Below are positions 1-64,000 of a DNA stretch of 64,000 nucleotides, piece by piece. The notes beneath the pieces were generated by a model that searched no databases, had not been told where the DNA came from, and worked only from the letters and a program-made list of their open reading frames with translations. The DNA comes from Nageia nagi. Its lineage: Eukaryota > Plantae > Pinophyta. Both the position numbers and the translations under genes were made by a program. Positions within the stretch are counted from its first letter, which is position 1; each line of letters begins with the position of its first letter. The stretch lies in NCBI GenBank assembly GCA_050084985.1, contig JBITNC010000001.1, positions 110,484,001-110,548,000 of the forward strand, read 5' to 3'.

Positions 1-1140
1 ATATTCAATCTCTACATCCCTGTAGTTCAAAATAAGGTATCCCTCTATGTTTTTTCAATGAAATGCCTACATATTTCATACACTTTGGACAATACCAATG
101 TATTTTTTATACCCTAAACAATTCTAGAAATACCATCATGTTTCCTACTAGCCATCATATTTTATCAGTAGCACTTGGAAGTTATGAGCTTTAACTATTT
201 TAAGGTGTTTTTTTGGTGGTTTCACTCCATTTTTTATCAATCCACTTCATAGCATTTATGTTAATAAATTATAGAATATGTTTTTAACTCCTATATATTT
301 TAGATAGATCTAATAATAGAATTTTGTAACAATCCATAGTACTTATTTGTTAGTCTTGTAACTCCCATGAAGCTTGATTTCAATATCTCCTTCATTGTTA
401 TATATTGTACTTCAAATTTCTTAATGATATACTATGTTAGCATACAATTATCTCTCAAGATCCACCCTATGTATCATTACCCTTTGGCTGAGCTACAACT
501 TAGATATTTGGTGGTATATAACCTAGTGTAGGTAAAGGATAGTTCTATCTTAGTTGGTATGCTAAAAAACCAAGCAACTATGTATCTATCATCCTGCAAT
601 AGAAATCTATATATCTACAAATATCTCTAACAAAATATGTAGAATGTTATTATGATCCATTAAATATTTCATAAGATATTATATTCTATTATAAAGACTA
701 TACTGTATCTCAGGCTACATGCCTTTTAGTATGATATTTGTTCCTATCTACTCTATACTAGATATGATCATTCTATGATTGGTGTAGCTACTAGTTTTTA
801 CCTTGTAAAACTTGGCCATACTCACATGTTTATATAAATACTAATTGAGACTACTCAAGTAAAAACTTGAGCTTCTTAATCTCAGTAAGTAGTGAATCAA
901 TACTTCTTACTTGAGGGACTCATCTCTCCTCCTTCTCCTAAGGAATATCATCATGAGGTTCCTCCTCCTCTATTTGCATCTCCATATTAGGTATCTACCC
1001 CTTCTAGGGAATCTTTACATCATGGGATCCCTCTTGTACCTAGTCCTTATGAATAATTAACCCTTAGGGATATCACCAACCTACTAGTGTACTCATTACC
1101 CATCGGTAGCCTCATCATCCTCCTCCATATCAAAAGCTAA

Positions 1141-1943
1141 TGATCCAAAATTTGGATCCTTATAGTATTTGATATCAACATGTTCATTATGTTTAATGTG
1201 TTCTATTCTTTTTAGCTTTTTAACACTTCTTCAAGATCAAAAATTTGCTTCAGTTTGAGGGAGATATGTGATTTCTAAGTTTGGGTATTTTTTTATTGAA
1301 AAATACAAGAGGCATAAAAAAGAAAAGAAAAAATTAATTTTTAAGTTCCTTTTTATGTTTATTTTATTACATCATGTTTTAGAGATCATTTTCCTCTTTT
1401 TGAAACTTTTTACAATTCATAAAATCAACTTTATGATCAAAAGTTATTGCATTTTAAAGTATGCAATTTTTTTAATGAAATGGGGGGCATTTGGAGGCTA
1501 GATTGTGTGGGGGCATTTTGGAGGCTAGATTGCAAGCTACCAAGTGGCACCATATTATTGGATCCACCCAATTTATTGATATTTGCATGTTTCTAAGGTG
1601 TTGTTTTATTTTTTATTGGCTTAAAGTTCTATTTTTGGATTGAAGCTATTTTGTAATCCTATAATATTCTAGAGAGCATGATTTTTCTTGTTTGGAAGCT
1701 CATTTTAGGGGAGTTTTGTAACCATTTGAGCTCAAATCTAAACTATGGATATATAAGCCAAATGGGTATCCAAATATGGTGTTTTTGTTATTTTTCCTAG
1801 TTGTAAAATCATCCAAATTTGATCCCAAAAATTGTATAAAATGGGAGTGAATTGGATGTGCTGAGGAAGGAAGCTTGTTGGAGAGTATAGTTTAGTTTTG
1901 TGGTGTTTTTTAAATTTGAAAGTGTGTATGTGAATGTGAGGAT
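1141..1943 (+). repeat. 5' LTR, missing ~260 bp of its 3' (U5) end
   Basis: Aligns with 6141-~6897 up to GTGAATGTGAGGA, then runs directly into the PBS. Confidence 0.88.
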
Positions 1944-2125
1944 AGGTATCAGAGTATTTGATTGAATTGGGATTAACCTATATTTTATGAGGTTTGTTGT
2001 TGGGTGTTTAAAATTTTTTTTGCATGAATAGCAGATTGCAAAGTAGGAGAGGAGAAGAGGAAATTGTAGAAGGAGATCCTAAGATTGGTTCTAGAATTTG
2101 GATAAGGAATAAAAGGGAGATTAAC

Positions 2126-5100
2126 ATGGCCAATTAAGGAGGAACTAATTTAGAAAAGCAAATTACTAATCTCACCTCAATATTTCAAAAAATGTCTCTT
2201 TAATTTCAACATTTTCAAGAGCAACAAAATAAGAATACTAAAGGTGAAACTAATGAAGGTAAAAAAATGAGCAATGAGAATACAAATAGTTTCTTTCAAA
2301 AATCTCCTTTGAATCTTAAAATTAAATTTGATTTACCTAGTTTTATGGATAAGTGAATGCTAAAAAATTAGATCATTGGATTAAGCAAATTGAAGTGTAT
2401 TGTAGAATATAAAGAATTGAAAATGATGAGGATAGGATTCAATTATCAACTCTTAAGATGAGTGGAAATGCACTTATTTGGTGGGAAAGTTTTATGAAAA
2501 GTGAAATTAACTCACTTAAATAATGTTATTCTTCTTAAACTCATTTTGTATAATTGCTTAGAGATCAATTTTATGCATTGGGCTACCATCAAAAATGGTC
2601 ATGGAATGGAAAAGCTTCTATCAAGACAAGGGAAAAAATGTGTAGGAAAACACTACAAAGTTTCAAAAAAGGGATAATATGCTAGGTATTTTTCTTATTT
2701 CCCAAGACACTCTTCTAAACTATATTGGTGGTTTACATAATTATTTAAAGTATACTTTATTGATTTTTAATCCAATTGATTTGGATAAAGTTTGTGTACA
2801 AGCCACACACTTAGAAGAAAGAGGGGAATTCATTAAATAAGGGAAAAAGAAAAATGCTTCTAATACTAATAATTATGAAAAGAACAAGGAAAAAAAGAAG
2901 GAGAAAAATAAACTACATATACTACAAAAAAAGAAAAGTCTAAAGATGTTTGTACTCATTGTAAAAAGGAAGGTCATTTAGAGGCTAAGTGTTGGAAACT
3001 GCATCCTAAATTATGCCCTAAACCTAAAGGTTAAAAGAAATAAGAACATACTATTGCTAAAGAAATTGAAGATGGTTTTGAAATAGATGAGAAAATAGCA
3101 TGTATGGTCTTGCATAATTCATCTAATGAAGATGAAGAAAAGAAGAAAATTGAACTTTTTCACATTAAGGTACAAGCTAAGAAAATAAGGGTTGGTACAT
3201 TGTTTGATCTTGGTTCACAAGCGAACCTAATTTATGAGGAATATGTAAGATCACTTGCACTCACTACTCAACCACATCTACACCCCTATCCATTGGGATG
3301 GGTTCATAAAAAGTCTAAGTTGGAGGTAACTAGACAATGCCAATTGAAATTTGGGATTAACAAGGATTACATTGATGAGATTTTACTTGATGTTGTACCT
3401 TTGGATATTTATGGGATTGTGCTTGGAAGTCCTTATTTATGGGATAGAGATGATTTATTATATAGAATGGAAAATAAATGTAGACTCATAACAGATGTAG
3501 TTGAATACATAGTTAATGCTCATCAAAATAAGAAAAATAATATTTCTTTGATTACTACAAGATAAGCAAAAAGAATGATTAATACAAGATAAATTTTTAC
3601 ACTTGCAAAAAGTTAAGTTCTTTACAAAACATGATTTAAGGAATGGTTATCATCAAGTACAGGTTAAAGAAGAGGTTGTTTAAAAAATTGCTTTTAAACC
3701 TAGGTAAGGATTATTTAAATGGTTGGTTTTACCATTTGGTTTATGTAATGCTCCTACTACTTTTATGAGAGTTATGAATAAGGTTTTTACATCTTTAATT
3801 TATGATTATTTTTTTATTTTGTATCTTGATGATATTCTCATTTATACAAATGATTGGGATGATCATAAGGTGCATATTTGTGACATTTTTGAAGTGTTAA
3901 GGGAATCTGAACTCTATTTGAAGATGTCTAAATGTGAGTTTGTTAAGAAAAGTTTAATCTATCTTAGCCACATGGTAGGTGAAGGTTAATTGAGGATAGA
4001 TCATATAAAAGTTGAGGTTGTGTCAAAATAGCCAACTCTCAATAATGTGACTAAAACTAGGATTTTTCTTAGAGCTATGTAATATTTACAAAAATTTATT
4101 GCTAACATTTCTATAATGCTTTTTCCACTCCATGCTATTACATGAAAGAGTCATGGATTTTAATGGGGAGGAAAATAACAACATGTTTTTGATTTTCTTA
4201 AGAATAAAATTAGTAATGCTCTAGTGGTTGCTTTACCTAATATTCAAAAGCCTTTTAAAATTGAAACTACTGCAAGTGACTATGCTATGGGTGCAATTCT
4301 ATTGCAGGAAAGACATTTGGTTTGTTACCACTCAAAAATGTTTAATAGTGTAGTAAGAAACTATCCCACTTATGACAAAGTGTTATTTGGATTAGTTCAA
4401 AGTGTGAAGAAATGGAAATATTATTTGGTTGGTAAAGAGAAAATAATTCATATAGATTATTAACCCGTATAGTATTTACAATCACAATCTAAATTGCAAC
4501 AATCTAGACAATTTTGTTAGATGGGATTTTTGCAACAATTTCATTTGGTCATTAGATATAAAAAAGATTCTCAAAATAAGATTAATGACATGTTGTCTAA
4601 AACACCAATAGTGGAAACTATTGTTATTATGCAAAATAGTTCTTTGATGCATGAGGGTTATAAAGAATAGTATGTTGATGATCCTAATTTCCAAATCATA
4701 TATCATAAATTGAGTCATGGTAATGATGTTGGAAATATTGACTTTCATGTGCATGATGGATTACTTTATCATTTAAGAAAACTTTGTATTCCTATTAGTG
4801 AGAGGAATGATTTGATTAGAGAAAATCACACTTCTCATATTTTAGGACACTTTAGTGTTGGTAAGAATCTTGCTAATTTGTAAAGATATTGTTATTAGCC
4901 TAAAATGAAATAACATGTATCCAGGTATATCAAAGGTTGTATGTTATGCAGTGTTAGCAAACCTAGTAATAGGAAGTTGGGTCTTTATATCCCATTGTCT
5001 ATTCCTACAAGACCATGGGAGAGTATTTGTATGGATTTTATTAGAGGTTTACCTATTTCTAAGAGAGTAAATGATTATTTATTTATGGTTTTGGATAGAT

Positions 5101-6100
5101 TCAATAAAATATGCATACTAATTTCATGTAAAAAGACTATGATAAGTTAGGAGAATGCTAATCTCTTCTTTACTCATGTGTGGGTACATTTTGGTCTTCC
5201 TACTTCTATCATTTCTGATAGGTATTCTAGGTTTCTTGGTAAATTTTAGACTACTTTATGGGGAAAGATGGATACTAAGCTAAAGAGAAGTACAACATTC
5301 CATCTACAAATAGATGGGCAAACATAAGTGGTAAATAGGATATTGGTACACCTTTTATAAGATTATTATGGCAAGCATCCTAATACTTGGGATGAGAATT
5401 TAAGTTATATACAACATGCATATAATTGACCTATACACTCTTCTACTAACAAATCACCTTTTGAAACATGTTTTGGTTATTCTACAAAGTCACATTTCGA
5501 TATGGCCTTTGGTGATGGAGATAGTATTCTTCATAGTGAGGAGGATTGGGCAAATAATTTTATTGAGAGGATTAGGTTGATTCATTAGAAGTTGAAGGAA
5601 CAATTGGAGAAGATTCAAGAAAAGTACAAAGAGATGCATAATCTTTATAGAGTGGATCACAAATTTTAGGTTAGAGATTAAGTATAGCTTCATCTTAGCA
5701 ATGAAAGACAACATGGTAAGGGTAAAAAGTTGAAATTGATAAGGTTTGGGCCTTTTACAATCATTGATCAAGTTGGAGATAATGCATTTCAGTTAGAACT
5801 ACCACCTTATATATATATATATATTTATTCTATTATTATTATGGACAATTTAAGGTTGTATGCACTAGCCTTGGTTTCAGAAGATACAAGTGTCATGTTG
5901 CCATCCATAGAGGATTTATCCCCTAACCACATGAGTGTTCTAGTTGAAGATGTAGTATTGGAAAAAAAAGGAGATCATTTCATAGTAGTGAACATGAGGT
6001 GTGGCATATTGGATTAAAGGGCCAACACCCATATAAGGTCAATTGGTATGCATTTGATCAAGTGAGGGAACTCTATCCTCACCTTATTCCACCATCCTAA
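2126..6100 (+). pseudogene. gag-pol pseudogene (stops, frameshifts, internal RT deletion)
   Basis: Zinc knuckle CTHCKKEGHLEAKC at 2951-2992, protease LFDLGSQANLI, RT DLRNGYHQ / PFGLCNAP / YLDD, RNase H ETTASDYAMGA, integrase H..H..C..C and PWESICMDF, and a GPF motif. Confidence 0.92.
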
Positions 6101-6140
6101 GTGCTTTTCGGGTCAAAGGCTCTCTCTAAGTAGGGAGGAA

Positions 6141-7156
6141 TGATCCAAAATTTGGATCCTTATAGTATATATTATTGACATATTTAGTATTTTTAATGTG
6201 TTTTATCATTATTAGCTTTCTTATGCTTCTTCTAAGTTTGGGTATTTTTTATTAAAAAATACAAGAGGTACAAAAAAGAAAAATAAAAGTAATTTTTCAA
6301 GGCCCTATTTATGTTATTTTATTAATCATGTTGTAGATCTCATTTTTCTCTCTTTGACACTTTTTACAATTCATGAAACTAACTTCATGATCAAAAGTTA
6401 TTACATTTTGAAGTATGTAATTTTTTTAATGAAATGGGGGACATTTGGAGGCCAGATTGCATGGGGGCATTTTGGAGGCCAAATTGCAAGCTGCCAAGTG
6501 GCACCATATTATTGAAATCACCTAATTTATTGATATTTGCATGTTTCTAAGGTGTTGTTTTATTTTTTTATTAGCTTAAAGTCCTATTTTTAGGTTGAAT
6601 CTATTTTGTAATCTTGTAATATTCCAAAGAGCATGATTTTTCTTGTTTGAAAGCTCATATTAGGAGAGTTTTGTAACCATTTGAGCTCAAATATGAAATG
6701 TAGATAGATGAGCCAAATGGGTATCCAAATATGGTGTTTTGTTATTTTTCCTAGTTGTTAAACTATCCAAATTTGATCCCAAAAATTGTATACAAAGGGA
6801 GCAAGTTGAATGTGTTAAGGGAGGAAGCTTTTTGGAGAGTATAGTTCAATTTTTTGGTGTTGTTCAGAGCTAAAAGAGTGTATGTGAATGTGAGGAGAGA
6901 TGTTATAAGATTGTAAAGGTATTATGTATTTGAATTCCATCCACTATTGAAGAGAGATTTTATTGCTGGATGTATCCCACACTGGGTGAACCAAGGTAGA
7001 TTCGTTTATCTCTATGTGTTTGGAATTCTATTTTTTTCTCTAGTTTTGCATATATTCTCTCTAATTTTTTCTTTGCAAGCACTTAATGAGATTTGAGTTT
7101 GGAATGATCCTAGAAGAGAATTAATGTTAAATTTTAATTCTATGGTTCATGGATCA
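6141..7156 (+). repeat. 3' LTR (~1016 bp)
   Basis: TGATCC...GGATCA terminal inverted repeat, preceded by the PPT. Confidence 0.9.
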
Positions 7157-8250
7157 ACTATCCAAGAATAATAAACCTCTATCACACCAACATCATCATC
7201 ATTTCCCTCCCTTCTAGACCCTCATGACTAGTAGGATTAGACTCAACATAAATAAGAGGCTCTAGTCCATCTATTCAGATAGTATTCTCAGTTGAAATCT
7301 CATAGGATCAAGAGGTACATCCTATATTAATCCAAATTTCCATATCACATAATCAAACTAAAAATATATTAGAAACTCTATATGATGAGCATTAAGTACT
7401 CACCCCTAATGGATGCTCGATAACTTCTTTTCCATCTCCTTTGATAGTGAAAATTATCTATAAGGAGTAAATATTACATGATCAAGAATTAGGTGACTCA
7501 ATACCCCTTGATAATAACTAAGATCATAATGTACACCATTTGTAGGCCTATTATAATAATCATCTCTCCACCTCCTAATGCTTACATCATATGAAGCTAT
7601 ATCAGTAAACCTTAAGTTAGATAGCCCATTAGGGTATGCTATAGCAAAGTGCTTATACACCCAAGCCTATAGGATAATAGTCACTACCAATGAAGCCCTT
7701 TGAACCTTAGTATGAAAGAAAATGTCTTTATAGCACTATGCCAATAATATGGGTGCCCATGCAAAGACAATACAATCCCATGCTCAACCATGTGATAATG
7801 ACCTGAATCAATGACCAAGGAAAATGATCATTACTAGTATCCAAAAGGGTATAACATTGGATCAATCCCATTAAGTATGAAAATTAGATCCATCATTATG
7901 AATCCTCTCTCCATAGCTAGAATAATCTAATACCTCTCAAGATAATCTCATGCATAATGCCTACTATCCTGTCTACACTATAAAGATATGAAATGGTGAT
8001 CTAAGGATCATTACTATCAAAAATGTATTAGATACATTGACCATAAATGTATAGTTGATAGAGATGATAAATATTCTCTATTGTAATCATCATCTCCCTT
8101 GTAGGGAGATGAAGATGGAGGTTATAGGATCTCATTGCTCAAGCAAGGGTGGTACTAAGGAATAATCCCAATGAATATGGCCCATGTAGGTTTTAACACC
8201 AAATATTTTGGCCTTAAGGAAGTCAAGGTCCTCATAAAATAAATATCATC
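7157..8250 (-). pseudogene. Plant mobile domain (PMD, MAIN/MAIL-like) pseudogene, probably TE-borne; continues on the far side of the LTR element (<1140)
   Basis: Minus-strand translation gives FHLPTREMMITIENIYHL (PMD FHLPxGEMTITLxDV), VFAWAPILLA..YKDI (YSWGxAxLAxLY) and L*AWVYKHF (LQxWxWEHF). An acidic low-complexity tail continues at 1140-900. Confidence 0.8.
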
Positions 8251-8723
8251 ATCCCTTGACCAATATTGAGGGATATCATCCCTTAGGATCTAAGGCATCC
8301 CTAACCTATAAATTTAAAATTTTAAAATAATATTAATGAGTGATACATTAATCCTATAAGCTTAACATGATAAAAATAAATATTCTTAAAATGAAATAAT
8401 AAAATCTATTAATTAATTTATTTTACAAAAAATAAATACAACATAAGAGAATCATTGATGATTCTATAAAACTTTATCAAAGTCATCAACATCCACTAGC
8501 TAAATGTTAGCAACTCTATAAACCTTAGGCATAGGGAAGAGACCTCACAACCAAAAATTCCAAAAACTCTAAAATACCTAAAATTGACCCAAAATGATAA
8601 AATAAAAACTTAAAAAATATCTACGATTAACAATAAATATTTCTATGATTTTTTTTTTAATTTTAGCCTAAAACTAGTACATTTTAGCAAAAAAATAAAA
8701 AGACAAATTTTAAAAACCCTACC

Positions 8724-9456
8724 TATAGACCTCAAAATTGTAATCATTAGTAAACACAAATAAATAAATGGCCTATGAATATATAATGATTATACAATAA
8801 TATGCTCTATATTAGATCATAACAAATATACATGAAACACATAAACCTTATACAAAGTGAGTATATTTATACAATCCTCAAAACCAAATGATAATGAGTC
8901 TTCATAGAATTAAGATTAGCTTTAAGATGAGCTTGTAATAGATATTCATAAGAGTGAAGAAATGATTCAAACACCAAAATCTAGATCTCTTGATCTAAAT
9001 GATGTATGCTACTAGCAATGTGAGAGCAGAACACTGCTAGTTACATGAATCTAAATGTTTTATGTAGTGCATAAGAGAGAGAAGTTCAAAGCTCAGAGTA
9101 TAACAAATTCTCAATGATAGGTGGCATCCAAAGACACCATTATAGTTTACAACCACCTATTAGAGTTCTTTGTCATATCAAAAGATTCCAATCTATGGAA
9201 GCCAACCTATTCCTCCCATATTTCTAACATGCAAATGATATAAGGATTGAGTTTGATTTCAATAATAATAATCTTTGCCATATTCAAGATAACTTAAAAT
9301 ATAAACCATGGTAAATGATATTGCATTGGTCCTAGCACATGGTATTACATTATAATATTAATTTTATCTTAATTTATGTATTATATGCATTTAATCATTT
9401 AAGAAGTCCAAATATGGTTTATTAAATAAATAATAAATCATTTTTAGGCATCTACA
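8724..9456 (-). mobile_element. Solo LTR (TGTAGA...TCTA[C/T]A family), same family as the LTRs at 58581 and 61377
   Basis: The reverse complement matches TGTAGATGCCTAAAAATGATTTATTATT at 61377. Flanked by a perfect 5-bp direct repeat CTACC (8719-8723, 9457-9461). Confidence 0.85.
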
Positions 9457-11469
9457 CTACCTCTTCTCTAATTGGCCTTATCTTGGTAGTCATTCTTCTC
9501 TTGGGTGGCATCCCAACTCTTTGAAAGTGATAACATGGGAATATAGTAGGTCAAAAGAAAAAATCTCATATGGAAATGAAACAAACAAAAGTAGCTTTGA
9601 GGAAATTTCAAAAGTAAAATATGAAAATGACTTGGAAAATTTTTATTTATAAAACCCTCATCAATGGACATTAAAATTTGAATTAAAGTTATCAATGATT
9701 AAATTTAAAAGTCAACTATTCTAGATAAATGCTAACAAATCAAAAAATAAAGTTAAAATTTATAAAAACTACCTATATTTGGTTATTTTCTCAATAATTG
9801 AGCATTGTTCAAAATAACTAATTTGAAGTACATATCAAAGTTGAAAAGTTTCAATCATGAATAAATATAATATAATGATCTTTTGCAAATTATCATCATG
9901 AGACCCATTCTACTAGGATAAGAGAAGAATAATCAAAGCTAACTTGTATACATAAAGGAAACATCATGTCACATACCTACCTCAAAATATCATATGGAGA
10001 TGAACCAAAGTATCATCATATACCTATCTAAAATAATAGCTTACAAAAATTAATATAAGCTTCACTTTGATGTACAATACAATTATTGTTAAAACATATC
10101 AATTACAAATATAAAAATCCTATTTAATCATGGTTTAACTGATCAAATTTACCTTATTTTAAGAATAAATTATTTATAACATCACCAAAAACTAAAATTT
10201 GCATGTTAAGAAACTTTTGCATATCAACCTATCTTGAAATTTTCTAAATTATCTTCTATATGCATCAGTGGATAATCCAAAAAAGGGAAAAATATAGACA
10301 TCAAAATATGACCCTTCTTATGGACCATTTAAATGGAAATGATTTTAAATCATATGATATTCATTTAAATATTATTTAAAAAAAATTAAACTAGGTGTAT
10401 AAGTCTCTAGTGTTCACTATCCAATTAAGAGAAATTGATTTAGAATATCAAGATTCATATATTAGATATTAAAAATTATATAAATAAAAAATGAGTTATT
10501 AGAATGAATCATTATAAAAATCTCCAAATTAGGGATGATTCATGGGTCAATCCACAAATTGTAGTGCATTATCACCCCAATTTAGATCTAGAAAGGCTAC
10601 ATTATCAAATGTTGTACCTGATAAATCTAAGTTTTTAATAACCCTTGCATCCTATAAATACATAGATACATATAAAGAGATCCTATTTTGAATATACCTA
10701 TGCTGAAATTCGACCAAAAATGAGTTCACATATAAGTATTTTGATTTAATTTTGGATATCACATTGATACTTTTAGTTATGATATATTTTGTTATCTAAT
10801 ATATAAGCATATATTAATATGTTGTATAAGCATGTGTGTAGGATCCACATATGTTGAGCATTGGAAGTTAATATCATATTGAGACAAAAGTGATTATAAT
10901 CCAAATCTCAATAAAATTAAAAATTAATCAAAATAGAGTACATTAAATTTTGTAGAATCTAAAAAATCAAAATTGTCAAATATTTATCATCATACACCAA
11001 TGACTTATTATAATTATTAGTGACTTAATGGTAGATGTTGACAATCCAATCATAGAGTAGAACAAAATAGAAAAACACAATTTTGGAAAAACCCCATATA
11101 GGTATTTTGAATTTACAAATTCGAGCATTATATGACTATTTGAGGTCACCATAAAAGAGCAATAAAATTATCATTTTTTAATAATATAATTTATTTTATT
11201 TGATAATAGGGTTGCCTTTTTGGGTGTACAATATTGGCACATGCAACTTATCTATTATTGGCTCCATATTTATTGAGATATCCTCAACTTGTTATTTCTT
11301 TCTTTTAATTTTTTTAAAAATAGTACCACTTTATATCTTATCAAGTTGGTAATTTTCATTTATGAGGATATATCAACATTAAGAAATAAGATAGTATGGA
11401 AGTATAACATGTATTCAATCTAGTAAGATGTTAAATGTTATAACTACAAAATTTAGCCTATATAACATC

Positions 11470-12030
11470 AACCATAGAGTCAAACCTTGGTGTATTTTTT
11501 TATTTTTTTTCTCATTCTAATTTTATTACTAACTCTACTACCCATGTTAGACATAGAGTCAAGCTTGGCATTAGGAAAACATAATGAAAGAGTCAAGCAT
11601 AATGTCAGGGGCATCAAAAATAGAGTTAGACATCATGTGTAGAAGAGTTAGCCATAGAATCAATTCAAATTTAGTCATAGAGTCAAAAAAGCTATAAGAT
11701 AAAGTCAGCCATAAAGTTATAATAAAGTAAAAAAAGCTACGAGGTAGAGTCAGGCATAGCATTAGAATAAAATCGAAAAAGCTTTAAGGTAGAGTCAATC
11801 ATAGAGTTAGAATAGAGGTAGAAGAGGTATAATGTAAAGTTAGCCATAGAGTCATTTGAGAGTCAATTTTAGAGTCAATTTGGAGTCAATTTTAAAGTCC
11901 ATTTAGATTCAATTTTAGAGTCAATTTAGATTCAACTTTAGAGTCAGATTAGATTCAATTTTAAAGTTAATTTAGATTTTGTTTAGATTCAATTTGAGTC
12001 AATGTAGATTCAATTTTAGAGTTAGAATTC
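11470..12030 (+). repeat. Left subterminal repeat cluster (ATAGAGTCA / TTTAGAGTCAAT units)
   Basis: Many degenerate ~10-12 bp units; the same motif recurs at 13905-13960 and 20695-21025. Confidence 0.75.
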
Positions 12031-12324
12031 CACTTCTAAAAATGGCTATTATTAATGCAATTTTATGTATTTTTTTAATACATACATACAATTATAAATT
12101 ACATACATACTTTAATATATACCAAATTCTTATCTAATTTTAAAAATAAATTAAATTCATTCATACATACATATATACATACATTGATAAATTTAAGTAC
12201 TATAGACATATATTTCAAACACATAATATTGTACCAAATGTCTCAAAATCAAAGTAGTAATGCATTCATAAATATTAATTATATATCAAGTTCAAATTGT
12301 ATCAACAAAGTACAATATCAATCA

Positions 12325-13030
12325 TCATCTAAGTTAATGGGGTCATCATTCTCCTTAGGGATAGATTCCTCCTCCAGAGGCTCAGCATTGGCAATTGCAT
12401 TTTCCTGTAACTATATTTCTTGAGTGACTCGTTCAATGTTTAGAAAATCTACAAGCTATTTCCTCTTTGGTAGGAAGTCTACCAAATTGATTATACTGCA
12501 AGAAATAAATAAATGATATATTAGAACTTACAAATTAATATTTAGCTATAAATTTTAAAAAAGAAAATTTAAACATGTCAATAAATATAATATACTTACA
12601 AAGTATGCCTCGAATCCCCCTTTCCCACCATATCTGATCTTGTGAGTGAAATAGGCTAAAGCAGACCTAAAGTGAGAAGATGACACCTTCTCCTATTGTG
12701 AAGGCTCACTAATGGATTATCTATGTTCTTCCACTTGTGATACCACTCTGACTAAAGAAGTAATCAATTATATTACATATTAGAATAAAATAAAATAAAA
12801 TACGACATTAAAATAAACTATGATATTTGCATCCATTCAGTAAAATATATTAAAATTATTTTATATATGTATATTATATTATTTATTTATATAGTTAGTT
12901 GCATAAAAAAATTAAAAGTTTTATAATATTAAATTTATTTATCGATTAATTTATTTTTGAAAAATGTTTGATGGAATGATAGACATTTAGGTTCTTGCCT
13001 TCCCCTGACTGCCATTGTAGTTATGCTACT
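12325..13030 (-). pseudogene. Spliced gene relic, possibly TnpA/Transposase_24-like, divergent from the transposase
   Basis: GC-richer blocks bounded by minus-strand splice signals (donor GTAAGT ~12599, acceptor TTGCAG ~12497). Exon 12600-12751 reads ...FTHKIRYGGKGGFEAYF. Confidence 0.4.
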
Positions 13031-13989
13031 CGATGTAATAATTTAATTTAATTTAATTATACAAAATTATAATATAATTTAATTTAAACTTAAAATTCAT
13101 TTTTTTAATTTAATATTTTATAGTTAATTTAATTTATAACTAATTAAAAAATAATAATTTTAATTTAATTTATGACTAATTAAAAAAATAAAAAATAAAA
13201 AAATTTATGCTATCAATTACATTATAGAATTTCCAATTATAGAATTTCTAAAATCAAAGAAGAAGAATTTCAAAAATCAAGAGAGAAGAGAGTATAGAAT
13301 TTCAAATTACATTTGGTATGTTGTTTCTAATTTATAAGTTTTCTAGTTAAATTATGAGAATTTTTGTAATTAGGGTTTTATTTGTGCTTGGTAGGTTTCA
13401 AATTTCTTGATTGGGGTTTAAATTTTAGTGGGGTTTTGCAAAATTAGTTGATTTTAGCTAAACTTAAGTGTGTTTTTGCTAAATTTTAGTGGGTTTTAGC
13501 TAAATTTATTAAAACTAAAAAAATTTAGGAAAAACCCTAGCTTGCAACTATTGAAATCATGAAAACCTGCAAAATTTGACAAAAACTACAAAAAATCTAT
13601 TGAAGAATAATGCCTTTCTTCAAGAAATTTCAAAATACAACATTAAATATCTAAAACCCTACAAATTTTAGCTTTTTATACTAAAAATGTAAAAAAAAAA
13701 AAAAGAAAAGAAGAAGAAAAACCTATAAAATGAAAGAATGGTTGGACAAATTTGGTTGATCACCCAAATCACCTTTGGAAGCCTTAAAAAAACTCCCTCC
13801 ACTACCAACTCATACTTTTGGGTGAGAATGGATGAAATAAAACAAATAGTAAAAGAGATAGTGATGTTTGGTGAGGCCATTTTTTAATTTGCAAGTGATT
13901 TTTAGCTCTATTTCTGACTCCCTATGGAGTTAGACATAGAGTCAATTATAGAGTTATTAAAAGAAATAATATTTAAAAAATATTAATGA

Positions 13990-14235
13990 GTTATGGGTTA
14001 GCATTAGGGTTAGGGGTTATGGGTTAGGGCTACAGGTTAGGGTTAAGGGTTATGTGTTAAGGTTAACATTAGGGGTTAGTGTTAGGGGTAGAGATTAGGG
14101 GTTAGTGTTAGGCATAGGGGTAGGGGTTAGGGGTTAGGGTTTAGGTTTGTCGGTTATGGGTTAGGGTTAGGGGTAAGGGTAGGGGTTATTGGTTATGGTT
14201 AGCATCAAGTATTAGTGTTTATGATAAGGGTTAGT
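13990..14235 (+). repeat. Degenerate telomere-like array (TTAGGG/TTAGGGG)n, G-strand on +
   Basis: Runs such as ggggttagggggttagggtttagg and gggttagggttaggggtaagggt. Confidence 0.9.
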
Positions 14236-14840
14236 TATTATAGTTTAAATATTAGTTTTTATTATTATTTTATTCATTATAGTTTAAATATTATTTTTTT
14301 AGGATTATGAGTTCACATTTATTATTTAACTAATTAAGTTATTTTAATTATAATGTAGGTAAGTGCTTCTATATTAACCATGCCATGCAAATAGAGGAAA
14401 TATGTGTCATAAGATGATGATGATGCCCATGAGCCATCAAATGATGAACTAGTATATATATCAGTAGATGATGTCTCATCAAATGATGATGACGATGTTA
14501 ATGAGGATGATATTAATGATGATATGAATGATGTTGATGATGATGTGGATGATGATTCTAATGAGGATGAGGTCTATATGTCTTTAATTAACACACATGC
14601 TATTATAATTATGGAAAATAGTAAAATTCATTTAAAATTTCACTTAAAGGATCTTGTTTGCAAATATGTAATTATATTTTAACATTGTGGTTTATGTTTT
14701 AGGAAGCAAATTAGAGAAATCATGAATATTATTCATCTTTAGAAGATGATTAAGATACGGAGGTAATTAGAATCAAAATTATAATTTCCTTTAAATTTTT
14801 ATCATATGTATTTTATTTATAATATTTTTGACTTAATTAG

Positions 14841-16020
14841 GCCCAACAAAAATACCTTGTATCCATAATTAAGACACAATGTAGAAGAGATCATGTTACC
14901 TCAGAGTTATGTCGAGCAAGATGTGCTTTTCTAGGACCTACACCAATTATTGATGGAGAGAAGATTGGATTTAATGCTACTCTCACTCTTTACTTCAATG
15001 CATCAGTTATATGTAGGTGTTCAATCTATAAGGGTTATAAAAAGCATCAACGAGAACTTGTAGAAGTATATTATTATATTCTTGATGAGTTTCCAAATAT
15101 AGATGAAAAAATACCCCCTACAGTTTCCAAATATAGATGGAAAAATACCCCCCTATAGTTTCCAAATATCCCATCAGTCTAGTTGAATCAACTATATGTC
15201 TTGATCATCTTCAAGAATTTTGACATGATGATATTATGGCACATAAGTTAGCTATAATATTTCTTGATTCATCAAATGAAGAAGGACATATTGTTGAAAT
15301 AGGAAGGGGAAGATCAAGACATTAAGGACAACATCACCAACCAGTACTAAATGTGGAGCCATATGTTCTACCATTAGAGGATGTTCATAATTTTTCCTTA
15401 CTAGATAAACTTGTAGCTTTGTATTAGACTTCATATGCATGTGAGACAATCAATGCATGGCCAACTAATGTACCTTTTTCAAAAGTTTATTAGGGATTCA
15501 ATTATTATAGAAATTCATACATCATAAACATTCTGATATAGATGGTAGTGGGATGGGTTTGTTTATTCAATCTCCTATAAAAGTTACTCTAGGTGTTGTG
15601 GTACTAGTATTGATGTCATTTTGTGGGCTAGTTTACAAAAGATCAAACTAGATTCAATTAGCAACATATAGGTTTAGTATGGCCATATATGGTTTGTGTG
15701 GAAATTCCCAATCAAAATAAGATATTTCAAAATGTGTCTACATTGATAGTCAGCAAAAGATAAATGGAAATATTGTAGGGTACATAAATAGTTCCAAAGT
15801 AAGATTATTTCCTTTGAATTATCAATTTCATGAATATGCAAATGATTATGAAACATTCATGAGTAGGAAATTGAAAATTTTTGTATGTGTAGTTCCTATT
15901 TGATCTCTCATGGTGGGAGATGAAATACTAGTGCACTACAATTATAATAGACCTATTCCTCCATATAACAGATATTTGGAGTTAGGAGGTCCTAGTAATA
16001 GTTGAATAATGTTGTAGTAG
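14841..16020 (+). pseudogene. Large decayed exon encoding a transposase-associated Cys motif plus a SET domain
   Basis: Follows an AG acceptor at 14840. Reads ...VICRCSIYKGYKKHQRELVE..., then SYII(K)HSDIDGSGMGLF (15514-15564), LMSFCG, VYIDSQQKINGNIVGYINSS (~15735-15795) and VCVVPI*SLMVGDEILVHYNY (15883-15945). The in-frame stops in the SET frame (TAG ~15649, TAA 15718, TGA 15901) are each one transition from TGG/CAA/CGA. Confidence 0.8.
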
Positions 16021-16375
16021 GCAATTTATGACTCCTTTTTGGTACTCAATTCATTGTTTATTTAAAAAATGCAATGAAGGTTGGTTAGCAAAGATATATG
16101 TAATGGATGTTATTAAACATTGCTTGCTAAAACTATTGATATTAATCCATTATTTAGAGTTGCTTGTTCAAATTAATAAAGTTATTTGTTGAAGTTGTTG
16201 AATTTTATTGAAAGTTAATTAGTAGTTGAAATTATTAGTGCTAATTTTTTCTTACAATTTTGATATATATTAAGATACACTTGTTAGAATGTTATATTTT
16301 GATACAATTAATGTTACTCATTGTCCATCTATTATATTTTGATACAATTTTCATTAGTAACAACTATTTTGATAG

Positions 16376-19300
16376 GAACATGATGAGAACCCAAATGTAA
16401 TAACTTATGTACCATGTGTGAATCATGAAAGAATAAAGTATCATAAAAGGAGTAAACTATAAAGTATACTAAGTGAAGAAGCATATGAACATTTCCTCAT
16501 AGACCCCAATCCAATAGCTCCAGTTAAGATACACATGGATTTTGATAAAAGTGATAATGATGAAGGAGAGGACAATGTCCCACAAGATGAACATAGGACA
16601 TTGGATGATGTGATTGAGTTAATTTTTCCAAATAAAAATGATGATGTGGATATGGATGATACTCATACATAGGATGATGTGTTTGAGCATGACACTTTGT
16701 ATAGTGCTTCGAAAACCCCCTTATATGAAGGAGCACATGTTACCAAGTTATTGATGACCTTACTACTAATGACTTTAAGAACAAACTATGGATGGTCAGA
16801 TACAAGTTTTCATGCTTTATTGGCATATGTATTTTTTCTAATATTTTACTTCATATAAATTTATATGAAGTAAAATATGAATTTAATTAATAAATTCCAC
16901 TCTACCATACTGGATGTAGGGGTAGAGTGGAATTTATATGATACTTGTATTAAGAATTGCATATTATATAGAGGATGCTTTGAAACATTGATAAAATTTC
17001 CAAAGTGTGGTTCAGAAAGATACCACTTTGAACTCAAGGGTCTATTATTCCTCAAAATGTTTTTCAACATATGTTAATAATTCTTTGATTATGTATATTA
17101 TTTTGATGTAATTCCATTTCATAATATATGGATTGACATGCAAAAAATATAAGTGAAGAAGGTGTGTTACGTATTCTTGTAGATAGTAGAATAATGAAAC
17201 ATATCGAAAATACATGGCTTGATAAATTTTAGAATGAACCTAGGAGTGTCAGATTAGGTTTTTCATTTGATGGTATCAATTCATTTTCCATACAATCATC
17301 TCATTATACAATTTGGCCTATTGTTGTACTCACTTATAACATACCACCATGGATGACTATGAAAAAAGAACATATGATGTTGATTGTTATAGTCCTTGAA
17401 ATACATAAAGTGAAAAATGTGGATGTCTTCCTAGAGCTAGTAATTGATGAATTGATGCAACTTTGGAATGGAATTCAAAATATGGTTGACAGAAATAGAC
17501 CTATCTAACAAATATCATTCATAATGTACTACATGACTATCTAGGACTTAAGGTTTATTCAGGTATTATAAACTTTTTATTACATGTACATTTATAAAAT
17601 AATAATATATTGTAATATTTTGTTTTATTTTAATAGATAATATTGTTGTATTCTCTAATAAAATTGATTTTAGGCTTTCATGTTGCAAGTTATCATGCAT
17701 GTCATGAGTATGCAAAAAATATCCCAACATATTGATATTCTAATCACTTAAAAAAGGATGAATACCTTTGCAATAAAAATATTTACCAATGGATCATAAA
17801 TTTCAAACAATGAAATCTAAGTTCAATTATCAAGATGATTTCACCCCCATTCCTCAACCTGCATCTCTTAGGTATTGGTTTGAAAAGTATAAAGAATGAG
17901 AAGAAATATGTTTGATTAAGGCCTTTGAGGATGGTATAGTTAAATGTCCAAATGAGGTTATTATTGGCAAAGATGATCTACCACTTGGTGAAATTTAACA
18001 ATGTATATCAAAATATTTATTAATTTGATAGTATTTTGCAGTATTCTAATTTACCAATTGAATGATTAATTTTATATATACTATTTTAGGCATGAACCGA
18101 CTAGCAATACTTTGAAAACTACCATATTGGAAGAACCTATTAGTGGTACATTTAATAGATCCTATTCAAGTTGTAAAGAATTTAGCACATTGGTTGTATT
18201 GGTATATAACTAAAAAATTCTTAGATACTATTGCATTTAGATAGGACTTAGAAGATACCAATACCAAGAAAGATTTGTGGATCAAATATGATGCAAATGG
18301 GAAGGTGCTCACACCACCTACTTTCCCATGGCTTATGAAATGAGGAGAATTGAATGAAGTAGAAAATATTCTAAAAATTATTAGAACACTAATGGGGTAT
18401 TAATCTATCTAAAAAATGCATTCACTATTAATGGGAAACTTATAGGATTAAAGTATCATGACTACCACAACTTCTTGAAGGCATGATTTTCATGTTACAT
18501 GCATTTTTTATTGATATAATAAACTTATAACAATTTTAAAGTTGCACTAGTATGTACATATTCATTAATTTATAGCATATTTTTCCAATTGCAATTCATG
18601 GATGTCTGAGTTTACCTCTTGATCTAAGAACAATAATTGGTCAACTATCATTATTTTTAAGGTATATGATAAAATCAATATTTTTTATTATTAGTTTTTA
18701 ATTTTTTATATGCATATATGGTGACATATTATAATTTTTTGAATGATGGCATTTTTCATAAATAGGTGGTTAACTTGAAAGGACATACATGTGGTTGAAA
18801 TAAGTAGATGGCATAGAGAAGCTATAGAGATTATATGTAGATTTGAAAAGGAAATGCTAGCTACTTTTATGATGATTCAAATCACTTATTGATACACCTT
18901 GTACATGATGTCGAAACAATAGATGTTGTAAGTAGTAGAAACATGTTTTTTGTTGAGAGATATTTAAAAGAGCTAAAGGATTTGTTAGACAAAGGGCATG
19001 ATTATAAGGATCCATGGGTGAGGGGTATATTGCAAGTGAATCTTTATTCTATGCATCTAAATATGTTTCCCAAATCCATCCTAGAACACCAAATATGTGG
19101 GATGTGGATAAAGATAAAGACAAATTAAAAGGGGAGGTTTTAGAAACAAAAGGGAAATAATTTTCTGTTAAAGATACCAAGTACATTAATATTTTATATT
19201 CAGCTACTAACTTAAAATAATTCATACATGATGCAATAATTTGGATATTTTCATGTAATCAATAACTACTTATAATGAGTTTATATGATATCATTTTCAA

Positions 19301-20175
19301 ATATAAGTCATGAGTTGTATAAATCTTTGAACAATTTTATCATGATGAATATGGAATGTTGCAAAGAGTATATTGCATTGCATAATAGTAAAAAAGCACA
19401 ATTACATAAGAATATCATGCATTTTGTAATACCAATCCAAGGACCCCTATACCTATACATTTGAGAGACCATAGTTGGCTAAAAGAGTGTCCATGATCAT
19501 GGCTGAAGGATACAATTGAAGAAAAAGAAAGTAAAGATGAAAATGTAGATGAAGATGCATCCAATATAGTAATTAGATGTAATTCAATAGTAATTATTTT
19601 TTTATTCATATGCATTTGGTTTTAGATATTTTAGAAAAACTATAGTTGCTTCATTCATAAATAAAATGATTGTACTAATGTCATTTTCATGAAAATGTAT
19701 ATGCAGGCATTATCTTTCCCAAGAATGTGGGCATATGGTCAACACTTTAGAATTGAAAAGAATGATGAGAAAAAAATCACATTTTACTATGGAGTGGTGG
19801 TTGATTTTGAAAAAGCAAGTCATGCAAGTGTAAAAGATACAAATTGGATTGAAAGAAGCTTAGATTATTATGGAAAAATTTAAGAAATTATTGAATTGAA
19901 TTAGGTCATTCAAGTGTTTCATGTTAAGATGTAAATGGTATCAAAGATCAATCATGCATGATGCTCCTAATAATTATATTGCAATTGATTCCACAAATTA
20001 GCTACCTAAATATGAAGAACCTTATGTCTTATCACAACATTGTGATCAAATATATTTTATTCTAGATATATTGGATAAAAATGTGGTTTGTAATCAAGTG
20101 TGCTCCTAGAGGAAGACACATTGTACATTCTATTCTTAATACTGAACTCAATGATACTATCAAAGAAGATATTTG
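16376..20175 (+). pseudogene. CACTA TnpD/Tnp2 transposase pseudogene (Transposase_21 + DUF4218 + DUF4216-like), intron-containing
   Basis: PLYEG..YGWSDTSFHALL, EPRSVRLGFSFDGINSF..WPIVVLTYNIPPW, LPYWKNLL..HLIDPIQVVKN, GLKYHDYH, IHLVH..MFFVERYLKELK, DYYGKI*EIIEL, LRCKWY and EEPYVLSQHCDQ. AT-rich GT-AG gaps separate the motif blocks. Confidence 0.9.
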
Positions 20176-20399
20176 AATTGTTAATAAATTGATATTATGA
20201 ACAAATTTAATATTATCATATTGATCAATAATGTTTTTATGGATGCTCACACACTTGTATGTTATGTATAATTATATTTCATTATATATATATATATATA
20301 TACATATATATCATGGATGTTATGTACATTGTATTTCATGATAAGCGTATTATTTATAATATTATTACAGTAGATAATTAATGAAAAAATGGACATATG

Positions 20400-20692
20400 A
20401 CTCTTAACCCCTAATGCTAACCATAACACCTAACCCTAACCCCTAACCCTTACCCCTAATACTAACCCTAACACATAACCCTTACCCCTATTGCTAACCC
20501 ATATATAACCCTTAATGTACCATAAACCTTAACCCTAACCCCTAATGTTAACCCTTAACCCTAACCCTTAACTCTAACCCTCATGCTAACCCTAACACAT
20601 AACCCTAAACCCTTACCCTTAACCTTAATTACCCCCTATAATTCGTAACCCTAACCATTGACTCTAGTCCTTAACCCTTGACACTAACCCTT
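20400..20692 (-). repeat. Degenerate telomere-like array (CCCTAA)n on +, inverted relative to 13990-14235
   Basis: Runs such as taaccctaaccctaaacccttacccctaat and aaccttaaccctaacccctaat. Confidence 0.9.
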
Positions 20693-20694
20693 AA

Positions 20695-21025
20695 TAGAGT
20701 TAGAAAAGAGTGAGAAATAGAGTTAAAAAATAGTTTGAAATAGCTTTAGAAATAGAATCAGAATGTAATGATCTTACAATCAGGAATAGATTTAGTATGA
20801 AATCAAAATAAAAACTAGTTTAGAGTCATAAATAATGTAAGGCATCAAGATTAAAACTAATTTAGAGTTAGAAATAGAGTTATAATGGCATCAAATTCTA
20901 GTTATATTAGAGTCAAAATAGCATCAACATGGTAGCATCAGATATAGACTTAGACTAAAATTATAGGGAAAAAATAATTAGAGTAAAGAATAGAGTCAGA
21001 ATGGTGTAAGACATGGAGTTAGAAA
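20695..21025 (+). repeat. Right subterminal repeat cluster (TAGAGTTAGAAA / AGAGTCA)
   Basis: Same motif family as 11470-12030. Confidence 0.72.
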
Positions 21026-21159
21026 GTTGTCAAAAATGGAATTTGTTAAGAACTAATGCTTTTCTAATAATTATTGATGCAAATGGCATCAAAACAATCA
21101 TGAATTTTATTTCTAACACTATTTCCAACTCTAAAAATGCATATTCTAGAGTAATTTAA

Positions 21160-21500
21160 AGATATAAGGATCAAAAGAATATTTAACAAAATGCATGATG
21201 GAAAGAAAATTTCATGGAATACAATGATCATAGGATATGCACAAAATGGGTTTTCTAAAAAGAATCTAGCATGATACCACATAATTTTATGGATTGTAAT
21301 GATCATAAGGTACACACTAAATATATTGCATCTTATGTTGTACTTTAAAAGTCCTTGATGTGATGAAGCACTTGGGAATCAACCCTAACAACATAACCTT
21401 TGTATGTGTTCTACTTGCATGTAGCCATGGAGGTCTAATAGATGAGTGTTGTAAGGAATTTAATACAATAAGTGACTTTTATTGAATTATTTTTTAGATG
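21160..21500 (+). pseudogene. PLS/E-class pentatricopeptide repeat (PPR) gene relic
   Basis: IFNKMHDGKKISWNTMIIGYAQNGF and MKHLGINPNNITFVCVLLACSHGGLIDE (L2 motif), leading into MNHYTYIVDLLGH (S2). Confidence 0.88.
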
Positions 21501-23270
21501 AATCATTATACATATATTGTTGACCTTCTTGGCCATGTAGAATATCCTCAAGGAGCTTTGAATTTAATTTTCAAAATACCCACAAAACCTAAATTAGGTA
21601 TGTGGATGTACATCTACTTAGTTCTTGTAAATAATTATTGTGGTTTTGAATGCCTTGATAGATATGTATCCAAAATGTTAATCAAACCCTTACAACATGA
21701 GGGACACTTATTATATTATTAATAAGATGAATAATTATATATGCATTGTTTACCTTCTTGATCATACAAGCTATCCTTAAGGACCTTTGAAATTCATTGC
21801 TAAAATACCCATAAAACTTGAATTGGGTGTATGGATGTATCTATGTGGTGCTTGTAAATCAAATCTAGTTTTGAAGGCCCTCATAGATATATATTTAAAA
21901 TGTGAAACAAACCCTTATAGCATGAAAGAATCTTATTGTATTATTCCTAATATGAATAATTATACATGCATTGTTGATCTTCTTGACCATGCAGGCTATC
22001 CTAAAGGCGCTTTGCACTTCATTACAAAAATACCCATAAAACTTGAATTGGGTATATGGATGGTTCTACTTGGTACTTGTAAATTGAATGATATGATTTT
22101 GAATGCCTTGATAGATATTTATGTAAAATGTAGAACAAACCCTTCTAACATGAGGGAATCTTATTATATTATTCCATGGGATGAATAATTATACATGCAT
22201 TGCTGATCTTCTTGATCATCTATGCTATTCTTAGGCAACTTTGAACTACATTACTAAAATACCCATAAAATCTAAATTGGGTATGTGGATTTATTTATTT
22301 GGTGCTTATAGATTGAATGTTGAGGTTTTGAATGCCCAAATAGACATGTACATGAAATATAAATAAACCTTTACAACATGAGAGAATCCTATTGCATTAT
22401 TCTTGAGATGAATCACTATACATATATTATCAATCTTCTTAGTTGTGTAGGCTATCATGAGGTAAATTTAAACTTCATTACCTAAATACTTATAAAATCT
22501 AAATTAAGTGTGTGGATGTGTATACTTGGTGGTCATAAATTAATTATTATGGATTTTAATGACCAAATAGACATATTTGTAAAATATGAAAAAATTCCTT
22601 ACAACATGAAATACTCTTATTACATTATTCTAGATATGAATCATTATACATGCAATGGTTACATTCTTGGTCATGCAAGCTAGCCTAAAAGAACTTTGAA
22701 CTTCATTTCCAAAATACCCATAAAACCTAAATTGGGTGTGTAGATGTATCTACTTGATGCTTGTAAATTACATGTTATGGTTTTGAATGCCCTGATAGAC
22801 ATGTATGCAAAATATAGACAAAACCATTACAACATTTGGGAATCTTATTACATTATTCCTAGGATGAATTATTATACATACATTATTGATCTTCCTAGCC
22901 ATAAAGGATATCCTTAGGGATATTTGAACTTCATTTCCAAAATATCAATAAAACCTAAAGTGGATGTGTCTACTTGGTACTTGTAAATCAAATGTTTTGG
23001 TTTTGAATGCCTTGCTAGACATGTATGCAAAATATGAAATAAACCCCTATAGAATGAGGGGAACTTATTATATATTCCTAGGATGAATCATTATACATAC
23101 ATTATTAACCTTCTTGGCTATCCAGGCTATCCTTAAGGAGATTTGAACTTCATCATAAAAAAACACATAAGGCCTTACTTAGGTGTGTAGATGTGTCTAC
23201 TTGGTCCTTGTAAATCAAATGTTATAGTTTTTAATTCCTTGATAGATATGTATGCAAAATATGAAAGAAT
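21498..23270 (+). repeat. Tandem array of ~8 PPR-derived ~228-bp units
   Basis: ATGAAT[CA]ATTATA recurs at ~21498, 21726, 21952, 22180, 22408, 22636, 22863 and 23082. Each unit is MNHYTCIVDLL..IPIKP / LGVWM.LLGAC / NALIDMYAK / NPYSMRESYCIIP. Confidence 0.93.
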
Positions 23271-23408
23271 ACACATAGCTTGGAATTATATGATTAATAA
23301 TATGTATGATGCAAACATAGTTTCATAATATGCAATGATTGTAAGATACATACAAAATGGGTTTTATGAAAATAGCCCTAGATACTTTTATTCTAGAACC
23401 ATTATAAT

Positions 23409-26400
23409 TGTCATAGCCCAAATCCACTCTAGATTTTCCTTAGTGTGTTTTGTTGTAGTTTAAGTGTGAAATGAGACATTGCTTATATATTATTTGAATA
23501 AAATGCTTGATAATATTTTATTTATTAAAGTTATGAAATCTTAGTTAAGGATAATGATTACTTATCCTACCTATATGTATATGTTACTACTGCAAGTGGT
23601 TTTGTGATGTGTAGGTGATAGGTAATGGAAGGTGGGATGCTTTTGAATGGTTTGGAAATGAATGATTACCAATAATTCTCTATGATCATATATACGATCA
23701 ATACATTAGGACAATTGGATAATTGATTGCACACATACATAGTAGCATAGGGCAAGATAAGCTCCCTAGGATTGCTAATGTGTGTTTATGATTGCCTAGT
23801 GTTCTTTAATTTGAGTTGAAAATAATTTTTATACCTTAAAGTATTGGTAAGGATATTAGTATAATTATCTAAGGACCCATAATAATTAAATTAAAGGGTA
23901 AACATAATTAAGGAAACTAATTGGGTAGGAAAAAGGTAAAGCTTAAGTATTTAAATTTATGTATTTAAGTATTTTGTAAGAATATGTATGTATTACTTCT
24001 TAATTATTAATTAAAATTGATTAATAATAAAGAATAGTCATACATAACATTAAATATTATTATTTAGCTTAAAATAAATAAATTAAGCTAGATAAATTAT
24101 GATTCATTGATTGATAAAGGCTAGAGTTAACTAAGCATTTAAAATATTATTTATAATTAAATAATATTTATTATACCTGATTAGCATGAGGTATCTCAGT
24201 TTTAGCTATTGTGTCCTAGTTACAAGTTAGGTTTGCCAGTGTTAAATTATGGTGTGTAAGTGGAACTTAGTCCACTGGGGTTTCGATTGATGACTAAGTG
24301 GGAAGATATTTCCACTTAGGAATTAAATTTCACTCACTTGAGTTTAAGTGGTGTTATCACTCCCCCTTATTTTTTAAGCCTATCCCTAGTTGAAAAATAT
24401 AAATAGAACCATAGGATGGAGCTTTTGATCATAGTTATTTTTTCATTAATTTTGGATGAGCAAAGTTTTACAATTTTTGAGCCAAGTCCTTCAAAAATTA
24501 CGAGATTTAATGATGTTTGCCTCTTATGTTTATCTGCTTCTCTATATTTCTATGAAAGCTTTATTATTTTAGGCATTTGATAAAATAATAATATTTGTTT
24601 TCATTGCTAAATTATGATTTGTTAAGGATTTAGTTTATTTCCATGCTAGAATGTTCCCTTTAAAAAGGCTAATGGTTTTGAAATTCGTGTATAGTTTTGG
24701 TATGAGTTTTTATGATTTTTACAATAGCCTTTTAAAGTTAAAACCCTTATTAATACTTTTGGGTTGTAAACATAAATATTTAGAGAAAATATTTATGTTA
24801 ATAAAATATTAGAAACTCCTCATACACCTTCTTATTTTTAAATTCCTCTTTGGTTTTAAGCCTACCTTGAAACTTGTGAGAAGAACATTCCTCTAGGTGC
24901 TTATAGGATTAGGGGAAGAGGTTTTATATTTAATTCTTACAATTCATGGAATATTATTTTATCCTTTTTTTCTTTTTGTAAAATAGTTTAAAGGAGGAAT
25001 TATTATGTTTAATTGGCTTGAAAATCCTTTGCAGGATATACATGGGCTTAAAGGGCCTTAATGGCCAACATATGGGATTAGGAGGGTTTGGGGGAACCAC
25101 ATGGGTCTTGGGGCTCTCCCAAGCCAATGTGAGGCCCATGGTCCCCTCTCCATTTCTTCCTCCATGGGAGGAATCTTTGGGGATATGTGAGGCTATGGGA
25201 GCCTATGTCATCCCATTTTACCCCCCTTATGCCTTTTTACTGTGTCTAACATTTGGGAGTGGGTCTTGGAACCTATGAGGCCTTTGAATTTTACCTCATG
25301 TTCTATGCATACCTTGGCCTTGTTTTACATGCAGAGTCTAGGATTTGGTAGGAGAATGCAAGTCTATTTTATCTAGGAAAATATTAAAAGAACTTTCTTA
25401 TTATTTGTTATTATATTATTATGTTAATGACATATTAGAGTGTTTTAATTCTAAATTGAAATAAGATTTATTTTAATTTGGAATTAAATACAAAGTTTAT
25501 GGTTAATTTTTGAAATGTCAAATGTGGTTTTATGGAAAGGTATGTAATATATGTATATTAGGATGTTTCTTTTATTTTAAAATATAGGTGCAATATTTTA
25601 AAATAAAGGATGTGGTATTATCTTAAAATATAAATAAATATTTTTAATAGTGTGCTATCATTTTAAAAATAGGGTAGTATTTTAAAAATGGAGTTGAGAT
25701 TATTATTTTAGGATATTATTATTGTATTCTAAAATAGAGCTTAGTGTCTTATTTTTAAATATGGTAGACATTTTTAAATTATAGTTGTTGATGAGAATTG
25801 ATGTTTTAAAATAAATATATTTGATTGTTTTAAAATGTGAGTTTACATTTAGAGTTCATAGAGTTGTTGGAATCTTTCCTTAAAATGGAAAAGCATGTAG
25901 TTACATTTTAGAGGAAACCCAAGATTGTATCTAATCAACTATTCTTGAGCTACCTTCAAATCTAAAGGAGTAAAGCCTTCTTTATATTGCGAGAAAGGAG
26001 GTTGTTAAATAGTTACCATGGGTTTTAAATTCATTGTACTTGCTAGTTGATTTGTGGAAATAAATAGCAAGGCTATTGTTGTAACAAGATTTGAAAAGAA
26101 TTATCACTTCATTATTTGGGATGATTGTGCTATTATGATTATTGTACAAGTTGATATTTTGCTATTGTCAAAGATGTTAAGTGTTATTATTTTATTAAAT
26201 AATAGTTTAGTAAATAAATTACCTTACTTGAATGTGATATTGCTTAGTACTTTATGATGATTACTTGATTTAAAATTTTTAGTTATATTATGATGTTAGG
26301 ACCTAAATCCCTTGTCTATAAGTAATGTATTTTATTTGTGAATGGTTTATCCTTAGGTTTTAGTAGGTCTTTGTTTGATGTTTAAACCTAAGTATGGACC

Positions 26401-26868
26401 TAACCCAAAGTTTTGAGTAAAGCATAACTATTCATTATGGGATGATAATTTATCTTCAAGCAAGTTAGGCTAAGATAAATTAAGAAATATTTATGGTTGA
26501 ATGGACCTCAGAGTATTAAATTACCTTGATATGATGATGGTGGGAAATACAAGAAGGTATGTGGTACCATTAGGAAGTCAGTATGTTCAATAGAACATGT
26601 AAAGGCAAGCCATGTGAGGTTATTTAATGGGTAGGTTAAATAATGAGAAATGGTATAAAGTTAGTGAAGAGTCTAGAATTATGAATGACTTAGCTTAGAA
26701 CAATACTAGTAATATGGTGAACCATAATTCATACCATTCTTAAGTAGCTTCCAAGCACATTCAAAATAGAATGTATTTAAACTACTTATTTTTATTTACT
26801 TAGAGGAAAAACATTTTGTTCTCACCTCTTGAATGTATGGGACGGGTGTTATAGTTATGGTCCTATGT
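23409..26868 (+). repeat. 5' LTR (last ~26 bp lost)
   Basis: Colinear with 30268-33658. Confidence 0.9.
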
Positions 26869-26869
26869 A

Positions 26870-29800
26870 GGAGCTTTGGAAACTCAAGTAACACCATTAA
26901 TAATATAGGGTAAGATTTTTGGTTCAAATGTTGACATACTTATTGATAATGATGTTAGAGATAGCTTTATTTCTAATCATATTTTGGAAAAACTATCAGA
27001 AAAGCCAAGGATCTTAGAGGAAGGGTGGAAGGTTGAGTTCATGTCAAGACAAACCCATACAATAGCCACTTATTATCCAAACATAGAAGTAACCTTGCCT
27101 ATGTGAAGTACTCAAGTAACCTTATTTGTTGCTCCTCTTCGATCTTTCAAAATCATTTTAGGTATGGAATGGTTTACAAACCATGGAAATTTAATAAAAT
27201 TTGAGGAAAGATGGGCAGATTTTAGGGATGAAAAAAGGATTTGTCAAAAACTCTTTTGTCAAAGGAAACCCTTTAAACCATAACTCTTGTCAGCTTTGCA
27301 ATTATTAAAGGTCATTAAAAAAAGGAGAATGATTTTTTTGTGAAAATAATGGGTATAGAAGAAGATTCAATATAGGAAGAAATACTTAGGATGCATCTAA
27401 TTCTACAATAATACATGAATATTTTCCCAAAGGAACTTTTGGGGATGCCTCCAAGAAGAGAGTTTGATTTCTTTATTGACTTGGTTCTAAGAGTAGAACC
27501 TATATCTATGACACCTTATAAGATGACCACTATTTAAATGGAGAAACTAAAAATTTAGTTAAATGAGTTATTGGAAAAAGGTCTTATCCAACCTAGCACA
27601 TCACCATGGGGAGCACCAGTCTTGTTTGTTAAGAAAAAAAATGAGTCATTGAGGCTTTGCATAGATTACAAAATGTTAAACAAGGTAACTATCAAGAATT
27701 GTTATCCTTTACCAAGGATAGATGATCTTTTTCAATAGCTTAAAGGGGCATGTATATTCTTTAATTTGGATATGAGATCAAGTTAACATTAATTGAGAAT
27801 CAGGGTTTTTGATACCCATAAAACTATATTCAAAACTTGGTATGGACACTATATGTTTACAATTTTACCCTATGGTCTTACCAATGCTCTTGCATCCTTT
27901 ATGAACTTGATAAATATTGTATTATGAGAGTACCTTGATAAATTTATCTTAGTATTCCTAGATGACATATCAATTTATTCATAATCAAAAGAGAAGCATA
28001 ATCATCATCTTAGGATAGTCATGGAGATTCTAAGAAGGAATCGATTATATGCTAAGATGAGCAAATGTGATTTTTATGTATCGTAAGTCCAATACTTGGG
28101 ACATATTATCTCTAGTGAAGAGATTTTTGTGGACCCTTCAAAATTGAGGTAATAATGAGTTGGAACCCACCAAAGAATGTCAGTGGAATAAGGAGTTTCA
28201 TGGGTCCTATAGGATATTACATATGTTTTGTCAATAACTACTCTAAAGTTGCTTACCCCATTACCCAATTAAAAAGAAAGAAAATATGTTTTTATGGAAA
28301 AAGAAGTGTGATCAAGCTTTTGATACTCTAAAAAAAAGGCTTACAATAATACCTATACTTAGAATTCTAGACCCACATGGATCTTTTGTTGTTTGCACAA
28401 ATGCTTCTAAGGAAGGATTAGGAGGAGTATTAATGCAAGATTGTGTAGCAATGGCCTTTGATTCTAGAAAACTTAAGAATCATGAAGGAAGATACACAAC
28501 TCATGATTTGAATTTAGTTTCATTTATTCATGCCTTAAAATTTTGGATATATTGTTTGTTAGGGAAATCTTTTGAACTTAGATGTGATCACCAAAGTCTT
28601 AGATATATCTTGACTTAGCTAGATTTAAATTCCATACAAAGAAGATGAATGGAACTCCTTACTTAGTATGAATTTGGTATTGAGTATATCAAGGGAAAGG
28701 AAAATAAGGTATTTGATGCTCTAATTCATAGAAAATATATTGCATCCATAAGCTTGGGTCATACTAACCTTATTGATAAAATCCATGAATTCCAAGATTA
28801 GGATTATCATTGCCAAAGGATTAGAAGAGAACTTGTTGAAAATACACACAAGGTGCAAACTTTTTTTAACAAACAAGGTGGTATCATTTATTATAAGGAT
28901 AGAGTGGTAATTCATAAAGAGGAAAATATGAGAAATATTATTCTTTGGGAATCACACCACACCCCTTACTTTGCCCACCCTAGAGGGGCAAAAATGAGAG
29001 AAAACATGAAAAGATTTTTTTTTTTTTGCTAGGAATGAAGAGATACATAATTGGTTATGTCTTTAAGTGTCTAGAATAATAGAAAGTGAAGTTAGAACAT
29101 AGGCATCCTACAGGAAAACTTTATCTACATAATATCCCTACATAGAAATGGCAAAAACTTTCTATGAATTTTATTATCAAATTACCAAAAACTAGGTTTA
29201 GGATTGATCCTATCTTAGTGGTTGTTGATAAATTGACTAAAATTGCTTACTTCATACCTAGAAATATAACAGATGATGCTCTATTAGTTGCTATTAAGTT
29301 TGTAAGGGATATCATTTGATTGCATGGATTCCCAGAGGAGATAGTCTCCGAAATAGACTCAAGGTTTACTTTTGAGTTTTGGAAGAGTTTGCATAAAATT
29401 GTGGGCACTAAGTTAAAAATCATCTTAGTTTATCACCCAAAAATATATGGAAAAACTAAGTGAGTGAACCAAGTCTTGGAAGATATGCTTAGAATGTACT
29501 ATATTGATCACCCTACGAAATGGGAAGATTACCTACACTTAGTAGAGTTCTCCTATAACAATGGCTATCAATCATATTTGGGAATGACACCTTTTGAAGC
29601 CTTATATGAGAAAAGGTGTAGGACTCCTCTCTCATTGTATAATATTAAATATTGGGTTATGATCGATAATGATATTATAAGAGAGATGGAGGAGCATCTT
29701 AAGGGAATTTGAAAAAGGTTAAAGGAAGCTATATATCCATAGAAAAGCTATGTTGATTTGAAAAGGACACCAAGGGAATTATCCATTGGTGATAAATACT

Positions 29801-30198
29801 TTATGAGGGTTAAACCCAAAAAAAGTGCCATCAAATCTTCCAAGTTAGCACAAAGATATGTTAATCCTTTCTCTAGCTTAAATAAAATTAGTCCAGTCAC
29901 CTATAAGCTCGAACTTCTTCCTAACTTATCTAAGATCCATGACTCCTTCCATGTTTCCTTGTTAAAAAAGTATGTTCATGATCCATTACATCTTTGGGAT
30001 GTATCTACTTTGTAGATGGAGGACCCGCTGGCTGTGGAGGTGCACCTAGTTTGGCTTCTCAAAATCTGTACTAAGAAGCTCCCAAACCACTTGGTGGACC
30101 ACTATCATGTCCAATGGGACAAATATTCAAGAACTAATTCCACATGTGAAAATATGGAAAGCATGAAAAAACTATTTCCTTTTTTGTTTGAAAAGTAA
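26870..30198 (+). pseudogene. pol pseudogene PR-RT-RH-INT-chromodomain
   Basis: ILIDNDVRDSFIS (protease), [75 protein letters not shown], and chromodomain-like HYHVQWDKY..STCE. Confidence 0.92.
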
Positions 30199-30267
30199 AC
30201 TTAAAACTATAAGACTATGATACTTCTAAAAAACATAAGAGACTATGTTAATCTAAGTGGAGGAGGA

Positions 30268-33200
30268 TGTCATAGCCCAAATCCACTCTAGATTTTCCTT
30301 GGTGTGTTTTGTTTTAGTTTAAGTATCAAATGAGACATTGAATATATATTATTTGAGTAAAATGCTTGATATGCTTTTATTTATTTAAGTTATGAAATCC
30401 TAGAAAAGGATAATGATTACTTACCCTACCTATATCCATAGGTTACTGCTATAAGTGGTTTTTCGATGTGTAGGTTATAGGTAATGGAATGCAAGATGCT
30501 CTTGAATGGTATGGAAATGAATGATTACCAGTGCTTCTCATGATCATATATAAGATTAAGATACAAGGACAATTGGGTAAGTGGTTGCATACAAACATAG
30601 CAACATGGGGCAAGATAAGCTCCCTAAGATTGTTAATGTGTGTTTATGATTGCCTAGTTGTGTTCTTTAATTTGAATTGAAAATAATTTATATGCCTTAT
30701 AGGATTGCCAAGGATGTTAGTATAATTATCTAAGGACCCCTAATAATTAATATTAGAGGGTAAACATAATTAAGGGAACTAACTAGATAGGAAAAAGGTA
30801 AAGCTTAATTATTTAAGTAAATGTATTTAAGTATTTTATGAGAATGTGTATGTATTACTTCTTAATTTTTAATTAAAGTTAATTAATAATTAAGAATACT
30901 AATCCCTAACATTAAATATTATTATTTAGCTTAAAATAAATAAATTAAGCTAGATAAATTATGATTGGTTGATTGATAAAGGTTAGAGTTAACTACACCT
31001 TTAAAATATTATTTATAATTAAATAATATTTATTATACCTAATTAGCATGAGGTATCTCAATTTTAGCTATTATGTCCCAGTTGCAAGTTAGCTATTGTG
31101 TCCATGTAGGAATTAACTCTCACTCATTTGAGTTTAAGTGGTGTTGTCACTTCTTGCTATTTTCTAAGCCTATCCCTAGTTGAAAACTATAAATAGAACC
31201 CTATGGTGGAGCTTTTGGTCATTCTTGTTTTTCATTAATTTTAGAGTAGCAAAGTTTTGCAATTTTGGAGCTAATTCCTTTGGTAATTATGAGATTTAGT
31301 GAGGTTTGCCTTTTGTGTTTATTTACTTTTGTATATTTCTATGAAAGCTTTATTATTTTAGGTATTTTATAAAATAATAGTATTTGGTTTTATTGCTAAA
31401 TTATGATTGGTTGAGGATTTAGTTTATTTCCATGTTGGAATGTTCCCTTTAAAAAGTCTAGTGGTTTTGAAATCGATGCATAATTTTGGTATGAGGTTTT
31501 ATGATTTTTACAATAGGCTTTTAAATTTAAAACCCTTAATAATGCTTTTGGGTTGGGAACTTAAATATTTAGAGATAATATTTATGTTAATAAAATATTA
31601 GAAACTCATACAACTTCTTATTTTTAAATTCCTCCTTGGTTATAAACTTGCCTTGAAACCTATGAGAAGCATATTCATCTAGGTGCTTATAGGATTAGGG
31701 GAAAAGGTTTCATATTTAATTCTTAAAAATCATGCAATATTATTTTATCATTTTTTTAAATTTTTTGTAAAATTAGTTTACAAAAGTAATTATTATGTTT
31801 AAATGGCTTGAAAAGCCTTTATAGGTTATACATGGGCTTAAAGGGCTTTAATGGCCAATGTATAGGAGTAGGAGGGTTTGGGGGACCCATGTGGATCTTG
31901 GGGCTCTCCCAAGCCAATGGGAGGCCCCTAGGCCCCTTTCCATTTTTTCCTCCATGGGGGGAAGCTTTGGGGAGATGTGAGGCTATGGGAGCCCATGTCA
32001 TCTCCTATTACCCCCCTTATGCCTTTTTACTAAGTCTAACATTTGGGAGTGGGTCATAGAACTCGTGAGGCCTTTGACTTCAACCTCATGTTTTGTGCAT
32101 ACCTTGGCCTCATTTTGCATGCAAAGCCTAGGATTTGGTAGGAGAATTCAAGTCTATTTTGTTTAAGAAAATATTAAATGTTTTCTTATTATCTGTTATT
32201 TTATTATTATGTTAATGATAGACTAGAGTGTTTTAATTCTAAATTTAAACAAGATTTATTTTAATTTAGAATTAAATACAAAGTTTATGGTTAATTTTTT
32301 AAAAGGAAAATGTGGTTTTATGGAAAGGGTATTTAATATATGTATATTAGGATGTTTCTTTTATTTTAAAATATAGGCACAATATTTTAAAATAAAGGAT
32401 GAGGTATTATCTTAAAATATAAATAAATATTTTTAGTAGTGTGGTATTATTTTAAAAATAGGGTAGTATTTTTAAAATGGAGTTGAAATTATTATTTTAG
32501 CATATTATTATTATTATAGTTTAAAATAGAGCTTAGTGTCTTATTTCTAAATATGGTAGGCATTTTTAAATTATAGTTGTTGATGAGATTGATGTTTTAA
32601 AATGAAGATATTTGATAATTTTAAAATGTAAGTTGACATTTAGAGTTCTTAGAGTTGTTGGAATGTTTCCTTAAAATTGTAAAGCATGTAGTTGCATTTT
32701 AGAGGAAACCCAAGATTGTATCTAATCCAAGCATTCTTGACCTACCTTCAAATCTAAAGGAGCAAAGCCTTGTTCGTATTGCTAGAAAGGAGGTTGTTAA
32801 ATAGATACCATGGGTTTTAAATTCATTATACTTGCTATTTGATTTGTGGAAATAAATATCAAGGCTATTGTTGTAATAAGATTTGAAAAGAATTATTACT
32901 TCATTATTTGGAATGATTGGGCTATTATGATTATTGCACAAGTTGATATTTTGGGATTGTCAAAGATGTTAAGTGTTATTCTTTTATTAAAGAGTAGTTT
33001 AGTAAATGAATTACCTTACTTGAATGTGATATTGCTTAGTAGTTTATGATGCTTACTTGAGTTGAAAATTTCATGTTATATGATGATGTTAGGACTTAAC
33101 TCCCTTTTCTATAAGTAATATATTTTATTTGGGAATGGTTTATCCTTAGGTTTTGGTAGGTATTTGTTTGATGTTTAAACCTAAGTATAGACCTAACCCA

Positions 33201-33684
33201 AAGTTTTGAGTAAAGCATAACTATTCATTATGGGATGATGATTTATCTTCAAGCAAGTTAGGCTAAGATAAATTGGGAAATCCTTATGGTTGAATGGCTT
33301 CAGAGTATTAAATTACCTTGATATGATGATGTGGGAAATACAAAAAGGTATGTGGTACTATCAAGAAGTCACTATGTTCAATAGAACATGAAAGGTAAGC
33401 CATATGAAGTTATTTACTGGGTAGGTTAAATAATGAAAAATGGTATAAAGTTAGTGAAGAGTCTAGAATCATGAATGAATTAGCTTAGAACAATACTAGT
33501 AATATTGTGAACAATAATTCATAGCATTCTCAAGCAGGTTCCAAATACATTCAGAATAGATTGCATTTAAACTACTTATTTTTATTTACTTAGAGGAAAA
33601 ATAATTTGTGCTCACCTCTCGAGTGTATGGAATGGGTGCTATAGTGATGGTCCTATGTGTTTTTATTGAAATAGGGTTGTAAAA
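30268..33684 (+). repeat. 3' LTR (~3417 bp)
   Basis: Starts after the PPT. Ends gggttgtaaaa (decayed inverse of TGTCATAGCCC), followed by the TSD. Confidence 0.88.
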
Positions 33685-33689
33685 ATAAT

Positions 33690-34380
33690 TTGTTGATAAG
33701 ATAGATACAAAAATACATGTTGGGTGCCCTTCGCAACCCCGTTGGTTTGGATCTACTCAACCCCCTTGGCTTGGATTAACTTATCTTTTCTCAACCCTCT
33801 TGACTTGAATCTCTTTATCTAAGTTTTCTAACCCCCTTAGCTCAAAATGGTACAAGTTAAGTGCTCTATCCCCTTGGATTTTGATACCAAAAATTTAAAA
33901 TATTACAAGTGTTTGCCTAAGTTCCTTATGCAAGATTTTACTATTACTTTTTATTTACATTGAGGGATAGTTTTTACCCACCTCCTTGTGATTTGGGAGG
34001 AAGTTTGAAAATCACACCCTAGAAATCACCTTGAAAATTCTAAAATGAGGTGTTTAAAAATAGATATACCAAAAATGCCTCAAATCACCCAAATCTAAAG
34101 TCCATTTTTGGTCTAGTGGATTCTCATAATTCATTCTTGATTTACAATGATAGAACAAGATAATATCATATTGTAATTTGGTATGCAATGTAAGATTTTG
34201 TATTTTGAAGTTTTTGAGTTTCTAATGAAAAATTACATCCCTTCCAAAATAATAACTTACTTTTCTCTTTTTATTTGGGGAAGGTATCAAGTGAAACACT
34301 CATCAAAAGAGTTCCTTATAAGCTATTATAAGGTCAAAGGGGATGGGATGTTGAATTCGATTAGGTATTTTGTTATTGTG
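33690..34380 (+). repeat. Segmental duplicate of ~35735-36420
   Basis: Colinear similarity over ~700 bp (ctcaaccccttggcttgg...gtggattctca[tc]aattcattcttgatttaca...gaaggtatcaagtgaaacact). Confidence 0.85.
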
Positions 34381-34474
34381 TTTGTAAATCAAATGCTATG
34401 GTTTTTAATAATTTGATAGATATTTATGTAAAATATAGAATAATCCCTTATAGCATGATGAATTCTTATTGCAT

Positions 34475-35201
34475 GAGAGTTCATTTTGGCCATGAATATT
34501 CACTAATAAGTGAATTTTAAAGATTCCTAAAATTGAAATTGGAAATTTTTTCAAGTTACATCCATTATTATTTATATTTTGACTAATATTCACTAACAAG
34601 GCAAATCAATATTTTAAATTAAAGTTTTATTTTTTTGCCTATATTTAAAAATAATAAATAGCTGACTTCACCTTGAAAATATAAATTATTATTTATATTT
34701 TGACTAAGTCACCCAATATAAATACCTTAATCTAAATTTGATACATCCATTGCTATTTACTATTGGATATTTGCCTCCTACTTCCTCTTGGTAGTAGTAT
34801 GCTACCTCCCAGTAGCATCCTGCTACCTCCTTGTGGCATTCTATTACAACCTGGTATTATATTACCACTAGCCTATAGCAGAGTACCATCTTTTGATAGT
34901 AGAATGTCACTCAGTACTAGATTACTACCTCTTGATAGTAGTCTCATGACACCTAATAGCAGTCTCATGTCGCTTAATAGTAGAATGTTGCTTATCAATA
35001 ATAGACTGCTACCTTCTAATAGTAGAAGACTACTGCAAAACTCTTGAAATTCACCAAAAAAATCTACATGACAATTTTTTTCAACTTCAAATTTGCCTTT
35101 GTAATTTTTACAAATTTTCTTAAAATTACCTTAACTACAAATCTAATTTGCCAAAAATTTGTCAAGATACTTTTAAGGAAGGGCTCTTAAAATGAACCTC
35201 G
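34475..35201. mobile_element. Non-autonomous TIR element (MITE; hAT- or MULE-type) inserted in a PPR unit
   Basis: Ends GAGAGTTCATTTT...AAAATGAACCTC. Perfect 8-bp TSD TATTGCAT (34467-34474, 35202-35209; 8/9 if read as 9 bp). The PPR unit resumes on both sides. Confidence 0.8.
34775..35040 (+). repeat. Degenerate 21-bp minisatellite inside the MITE
   Basis: About 12 units of the form ctacctc[ct]t[ga]atag[tc]agaatg. Confidence 0.8.
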
Positions 35202-35738
35202 TATTGCATTATTCTAGGATGAATCATTATACCTTCATTGTTGACCTTATTGGCCATGCAGGCTATCCTCAAGGAGCTTTTAACTTCATTACCAAAATAA
35301 CCATAAAATCTTAATTGGGTGTGTGAATGTGTTTACTTGTTTCTTGTAAATCAAATGTTGTAGTTTTTAATCCCCTCATAGATATGTATGCAAAATATGA
35401 AATAAACCCTTATAGCATGAGGGACTCTTATTGCATTATTCTTGGGATGAATCATTATACATGATTTGAACTTCATTGTTAAAAACTCCATAAAACATTC
35501 ATTGGGTGTGTGTATGTTTTTGCTTGATTCTTGTGAATCGAATCTTATAGATTTGAATTCCCTAATAAATATATATGCAAAATGTGGAAGAATAGAAAAG
35601 GCTCAAGATTTATTTATTAATAAGATGTATGATGCAAACATAGTTTCATGGCATGCAATGATTGTAGGATACACCCAAAATGGGTTTTATGAAAATGGCC
35701 CTAGATACTTTAATTCTAGAAGCATGATAATTACTTAA
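35202..35738 (+). pseudogene. Second PPR-derived block (~2 units plus S/P motif tail)
   Basis: Same 228-bp unit, then NSLINIYAKCGRIEKAQDLF..IVSWHAMIVGYTQNGF; paralogous to 23082-23408. Confidence 0.88.
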
Positions 35739-36842
35739 CAAGATACATAAAGAATACTTGCTTGATGCTCTTTATAATCCCCTCAACTAGGCTCTGCTCA
35801 ACCCCCTTGGCTTGGCTTGACTCTACTTAATTTGCTCAACTTGACTCTCTTTGTCTCAAAGCGCTCTAACCCCCTTGAATCAATACTGTATAAGCTAAGC
35901 ACTCTATCCACTTAGTTACTCTTGTAAAAAAACTCAAAAAAATTAAAATATTACAAGTGCTCGCTTAAGTTCCTCTTGTGAGATTTTATTATCATTTTTA
36001 TTGACATTGAGGGGCGATTTTTACCTGTCTCCTTATGATTTAGGGGGCTATGTAAAAATTACCCCATAGAAACCACCACTAAGACCCTAAAATGAGGCTT
36101 TTAAAAATTATCGTAGCAAAAATGCCTCGAATCACCCACCTTCAAAGCTTATTTTTAGTGTAGTGGATTCTCACAATTCATTCTTGATTTACACTGATAG
36201 AACAAGATAATGCCATATTAGAATTGAATATGTAATGTGATATTATGTATTTTAATTTTTTATAGTTTCTAATGACAAATTACGTCCCTTCCAAAATGAT
36301 CACTTGCTTATCTCTTTTTTCTTTGGGGAAGGTATCAAGTGAAACACTTGTCAAGGGTTCCTTCTAAGCTAGTGGAAAGTCAAAGGGCATGGGATATTGA
36401 ATTTGATTGGCTATATTATTATTTCTATATTATGGTCGAAGCTCTTAACTTGATAAGTTGAGGCATATATTAAGTACTAATGAAGATGTAAAGCATAACT
36501 TATGATCAAGTTTATGTTAGATGTATCATACTCTAAGCATATGACTTTTTGACTATGATAAGATTCTTCAACAATGTTAATAATATAATGTTAGAAATCA
36601 AGTATATAGAATGTATAGATCATATCCATATTGTATGAAATGAAGTAACTAAGTATACCCCTTTATATAATTCTAAATAATATTTAAGTTTTAAAATACA
36701 TTTAATTATTCATAAATTTTAATTAAGACATAAATCAATTTTAATCTTGATAAAATGATAACTCAGCTACAATAAAATAATCGTGCAATACATATAAAAA
36801 TATACAATATACATGTAACAATTTGTAAATCCAAAACAAGAA

Positions 36843-36947
36843 CATACTCAAATGTAGAAGTGAAATATCTGCACTACTACACCCTCTCAAAAAAAAAACA
36901 TACTGAAACGTACAAGTGAAGTATCTACACTGCTACACCACCCTCTT
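36843..36947 (+). repeat. Two-copy ~55-bp tandem duplication
   Basis: catact.aaa.gta.aagtgaa.tatct.cact.ctacacc occurs twice. Confidence 0.7.
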
Positions 36948-37689
36948 ATTTATGTTAAACTGCAATGAATATTCAATTTCCACGAGGATAATACTAGAGA
37001 CATTCCAAGATTGAAAGGTGGCATGAATGTGAAGCTTAGAATCTACACTTTACCAATAAGTGCCACTCCATTCGGCTTTGGTGTCCATTTGTAATAGCAA
37101 CCAATGTGGTTTTCCAAGCAAAGCAAGAGATTCCCCACAGAAGCCAAGCAGACCAATTTTTTTTAGTACCAAGATGATTTAGAAACCTTGCTTTTAATTA
37201 TTGGAAGATGAGTAGCACTAATTTTCCATGTTATGATGACTACCTCGGAAAAATGAGTACCCACAATTTTGAAACCGGGGGGGAAAGCACAAGTTACTGA
37301 AATACCATGCACCAAAAGCTTTCCAGGAATCGATCAAGTGAGACCGAAGTTGATTGATGGAAAAACGACTCAGATGGATGTGTTAAGCCAGTTGGTTATG
37401 GAACCATATCATGTGCATGCTAATGATGGGTACAAACAACACGAGTTGTGTGCCACAACCTTCAATTTTATATATATATATATATATTAGTACTATTAAC
37501 AATTTTATCAGTCTAAATCATTTTTGATTTAGAAATCCTTTTTGTCCTCAGTAAAGATGTCAATTATTTACCAACCCTATCTGAAAAAGATCTCTCAAAC
37601 TATAAACATTTTTTTTTTTTTTAGATTATAACACAAATTGATAGAAATTGGAGTAAAAAAGCGTAAGGTGTAAGAAAAGATTGGCCATA

Positions 37690-37960
37690 AGAATGGCTTT
37701 CGTTTTTCGCTTTTACACCGACCGATATATTCCCTCAAACGTTTAAGACGGCATGAATGTGAGAGTACACGTGGCGGTCGTTTAGGGCAAGGAATCCCCG
37801 ACCGGCCGCATCTGATGACGACAACTGCGTCAGATCGGACCCGGTGGGCCCGTCGTGGGACGCTGCCCACCACCGACCAACTCCGCCACCTTTTTCCCAT
37901 CTTATTTACATCTCTCTCTCCTCTCTTTCTTTTCATTCCTTCCTTACATGGCGGCGATCT
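37690..37960 (+). promoter_or_regulatory. CpG-rich proximal promoter of the Dof gene
   Basis: The only CpG-dense patch in the window. Contains G-box/ABRE ACACGTGGC 37767-37775, TGACG 37816 and CGTCA 37828, TCP-type GTGGGCCC 37844-37851, and a CT-rich Y-patch at 37910-37945. Confidence 0.7.
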
Positions 37961-38239
37961 CCTCCCAGAGCATAAAATTCCTGCCTGCCCCCATTGCATT
38001 TCTTGCTGCTCTTATCACGTTCTCTTTTTCTCTCATAGGACATATTCTTTTCCTTGGAATTTCATCAAGGAAGAAGAGCAATTCTATCTGTTCTATATTA
38101 TCAGATTCGGATAACAGAAGATAGCTATTGTTTTTTTTTGGGTGAGGGTAAAGATTTTTGGCCGCTTTGTTCTACTTTGGAATGTTCATCTGCTAGTGCA
38201 GAGTGAGGGGATATAGTGTTGTAACAGTCGTGGAAGGTT

Positions 38240-40333
38240 ATGAGCTCTGTACAAGTCTGCATGGATTCCTCCACTAAATGGCAAGCGGTAAGAATATCCC
38301 TTTATTGGACTTGGTATTTTAGAGGGTTTTGGTAGTCTCTGAAAAGTTTGGGAATAAAATCTGTGCTACATAAGGTTTTGAATTCATTAAAGATCCAGTA
38401 GAAAAAAGCAATTGGATTTGTTGAAGAAGCAAGGCTGATAAAGTATTGGAGAATTTATCTGCAACACAGTTCACTTGCAGCCAAGTTTTGACATACAAAC
38501 AGTCTTACAAGTCTCCAAAAACAAAATACATGGTTGTCTCATGTCTCCGGGTTCCCTCTTGTTCTCTTTCATCTTATCTTTTAGCTTAAGTAATTAGTTT
38601 TACAAATTAAAGAATGACTAAAGGGAGTAAAGATTTTCTTAAGCTTGTTGTATTAATCTGCATCCAGATCTTCATGTTCAGGGTGGACATTAGGCTGTAT
38701 GGTCTTCTTGTTCCAATTGTTGGGTTTCATTGTGAATAAAATTAGCCAATAAGGAAACAATGTTTAATCAGTTACTAATCTAAAGTGAGAAGTCAATTGG
38801 TCGGCTAGTAAATCTACTTAGAGTATCAGTATTGTCACTATTGTCTTCATAGCTTTTGATTTATTTATTTTAAACAATAGTAGGAATTTATGTTATACTT
38901 TGGTAGTTGATCTGTGCTAAAATTCTAGATCAGCAAGCTGTTATGTGAATGGAATAAGATTTATCCTCTTCAGTTTCTAGAGAGTGGACAATTAGAAAGT
39001 CCATAACCATCTGCGTTGAGCCTGTAGTAGAAAATATCACGCTTGACTAAAATTATGAAATCAAAAGATGGCATGTTGAATCCAGTGTCTAATAACATTT
39101 CCTGCTAATATGATCCATTCTGCAGTTGGTTTGTCCCACAACAGTAAATAATGAAGCTTTTCATGTGGAACTGGACGACATCAAATGAAGGAAAGTTGTA
39201 TCAAGGCTAAGATAATAATATAGACAAAAAATTCTCTAATTTTCATGGTGACTCATCCACATCGACTTGTAATTGCAGAACATGATGCAAGAGAGAGGGC
39301 TCAAAGCCCAAGATGACGTGTTATCATGCTCTAGGCCCCTGTTGGAAAGGAGGCCGATCAAACAGCAAACAGATCAGCAAGCCCTCAAGTGTCCTCGTTG
39401 TGATTCAACCAACACCAAATTCTGCTACTACAACAATTACAGCTTATCCCAACCCCGGCATTTCTGCAAAACATGCAGAAGGTATTGGACCAGAGGGGTG
39501 CACTTCGTAACGTTCCTGTTGGTGGGGGCTGCAGAAAGAACAAGCGTTCAAAGAGATCAGGCCTTGATATTCATTCAGGTGTACCATCATCTACATCTAC
39601 CTCTTCACTTATTACTTCTTCATCTGACCTAGTTATGAACAATCCCTTAATCCATCAAACTCCTACTAGTGGTATGCATTATGGACTTCCCAACGGAGGA
39701 AATGACTTTAATATGATCTTTGCACGAATTCATCAAGCTTCAAGAATGGGTGACAGATTCAGTCACAGCAGTAATAGTAATCTAGGACTTGGCCAATCCT
39801 CCTTGATGCCCTCTAACCTGGTTTCATCTCTTATCACAACCTCACATTCAGGAGCTCTCAAGTCTTCTTTCACAGGTCTTGAATTCCCTAGCCCAATTAG
39901 TGCTCGCCATGATCAGGGCAATGAAGATTTATATTCCTTCATGGAGGCCAACCCACATATCCAAGTTCCGCCCAACAATCTTGGTATGTTTCCAGCCCCC
40001 ACATCAACTGATGGAATGCATAACAATTCTGAATCAGCAATTCCCTGGACCAGATTGAACCAGCAACCAAGAATACCACTTCCCTTTATTCCAGACGAGC
40101 AGCAACCGCCGTCAAGTGAAGGACAACCCAGCTTTAATGCTTTTGAACACCATGCAGATTATAAACCCAAAGTTAAGGTGGAAGAACCGGATCAGAACAG
40201 GCTTGTTTCAGAATGGCAGATGATGCCGACAACATCTGAGAATTTATTTCATACAGGAGGGGATCCTTCTGAATTTTGGCATGGAGGTTCGTGGCCTGAT
40301 CTCATAGGCCCATCTACCAGTCCATTGATATAA
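38240..40333 (+). CDS. Dof (C2C2) zinc-finger transcription factor, DOF5.6/HCA2- and DOF1.4-related. Exon 1 38240-38287, intron 38288-39278, exon 2 39279-40333; ~367 aa once a missing G at 39495-39498 is restored
   Basis: Exon 1 [16 protein letters not shown] ends at GTAAGA, and acceptor TTGCAG at 39278 joins in phase 0. Dof domain [36 protein letters not shown]|[14 protein letters not shown] is split across two frames. The downstream frame is open to TAA 40333 and has a C-terminal W..GSWPDL motif. Confidence 0.93.
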
Positions 40334-41533
40334 GGATTCTGTAATCCTGGATTTCACATCAGTAGGACTTACTTGGATAAGTCCCATTGCATTTTGATGT
40401 GTAAAGAGCTTATACGTGTCAAATTTGGTGAAGAATAAAGAGGGCTCGACTTGGACACTATGAATGCAAAAATTTGACGTCCAGCTGATGGAGCTAAAAG
40501 GGATATTCCTCTTTGAATCATTTTTGGTTTGGGTTATTCATTTTGGAGTCTATAGCGTAGGATTAGGGTTTCCTTCCATTCAGTGTTTTTTTGGTGCTTG
40601 TGAGGGACAGGGGTAATGTTCGAGATATGGGGATCTGATTCAGTATGTTGAGATATGAAGCATATTAACCTTTTTTCATGTATGTTCAGCTATTGCGATT
40701 ATGATCTTCAAGCAGAAATGAGAGTTTCATATGTATATATTTCAAATACAACATGCTATTTGTTATGGTAAAGATAAATTAGAGATTCAGTGATTCGTCA
40801 AGTGTTCGAAGGTCTATAGAAGTTTTTTGTAGGAATTTTACTGACTGTTAACAGCATGGTACTGCTTTCAGTTTGTTGTGGAGATTGGAGTTGGCATAAA
40901 CGCTGAGGCTTCCAACTTTGATAAGTTTGTAATCTACTTGGTTTGTGTGAGATTTGAACGAAATCTACAATTGAGTTTGTGAAGATAACTGTAGTGCTGA
41001 ATGTAATGTTGATATCATTCGTATACAATCAAAAACAAAAATAAAAAAGCAGAAAAGTAGTGTGTTAGTTAGTGTCACCTTTGAAGCTGATTGGAGGAGA
41101 ATGTTTTAAATTATTAATTTTTTGTTTCTTGTTTTATGGATTCAAAGAAAAGGGATACATTCAAATTTTCGTATCATACAAGGCTGGCACACCCAGTGAG
41201 GATGCTGCATGGATTTCGAGGAAAATCTTTACCGAACAAGCACACAAAAAGCAAATGGCGATGGATGCCACAGGCGAGGCTAGTTATTCCAGAATGTCAG
41301 AGATAATCTACTTTATTACGTAAAACTGACAAAGTTATGTCCTTTAAGTACGAGTGGATTTAAATAAAGATAATGTCAATACAGATTCCTAATTTCATTT
41401 GTTTGCTTTAAGCTTTTAATAAACCATACTACCTGTTTCTCTTCTCTGTTGATTTGTTGTGGTATATTTCGACATAAGCAATTATACCTTAAGTGATAAG
41501 GGTGTTGTTCTGAAGTAGAAGGGATCAGCCCTT

Positions 41534-41638
41534 GTAACGAGAGAATTCTTGAGACTTTTCATCAAAATCATAATGAAAACACTTTAGTAACGAGAGAATT
41601 CTTGATACTTTTTATCACAATCATAATGAAATCACTTG
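41534..41638 (+). repeat. Two-copy ~53-bp tandem duplication
   Basis: gtaacgagagaattcttga.actttt.atca.aatcataatgaaa.cactt occurs twice. Confidence 0.8.
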
Positions 41639-44600
41639 GGGATTATTGTCTGGCTATTTCTCAGCAGAATCTTTCAAGGAATGCCTTCAATTGACACATA
41701 TTGATGAAACCTATGCTATAGTGATCACTCTATGATTTATCTTTACAAAATCCCAAACCTGTTTATATCACTTCAGAAAATTGTGCTTGATTTTTATTGG
41801 TAACAAGGAGTAGTCAATCACAACTGCAACTGCTGCACTGTTAGCTCTGGTAAAAATCAATGTCTGGGAAACAAGAAATGTTATGAAGAGAGATTGATAT
41901 CCTTGGAAAAAAGAGAACATCTGTGATGAGGCTACCCAATTCTGAGGCACTTTTGAAGCATCAACATCATGAACAAGTTTTTAGAGCTCCTTTCCAAGCT
42001 AAACATCAGGAAGAAGTTTCTAGAACTCCTTTCTAAGAAGTTTTAAAGAACAAAAGAAATAAAAGGCGCTTAATAAGGTAAACAGAAAGGAACAGCCCCG
42101 TTTTCCAAGCAGTGAGACCAGACTTAGTAAAGACCTAACGGAAAAAGATTAAAAAATTGGTCAACTCAAAAACACTCCCATGCCAAGAACAAATTTTAGA
42201 GAGATAAAGTTTTCTCCAAACCAAAGAAGATAGTATAGAATAAAGGAAATACCTATATAGATCGAATCAAGAAAAATCCATGTTTAAGATCACACCATTT
42301 TCTATTTTTTTTTAAAACTTCTTAAGCTAAGAATGACAGCTCTAGAGTTCTTATTTTTAGCTTTTGTAGGCATTGTAAAAGTAGTTTTTAGGGTTAATTT
42401 GGTAATGGCAAACATAAAATGTATCAGTAAGTTCAGTTGAAATTTAGTAAAGTGCATAAATAAGAAATACACGCAGGAATTGTGATAGAATCACACTTAA
42501 AGTGGCACTTCAAGGTCTGGATTACTTCTACAACAGAAATAGAAAACAAAATACTTTTACTCAACTTGATACAACAAATAATTATACCATCATTTTTTTA
42601 CAGAAGCAACAAAGACATCACAGTCTTGGAACGGTTAATACCAGAGGCCAATAAAATCATGTTTCTCTTTACATGTGTGGTTTCCTGTCAGCTTTCCAAT
42701 TGTATCGTATGATAAAACAAGATTTGCTTTATTCTTATTCCAATTTATTATTAAAAATAGTTGATATATTCACGATTTCTCTTGCAGATCCCTATAATGA
42801 AGAGAATAAGTTGCTGGCGATACCCTTCTCCGAAAACTCTTACGGAGTGATACTTATCGTTATTAATAATAATGACCATCCTGGTCACAAGCTCTGGCAT
42901 GTCTATGTACCTTTGGATCACGTAATGGGTTCATAGTAATATAAATTATAGTATATATTACAAACATAGCGTAGATGATAGTTCCTTCCTTGCAGAATTT
43001 AAAAGTTGTCGTCCTTGATTATTTATTTAGTGTGGATGCATGTAGTTACAGTTTTGATTTTTTTTATCATGCAGCCAACTGATGTAGAAATTCTTTATTA
43101 AACAGTTTTATGATCTTCAAAATTGTATTATAATCATTGCTTGTTCTTTCAAGGACTTATACAGTCTTCCACAATCTGAAGTTCGTAGTCTTTCTTTTTT
43201 AGTAAGGAATATTTGTATGCATCTACCTAGTTTAGAAGCATGAACTTCTCTAGTATAAATAAAATTGATGAGTGCAATAAATCATTAAAATATATTTGTT
43301 CATCATAGAATTTTTGATAGTTCTTTGTAATAATTTTAATATTTAACAATAAATAATAATGAGAAGTGTAACAAATCTAATAATTCGTAATAATTATGAT
43401 GATTTAAGAGAGGAAATGTGTATATATAATTAATTAATTAATTAATAAGTTTTATGTAATTTAGGTTAAATCTCTCTAGTTTGGATTGGAAATATATAAA
43501 ATCCGTCATGTAAGGTGAAAATTCCAGTTAAATTTAAATAAAATGTACTCTTCATCTTGTCCTTGAGGTTAAAGGTTACTTTCCCTTTTTAGGATAATAA
43601 CCATAATCATAATTTATCAAATTTGAAAGCCTTTTATTTTGAATATATAAGTTTATATAACATAAACTTACAAATAAGTAAAATATATAACCTCATTATT
43701 TGAAGCATGCACATCTTTTTGAAGCATGACTTATAGTCAAAACAAAGCATAATGTATTTTTTATTAGGTATCATTTTTCATTATTATTAATATTTGAGAA
43801 ATTTTCATTAGAAATTAATTACTCTACATAATAATTTAAATAGTCCATACTAGGATTTCCATTTAAAAATGAAAATAAAAGATAAAATGATGTATAAAAA
43901 TATTATTATCATATTTTATTGCCCCCCATTAGGTTTATATATGATTGATCTATCTCAAGAATACATATCTCAACCTTAAAAGTTGAAATAAATATCACAT
44001 ATAATAACAAATAAATTACTAAAAAATGAAAGGGATAAATGGAAAATAGAAGGTTTAGTACCTTTTAAGATGCATGATGCTCATGTATTTAAGAAATATC
44101 TTGCCTTCTAGGATGGTGAAGTTATACACCTTGAGATGAAAGTTTTCTATACTAATATAAGGGTAGAGCCAATTTACCTTAACTTACCTCTTTTTCTATA
44201 TTTATATTGATATTTTGTTTGAGGTCGAAGTCTCTTACATAGATCTCTCTTCGTTTTACTTTATTATTGTATGTAATGTTAATTCTTTTTTGGTGTATTA
44301 TTAGATATTCAATATTATTGAGTATTCTCTCTTCAAGTATCTCAACTCATTGTAACCTTTTCCTTTTATCTCATGTCTCCATATAAAGTAATGCTCCTAT
44401 GTCAAATATTTAAGGAAGGAATTTCCCACTTAAAAGGGGTGATTGCTTCTTCATCATACACCAATGAACAAGTAGTTACCTAGATGGGAATGTTAGTACC
44501 TATATTTAAAATATAAGGATAGTAATTAGTTTTAATATTTACACCAATGATATCCTTAATAATCAAAGATGAAATTTTACTAATTTGAGAAGGTATATGA

Positions 44601-45649
44601 ATGATACCCAATTCTTTGATATCCACTTCTTTATCTGTTTCTAAGTTTTTATTTTCATAAAAATAAGCATCAATATTTAAATAAAGTTTAAACATTTCTT
44701 TTGAAAACTTATATATGCATATAGTTTACAATACCTAGAAAGAAAATCAAAATTTCATGATTTTTAAAAAGATCTATGATAGGCATCTCAATTTTATCAT
44801 TGCAATCAATTAAATTTAGATATATTACCATTAATAAAAAATAAAATTTGGCAATTTCATGCATGTTAATAGTATCAAACAATTCATTCAAGGCATTTAC
44901 ATCATTTTCTAATAGATTTCATAGCCTAACCTCTTCATCATCTCTTCCATCAATATAAAAACCTAAATCTATTCTCCATACAAAAATTGATACTTCAATG
45001 AAAAGTACTATGCCCTAGTAATTAATATCTATACCTTTTTCCTCAATGAATTCATAAGTAAAGGTCATTCTCTTTATTATAAGTATAAGCTTAATTAATA
45101 TGTATGTTCATTTTAATCTCCTCTTAGGTCAAACCATGAACTATCTCTACTTAGTTTCTATTTTTATTTATGATCATTGTATTTCTATCATATAACTATT
45201 TTTACTATGAGAAAATTATAGATGGTTTAATATGATCATAGTATAATTTTATACCTACTATATTTGATTTTGTATTAGATCAAAATATATTTTTGAATTA
45301 TTATATACATATTTGATCATACATGTAGGATTATAATATGATTTTTGAAGTCCTTTAAAATAATCTAGAAGAAGTTAGAAGTTGATATATGTTAATTATC
45401 TGAAATGAATCATGCATTTTAAAATCAAATATCATTAGAGTGGGGATTTGGAGGATTATCATATTTGTTTGATATTTCAAGAATTTTCTAATTTTCCTAT
45501 AGAGTTTATTTACAACTGAAACTTATCAAAATACATAAGTCATATTTGGGATATTATAACTTTTTCCACATGTATCCAATTAAGGTAAATGTTATATCAT
45601 TAGATAGTTTTTGAAGAGATCTTTCCATTGAGTATATGTATCACTTTAA

Positions 45650-46548
45650 TAAATATTTGACTATCATCTTATAAGACTTTGACAATTGTAGTTTCAACAT
45701 TGTTTATACCCTTATCATTTCACATGGTTCATAACCTTATCATTCAATATAGGTCATACCATTATTGTTTAAAATGTATCATACCCTTATCATTCGACTT
45801 GGATCATACCCTTATCATTCAATAACGATTTTTTGGTTATATCATTCATGGTTATATCACTTATGGTTATATCATTATTATATTATTTAACATGGCTATA
45901 TTATTTGACATGACTATATTATTCAACATGGCTATATTTGACATGGATATATTTAACATGGCTACATTTGAAAAGGCTATTTTTAAAGAAAGCAATTTCA
46001 AAAAATGGGTATTTTAGAAAAAGGCTATTTCAATAGGACTTCTCTATTGTAAAATTCTTTAAGAAGATGAGTCTTAGGAATGTAGAATATTAAGCAACAA
46101 GAAGATGATGGTCAAGATTAAGGGTAATTGGAAGGTCATACATCATTTTAACATCTATAAATATGAGTTTGCTTCTCATTTTAAGGGAGAATAATGTAGA
46201 GATAAGGAGTACTTTATAAAGATGTAATAGGGATTAGTATGGAGCTATTTTATGATTTCTAGGGGAAATTTATGTAAATATTTATCCATGTTGATACAAC
46301 AATAATTAGTCATTTAGTGATTGTAAATATTTTTATTATTAATAAAATTCAAGCTTGTTAAAAGCAGATATAGTCTCACATTGAGGAGAACCACTATATG
46401 TATAATATGTCCAATTGTATGTGTGTGCATGAATTCTATTTTTTTTTCTATAATTTGCATAACATAAATGGTTAATAATTAAATCTTTTTTTAAGGAATT
46501 AGATAGATAAAGTGTATTAGTGATTACATATTATATGGTATTAGAACA
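45650..46548 (+). mobile_element. LTR-like segment with U3 short tandem repeats, TATA and decayed PBS-Met; left end unresolved
   Basis: ccttatcattc and catggctatatt repeats at 45700-45980, ctataaata at ~46155, and tggtattagaac at 46537-46548 (TGGTATCAGAGC with two transitions). Confidence 0.55.
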
Positions 46549-47019
46549 TAGTCATTCTTGATGTATGGGTTAAATAAGAGCAGGCTCATCATATATACTT
46601 GTAATTAGCCCTCAAAGTTCCTTTTTTGTGACTTATGTATGGAATATTTAGAAATTAGCTCTCAAATTTAGTTGAGAAATCGAAGAGAAGTTTCCATGGA
46701 GAATGATGATTTTAAGAGGTATTTTAGATCTTAGAAGAAATACTTTATAGTATGGTCAACGAACTTGTAGAATTGAAGACTATTCATGATAGTGCTACAA
46801 GAAAAGATTTAAATTTTGAAGAGACATGATTTAATTTGGTGGGAAGCCTATACAGATGCTATTAAAATAGGTTATGAGTTGGATGTGATAGATTGGAGGT
46901 AGTTTAAAGAGATTCTTCAAAATTAATTTTATCCTTTTGGCTATAAATAACATCATTTTACTCAACATGGCTATATAGATCCATGTTAATCAAGTAAATA
47001 GTATTATCAATAATATTAG

Positions 47020-47985
47020 CCCAAATATATTAAGGTAAACAACATACAATCTCATAATCTAACCTATTCTATAGTAGTTATATTCATTCTTTCTATAACC
47101 TCATTTTATTGAGCTATCCTTGGAAATAAATTTATTCTTCTTATACCATTATGTGAATAAAAAACATCAAACTCTTTACTACAAAAATCCTATTCATTAT
47201 TTGATTTGAGATATTTTAACCTTTTACCAATTTCATTTTCAATTAATGCCTTCCAAATATTAAAAGTTTTAAAAATATCAAATTTTTTCTTAATACAATA
47301 AACCCATGTATTTCTTATATCATAATATATAAAGGTGATAAAATACTAGGAACCACCTTGTGAAGTTATTTATTAAGGACCCCACAAATCGATATGTACT
47401 AAATCTTACTTTTCACTTTTCCTCTCTTTGCCAACTTTTAAAAAGCTTACTCTTATTTATTTACTATAAATACAATCCTCACAAAATCCCATGTCAATAT
47501 CTTTTAAATTAGGAATCAACTTCTTTGAGTGTGAAATTTTAATACCTTTCTCACTCATACGACCAAGTTTATAATACCACAAAGTTGAGTCTTCACTTAC
47601 TAAAACTAGATTCATAGAGTATTTAGAGAACTTAATAAGTAAATATAGAGTGCCTACCATACTACCTATAGAAACCATCATTGAACCTATTATAAATTTC
47701 CAAACATGATTTTCAAATGTAATTATGTATCCTTCCTTATCCAATTTAGTTGCAGATATGAGATTTCATTTTAAATTTAGGATGTGTCTTGCTTCATTTA
47801 ATATCCATTATATTTTATTGGGTAGTTTTAATGTAAGTTTACTAATTTCAATAATCTTATGTAGATGATTATTACCTAATAACACTTATCCAGACTTACC
47901 AAAAACATAGTCTATGAAATAATCTTTATGTGAAGTTTCATGAAAGGAAGCACTAGACTTAATCTCTAAATAGTCATTATATATG
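47020..47985 (-). pseudogene. Ty1/copia pol fragment (protease, GAG-pre-integrase, integrase core), Tnt1/Tork-like
   Basis: SSASFH, LWYYKLGRMSEKG...FCEDCIYSK, LDLVHIDLWGP, LKSNN..FCSKEF and ERMN. Confidence 0.88.
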
Positions 47986-49089
47986 TAAATACTAGAATTG
48001 AATTTTTAATATTATGTATATATTATTTTTAGGTTATAAATATGAAGTATTTTAAGTATTTACCATATAAGCCTTACCTAGGACTTATCCAAAGCTCAAA
48101 CATAAGTAGAAGGAGCAATGTTAGGTGATGATTTAAGCAAGAAGAATAATCAAGCTACCCAGGAGGTAAAGGAGCTTCAAATAATCTAAGTCTTGGAGTA
48201 CTTGATTAGTGAAATCAACATCCAATAACCAAATTTCTGATAAATAATATAATGCAAATACATTAGGTCTCGAAGTACCCAAGTAGTGAAATCAACATCC
48301 AATAGGAAGGGTCCTAATAAGCAATACCAAATAAATTAGTAACTTTAGGAGTATGATAAAGCATTACTATTAGGACTCAAAGAATAGTCTAATTTTAGGT
48401 CAAAAAAATAAGTGACATCACCAAAGGAAAAAGAAGGTTCCAATAAAAAAATAACAAAAGATCTTAGGCCTTCATAAGTGATGTTACCTAGATCAAGCGA
48501 GTGAAATTTGAACTAATTCTAGAGGTTTGAGGCAAAATATGTTAATGATGTTAAGTCTAGGTACTTGTAAGGATGATATCAATAATATTAAGTAGAATGA
48601 GTATGTGAAGACCCAAACAACTAGTCAACCAAAATGATGATATTCTCAAAGCTAGATTGACCAATTTTGTATTTATTTCAAGCATAAGAGGATAAAGATG
48701 TTAATAAAAATAACTTGGACATCTGATAAATGTTTAAATCTTGAATCTAAAAATGATAAAGGCTATGAATAAGTCTATATGGCTAGTGAACCAAGTTAAT
48801 AATGTTAGCTAGACTTGAATAACTAATTTTGAACCAATTCTAGAAAAAATAGAGATGATATCAACAACTAGAAGTTCAACTCCTAAAAGGAAGGAGAAGC
48901 TATAGTTTATCCATGATCAAACATGCAAAGGCTTGAAAGAGTAGTGAACTCATCTAGTGATGTCCCAAAAGTGACTCTAAATGCAAGAGGAGAAGTTACA
49001 GTAGAAATAGCCATTGAAAAATCAAATTATTTTCTTATAAGGTAAATCATATTTACATGAATTATATAAAAATATAAATCCTTATAAAC

Positions 49090-50420
49090 TAGAATTTTCA
49101 CTTCTATCACTAAATAATTCTATTAATCAAGTATAGACAATAATTTAAGTAGTTAAATATACATAACATGGTCTAAATTCATCCAAATAATTCTTATTAT
49201 TTTTATCCATAGATAATAAAAACAATTGCATCGATCTATAAGGAAATTGCTATATAGAATCTTGGCTTAGATAGTCGATGCAAATATAGGCATGAGATAA
49301 TAGGATAAATCCAAACAAAATGACTATACTAAATGAAAAAGGAAAGAGAAAAGTAGAATGAAAATTTTCTCTACTCTCTTCTTCCCAAAGTACTAGTCTA
49401 CTAGGATATGTGTGAGGGTTTATCTTTTGCTCCAAATATATGTCTGATGAAAAAGGTTTTATTGACCTATTTTCATCATTCTTTCTTATTCCATTGACCT
49501 ATTGATATCTCACATATAGTATACAAATCTAATTTTCATTTATGAAAGGAGTTGCCTTTAAGTATTTGGTGGCTATAATATATTGTGTTAGTCTTTAATG
49601 AAAAATTAATCATAGTTTACAATACTTATTATAGCATACACATTGAATAAAAATTAATTCATTTCCATGGAAAATGTTTTGAATCTTGATAGATAAAGGA
49701 TTTTTATTTATCAAGAAAATCCTTATTCTTTTTTTGTTGTCTAATTTTTTTTTATAAACAATTACCACCCTACTTATGCTATTCTCATTTATCATAAAAA
49801 ATGAATGATAAAATGGTATTTAATACATATATAAAGTCATTTTTAGACACATATTTATAGTAATGTATATCATTTCAAAATACCTTGCATGTAGGCCACA
49901 CTCTTTGCAATATCCTTTTGATATTGTATGAAATGACATAAGTTAAATTTTTTTATTTAAAGGTAGTCCCATTTTTATTGAAACTTACACATAAGAAGTA
50001 CAAGAATTGTTCACTTCTCAAAAGAAAAATAAAACTAGTATATTTTCATAGAAATGTTATCACTCTTATCTACTACATCAAGAGTAGAGATTTTACCTTC
50101 TTTACTCATATTTGATAGCCTTATTGACTAGATTTTTCACTTCTATCACTAAATAATTCCTATAATCAGATTTTGAAAATAATTTTAATAGTTAAATATA
50201 AAAATATTATCTAATTACACCTAATTTGTTTTTGGTATTTTTATCCATAGATAGTGCAAAATGTACATTATCCTATACAATAATTAGTACATAGAATTTG
50301 AACTCAAATGGTTGATGCAAACATAGGCATAATATAATAGAATAATTCTAAATAGAAAAAATGTATAAAATTATAAATCTAAGAGCAAAGTACAATCAAG
50401 AGCTACTCTACTCTCTTCAT
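49090..50420 (+). repeat. Diverged ~300-bp direct repeats (49090-49395 and 50130-50420)
   Basis: tttcacttctatcactaaataattc...tttttatccatagata...gatgcaaa.ataggcat...ctctactctcttc in both copies. Confidence 0.7.
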
Positions 50421-51189
50421 ACCAAATAACCAGGTTACTTGTAAGCCTTTATCTAAAATTTATTGTTCATCAAGTATTTTCTATTTCCTTCAAGTATTTT
50501 TTTTTCTTTCAGCTTTATGATTTTTGCACCATCTTCTACAACTCTTCACTCTATAATTTTATAAGATTCTTGAAAACTAATTAAACACCATGATTTCATA
50601 GCATTAAAAATAAGGCTTTCATAAATACCACATTGATATACATATGCAGTTATATTCACTTGAAAATATGATATCAACAATTAATAATATTGTCTATTTG
50701 TATAATTATTTAATAACAATACTTTGTTTAAAAATGAAATGAAACATAGTTTCCTCTCTACCTAAAAGTATTCAAAATATCATTATGTAAGATACTTTAG
50801 ATCTTGCATAACTTTGAATAACCAATAATCTAAACAAGAACATTCTACATGTTTGAAATCATGGAATCAATTTGCATCCCTCATCCATAGTTCTCAAAAT
50901 TTGAACTGATGATTCAAAACTATATTATCTTAAAATAATTATTCCTAGTTATCATTATTGTTTTTTACTTGAAATACCTAAATTGAGTACTATTCCATGT
51001 ATTTTGTACAAGCTTCAAGTACAAAACCATTGTAATGCTGATATAATGTATAGAAATTAGAACATTTAAATAATAATTCAAAATCAAACAAGGTAAAGAT
51101 ATAATATATACAATAAACATATATTCAAATTATAAAAATAAAATAATGCTCCTAACAATAGAATAAAAATCCCCTTAATCACACTAAAA

Positions 51190-52620
51190 TCCCTTTAATC
51201 ATAATGAAAATTGCATATACATCTAGCATGGCATTCACAATCACAACATTCAACGAAAGCCATTTTTAAATACTCTTTGAATAATGTCAAACCTTCTTCT
51301 AGAGCTCCCATGGTGGAACATGAGAGAATAATGTTGGTAAAGGTTGTAGAGTTTGGCTTTACACCTGTCAATTGTATCTACTAAAGTCTCTAGATCCTTT
51401 TCAAAAAACCATTTTATGTATATATCCTACTATCAATATTTTCTATGAAATTATTTTTTATATTATGAATCTTATCAAATAATTCCTAAGACTTGTGTAT
51501 TCTTTATTTTATCAAAAAATTCATGAGTATTTTGTATGTCCCCAAACTTAGCATACATGTCTATTAGATTATTCGTCACAACAACATCTAAGTGAAAACC
51601 ACTTATTATTTTTTAATGGATGTCGACATCCTTTTCTAGAGATGTTGAGCTAGTACATGTGGTAAGGACATTATAAAAGGTGAATTCATTATATTGGAAA
51701 CCACTCTCATTTTGTTTCATTTAGTGAAATAGGACCAATGCCTCTTTAGAAAGACCTTATTTTCTATAAGCTATAATCATGAAATTCTATAAAATACCAT
51801 GAGTATCAATGAGGCTACTATACTTGACATACATTTACATGAGGGTATTGAGAAAAAATGAGTATATACAAAATCTCAATTGCCAATTGTGATTGAGAAT
51901 GAGAGTGTGGATATACTTTCCATGGTGTAAGGTATTCTTGTGAATGTAACACTGTAGGAAAGAGATATACACAAAATAGTATAGATTATTATGAACATTA
52001 TACAACATATGCATAACCTCATTCATATGAACCTCTTTATAGAGTACAATGATGATGGTGGAAGTGGTTGGTGTAGAGATGGTAGGTATTCATATAAGAA
52101 GAGAGTAGTAGTCACAACCCTTCTTGGGAGGGCAGAATAGAGTCTCTTGTTCATGGTTGAACACACCCCAATTATTTGATCATTAGGAGATATTCCACCT
52201 TTTTGGAGAAATATGAAACCACTCATGAGGGGCCAACCATGTATGAGGGATGAACAATACAAAAAATGAAGTTGAAGCAATGGGTGGTACTCAACTCTAT
52301 TCACTCAATGGGTGCCACAACCATCATCATAGGTCATTTACAATGACCAACCTTATCATTTAAAATATGCAAGAAAAATATACTATATAAGGGCAGTCAC
52401 AACCATAATATTCAATGAATAAATATTTTCAACTAGTCTTTGATGGATATCCATACCTTTTTCCAAAGCTACCATGGTGGAACATGCTAGAAGAATATTG
52501 ACAACGTTTGTAGAGTTTGGCATTACACTTGAGAATTTTATCTACTTAAAATTACCTTTTCAAAAAACTTAATATTATACACATCTTGTAATCATTATAA
52601 TACATGAGATTACAAATCCA
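51190..52620 (-). pseudogene. PLS-class PPR pseudogene fragments
   Basis: KPNSTTFTNIILSCSTMGALEEG, NVVIVNAMLDVYA, NLIDMYAKFG and PNSTNVVNILLACSTMVALEKGMDIHQ. Interrupted by a GC-richer insert at ~52049-52330. Confidence 0.82.
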
Positions 52621-52779
52621 CTTTTAAAGAGTCTTCGATGTATATGTAAAATCCTATTATAAAACCCCTAGTTTGGTGTATGCTTTAAGGATGAATATCA
52701 AGGAAATCCATGTATATGATCATCTAAAAGTATCATATCTCCATGATAAGGTGCTGATTTTAATTATACACTCAAAATT

Positions 52780-53750
52780 TTTATGATCATTTGGGCATTC
52801 ATGGAATCAAAGAATCCATCAAGTACATCCATTGGGTAAAAAGTTTAGAAGTCAAGTTGAAAATACAAGATGATTTGGCTACCCTAACAAAAGCACATTT
52901 GGAGAGATTGGAGAAAATGGGACTAATAAATATGGATTTGATGCCATTTATTAACATAATTGGAGTTATAAAATTGATTAATAACCATTTTTATGAGGGA
53001 TAACTATGGTTAGATTAACCCTACCACATCAACAATAAAACCATCGAGTAAATCCTAAGGTTAAAAGTAGAAGGTGATTACCCCAACCCTATCACCAAGG
53101 CTAATATGCTATCTTATGTACCTATTTTAGAAAATATTTAGACAAATCTCAAAAATAAATCTTTAAATATTGAGCTCATCCCAAAGTTTCATAAATTCAG
53201 CTTATAGATTAGCCATATGACTAGTTTCTCAAAGTTTTTACTATAAAAATATCATGTCCTATTCTATAGTTGTGGTAATAAATCTAGGTTACAATATCAT
53301 TCAAAGAGTATTAAAGTATGCCATAGTTGGTATATACCTATGAAAACTCAATACAAATAATGACAAGATAAAAAGGGGTAGCTATAATATTTTTTGATAT
53401 GGTTCTTTCCTTATATATGCTGCAATGTTCTTCATTATGTTGCTTCCCATGATAAATGAAAAATATGAGAAAGATGCCTAAAATCCTTTCATACAATAAT
53501 AAATGGTGCTATATACCTAGCAACATAAATTTTCCCCTTATGATGAATCTATTTTTCTATTAAAAAAAAAAGCCAATAAAGGATACTTAAGCCTAGTGGT
53601 CTTTGATTTTCTAAAAATATCTCCTTTTTAAAAATCATTTTCCTCCAAGATCAATCTTTTATTGAAAGTTGTACCTATAATTTTATCCTAATGAGAATGT
53701 ATCCTTACATACTTATTTATGAATACATCACCAAAAGAGTTGAGCTAGCT
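52780..53750 (+). pseudogene. Heavily decayed ORF resembling accessory ORFs of large gymnosperm LTR retrotransposons
   Basis: Residual frame ..KLINNHFYEG*LWLD*PYHINNKTI..ILRL..EGDYP; resemblance is from memory only. Confidence 0.35.
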
Positions 53751-56700
53751 AAAAATATCCTCCTAACATGCTCAAAATACTAAATCATCTACCTCTTATA
53801 ATCCTCCATTTAACACCCATTAGACACAATAGTGAACCAATTGGATGCAACTACCTATAACTATAGAAACTTAACTAACATATTCATACACAAATAAAAA
53901 TAAATGAGGTGCTATTTCTTAAAAGAGAAAGACCCCTGTACAAATTATACATAATAATAGTATTATAAATACAAATGAAGGAATAACATAGATGGGGGTA
54001 TAACTATCAGATATCCATGTTACAAAAGTAATAGAACAAAAATACCCTACTATTAATTCCTCTAAGGCTATCCTCCAAATATCTTAGATCAAATAAATAC
54101 AACACACTATGAGAATGGTGATTGCATCATTAATAAGTCCTCAAGTCACAATGGTGACTACATCATTAATAGCTCCTTAGGTCATAATGAATATTGTACC
54201 ATCAGTAGAAGTTTAAGTCTTAATGATGAATGTACCCAATATTCCTATAACTATAAATAAAATTGGTTTCTAATCCTCTTATATTCAAATTATCAAATCA
54301 TAAAAGAATAAGAAAAAGGAGTCTCAGGTTGAATAACTCTTTGTTATGTTGATCTTAGTCTCAAGTACTTTAACCTTGTGATCTATAAAAAGGTATATCC
54401 ATACCTATAAGTTCTCATCCCAAGTCATCTAATTCATTTATCCCTTTTTATTTTAAAACATATTTTTTCTTTATGATCCAACCCCACCATTTTTGCAACC
54501 AATATATCATATGGTATCCATATAAAAATAATAGCCTTGCCCTTCATCACACCTTCAATTGATTCTATAGTTGCTATTGTTAAAATTCCCATAGAAGCCC
54601 TCCACATGTTAGTCCAAATATTTTAAAATGACCATCTGATTTATCCATGCACATACATTGAAAATCACTAATATCCAAGGATATCAAACTTCAAAATATA
54701 CTCATATCCAACATAGTGAAAAAGTAGTCAACCCCTCTCACCAATATCAGTATTGGATAATCACCTATTATTAATCTAAGATATTCTCACCATACATAAA
54801 TATATCAACTACATCCTTCAAGAATACTTTATTACCCAAGAAAACTTATTTTACTAACATAGAACCAAATTCATCAATTTTATAAAACTCCTCAAGGAGC
54901 AAGTGAAAGATTTTTTATTGGATCCCTCTATCTACATTAGTGAAAGCCTTCACAAACTAGTTAGGCATATATTGAATACACCCAAGATCCCACCTATTGA
55001 TCCCAATCTATTAACTACCATCACCTAACAACTCTCAAACTTGGTGGTTGATCCAAACCAATCCATCATAACCACATTAGAAGTGGCTTTTCAAGATTTG
55101 TTGAAGGATACACATGACTTGGAGTAGAAAGATTGCATATTTTGCTAGGACTATGAAAAGTACACAACTTGACTAGACATCATTAAGGTAAAAGTCATAA
55201 CATAAATACCACACTAGAAGCTAACATACTAGGACATGAAATCCATAATTGAAGGAAATTCTTCTTCAACTGAGATATAGAGAATTGAAGCTAAAATTAT
55301 TAAAAATGATATTGATGTGGTATTATTGCATCAATAATTGACCCAAATATAGAACTATGCAAACCAATTTTAAGTAGTGAATATAGAACTTTGCAACTTA
55401 TTTTCCACTAAAAAGAGTCTTTAGAATATATTTGGTACTACATTTCATCAAATCATCCAGATTTACTTAACATATATGGTCAACTTAGCTGATATAGAAT
55501 AAGGCATCAACAATTAATACAATAAATATATAACAGTTCATTTTTCACAAGGATATATGTAGATGGAATTCTTTTACTAATGACTTAATTAGTAATTGAC
55601 TATTTGACTCTAACAATGATAAGAAAATTCTACTATGTACAAATCCATTCCATTGGTACCAATAAAACTAGTTCAATATCAACTCCATCCTACATCCATG
55701 AAATCTACCACAAACAAGGGAAAGGATCACAAGCCTATAGTAGTAGGAGAGAATTATTTTGTAACTTGGTGAAAGATAACAAAAATGAATTAAAGGCTTC
55801 ATCATTATATTCATGAGAATAATTCCTTTTGACAATGAATGACTATCCTTTAGCGATGATGATGTTTCTACTTACCAAAAATTACCTACCTCTTAAAGTG
55901 AAGAATAAAAAGATGAAATAATATGAATGAAGAGGAAAGAACAAATATAATAAAAACATCATCTAAGTAATTGTTATCTGGAAGTGAAAAAAAAGAGATC
56001 ATAATAAAAAGTTAAATAAAGAAGAAATAATGGTAATGGAAATTAAAAAACATCAAAATGGTATAAAAAGAGAACACCAAACTCATAGAAAGATAGGAGG
56101 CAAACTTCTTCAAATCACTAGTGAAAATAATAATTCATCACATAAGATCAATAATTACTCATTAATCAACCAAATATTCAATTCTATTGTGAAAGATATG
56201 ATACATATCATAATTTTATAAATATTTTTCCCTATTTAGAAAATAGCTATCAAAATCTCATCTCATCACCATACCTAATATAGAGTATTGTTGTTCAAGC
56301 AAAATATAAGTATAAATATGCTAGGGTTGGAAAATGAAAGTAAATAGATAAGAATTAAATTTTTTTGTGTCAATAGCTTTTACATATAATATTCTAGGCT
56401 AGTATAATTCTAGATAATTGAGTTCATTTTCTTAACATGGCCTTATGGACCACCATGGATTTAGTTAGATTGTATTCCTAACTAGAACTCCTAAAATACA
56501 TCAATGTATACATGGAAATCCTTAGAGATATATTGATTTATAATATAATGGGTAATAAAATAATTACCAATAAGACAATTGGTTATGACTTCAGCTAGTG
56601 ATTCATTAAAAATTATCGTCCTAATTTTAGGAACTACTTATCACTCTGGTTTTGGTGAATCCAACATAGAATGGGTAGAATATTAACTAAGGGAAGTAAT

Positions 56701-57662
56701 AAAATCTCCAAAAAACTAAGTAAAATACTACCAAATAAGAAGAGATACCATGTGATCACTCCTAATAATATGATTCCTTGTACTAGTTCATCACTAGATA
56801 TAAAAAAGATTCTCAAACTACCAAATGATATCTAGGGAAAAATTATTAAAATATTATTTAAGATCAAATATTCCTATGCCTAGGAACTCAAAATGCAAGG
56901 AAAAGAATTATTCATTGAAGTTAATATTCAATAAATATTTTTAGAGGGGTAATCAGAACTAAGCATGATCTATAAACTTTTTCTACTCTGGCCTTAGTGA
57001 ACCCCCAATATCATCCTTGATTGTGCAACACATTATTGGTTCTGAAGCACATTTATGTTTATGCCCCTACAATTCTTGGTTCAATCACATAGTAAAGTGG
57101 ATCATTTATAATACAATAACCATTTTGTACAAACCCATGACCCAATTCCTACATTACCTACTTAGAGAAGAAAATTTTGTTAATGAAGAAGTTTTAACTT
57201 GGTATCGAGGATTCAAAGATGAAATAGAGAAAGAGTCATCATTGAATATAGAAGGAGGCAAATTATTGTCAATGGTCAATGATATTGAATAGGATTAAGG
57301 GTGAGCCTACATCTAAGTTAAGAAGGATGTTATCAAGAGAGAATTAAAAACTAAATCTTACCAACTTAGAAACATAAGGATATTTTCTACATAATAATTG
57401 AATAAACAAGATGTTAACAACAAAACTTAAAAATAATGAGCTGTTAGAGATAGTTATGGTGGAATAGAATTAAAATAATTTTTAAAAAATAAATGACATA
57501 TATTTAGCTCTAAATAAACAAGTACAATAAGAAGAAGAAGAATAAGAGGGAGAATAAGGAGAAAGTGAAAGAGCATAAAAAGAAATATGGATATAGGATT
57601 GTAATAGAATATACATCTATCACCATATTTTGGCCTTTTATTGAATTATCATATTAATACAA

Positions 57663-58316
57663 GGGAAAATATCCAAAATACCCCTATAAGTTCACATAAT
57701 ATAAAACATACTCCCACTTTTTTAAAAAAATATAAAAAATAACCCTAGAAATAAAAATAAAGAAAAAAATACACAAATAGATATGGAATAAGAAAAATTC
57801 TATGAAGTTAAATTACAAGGGTATTTTTGATATTACACAAAATTATGAGGGTATTTTTGATATTACACAAAATTATGAGGGTATTTTTATATTATCCTTC
57901 CAAATGAAAAATAATTAAACTACTTTAAAAAATACCCTTGCAAATACAATTTATAAATATACCCTTTTAAAATACAATTTGTAAACATTATGTGAAATTA
58001 TTAAATTTACAAAATAATTTATTAAACTATAAGTGTATTTTACAAATTATGTACATGAAAATATATTAAATATTTTGTTATATTTTATTTTTATTAATTT
58101 AAATTAGATATATTTATATTTTATTAATAGTTCATATATATTATATATACATAAACTATATTATTTGTAATTTACTATTTGTGTTCCTATTCCATATTTA
58201 TTTGTGTATTTGTTTTCTTTTAATTTTTATCTCCATGGGTAGTTTTGATATTTGAAAAAAAGTAGGGATATTTTTGAAATTCTGTGAAATTATAGGAGTA
58301 TTTTAGATATTTTTCC
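57663..58316. mobile_element. Mutator-like MITE with ~135-bp TIRs
   Basis: Ends GGGAAAATATCCAAAATACCCCTATAA... and ...TTATAGGAGTATTTTAGATATTTTTCC. 9-bp TSD TTAATACAA/TTAATATAA. Internal 31-bp tandem repeat at 57818-57890. Confidence 0.88.
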
Positions 58317-58580
58317 TTAATATAAATACCCTCTTACTTTAATTTTATTATGTTACTTATTGTTTATTATTTTCATTTCAAGTATTCTAATTATTATTTC
58401 AATCATTGAAAATTATCTTCTCATTTGTGGGTAAGAACCATAATAATTGGTGTAAGTTAAGTCATAGAATACCAATCAATAGTTCCATTTAACCAAAAAT
58501 AACTACTTTACATCTTGTTTCTTATGTTGATCTAAAGGAGTAGAAATTGGCTTTACCCTACACCAAGCATGCAGAGTGAT

Positions 58581-61500
58581 TATAGACACCTAAAAATGAT
58601 TTATTATTTTTTAATAAATCATATTTAGACTTTCTAAATGACTTATTGCAATATGACAAATGTCAAGATAAAGTTGATATTACAATGCAATACCATGTGT
58701 TATATTAAATGTTATATTATTTACCATGGTTCATATTTAAAGTATCTTGAATATCAAAATAATTATATTATTGCTAAAGGTCAGCCTTCACTCATCTCTA
58801 TATCTTTGCAAGCTATATATGCAAGTGGAATAGGTTGATCTCCATAGATAAGAACTCTTTGATATGAGAAGATCTTTGATAGGTGGTTATCTCCCATAAT
58901 TTGTACCAAGTAATGATGTCTCTATATGCCACCTATTATGAGAAATTATTATACTTTGAGCTTTGAAACTTTCTCCATAATTCATCATATGTAATATTGT
59001 TAACAATGTTCTTCTCCAAGGCTATTAACGACATGCATATTGAGGATCAAGAATTTCAAATTTTGATAGCAAAGGTTGTTGATCTATGTATATGAAGATC
59101 CATTGCAAGCTAACCTCCAATCCAATACTAAACCACTAAAGATCCATTGATATTTTCTTTTGAGGATTGCATATACACTTCATATCATGTGCATACTTTT
59201 TATTTATATTTGTTGTATCTGATATAGTATACACATCTAGCTCTTCTTATATTATAGATAATTTTATTTATTATGTATATTCATATTTTACATAATTTAG
59301 GGTCTACATTTTAATGAGCCTTGACTGATCCTACATATCCTAGAATTTTGATTTTAGGGCATCAATTTGTTTAGGAGTATTGTATTAGAAATCCTTGGTT
59401 TTGTTTTCTTTTTGGTTGAGTCAATTTTCTCCAAATTTAGAAAAATTGTATTGCTTTGAATTTTTTTTTTGAAAAATGTCAATGTAGAAAATATGAGTTT
59501 TTGGAGGTCATTTTGTTTAATTCAGTGGGACATACTATTAGAAAAATTTATCCAAACCATAGATAAATATAATTGGGAATTTTTTTTTATTTTTCTAGGT
59601 CTAGATTTGCAGATTTTGATCAATTTTGAGAAATGTTTTGCACAAAACTTCACATTGAAAAATCATAAATTTTGAAACTATTTTATAACTATTTGGTGAC
59701 TTGTTTTAAGATAAAACTTGCCCAAATCATAGGTCATCATAGTAGAAAACTTTTTGAGATTAATTTAGATTTATTGCATGCATTTTTATCAAGATCTCTA
59801 AAGATTTTCAAATGAAATATTTTTCCATAAAAAATTAATTTTTGAAGGTTATTTTCTTGAATTTTGAAAGTTACAGCATCTTAAAACTTATCCCACATCA
59901 TATATATACATGCTAGCAATTTATTTTTAATCTTACATAGTATAAAAGTGCTTATTTTATCATATATATTAAAGTTTTGTGAAAAATAATAAATGTTGCA
60001 TTTTAGCATGGATACTACAACTACAAGTGGTTTCCTTGAATATTTGAATGTGATAAGTGATTTATTTACACCTTCTTCTAAATAAAAAAATACCTAAGGA
60101 TATGGATGTTGTGTAAAGTAACAATAACAAACAATATTTGATGAAATGAATTTATCAAATTCATGCTTAACTAATGCAAATAATGATGATGTGAAACAAA
60201 TTGTATTAATCATATAAAATCAAAAGAATAATAATGATACTAATAGTGATGATGATGATTTTTTTTGATATAGATTTTGAACTATATATATATATGATGT
60301 TATAGATAAGTATTAAGTGTATGATATTACATTTGAAAATCTATCATCTCAAGATCAACTCAAGAAAATTAAAAAGCAAATGTTAGCCAATCTTGCTTTG
60401 ATATTAGGCATTTATATTGATCTTGATTTAAAGCAAAAATATCAAGCATTTCTAAGGAAATAACTAGAGACATTATTAGAAGATCCATATGTAAGGAAAT
60501 AGTGTATGCAACAATTTAGAAAAGATGAAATACAAAAGCAACAATATAGTCCTAACCTTAACCTAAATCATAACCTAAACTTCAAATTCAAACTAACCTC
60601 AAAAATTAAATCAGAAATAATATTGTTAACAACATGCATCTCTTATAAATTCATTTCAAATTATGTATGCTAGATATCCTTGAATATCTATTTGAAAATA
60701 CCATTATTTCACAAATATCAATTGTATTTGGAATACTGAATAAAATTCCAAAAGACATGGTTACAAAATTCTATAAAAATTAAAGCTATTTACTTTAAAA
60801 ATCAATAAATTCAATTAATTAAATAAGATTAAATGTGCTAAATTGATAAGTAAGGCCAATGTATACTTGAATATTGGGTACTTTTTTATGGAATTTAAAT
60901 GGAATTATCTCAATTATGGATAAAAATTCAATGTTATGCTAATGAATACTTTTAAGACCATTGTCATTCCATGAGTAAAATCTCTCACAAATTTTAGGTT
61001 ATTCCAAGCTTGAGGTATCAAAGGACCTTATCAGCTTGATAATCATGGTTCAATAAAATTATTTCTTAATGACCATAGCAATATAATGGATATTATATTT
61101 ATTTTATCCTCACTATTTAAATTGATTATTATTTCATAAGATATGATCTATGTGGGTATTATGTTGGATTGTTCTCAAAAGCATATCATTTGAAAGACTA
61201 GGACTTGAATAGAGGTACTCTCCTCATACAAGGATTTCAATTTTTGGTTTGACTGCCTAAAAAAGCTAGAGCAAGGAGAAATATAAGACCAAAAGTAGGA
61301 AGAAGACATATCATACTTGGAATATCGATTGAAAAAAGGAAGTTCACTTTACTATTAAAAATTTTATTTTGCAAAATGTAGATGCCTAAAAATGATTTAT
61401 TATTTATTTAATAAATCTTATTTAGACTTTCTAATTGAATTATTACAATATAACAAATATTAGGATAAAGTTAAAATTATAATGCAATATTGTGTGTTAT

Positions 61501-61908
61501 ATTAAATGCTATATTATTTACCATGGTTTATATTTTAAAGTATCTTTAATACAATATTGATTATATTATTGGTAGAGGTCGATCTTCACTCCTCTCTATA
61601 TTGTTGCAGGCTATATATGCAAGTGGAATAGGTTTACCTCTTGATGATTAAGGGTTTTATATTTTGATGGAAAATGTTGTTGATCTATGCATACAAAGAT
61701 CCATTGCAAGATCACCTTCAACCCAATCTTAATCCTTTGAAGATCAATTAAAATTTACATTTGAGGATTGCACATACACTTAATATTAGATACATGTTTT
61801 TCATGTATATTTTTTGTATCTAATATAGAGTAAATATATACCTCTTATTATACCATGGATCATTTATTTATTATGTATATTTGTATTTTACATAATTTAG
61901 GGTCTATA
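58581..61908 (+). mobile_element. Non-autonomous or internally deleted LTR retrotransposon (LTRs 58581-59308 and 61377-61908)
   Basis: Direct repeats T[AG]TAGA.[AG]CCTAAAAATGATTTATT...AATTTAGGGTCTA[CT]A. TSD GTGAT/ATGAT. Possible decayed tRNA-Arg PBS (taatgagcc) after the 5' LTR. No pol motifs inside. Confidence 0.8.
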
Positions 61909-62852
61909 ATGATCACTAAATGATCACCCATTTATATCTTTCACTTCACATTTGGGAGGCTATCCTCACTAGTGGTCCTCACATCTTTATCCCATTTTTT
62001 AAATCATATTTATTCATTCCTTTTACCATCATAAAAGCTAGCCTAAGGGGTTACATCTTCTATATTGTTCAAATCCTTGATAGGAGTTTCACCACAATCC
62101 TGATTCAATACCATTTTTTGCTATGAGGCCTTATCAACTAGTCTAGATTCCTTTACATGAGATGTTACATCCTCATTCACCTTGCAATTTAGGTTATATT
62201 TTAGAATAACCAAGGAATAAACTTTATCTTGTTCATCATATTCAAAATTCAACTCTTTTAGGGTCTCCTTAGCAATCTCATTTAACTAATTCTTTATGAT
62301 TATCAATTTAAGTATGATGTGCCTACCATTGAATTTTTGTATAGCTCCCTCTCTAGGGGTTTTACCTACATACAAGAGTTTCTTTTTTAAATAATTTAAT
62401 ATTCCATATCTCATACATTTTTTGTTTGATTCCCACCAATGCCTACTCATTATTTTTCACCTAACTTCTTAAGTTCTATTGTAGGTATGTTGTTGAGCTA
62501 TTAATAGTAAAATATCTAATCTTGGATTGATGTAGATACAAATTTATACTCTTGCATGGGAACCCATACATATTTGATTATTTTTGGGCTCTCCATTTAT
62601 GTTTTATATACTTTTTCTAAATAGAGTTGTAATTTGTCTACCTTCTCTAAGTGGACTCTTTAATCTATCAAATCCCATGGAGTCTAAAATACATAATTTT
62701 ATCTATGTATACATAGAAAATTCATTTTCAATTTTATTAATTCTTTTATTGTAATTTTATGCTATAATTTTAGCTTTAATAGAAAAGCTTTCCTGATTTG
62801 CTTTGCAATTCTCTGTGTCTATCTAGTGTGTTTTCCATTTTAAGCTCATATA

Positions 62853-64000
62853 TGTTAGGTCCCTATACTACTCATGTAGCCCATATATTGTTAGTATGTG
62901 TCCCATAGAAACCACTATGGTTATTGTTATTCCCTTACATTATTATTATTATGTTAGCTAGACATTATTATTGTTATGTTGGCTAGTGTCCTTTCATTAT
63001 AGTGGCACCCCTTGGACTCCTATATATACTAAGGAGGTATTATCATTTGTATGGTCTATTGTTGTGTAATTGAGGTGATGTAAAGGAGGTTGCCCCCTCG
63101 AAGTGGCTTATTACAAAGGAGTTTTCCCCCTTGAAGTGTCTTATTATAGATTTTATCTCTTATTCAACATGTTGAACTCTTTCTCTCATGATTTTATGCT
63201 ATTTTGGGAACTTTGTTAATAACATTTGGTATCAGAGCAAATGATTCTACGGTTTCATAGCTCAAAACTAGTCATCGTGGAATTCTCACTACCAATTTTT
63301 TTTCACAAGGTTTTAGATTCTAAATTTTATTTGGTTTTTAGAAGACATACCAAATACATGTTATTTCAAATTTAAGCTCCTAATTCACTATATTTTTTAA
63401 GTTACACTCAAGGGAATTTAAGGTTTGTGACTAGTCTCAAAAGCAGGTCTGAAATAGGTGTTCTAACTAAAAAGTGTATATATAAAGTTTTACAACTCCA
63501 AACTAGGTTAAACCTATTGTATTGGTTAGGGTATACATTGATTTTTTTTTTTACAATTTATAAGGTCTAATAATAAACAAGCGACATGTAGCACTTTATA
63601 CAAGTTCATGCTTCTGAAAAATCCAAAAATCAACACATTTTGGAAAAGTTGTAGCCATTTCCTCTTGGAATATCAGAATTTGACAAAATCTATGGCATTG
63701 AAAAGAAGACATCTGAGCTACCAAAAGTAGAAATTTCAAACTCTAAAGGGTCAAAATTTTAGATTTACATTAGTTGGAAGGTCAAACAACAGAACAATCT
63801 CCAAATCTATTTGAACCAACATCCTTAGAGATGGTTTTTAGGATGGCAAGGAAGGTTGAAAGTAAAAATATGGAAATAGCTAAAGATTCCATATGAGAAG
63901 ATGAGAATTTTATATAGAATCATCCATAAATACTCAAACATTGTAGCCCATATATTGTTATTATGTGTCCCATAGAAGCCACTATGGTTATTGTTATTCC
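62853..64000 (+). mobile_element. Short LTR element (TRIM-like or deletion derivative); runs off the window
   Basis: LTR TGTTA...TAACA 62853-63224 and perfect PBS-Met TGGTATCAGAGC 63227-63238. A second LTR copy resumes at 63942, matching 62875 onward, after ~700 bp of non-coding sequence. Confidence 0.82.

Follow-up and report, generated by a model that had tools for sequence, protein, structure and literature searches.

A decayed CACTA/EnSpm-like transposon copy of Nageia nagi and the probable SET gene of its family

Transposons that carry chromatin enzymes of their own are few, and a SET gene is rare cargo among them. Among the known cases, TET/JBP genes occur in fungal KDZ and Plavaka elements, SET genes occur in HarbingerS, in MuDR of oomycetes and in the Plavaka elements of red algae, and VANC is carried by VANDAL elements. 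In the 64,000-nucleotide stretch of Nageia nagi DNA that was analysed here (the window), an earlier sequence-only reading had proposed a CACTA transposon encoding a SET (lysine methyltransferase) domain, probably fused to its transposase. The locus thus raises the question of whether a plant-type CACTA family possesses a SET gene of its own, and in what form. If this is true, a Tnp2-type family with its own SET gene would extend chromatin-enzyme cargo to plant-type CACTA elements, and would offer a definite protein to express and assay as a possible histone or protein methyltransferase encoded by a transposon. The region from ~13.9 to 20.7 kb very probably represents one inactive copy of a Tnp2-type (CACTA/EnSpm-like) element, whose family carries a SET gene immediately upstream of the transposase, on the same strand and in a separate frame (Table 1). 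The family is abundant; the window copy itself is long dead, a functionless fossil that makes nothing.

Table 1. Coordinates of the features of the element within the window
Feature	Position	Strand	Basis
Outermost left inverted arm	13899-13920		Local alignment of left flank with reverse complement of right flank
Left subterminal array, telomere-like GGGTTAG-type	13986-14245		blastn self-comparison and repeat search
Acidic D/E/N-rich open stretch, candidate 5' exon	14413-14571	+	Translation and sequence; inference only
SET gene exon	14841-16005	+	Ancestral open frame of ~375 codons; translation, matches of relatives
CRCSIYKG motif, then (D)VEVxYY; CGCSxCKG in relatives	15012-15035	+	Translation, relatives
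Private tandem duplication of ~35 bp, +2 frame shift	15122-15156	+	Sequence; other copies
1-bp deletion just before the SET domain	15525-15526	+	Frame change; family contigs
SET domain remnant	15532-15951	+	HMM of Pfam-SET-positive relatives; tblastn with P0014 and L014 SET ORF
SET motif I, GSGMGLF	15544-15564	+	Translation
SET motif II, FCG within FCGLVY	15619-15636	+	Translation
SET motif III, YID...GNIVGYINSS	15766-15795	+	Translation
LNYQF, tail of motif III (GNIVGYINSS...LNY)	15814-15828	+	Translation
SET motif IV, GDEILVHY	15916-15939	+	Translation
AT-rich spacer/intron-like gap, SET stop to first transposase exon	16006-16375	+	Sequence
TnpD-type transposase N-terminal region, partly acidic, ...PLYEGAHVTKLL...GWSDTSF	16376-16855	+	tblastn
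Zinc-ribbon CIKNCILYRG...CPKCGSERY and Transposase_21 (Tnp2) core	16907-17505	+	Pfam, L014 ORF
Transposase middle region and DUF4218	18089-19125	+	Pfam PF13960; tblastn with L014 ORFs
C-terminal transposase piece, DUF4216-like by transitivity only	19665-19880	+	tblastn
Right subterminal array, telomere-like CCCTAAC-type	20405-20695		blastn self-comparison and repeat search
Outermost right inverted arm	20708-20729		Local alignment of left flank with reverse complement of right flank

The element measures ~6.8 kb. Its outermost arms pair at 20 of 22 bases, and the two subterminal arrays are mutually inverted, as in CACTA/EnSpm elements. TAGTG is absent from 20651-21300, the sole CACTA (at 13800) has no partner, and no target-site duplication was found in the flanks; the CACTA/TAGTG ends may be decayed or mis-delimited. 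None of the pieces submitted to Pfam matched PF03004 (Transposase_24, TnpA-type). The candidate 5' exon ends at a phase-0 donor, GAG/GT, at 14571/14572 (the slash marks the splice site, here and below). From 19880 to the right array, scant space is left for a second, TnpA-type gene. The region 56.5-59.1 kb of the minus strand was considered as another copy and rejected, as it gave weak tblastn matches, an HMM E-value of 4 and no Tnp2.

The SET exon opens behind an acceptor (...taattag/GCC) at 14840/14841 and closes with a TGA at 16003-16005, a stop shared with the related lineages L001/2/3/5 and with P0014, a stop-free ORF of 177 amino acids on another contig. Once the duplication and the 1-bp deletion are taken out, 14841-16002 forms a single frame that includes CRCSIYKG. 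Its first 105 residues (14841-15155) are 43-47% identical to L001, L002, L004, L005/6 and L015, where the matching region likewise lies upstream of SET. The CRC motif described by the sequence-only reading is indeed present and is similar to the Cys motif in the transposase-associated domain; the name can be given to it only as putative, since PF13963 reached this region in L014 (E 0.032) and L016 (E 0.066) alone, both far under the cut-off, and had zero Pfam matches in the window lineage.

All the SET motifs follow each other in one frame (codons from 15511), and the window matches in order the canonical set (GxG; YxG; (R)FINHSCxPN; ELxF/YDY with the terminal Tyr). The family consensus reads hGlGlF, eYvGP, GNIaGfINSt...NC and aGdELlidY, and Ser stands in place of the NHS His in the window and in all family members. 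The pre-SET, AWS and post-SET Cys regions of SUV39/SET2/ASH1-type enzymes are missing: the frame stops 4-45 codons past the terminal Tyr without a CxCxxxxC, and no Cys cluster directly precedes the domain. This agrees with the minimal SET appearance noted earlier, as do the nearest language-model neighbours, small SET proteins from oomycetes, haptophytes and giant viruses (SET clusters of the protein atlas score 0.94), and sub-threshold Pfam matches of relatives to PRDM2_PR, a PR domain.

In the window copy the SET exon is interrupted by 7 in-frame stops, and a ~35-bp duplication and a 1-bp deletion break its frame. Four stops lie upstream of the SET domain (15221, 15323, 15425 and 15491) and three within it (TAG at 15649, TAA at 15718 and TGA at 15901). 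The latter three are compatible with the C>T or G>A changes by which they had been explained, and relatives carry W (TGG), Q and R at these places; the stop at 15425 is private, every family contig having an A there. Between 500 and 4000 contigs in each of four DNA runs align to the stretch at at least 80% identity, and the differences are mostly transitions. All runs aligned to the stretch are of DNA, and no RNA run matched it. Contigs of the four runs omit 35 bp at 15121-15159. About half of the aligned family contigs have an extra A after 15525, indicating that the window copy suffered a 1-bp deletion, and the frame changes at ~15525, in agreement with the 1-bp frameshift that had been read near 15526.

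The SET identity of the domain is best seen through its relatives. Nine stop-free relatives from metagenome contigs reach 22.4 bits, the gathering threshold of Pfam SET, the best with 43 bits and an E-value of 5e-11 (L017 43.4, L018 40.0, L020 35.0, L022 34.7, L019 30.5, L026 28.2, L025 25.9 and L027 24.2 bits, with L014 at 22.4, exactly the threshold). An HMM built from SET-positive distant relatives only was run against the six frames of the window, with stops read as X; its sole significant match was 15532-15951, at 76 bits (E 1e-24), and the four motifs that had been read in order by eye lie in one frame there. In tblastn searches P0014 aligned to 15526-15996 in one frame with 43% identity (E 9e-29), and the SET ORF of L014 matched the SET region of the window with an E-value of 3e-18. 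By sequence comparison, the window peptide belongs to a protein family in which intact members are recognised by Pfam SET. The family profile A5, in which the window lineage is included, had 32 PDB matches, all of them SET lysine methyltransferases, with LegAS4 as the best (3e-5), followed by KMT2A/B, EZH2 and ATXR5/6.

Direct searches with the window copy gave a different result. Because of the stops its SET pieces were searched separately, and the stop-free pieces matched neither Pfam SET, at E-values up to 10, nor any PDB sequence by phmmer. The closest relatives stay under the Pfam SET threshold (P0013 with 16 bits, E 0.017; P0014 and P0002 negative), and PDB profile searches based on alignments A2 and A4, both shallow, found nothing. 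A 60-residue piece compared by phmmer with 1.84 billion representatives matched short fragment ORFs only; the long phmmer matches (P0001, P0004 and P0009-P0012) were discarded as repeat-protein noise. A search for homologous proteins with the same piece returned no candidate within the permitted range of lengths. For the L018 domain AF2 gave a poor model (pLDDT 55.5, pTM 0.50), and its top 50 Foldseek matches were all SET proteins, the best with E 8e-3 and TM ~0.3 and none reaching E 1e-3; a VIA comparison of the same model gave Z values of up to 6.3 for SMYD2, vSET and MLL1. The AF2 model of P0014, based on 11 sequences, was unusable (pLDDT 38). The profile check set by the sequence-only reading was thus negative for the window pieces and positive for relatives that link to them; in the structure check the top 50 matches of the L018 model were weak, though all SET.

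Tnp2 exons had been described on the same strand past the AT-rich gap, and they were confirmed there: Transposase_21 (PF02992) matches 17233-17505 with 89 bits (E 3e-25), and DUF4218 (PF13960) matches 18847-19125 with 27.3 bits, barely over the cut-off of 27. The gap offers candidate acceptors at 16356/16357 and 16375/16376, and in the alignment with relatives conservation restarts at an acceptor of the type ...TTTTRCAG/GCA; the sequence of the window lineage is too decayed for its intron/exon borders to be placed by DNA alignment. The stretches 16463-16669 and 16673-16855 match L003/4, L005/6, L009/10, L012 and L013 by tblastn, the N-terminal ORF of L014 matches 16709-16825, and the Tnp2 ORF of L014 matches 16907-17502 with an E-value of 1e-33. 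The C-terminal piece at 19665-19880 has no direct Pfam match; it corresponds to L003 (4342-4521), L009 and L012, where the DUF4216 ORF of L026 also matches.

SET with Tnp2 behind it on one strand was observed in L003/4, L005/6, L009/10, L012, L013, L014, L026 and L027, so that the linkage of the homologues to CACTA transposases, proposed earlier as a check, holds in several divergent lineages. Pfam identifies Transposase_21 (1.5e-58) and DUF4218 (5e-27) in L014, and Tnp2, DUF4218 and DUF4216 in L026. No Tnp2 was found within 3-4 kb downstream of SET in clade B, which has the best SET scores and whose transposon context is therefore only putative. Between lineages the SET domains share 21-47% identity and the Tnp2 regions 39-61%, both varying together (r = 0.65). 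The presence of SET upstream of Transposase_21/DUF4218 in at least three divergent lineages argues that it is old cargo, a gene of the transposon family itself, and not a one-off capture.

The SET frame of related lineages is under purifying selection, with dN/dS values of 0.13-0.38 in clade B and 0.19-0.41 in clade C compared to ~1 for off-frame controls, whereas the window lineage is near neutral (0.6-0.8, with intervals overlapping those of the off-frame controls). Neutral dN/dS among family members, which had been named as evidence against the proposal, was thus approached in the window lineage and not in its relatives (0.13-0.4). The position of the SET gene is conserved over deeply diverged lineages, with purifying selection in some of them.

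Several other explanations of the locus were considered. Chance resemblance of the motifs to SET in AT-rich decayed DNA would agree with the failure of the window pieces and of the closest relatives in Pfam and PDB sequence searches, but it is refuted by the Pfam SET scores of the relatives and by the 76-bit match of their HMM to this one place in six frames; the homology chain via P0014 and L014 is also highly significant, and the probability left to chance is practically negligible. A different origin would be a piece of a host gene that was transduplicated once or recently, as in Pack-CACTA elements, and that would serve the element in no way. CACTA elements do capture host gene fragments, and clade B, without a visible transposase nearby, might conceivably be a family of host genes or the donor. 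Such an origin is nevertheless very improbable, given that the position and orientation of SET relative to Tnp2 are constant even where SET shares only 21-40% identity, that the divergences of the two co-vary, and that relatives have a complete frame with its own conserved stop and low dN/dS. Clade B is itself multi-copy, with 134 members in one cluster at 90% identity, and some of its copies are decayed.

The fusion suggested by the sequence-only reading would imply one spliced mRNA encoding the Cys motif, SET and Tnp2 in a single polypeptide, similar to SETMAR but mobile. Both parts lie near each other on the same strand in constant order, the first transposase exon of the window lineage has no obvious in-frame ATG, and the sole motif resembling that of the transposase-associated domain is upstream of SET. 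Furthermore, the SET exon of clade B closes with a canonical phase-0 donor (GAG/GTACAT...TTGCAG/GG in L017, GCG/GTACGT in L018) and more exons come after; these exons, however, are not Tnp2. Each Tnp2-linked lineage with sequence at this place has a conserved SET stop, which contradicts the fusion: HYEW[D/N]-stop in L025, L026 and L027, ...APNPI-stop in L014, and ...CSR[D/N]-stop in L001, L002, L003, L005 and P0014, corresponding to the TGA at 16003 in the window. No in-phase GT donor was seen ahead of the stop in L014 or L026, and the transposase exon of L014 starts with an ATG right after its acceptor. Fusion is therefore improbable, and we retain a SET gene with a frame separate from that of the transposase.

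The gene of the window lineage would have consisted of a single exon of ~375 codons, coding for an N-terminal Cys-motif region and a minimal, very divergent SET domain and ending in its own stop. In active ancestors the product would have been an accessory protein separate from the transposase, made from the transposase transcription unit, and the two products may have arisen by alternative splicing, as in En/Spm. Since the AdoMet-binding and catalytic-Tyr motifs are kept, this protein most likely methylated a lysine, probably in a histone, another chromatin protein or a transposition protein located on the element or close to it; with Ser in place of the NHS His throughout the family, catalysis is not assured. 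As a tentative possibility, a widespread, previously unannotated Tnp2-type lineage of plants may long have kept its own active lysine methyltransferase, as a separate product of the transposase transcription unit that places a histone mark on the element, or modifies a host or transposition protein there, and thereby escapes or tunes silencing, and intact relatives under selection and in high copy number (clades B and C and L014) may still do so in some living species. Rather unlikely, in our view, is a non-enzymatic role in which a dead SET or PR-like protein serves as an adaptor binding histone tails or partners, as inactive PR domains do. The His-to-Ser change in every lineage, the sub-threshold PRDM2_PR matches and the absence of a post-SET region would be in line with such a role, and purifying selection is indicative of function, not of catalysis. 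However, GxG, Y/FxG, GN..(F/Y)IN and the terminal Tyr of G[DE]E[LI]L..Y are kept across lineages, and LegAS4, the best PDB match, has NFS at the place of NHS and has been described as an active enzyme.

SETMAR, a domesticated and immobile host fusion of SET with a mariner transposase, resembles the family in that SET adjoins a DDE-type transposase on one strand; it differs in that the SET of the window family has its own conserved stop and sits in a mobile element. The best profile and fold matches (LegAS4, KMT2/MLL, EZH2, ATXR5/6, SMYD2 and the chlorella virus vSET) are small SET methyltransferases that have GxG, YxG, GN..(F/Y)IN..NC and GEEL..Y in common with the family, and LegAS4 also lacks the NHS His. 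Identity to them is only ~20-29% over 65-90 aligned residues, the loop from INS[ST] to NC is longer in the family, and the family has no post-SET.

We found no published precedent for a SET gene in land-plant CACTA elements; the precedents concern other transposon groups and red-algal Plavaka elements. In the red alga Bostrychia moritziana, Plavaka elements (EnSpm/CACTA superfamily) are 17-19 kb long and have three accessory genes, of which PAG2 joins a DNA methylase (PF01555) to SET (bioRxiv 10.1101/2025.02.11.637652). PAG2, which was compared by its description, is alike in belonging to the CACTA superfamily, in being a Pfam SET accessory gene beside the transposase and in having mostly degenerate copies, whereas the present element is ~6.8 kb long, with a Tnp2/DUF4218-type transposase and one small, stand-alone SET gene upstream. 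Pfam scans of the window and of its relatives detected no DNA methylase domain. SET histone methyltransferases are encoded by HarbingerS and by Phytophthora MuDR families, as PMC12730594 relates from Kojima and Jurka (Repbase Reports 2014), and SET capture by Helitrons is cited in bioRxiv 10.1101/2025.02.11.637652. As far as these descriptions go, they are likewise DNA transposons with a SET gene as their own cargo, but they belong to other superfamilies and other hosts (oomycetes and others). The VANC anti-silencing proteins of Arabidopsis VANDAL elements (MULE), cited in PMC12730594 and bioRxiv 10.1101/2025.02.11.637652, are likewise accessory proteins encoded by a transposon and are proposed to influence the chromatin state of their own element, as the SET protein of the present family may do. 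VANC has no SET domain and works by sequence-specific hypomethylation.

For annotation, the use of Pfam alone overlooks the decayed members of the family. The family profile picks up 709 proteins of the database, and among the matches listed two are labelled 'SET domain-containing', the others being unnamed or 'hypothetical'.

Translation of the + strand of the window, with codons counted from 15511, gave the motifs GSGMGLF, FCGLVY, YIDSQQKINGNIVGYINSS, LNYQF and GDEILVHY in this order in one frame of about 140 codons interrupted by three stops, as the sequence-only reading had claimed. The 1-bp frameshift that it had placed ahead of the SET domain was also found, and about half of the family contigs from public DNA runs aligned to the window have an extra A after 15525. 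Several of these contigs skip 35 bp at 15121-15159, and both lesions therefore belong to the window copy or its near kin. Without the duplication and the 1-bp lesion, 14841-16002 is a single frame of about 375 codons. The upstream stop at 15425 is private to the window copy, as all family contigs have A at that site. Upstream of the SET exon lies a strongly acidic, D/E/N-rich open stretch (14413-14571) with a phase-0 donor, which is possibly a shared 5' exon.

Features of the transposon copy in the window and 3' ends of the SET frame in related loci
Feature	Position or loci	Strand	Basis or detail
Outermost inverted match	13899-13920 with 20708-20729		
Inverted subterminal arrays	13986-14245 and 20405-20695		degenerate, telomere-like GGGTTAG / CCCTAAC type, ~260-290 bp per side
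SET exon, 5' border	before 14841	+	good acceptor taattag/GCC; sequence
Tandem duplication, ~35 bp (second frame change)	about 15122-15156	+	sequence
Stops in upstream part of exon	15221, 15323, 15425, 15491	+	sequence
1-base frame change	~15525, just upstream of SET motifs	+	translation
In-frame stops inside SET frame	15649 TAG, 15718 TAA, 15901 TGA	+	sequence
SET exon, 3' border	TGA 16003	+	sequence
Transposase (ORFs of relative L014)	16709-19100		
Transposase_21	17233-17505		Pfam, E 3e-25
DUF4218	18847-19125		Pfam
SET 3' end ...CSR(D/N)-stop	L001, L002, L003, L005, P0014		window AGT TGA ATA ATG at 16003
SET 3' end ...APNPI-stop	L014		
SET 3' end HYEW(D/N)-stop	L025, L026, L027		

The stops split the window frame into pieces, with no read-through, and intact relatives were sought as stand-ins. 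The stop-free pieces gave no SET match in Pfam at E up to 10 and no match in PDB by phmmer. A phmmer search of 1.84 billion representatives with a 60-aa piece returned six short fragment ORFs, the rest being noise, and one fragment, P0002, led to P0014, a stop-free ORF of 177 aa that spans the entire domain and matches window 15526-15996 in one frame (43% identity, E 9e-29). The closest relatives fall under the Pfam SET gathering score of 22.4 bits (P0013, 16 bits, E 0.017; P0014, no score). Scanning metagenome contigs with the family alignment yielded 28 loci (L001-L028) of 70-25% identity, and stop-free relatives scored 43.4 bits (L017, E 5e-11), 40.0 (L018), 35.0 (L020), 34.7 (L022), 30.5 (L019), 28.2 (L026), 25.9 (L025), 24.2 (L027) and 22.4 (L014, equal to the gathering score). 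An HMM built from the distant SET-positive relatives alone had a single match in the six-frame translation of the window, with stops treated as X, at 15532-15951 (76 bits, E 1e-24).

The A5 profile of the SET family (28 sequences, window lineage included) matched 32 PDB sequences, all of them SET lysine methyltransferases, the best being LegAS4 (3e-5), followed by KMT2A/B, EZH2 and ATXR5/6. Protein atlas neighbours of the relative P0022 are small SET proteins of oomycetes, haptophytes and giant viruses. Ser replaces the His of the NHS motif across the whole family; LegAS4 has NFS at this position in the PDB profile alignment. The AF2 model of the L018 domain was only moderate (pLDDT 55.5, pTM 0.50); its top 50 Foldseek matches were all SET proteins, none as good as E 1e-3, and a second look with VIA gave Z up to 6.3, for SMYD2, vSET and MLL1. 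We conclude that the window peptide is genuinely a SET domain, although a highly divergent one.

CACTA...TAGTG termini were sought at the element ends and none was found, so that it is the type of transposase together with the subterminal arrays that supports the name 'CACTA'. A search with the ORFs of L014, a better-preserved relative, found only one such element in the 64-kb window. Immediately to the right of it, a tandem run of PPR-like open frames (LIDMYAKC-type motifs) occupies 21360-23330. The GC content is 24-39% (mostly 25-31%) over all 64 kb, and transitions predominate in the differences between the thousands of family contigs, which fits long-term deamination of methylated repeats.

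The proposed presence of a SET gene in a CACTA-type family was borne out across divergent lineages: Tnp2 (Transposase_21 core) exons lie 0.7-1.1 kb 3' of the SET frame, on the same strand, in L003/4, L005/6, L009/10, L012, L013, L014, L026 and L027. L014 (37% GC) has Transposase_21 (1.5e-58) and DUF4218 (5e-27), and L026 (41% GC) has Tnp2, DUF4218 and DUF4216. Among the Tnp2-linked lineages, identity is 21-47% for SET and 39-61% for the Tnp2 cores, and the two divergences co-vary (r = 0.65, ten non-independent pairs). Judged from these sequences, a one-off capture is ruled out for the SET frame. In L005, the forward Tnp2 exons are directly followed by a second Tnp2 fragment in inverted orientation (11743-12028, minus strand), which points to a copy that is rearranged or nested.

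The sequence-only reading also had the SET domain as probably fused to the transposase, but this was not supported: wherever a Tnp2-linked lineage has sequence at this point, the SET frame closes with a stop common to independent copies, and no in-phase GT donor precedes it in L014 and L026. In L014, an upstream exon whose Cys motif weakly resembles the transposase-associated type (PF13963, E 0.03) joins the SET exon in phase 0 via a 76-nt GT...AG intron (TTG/GTAATT ... TATAG/GTC), and the acceptor of the first transposase exon is likewise in phase 0 (CAG/ATG); skipping the SET exon would therefore keep the frame. An En/Spm-like unit with two products, one ending in SET and another skipping the SET exon, would fit this arrangement.

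Selection was assessed from Nei-Gojobori estimates of dN/dS, which were bootstrapped for intervals and compared with an off-frame control. Deep pairs gave 0.13-0.38 in clade B (L017-L024 and L028) and clade C gave 0.19-0.41, with off-frame controls of about 0.7-2; SET was therefore a functional gene in these relatives. Shallow pairs of clade B gave about 1. In the window lineage dN/dS was 0.6-0.8, with intervals overlapping 1 and the off-frame values (0.85-1.0). The window copy, like its close kin, has drifted neutrally and is a fossil.

No publication describing a SET gene in CACTA elements of land plants came up in full-text literature searches. SET genes are listed for HarbingerS and Phytophthora MuDR families (Repbase Reports 2014, as cited in PMC12730594) and Helitrons with captured SET are cited in bioRxiv 10.1101/2025.02.11.637652; in the Plavaka branch of the EnSpm/CACTA superfamily, the accessory gene PAG2 of red-alga elements combines a DNA methylase and SET (bioRxiv 10.1101/2025.02.11.637652).

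Clade B, known from JGI, ENA and Logan metagenome contigs of 32-39% GC, has the highest SET scores and predominates among the 709 database proteins matching the family profile. It is multi-copy (one 90%-identity cluster has n=134), and a stretch of 3.8 kb common to L019 and L023 is 82% identical. A canonical phase-0 donor terminates its SET exon, non-Tnp2 exons follow, and no Tnp2 was found within 3-4 kb downstream. Its members (proteins P0017-P0133) are high-copy, intact or nearly intact SET genes under purifying selection. In L024, an open frame of the Ty1/copia type for reverse transcriptase / RNase H (3-1069), identified by eye, lies some 6 kb 5' of the SET exon.
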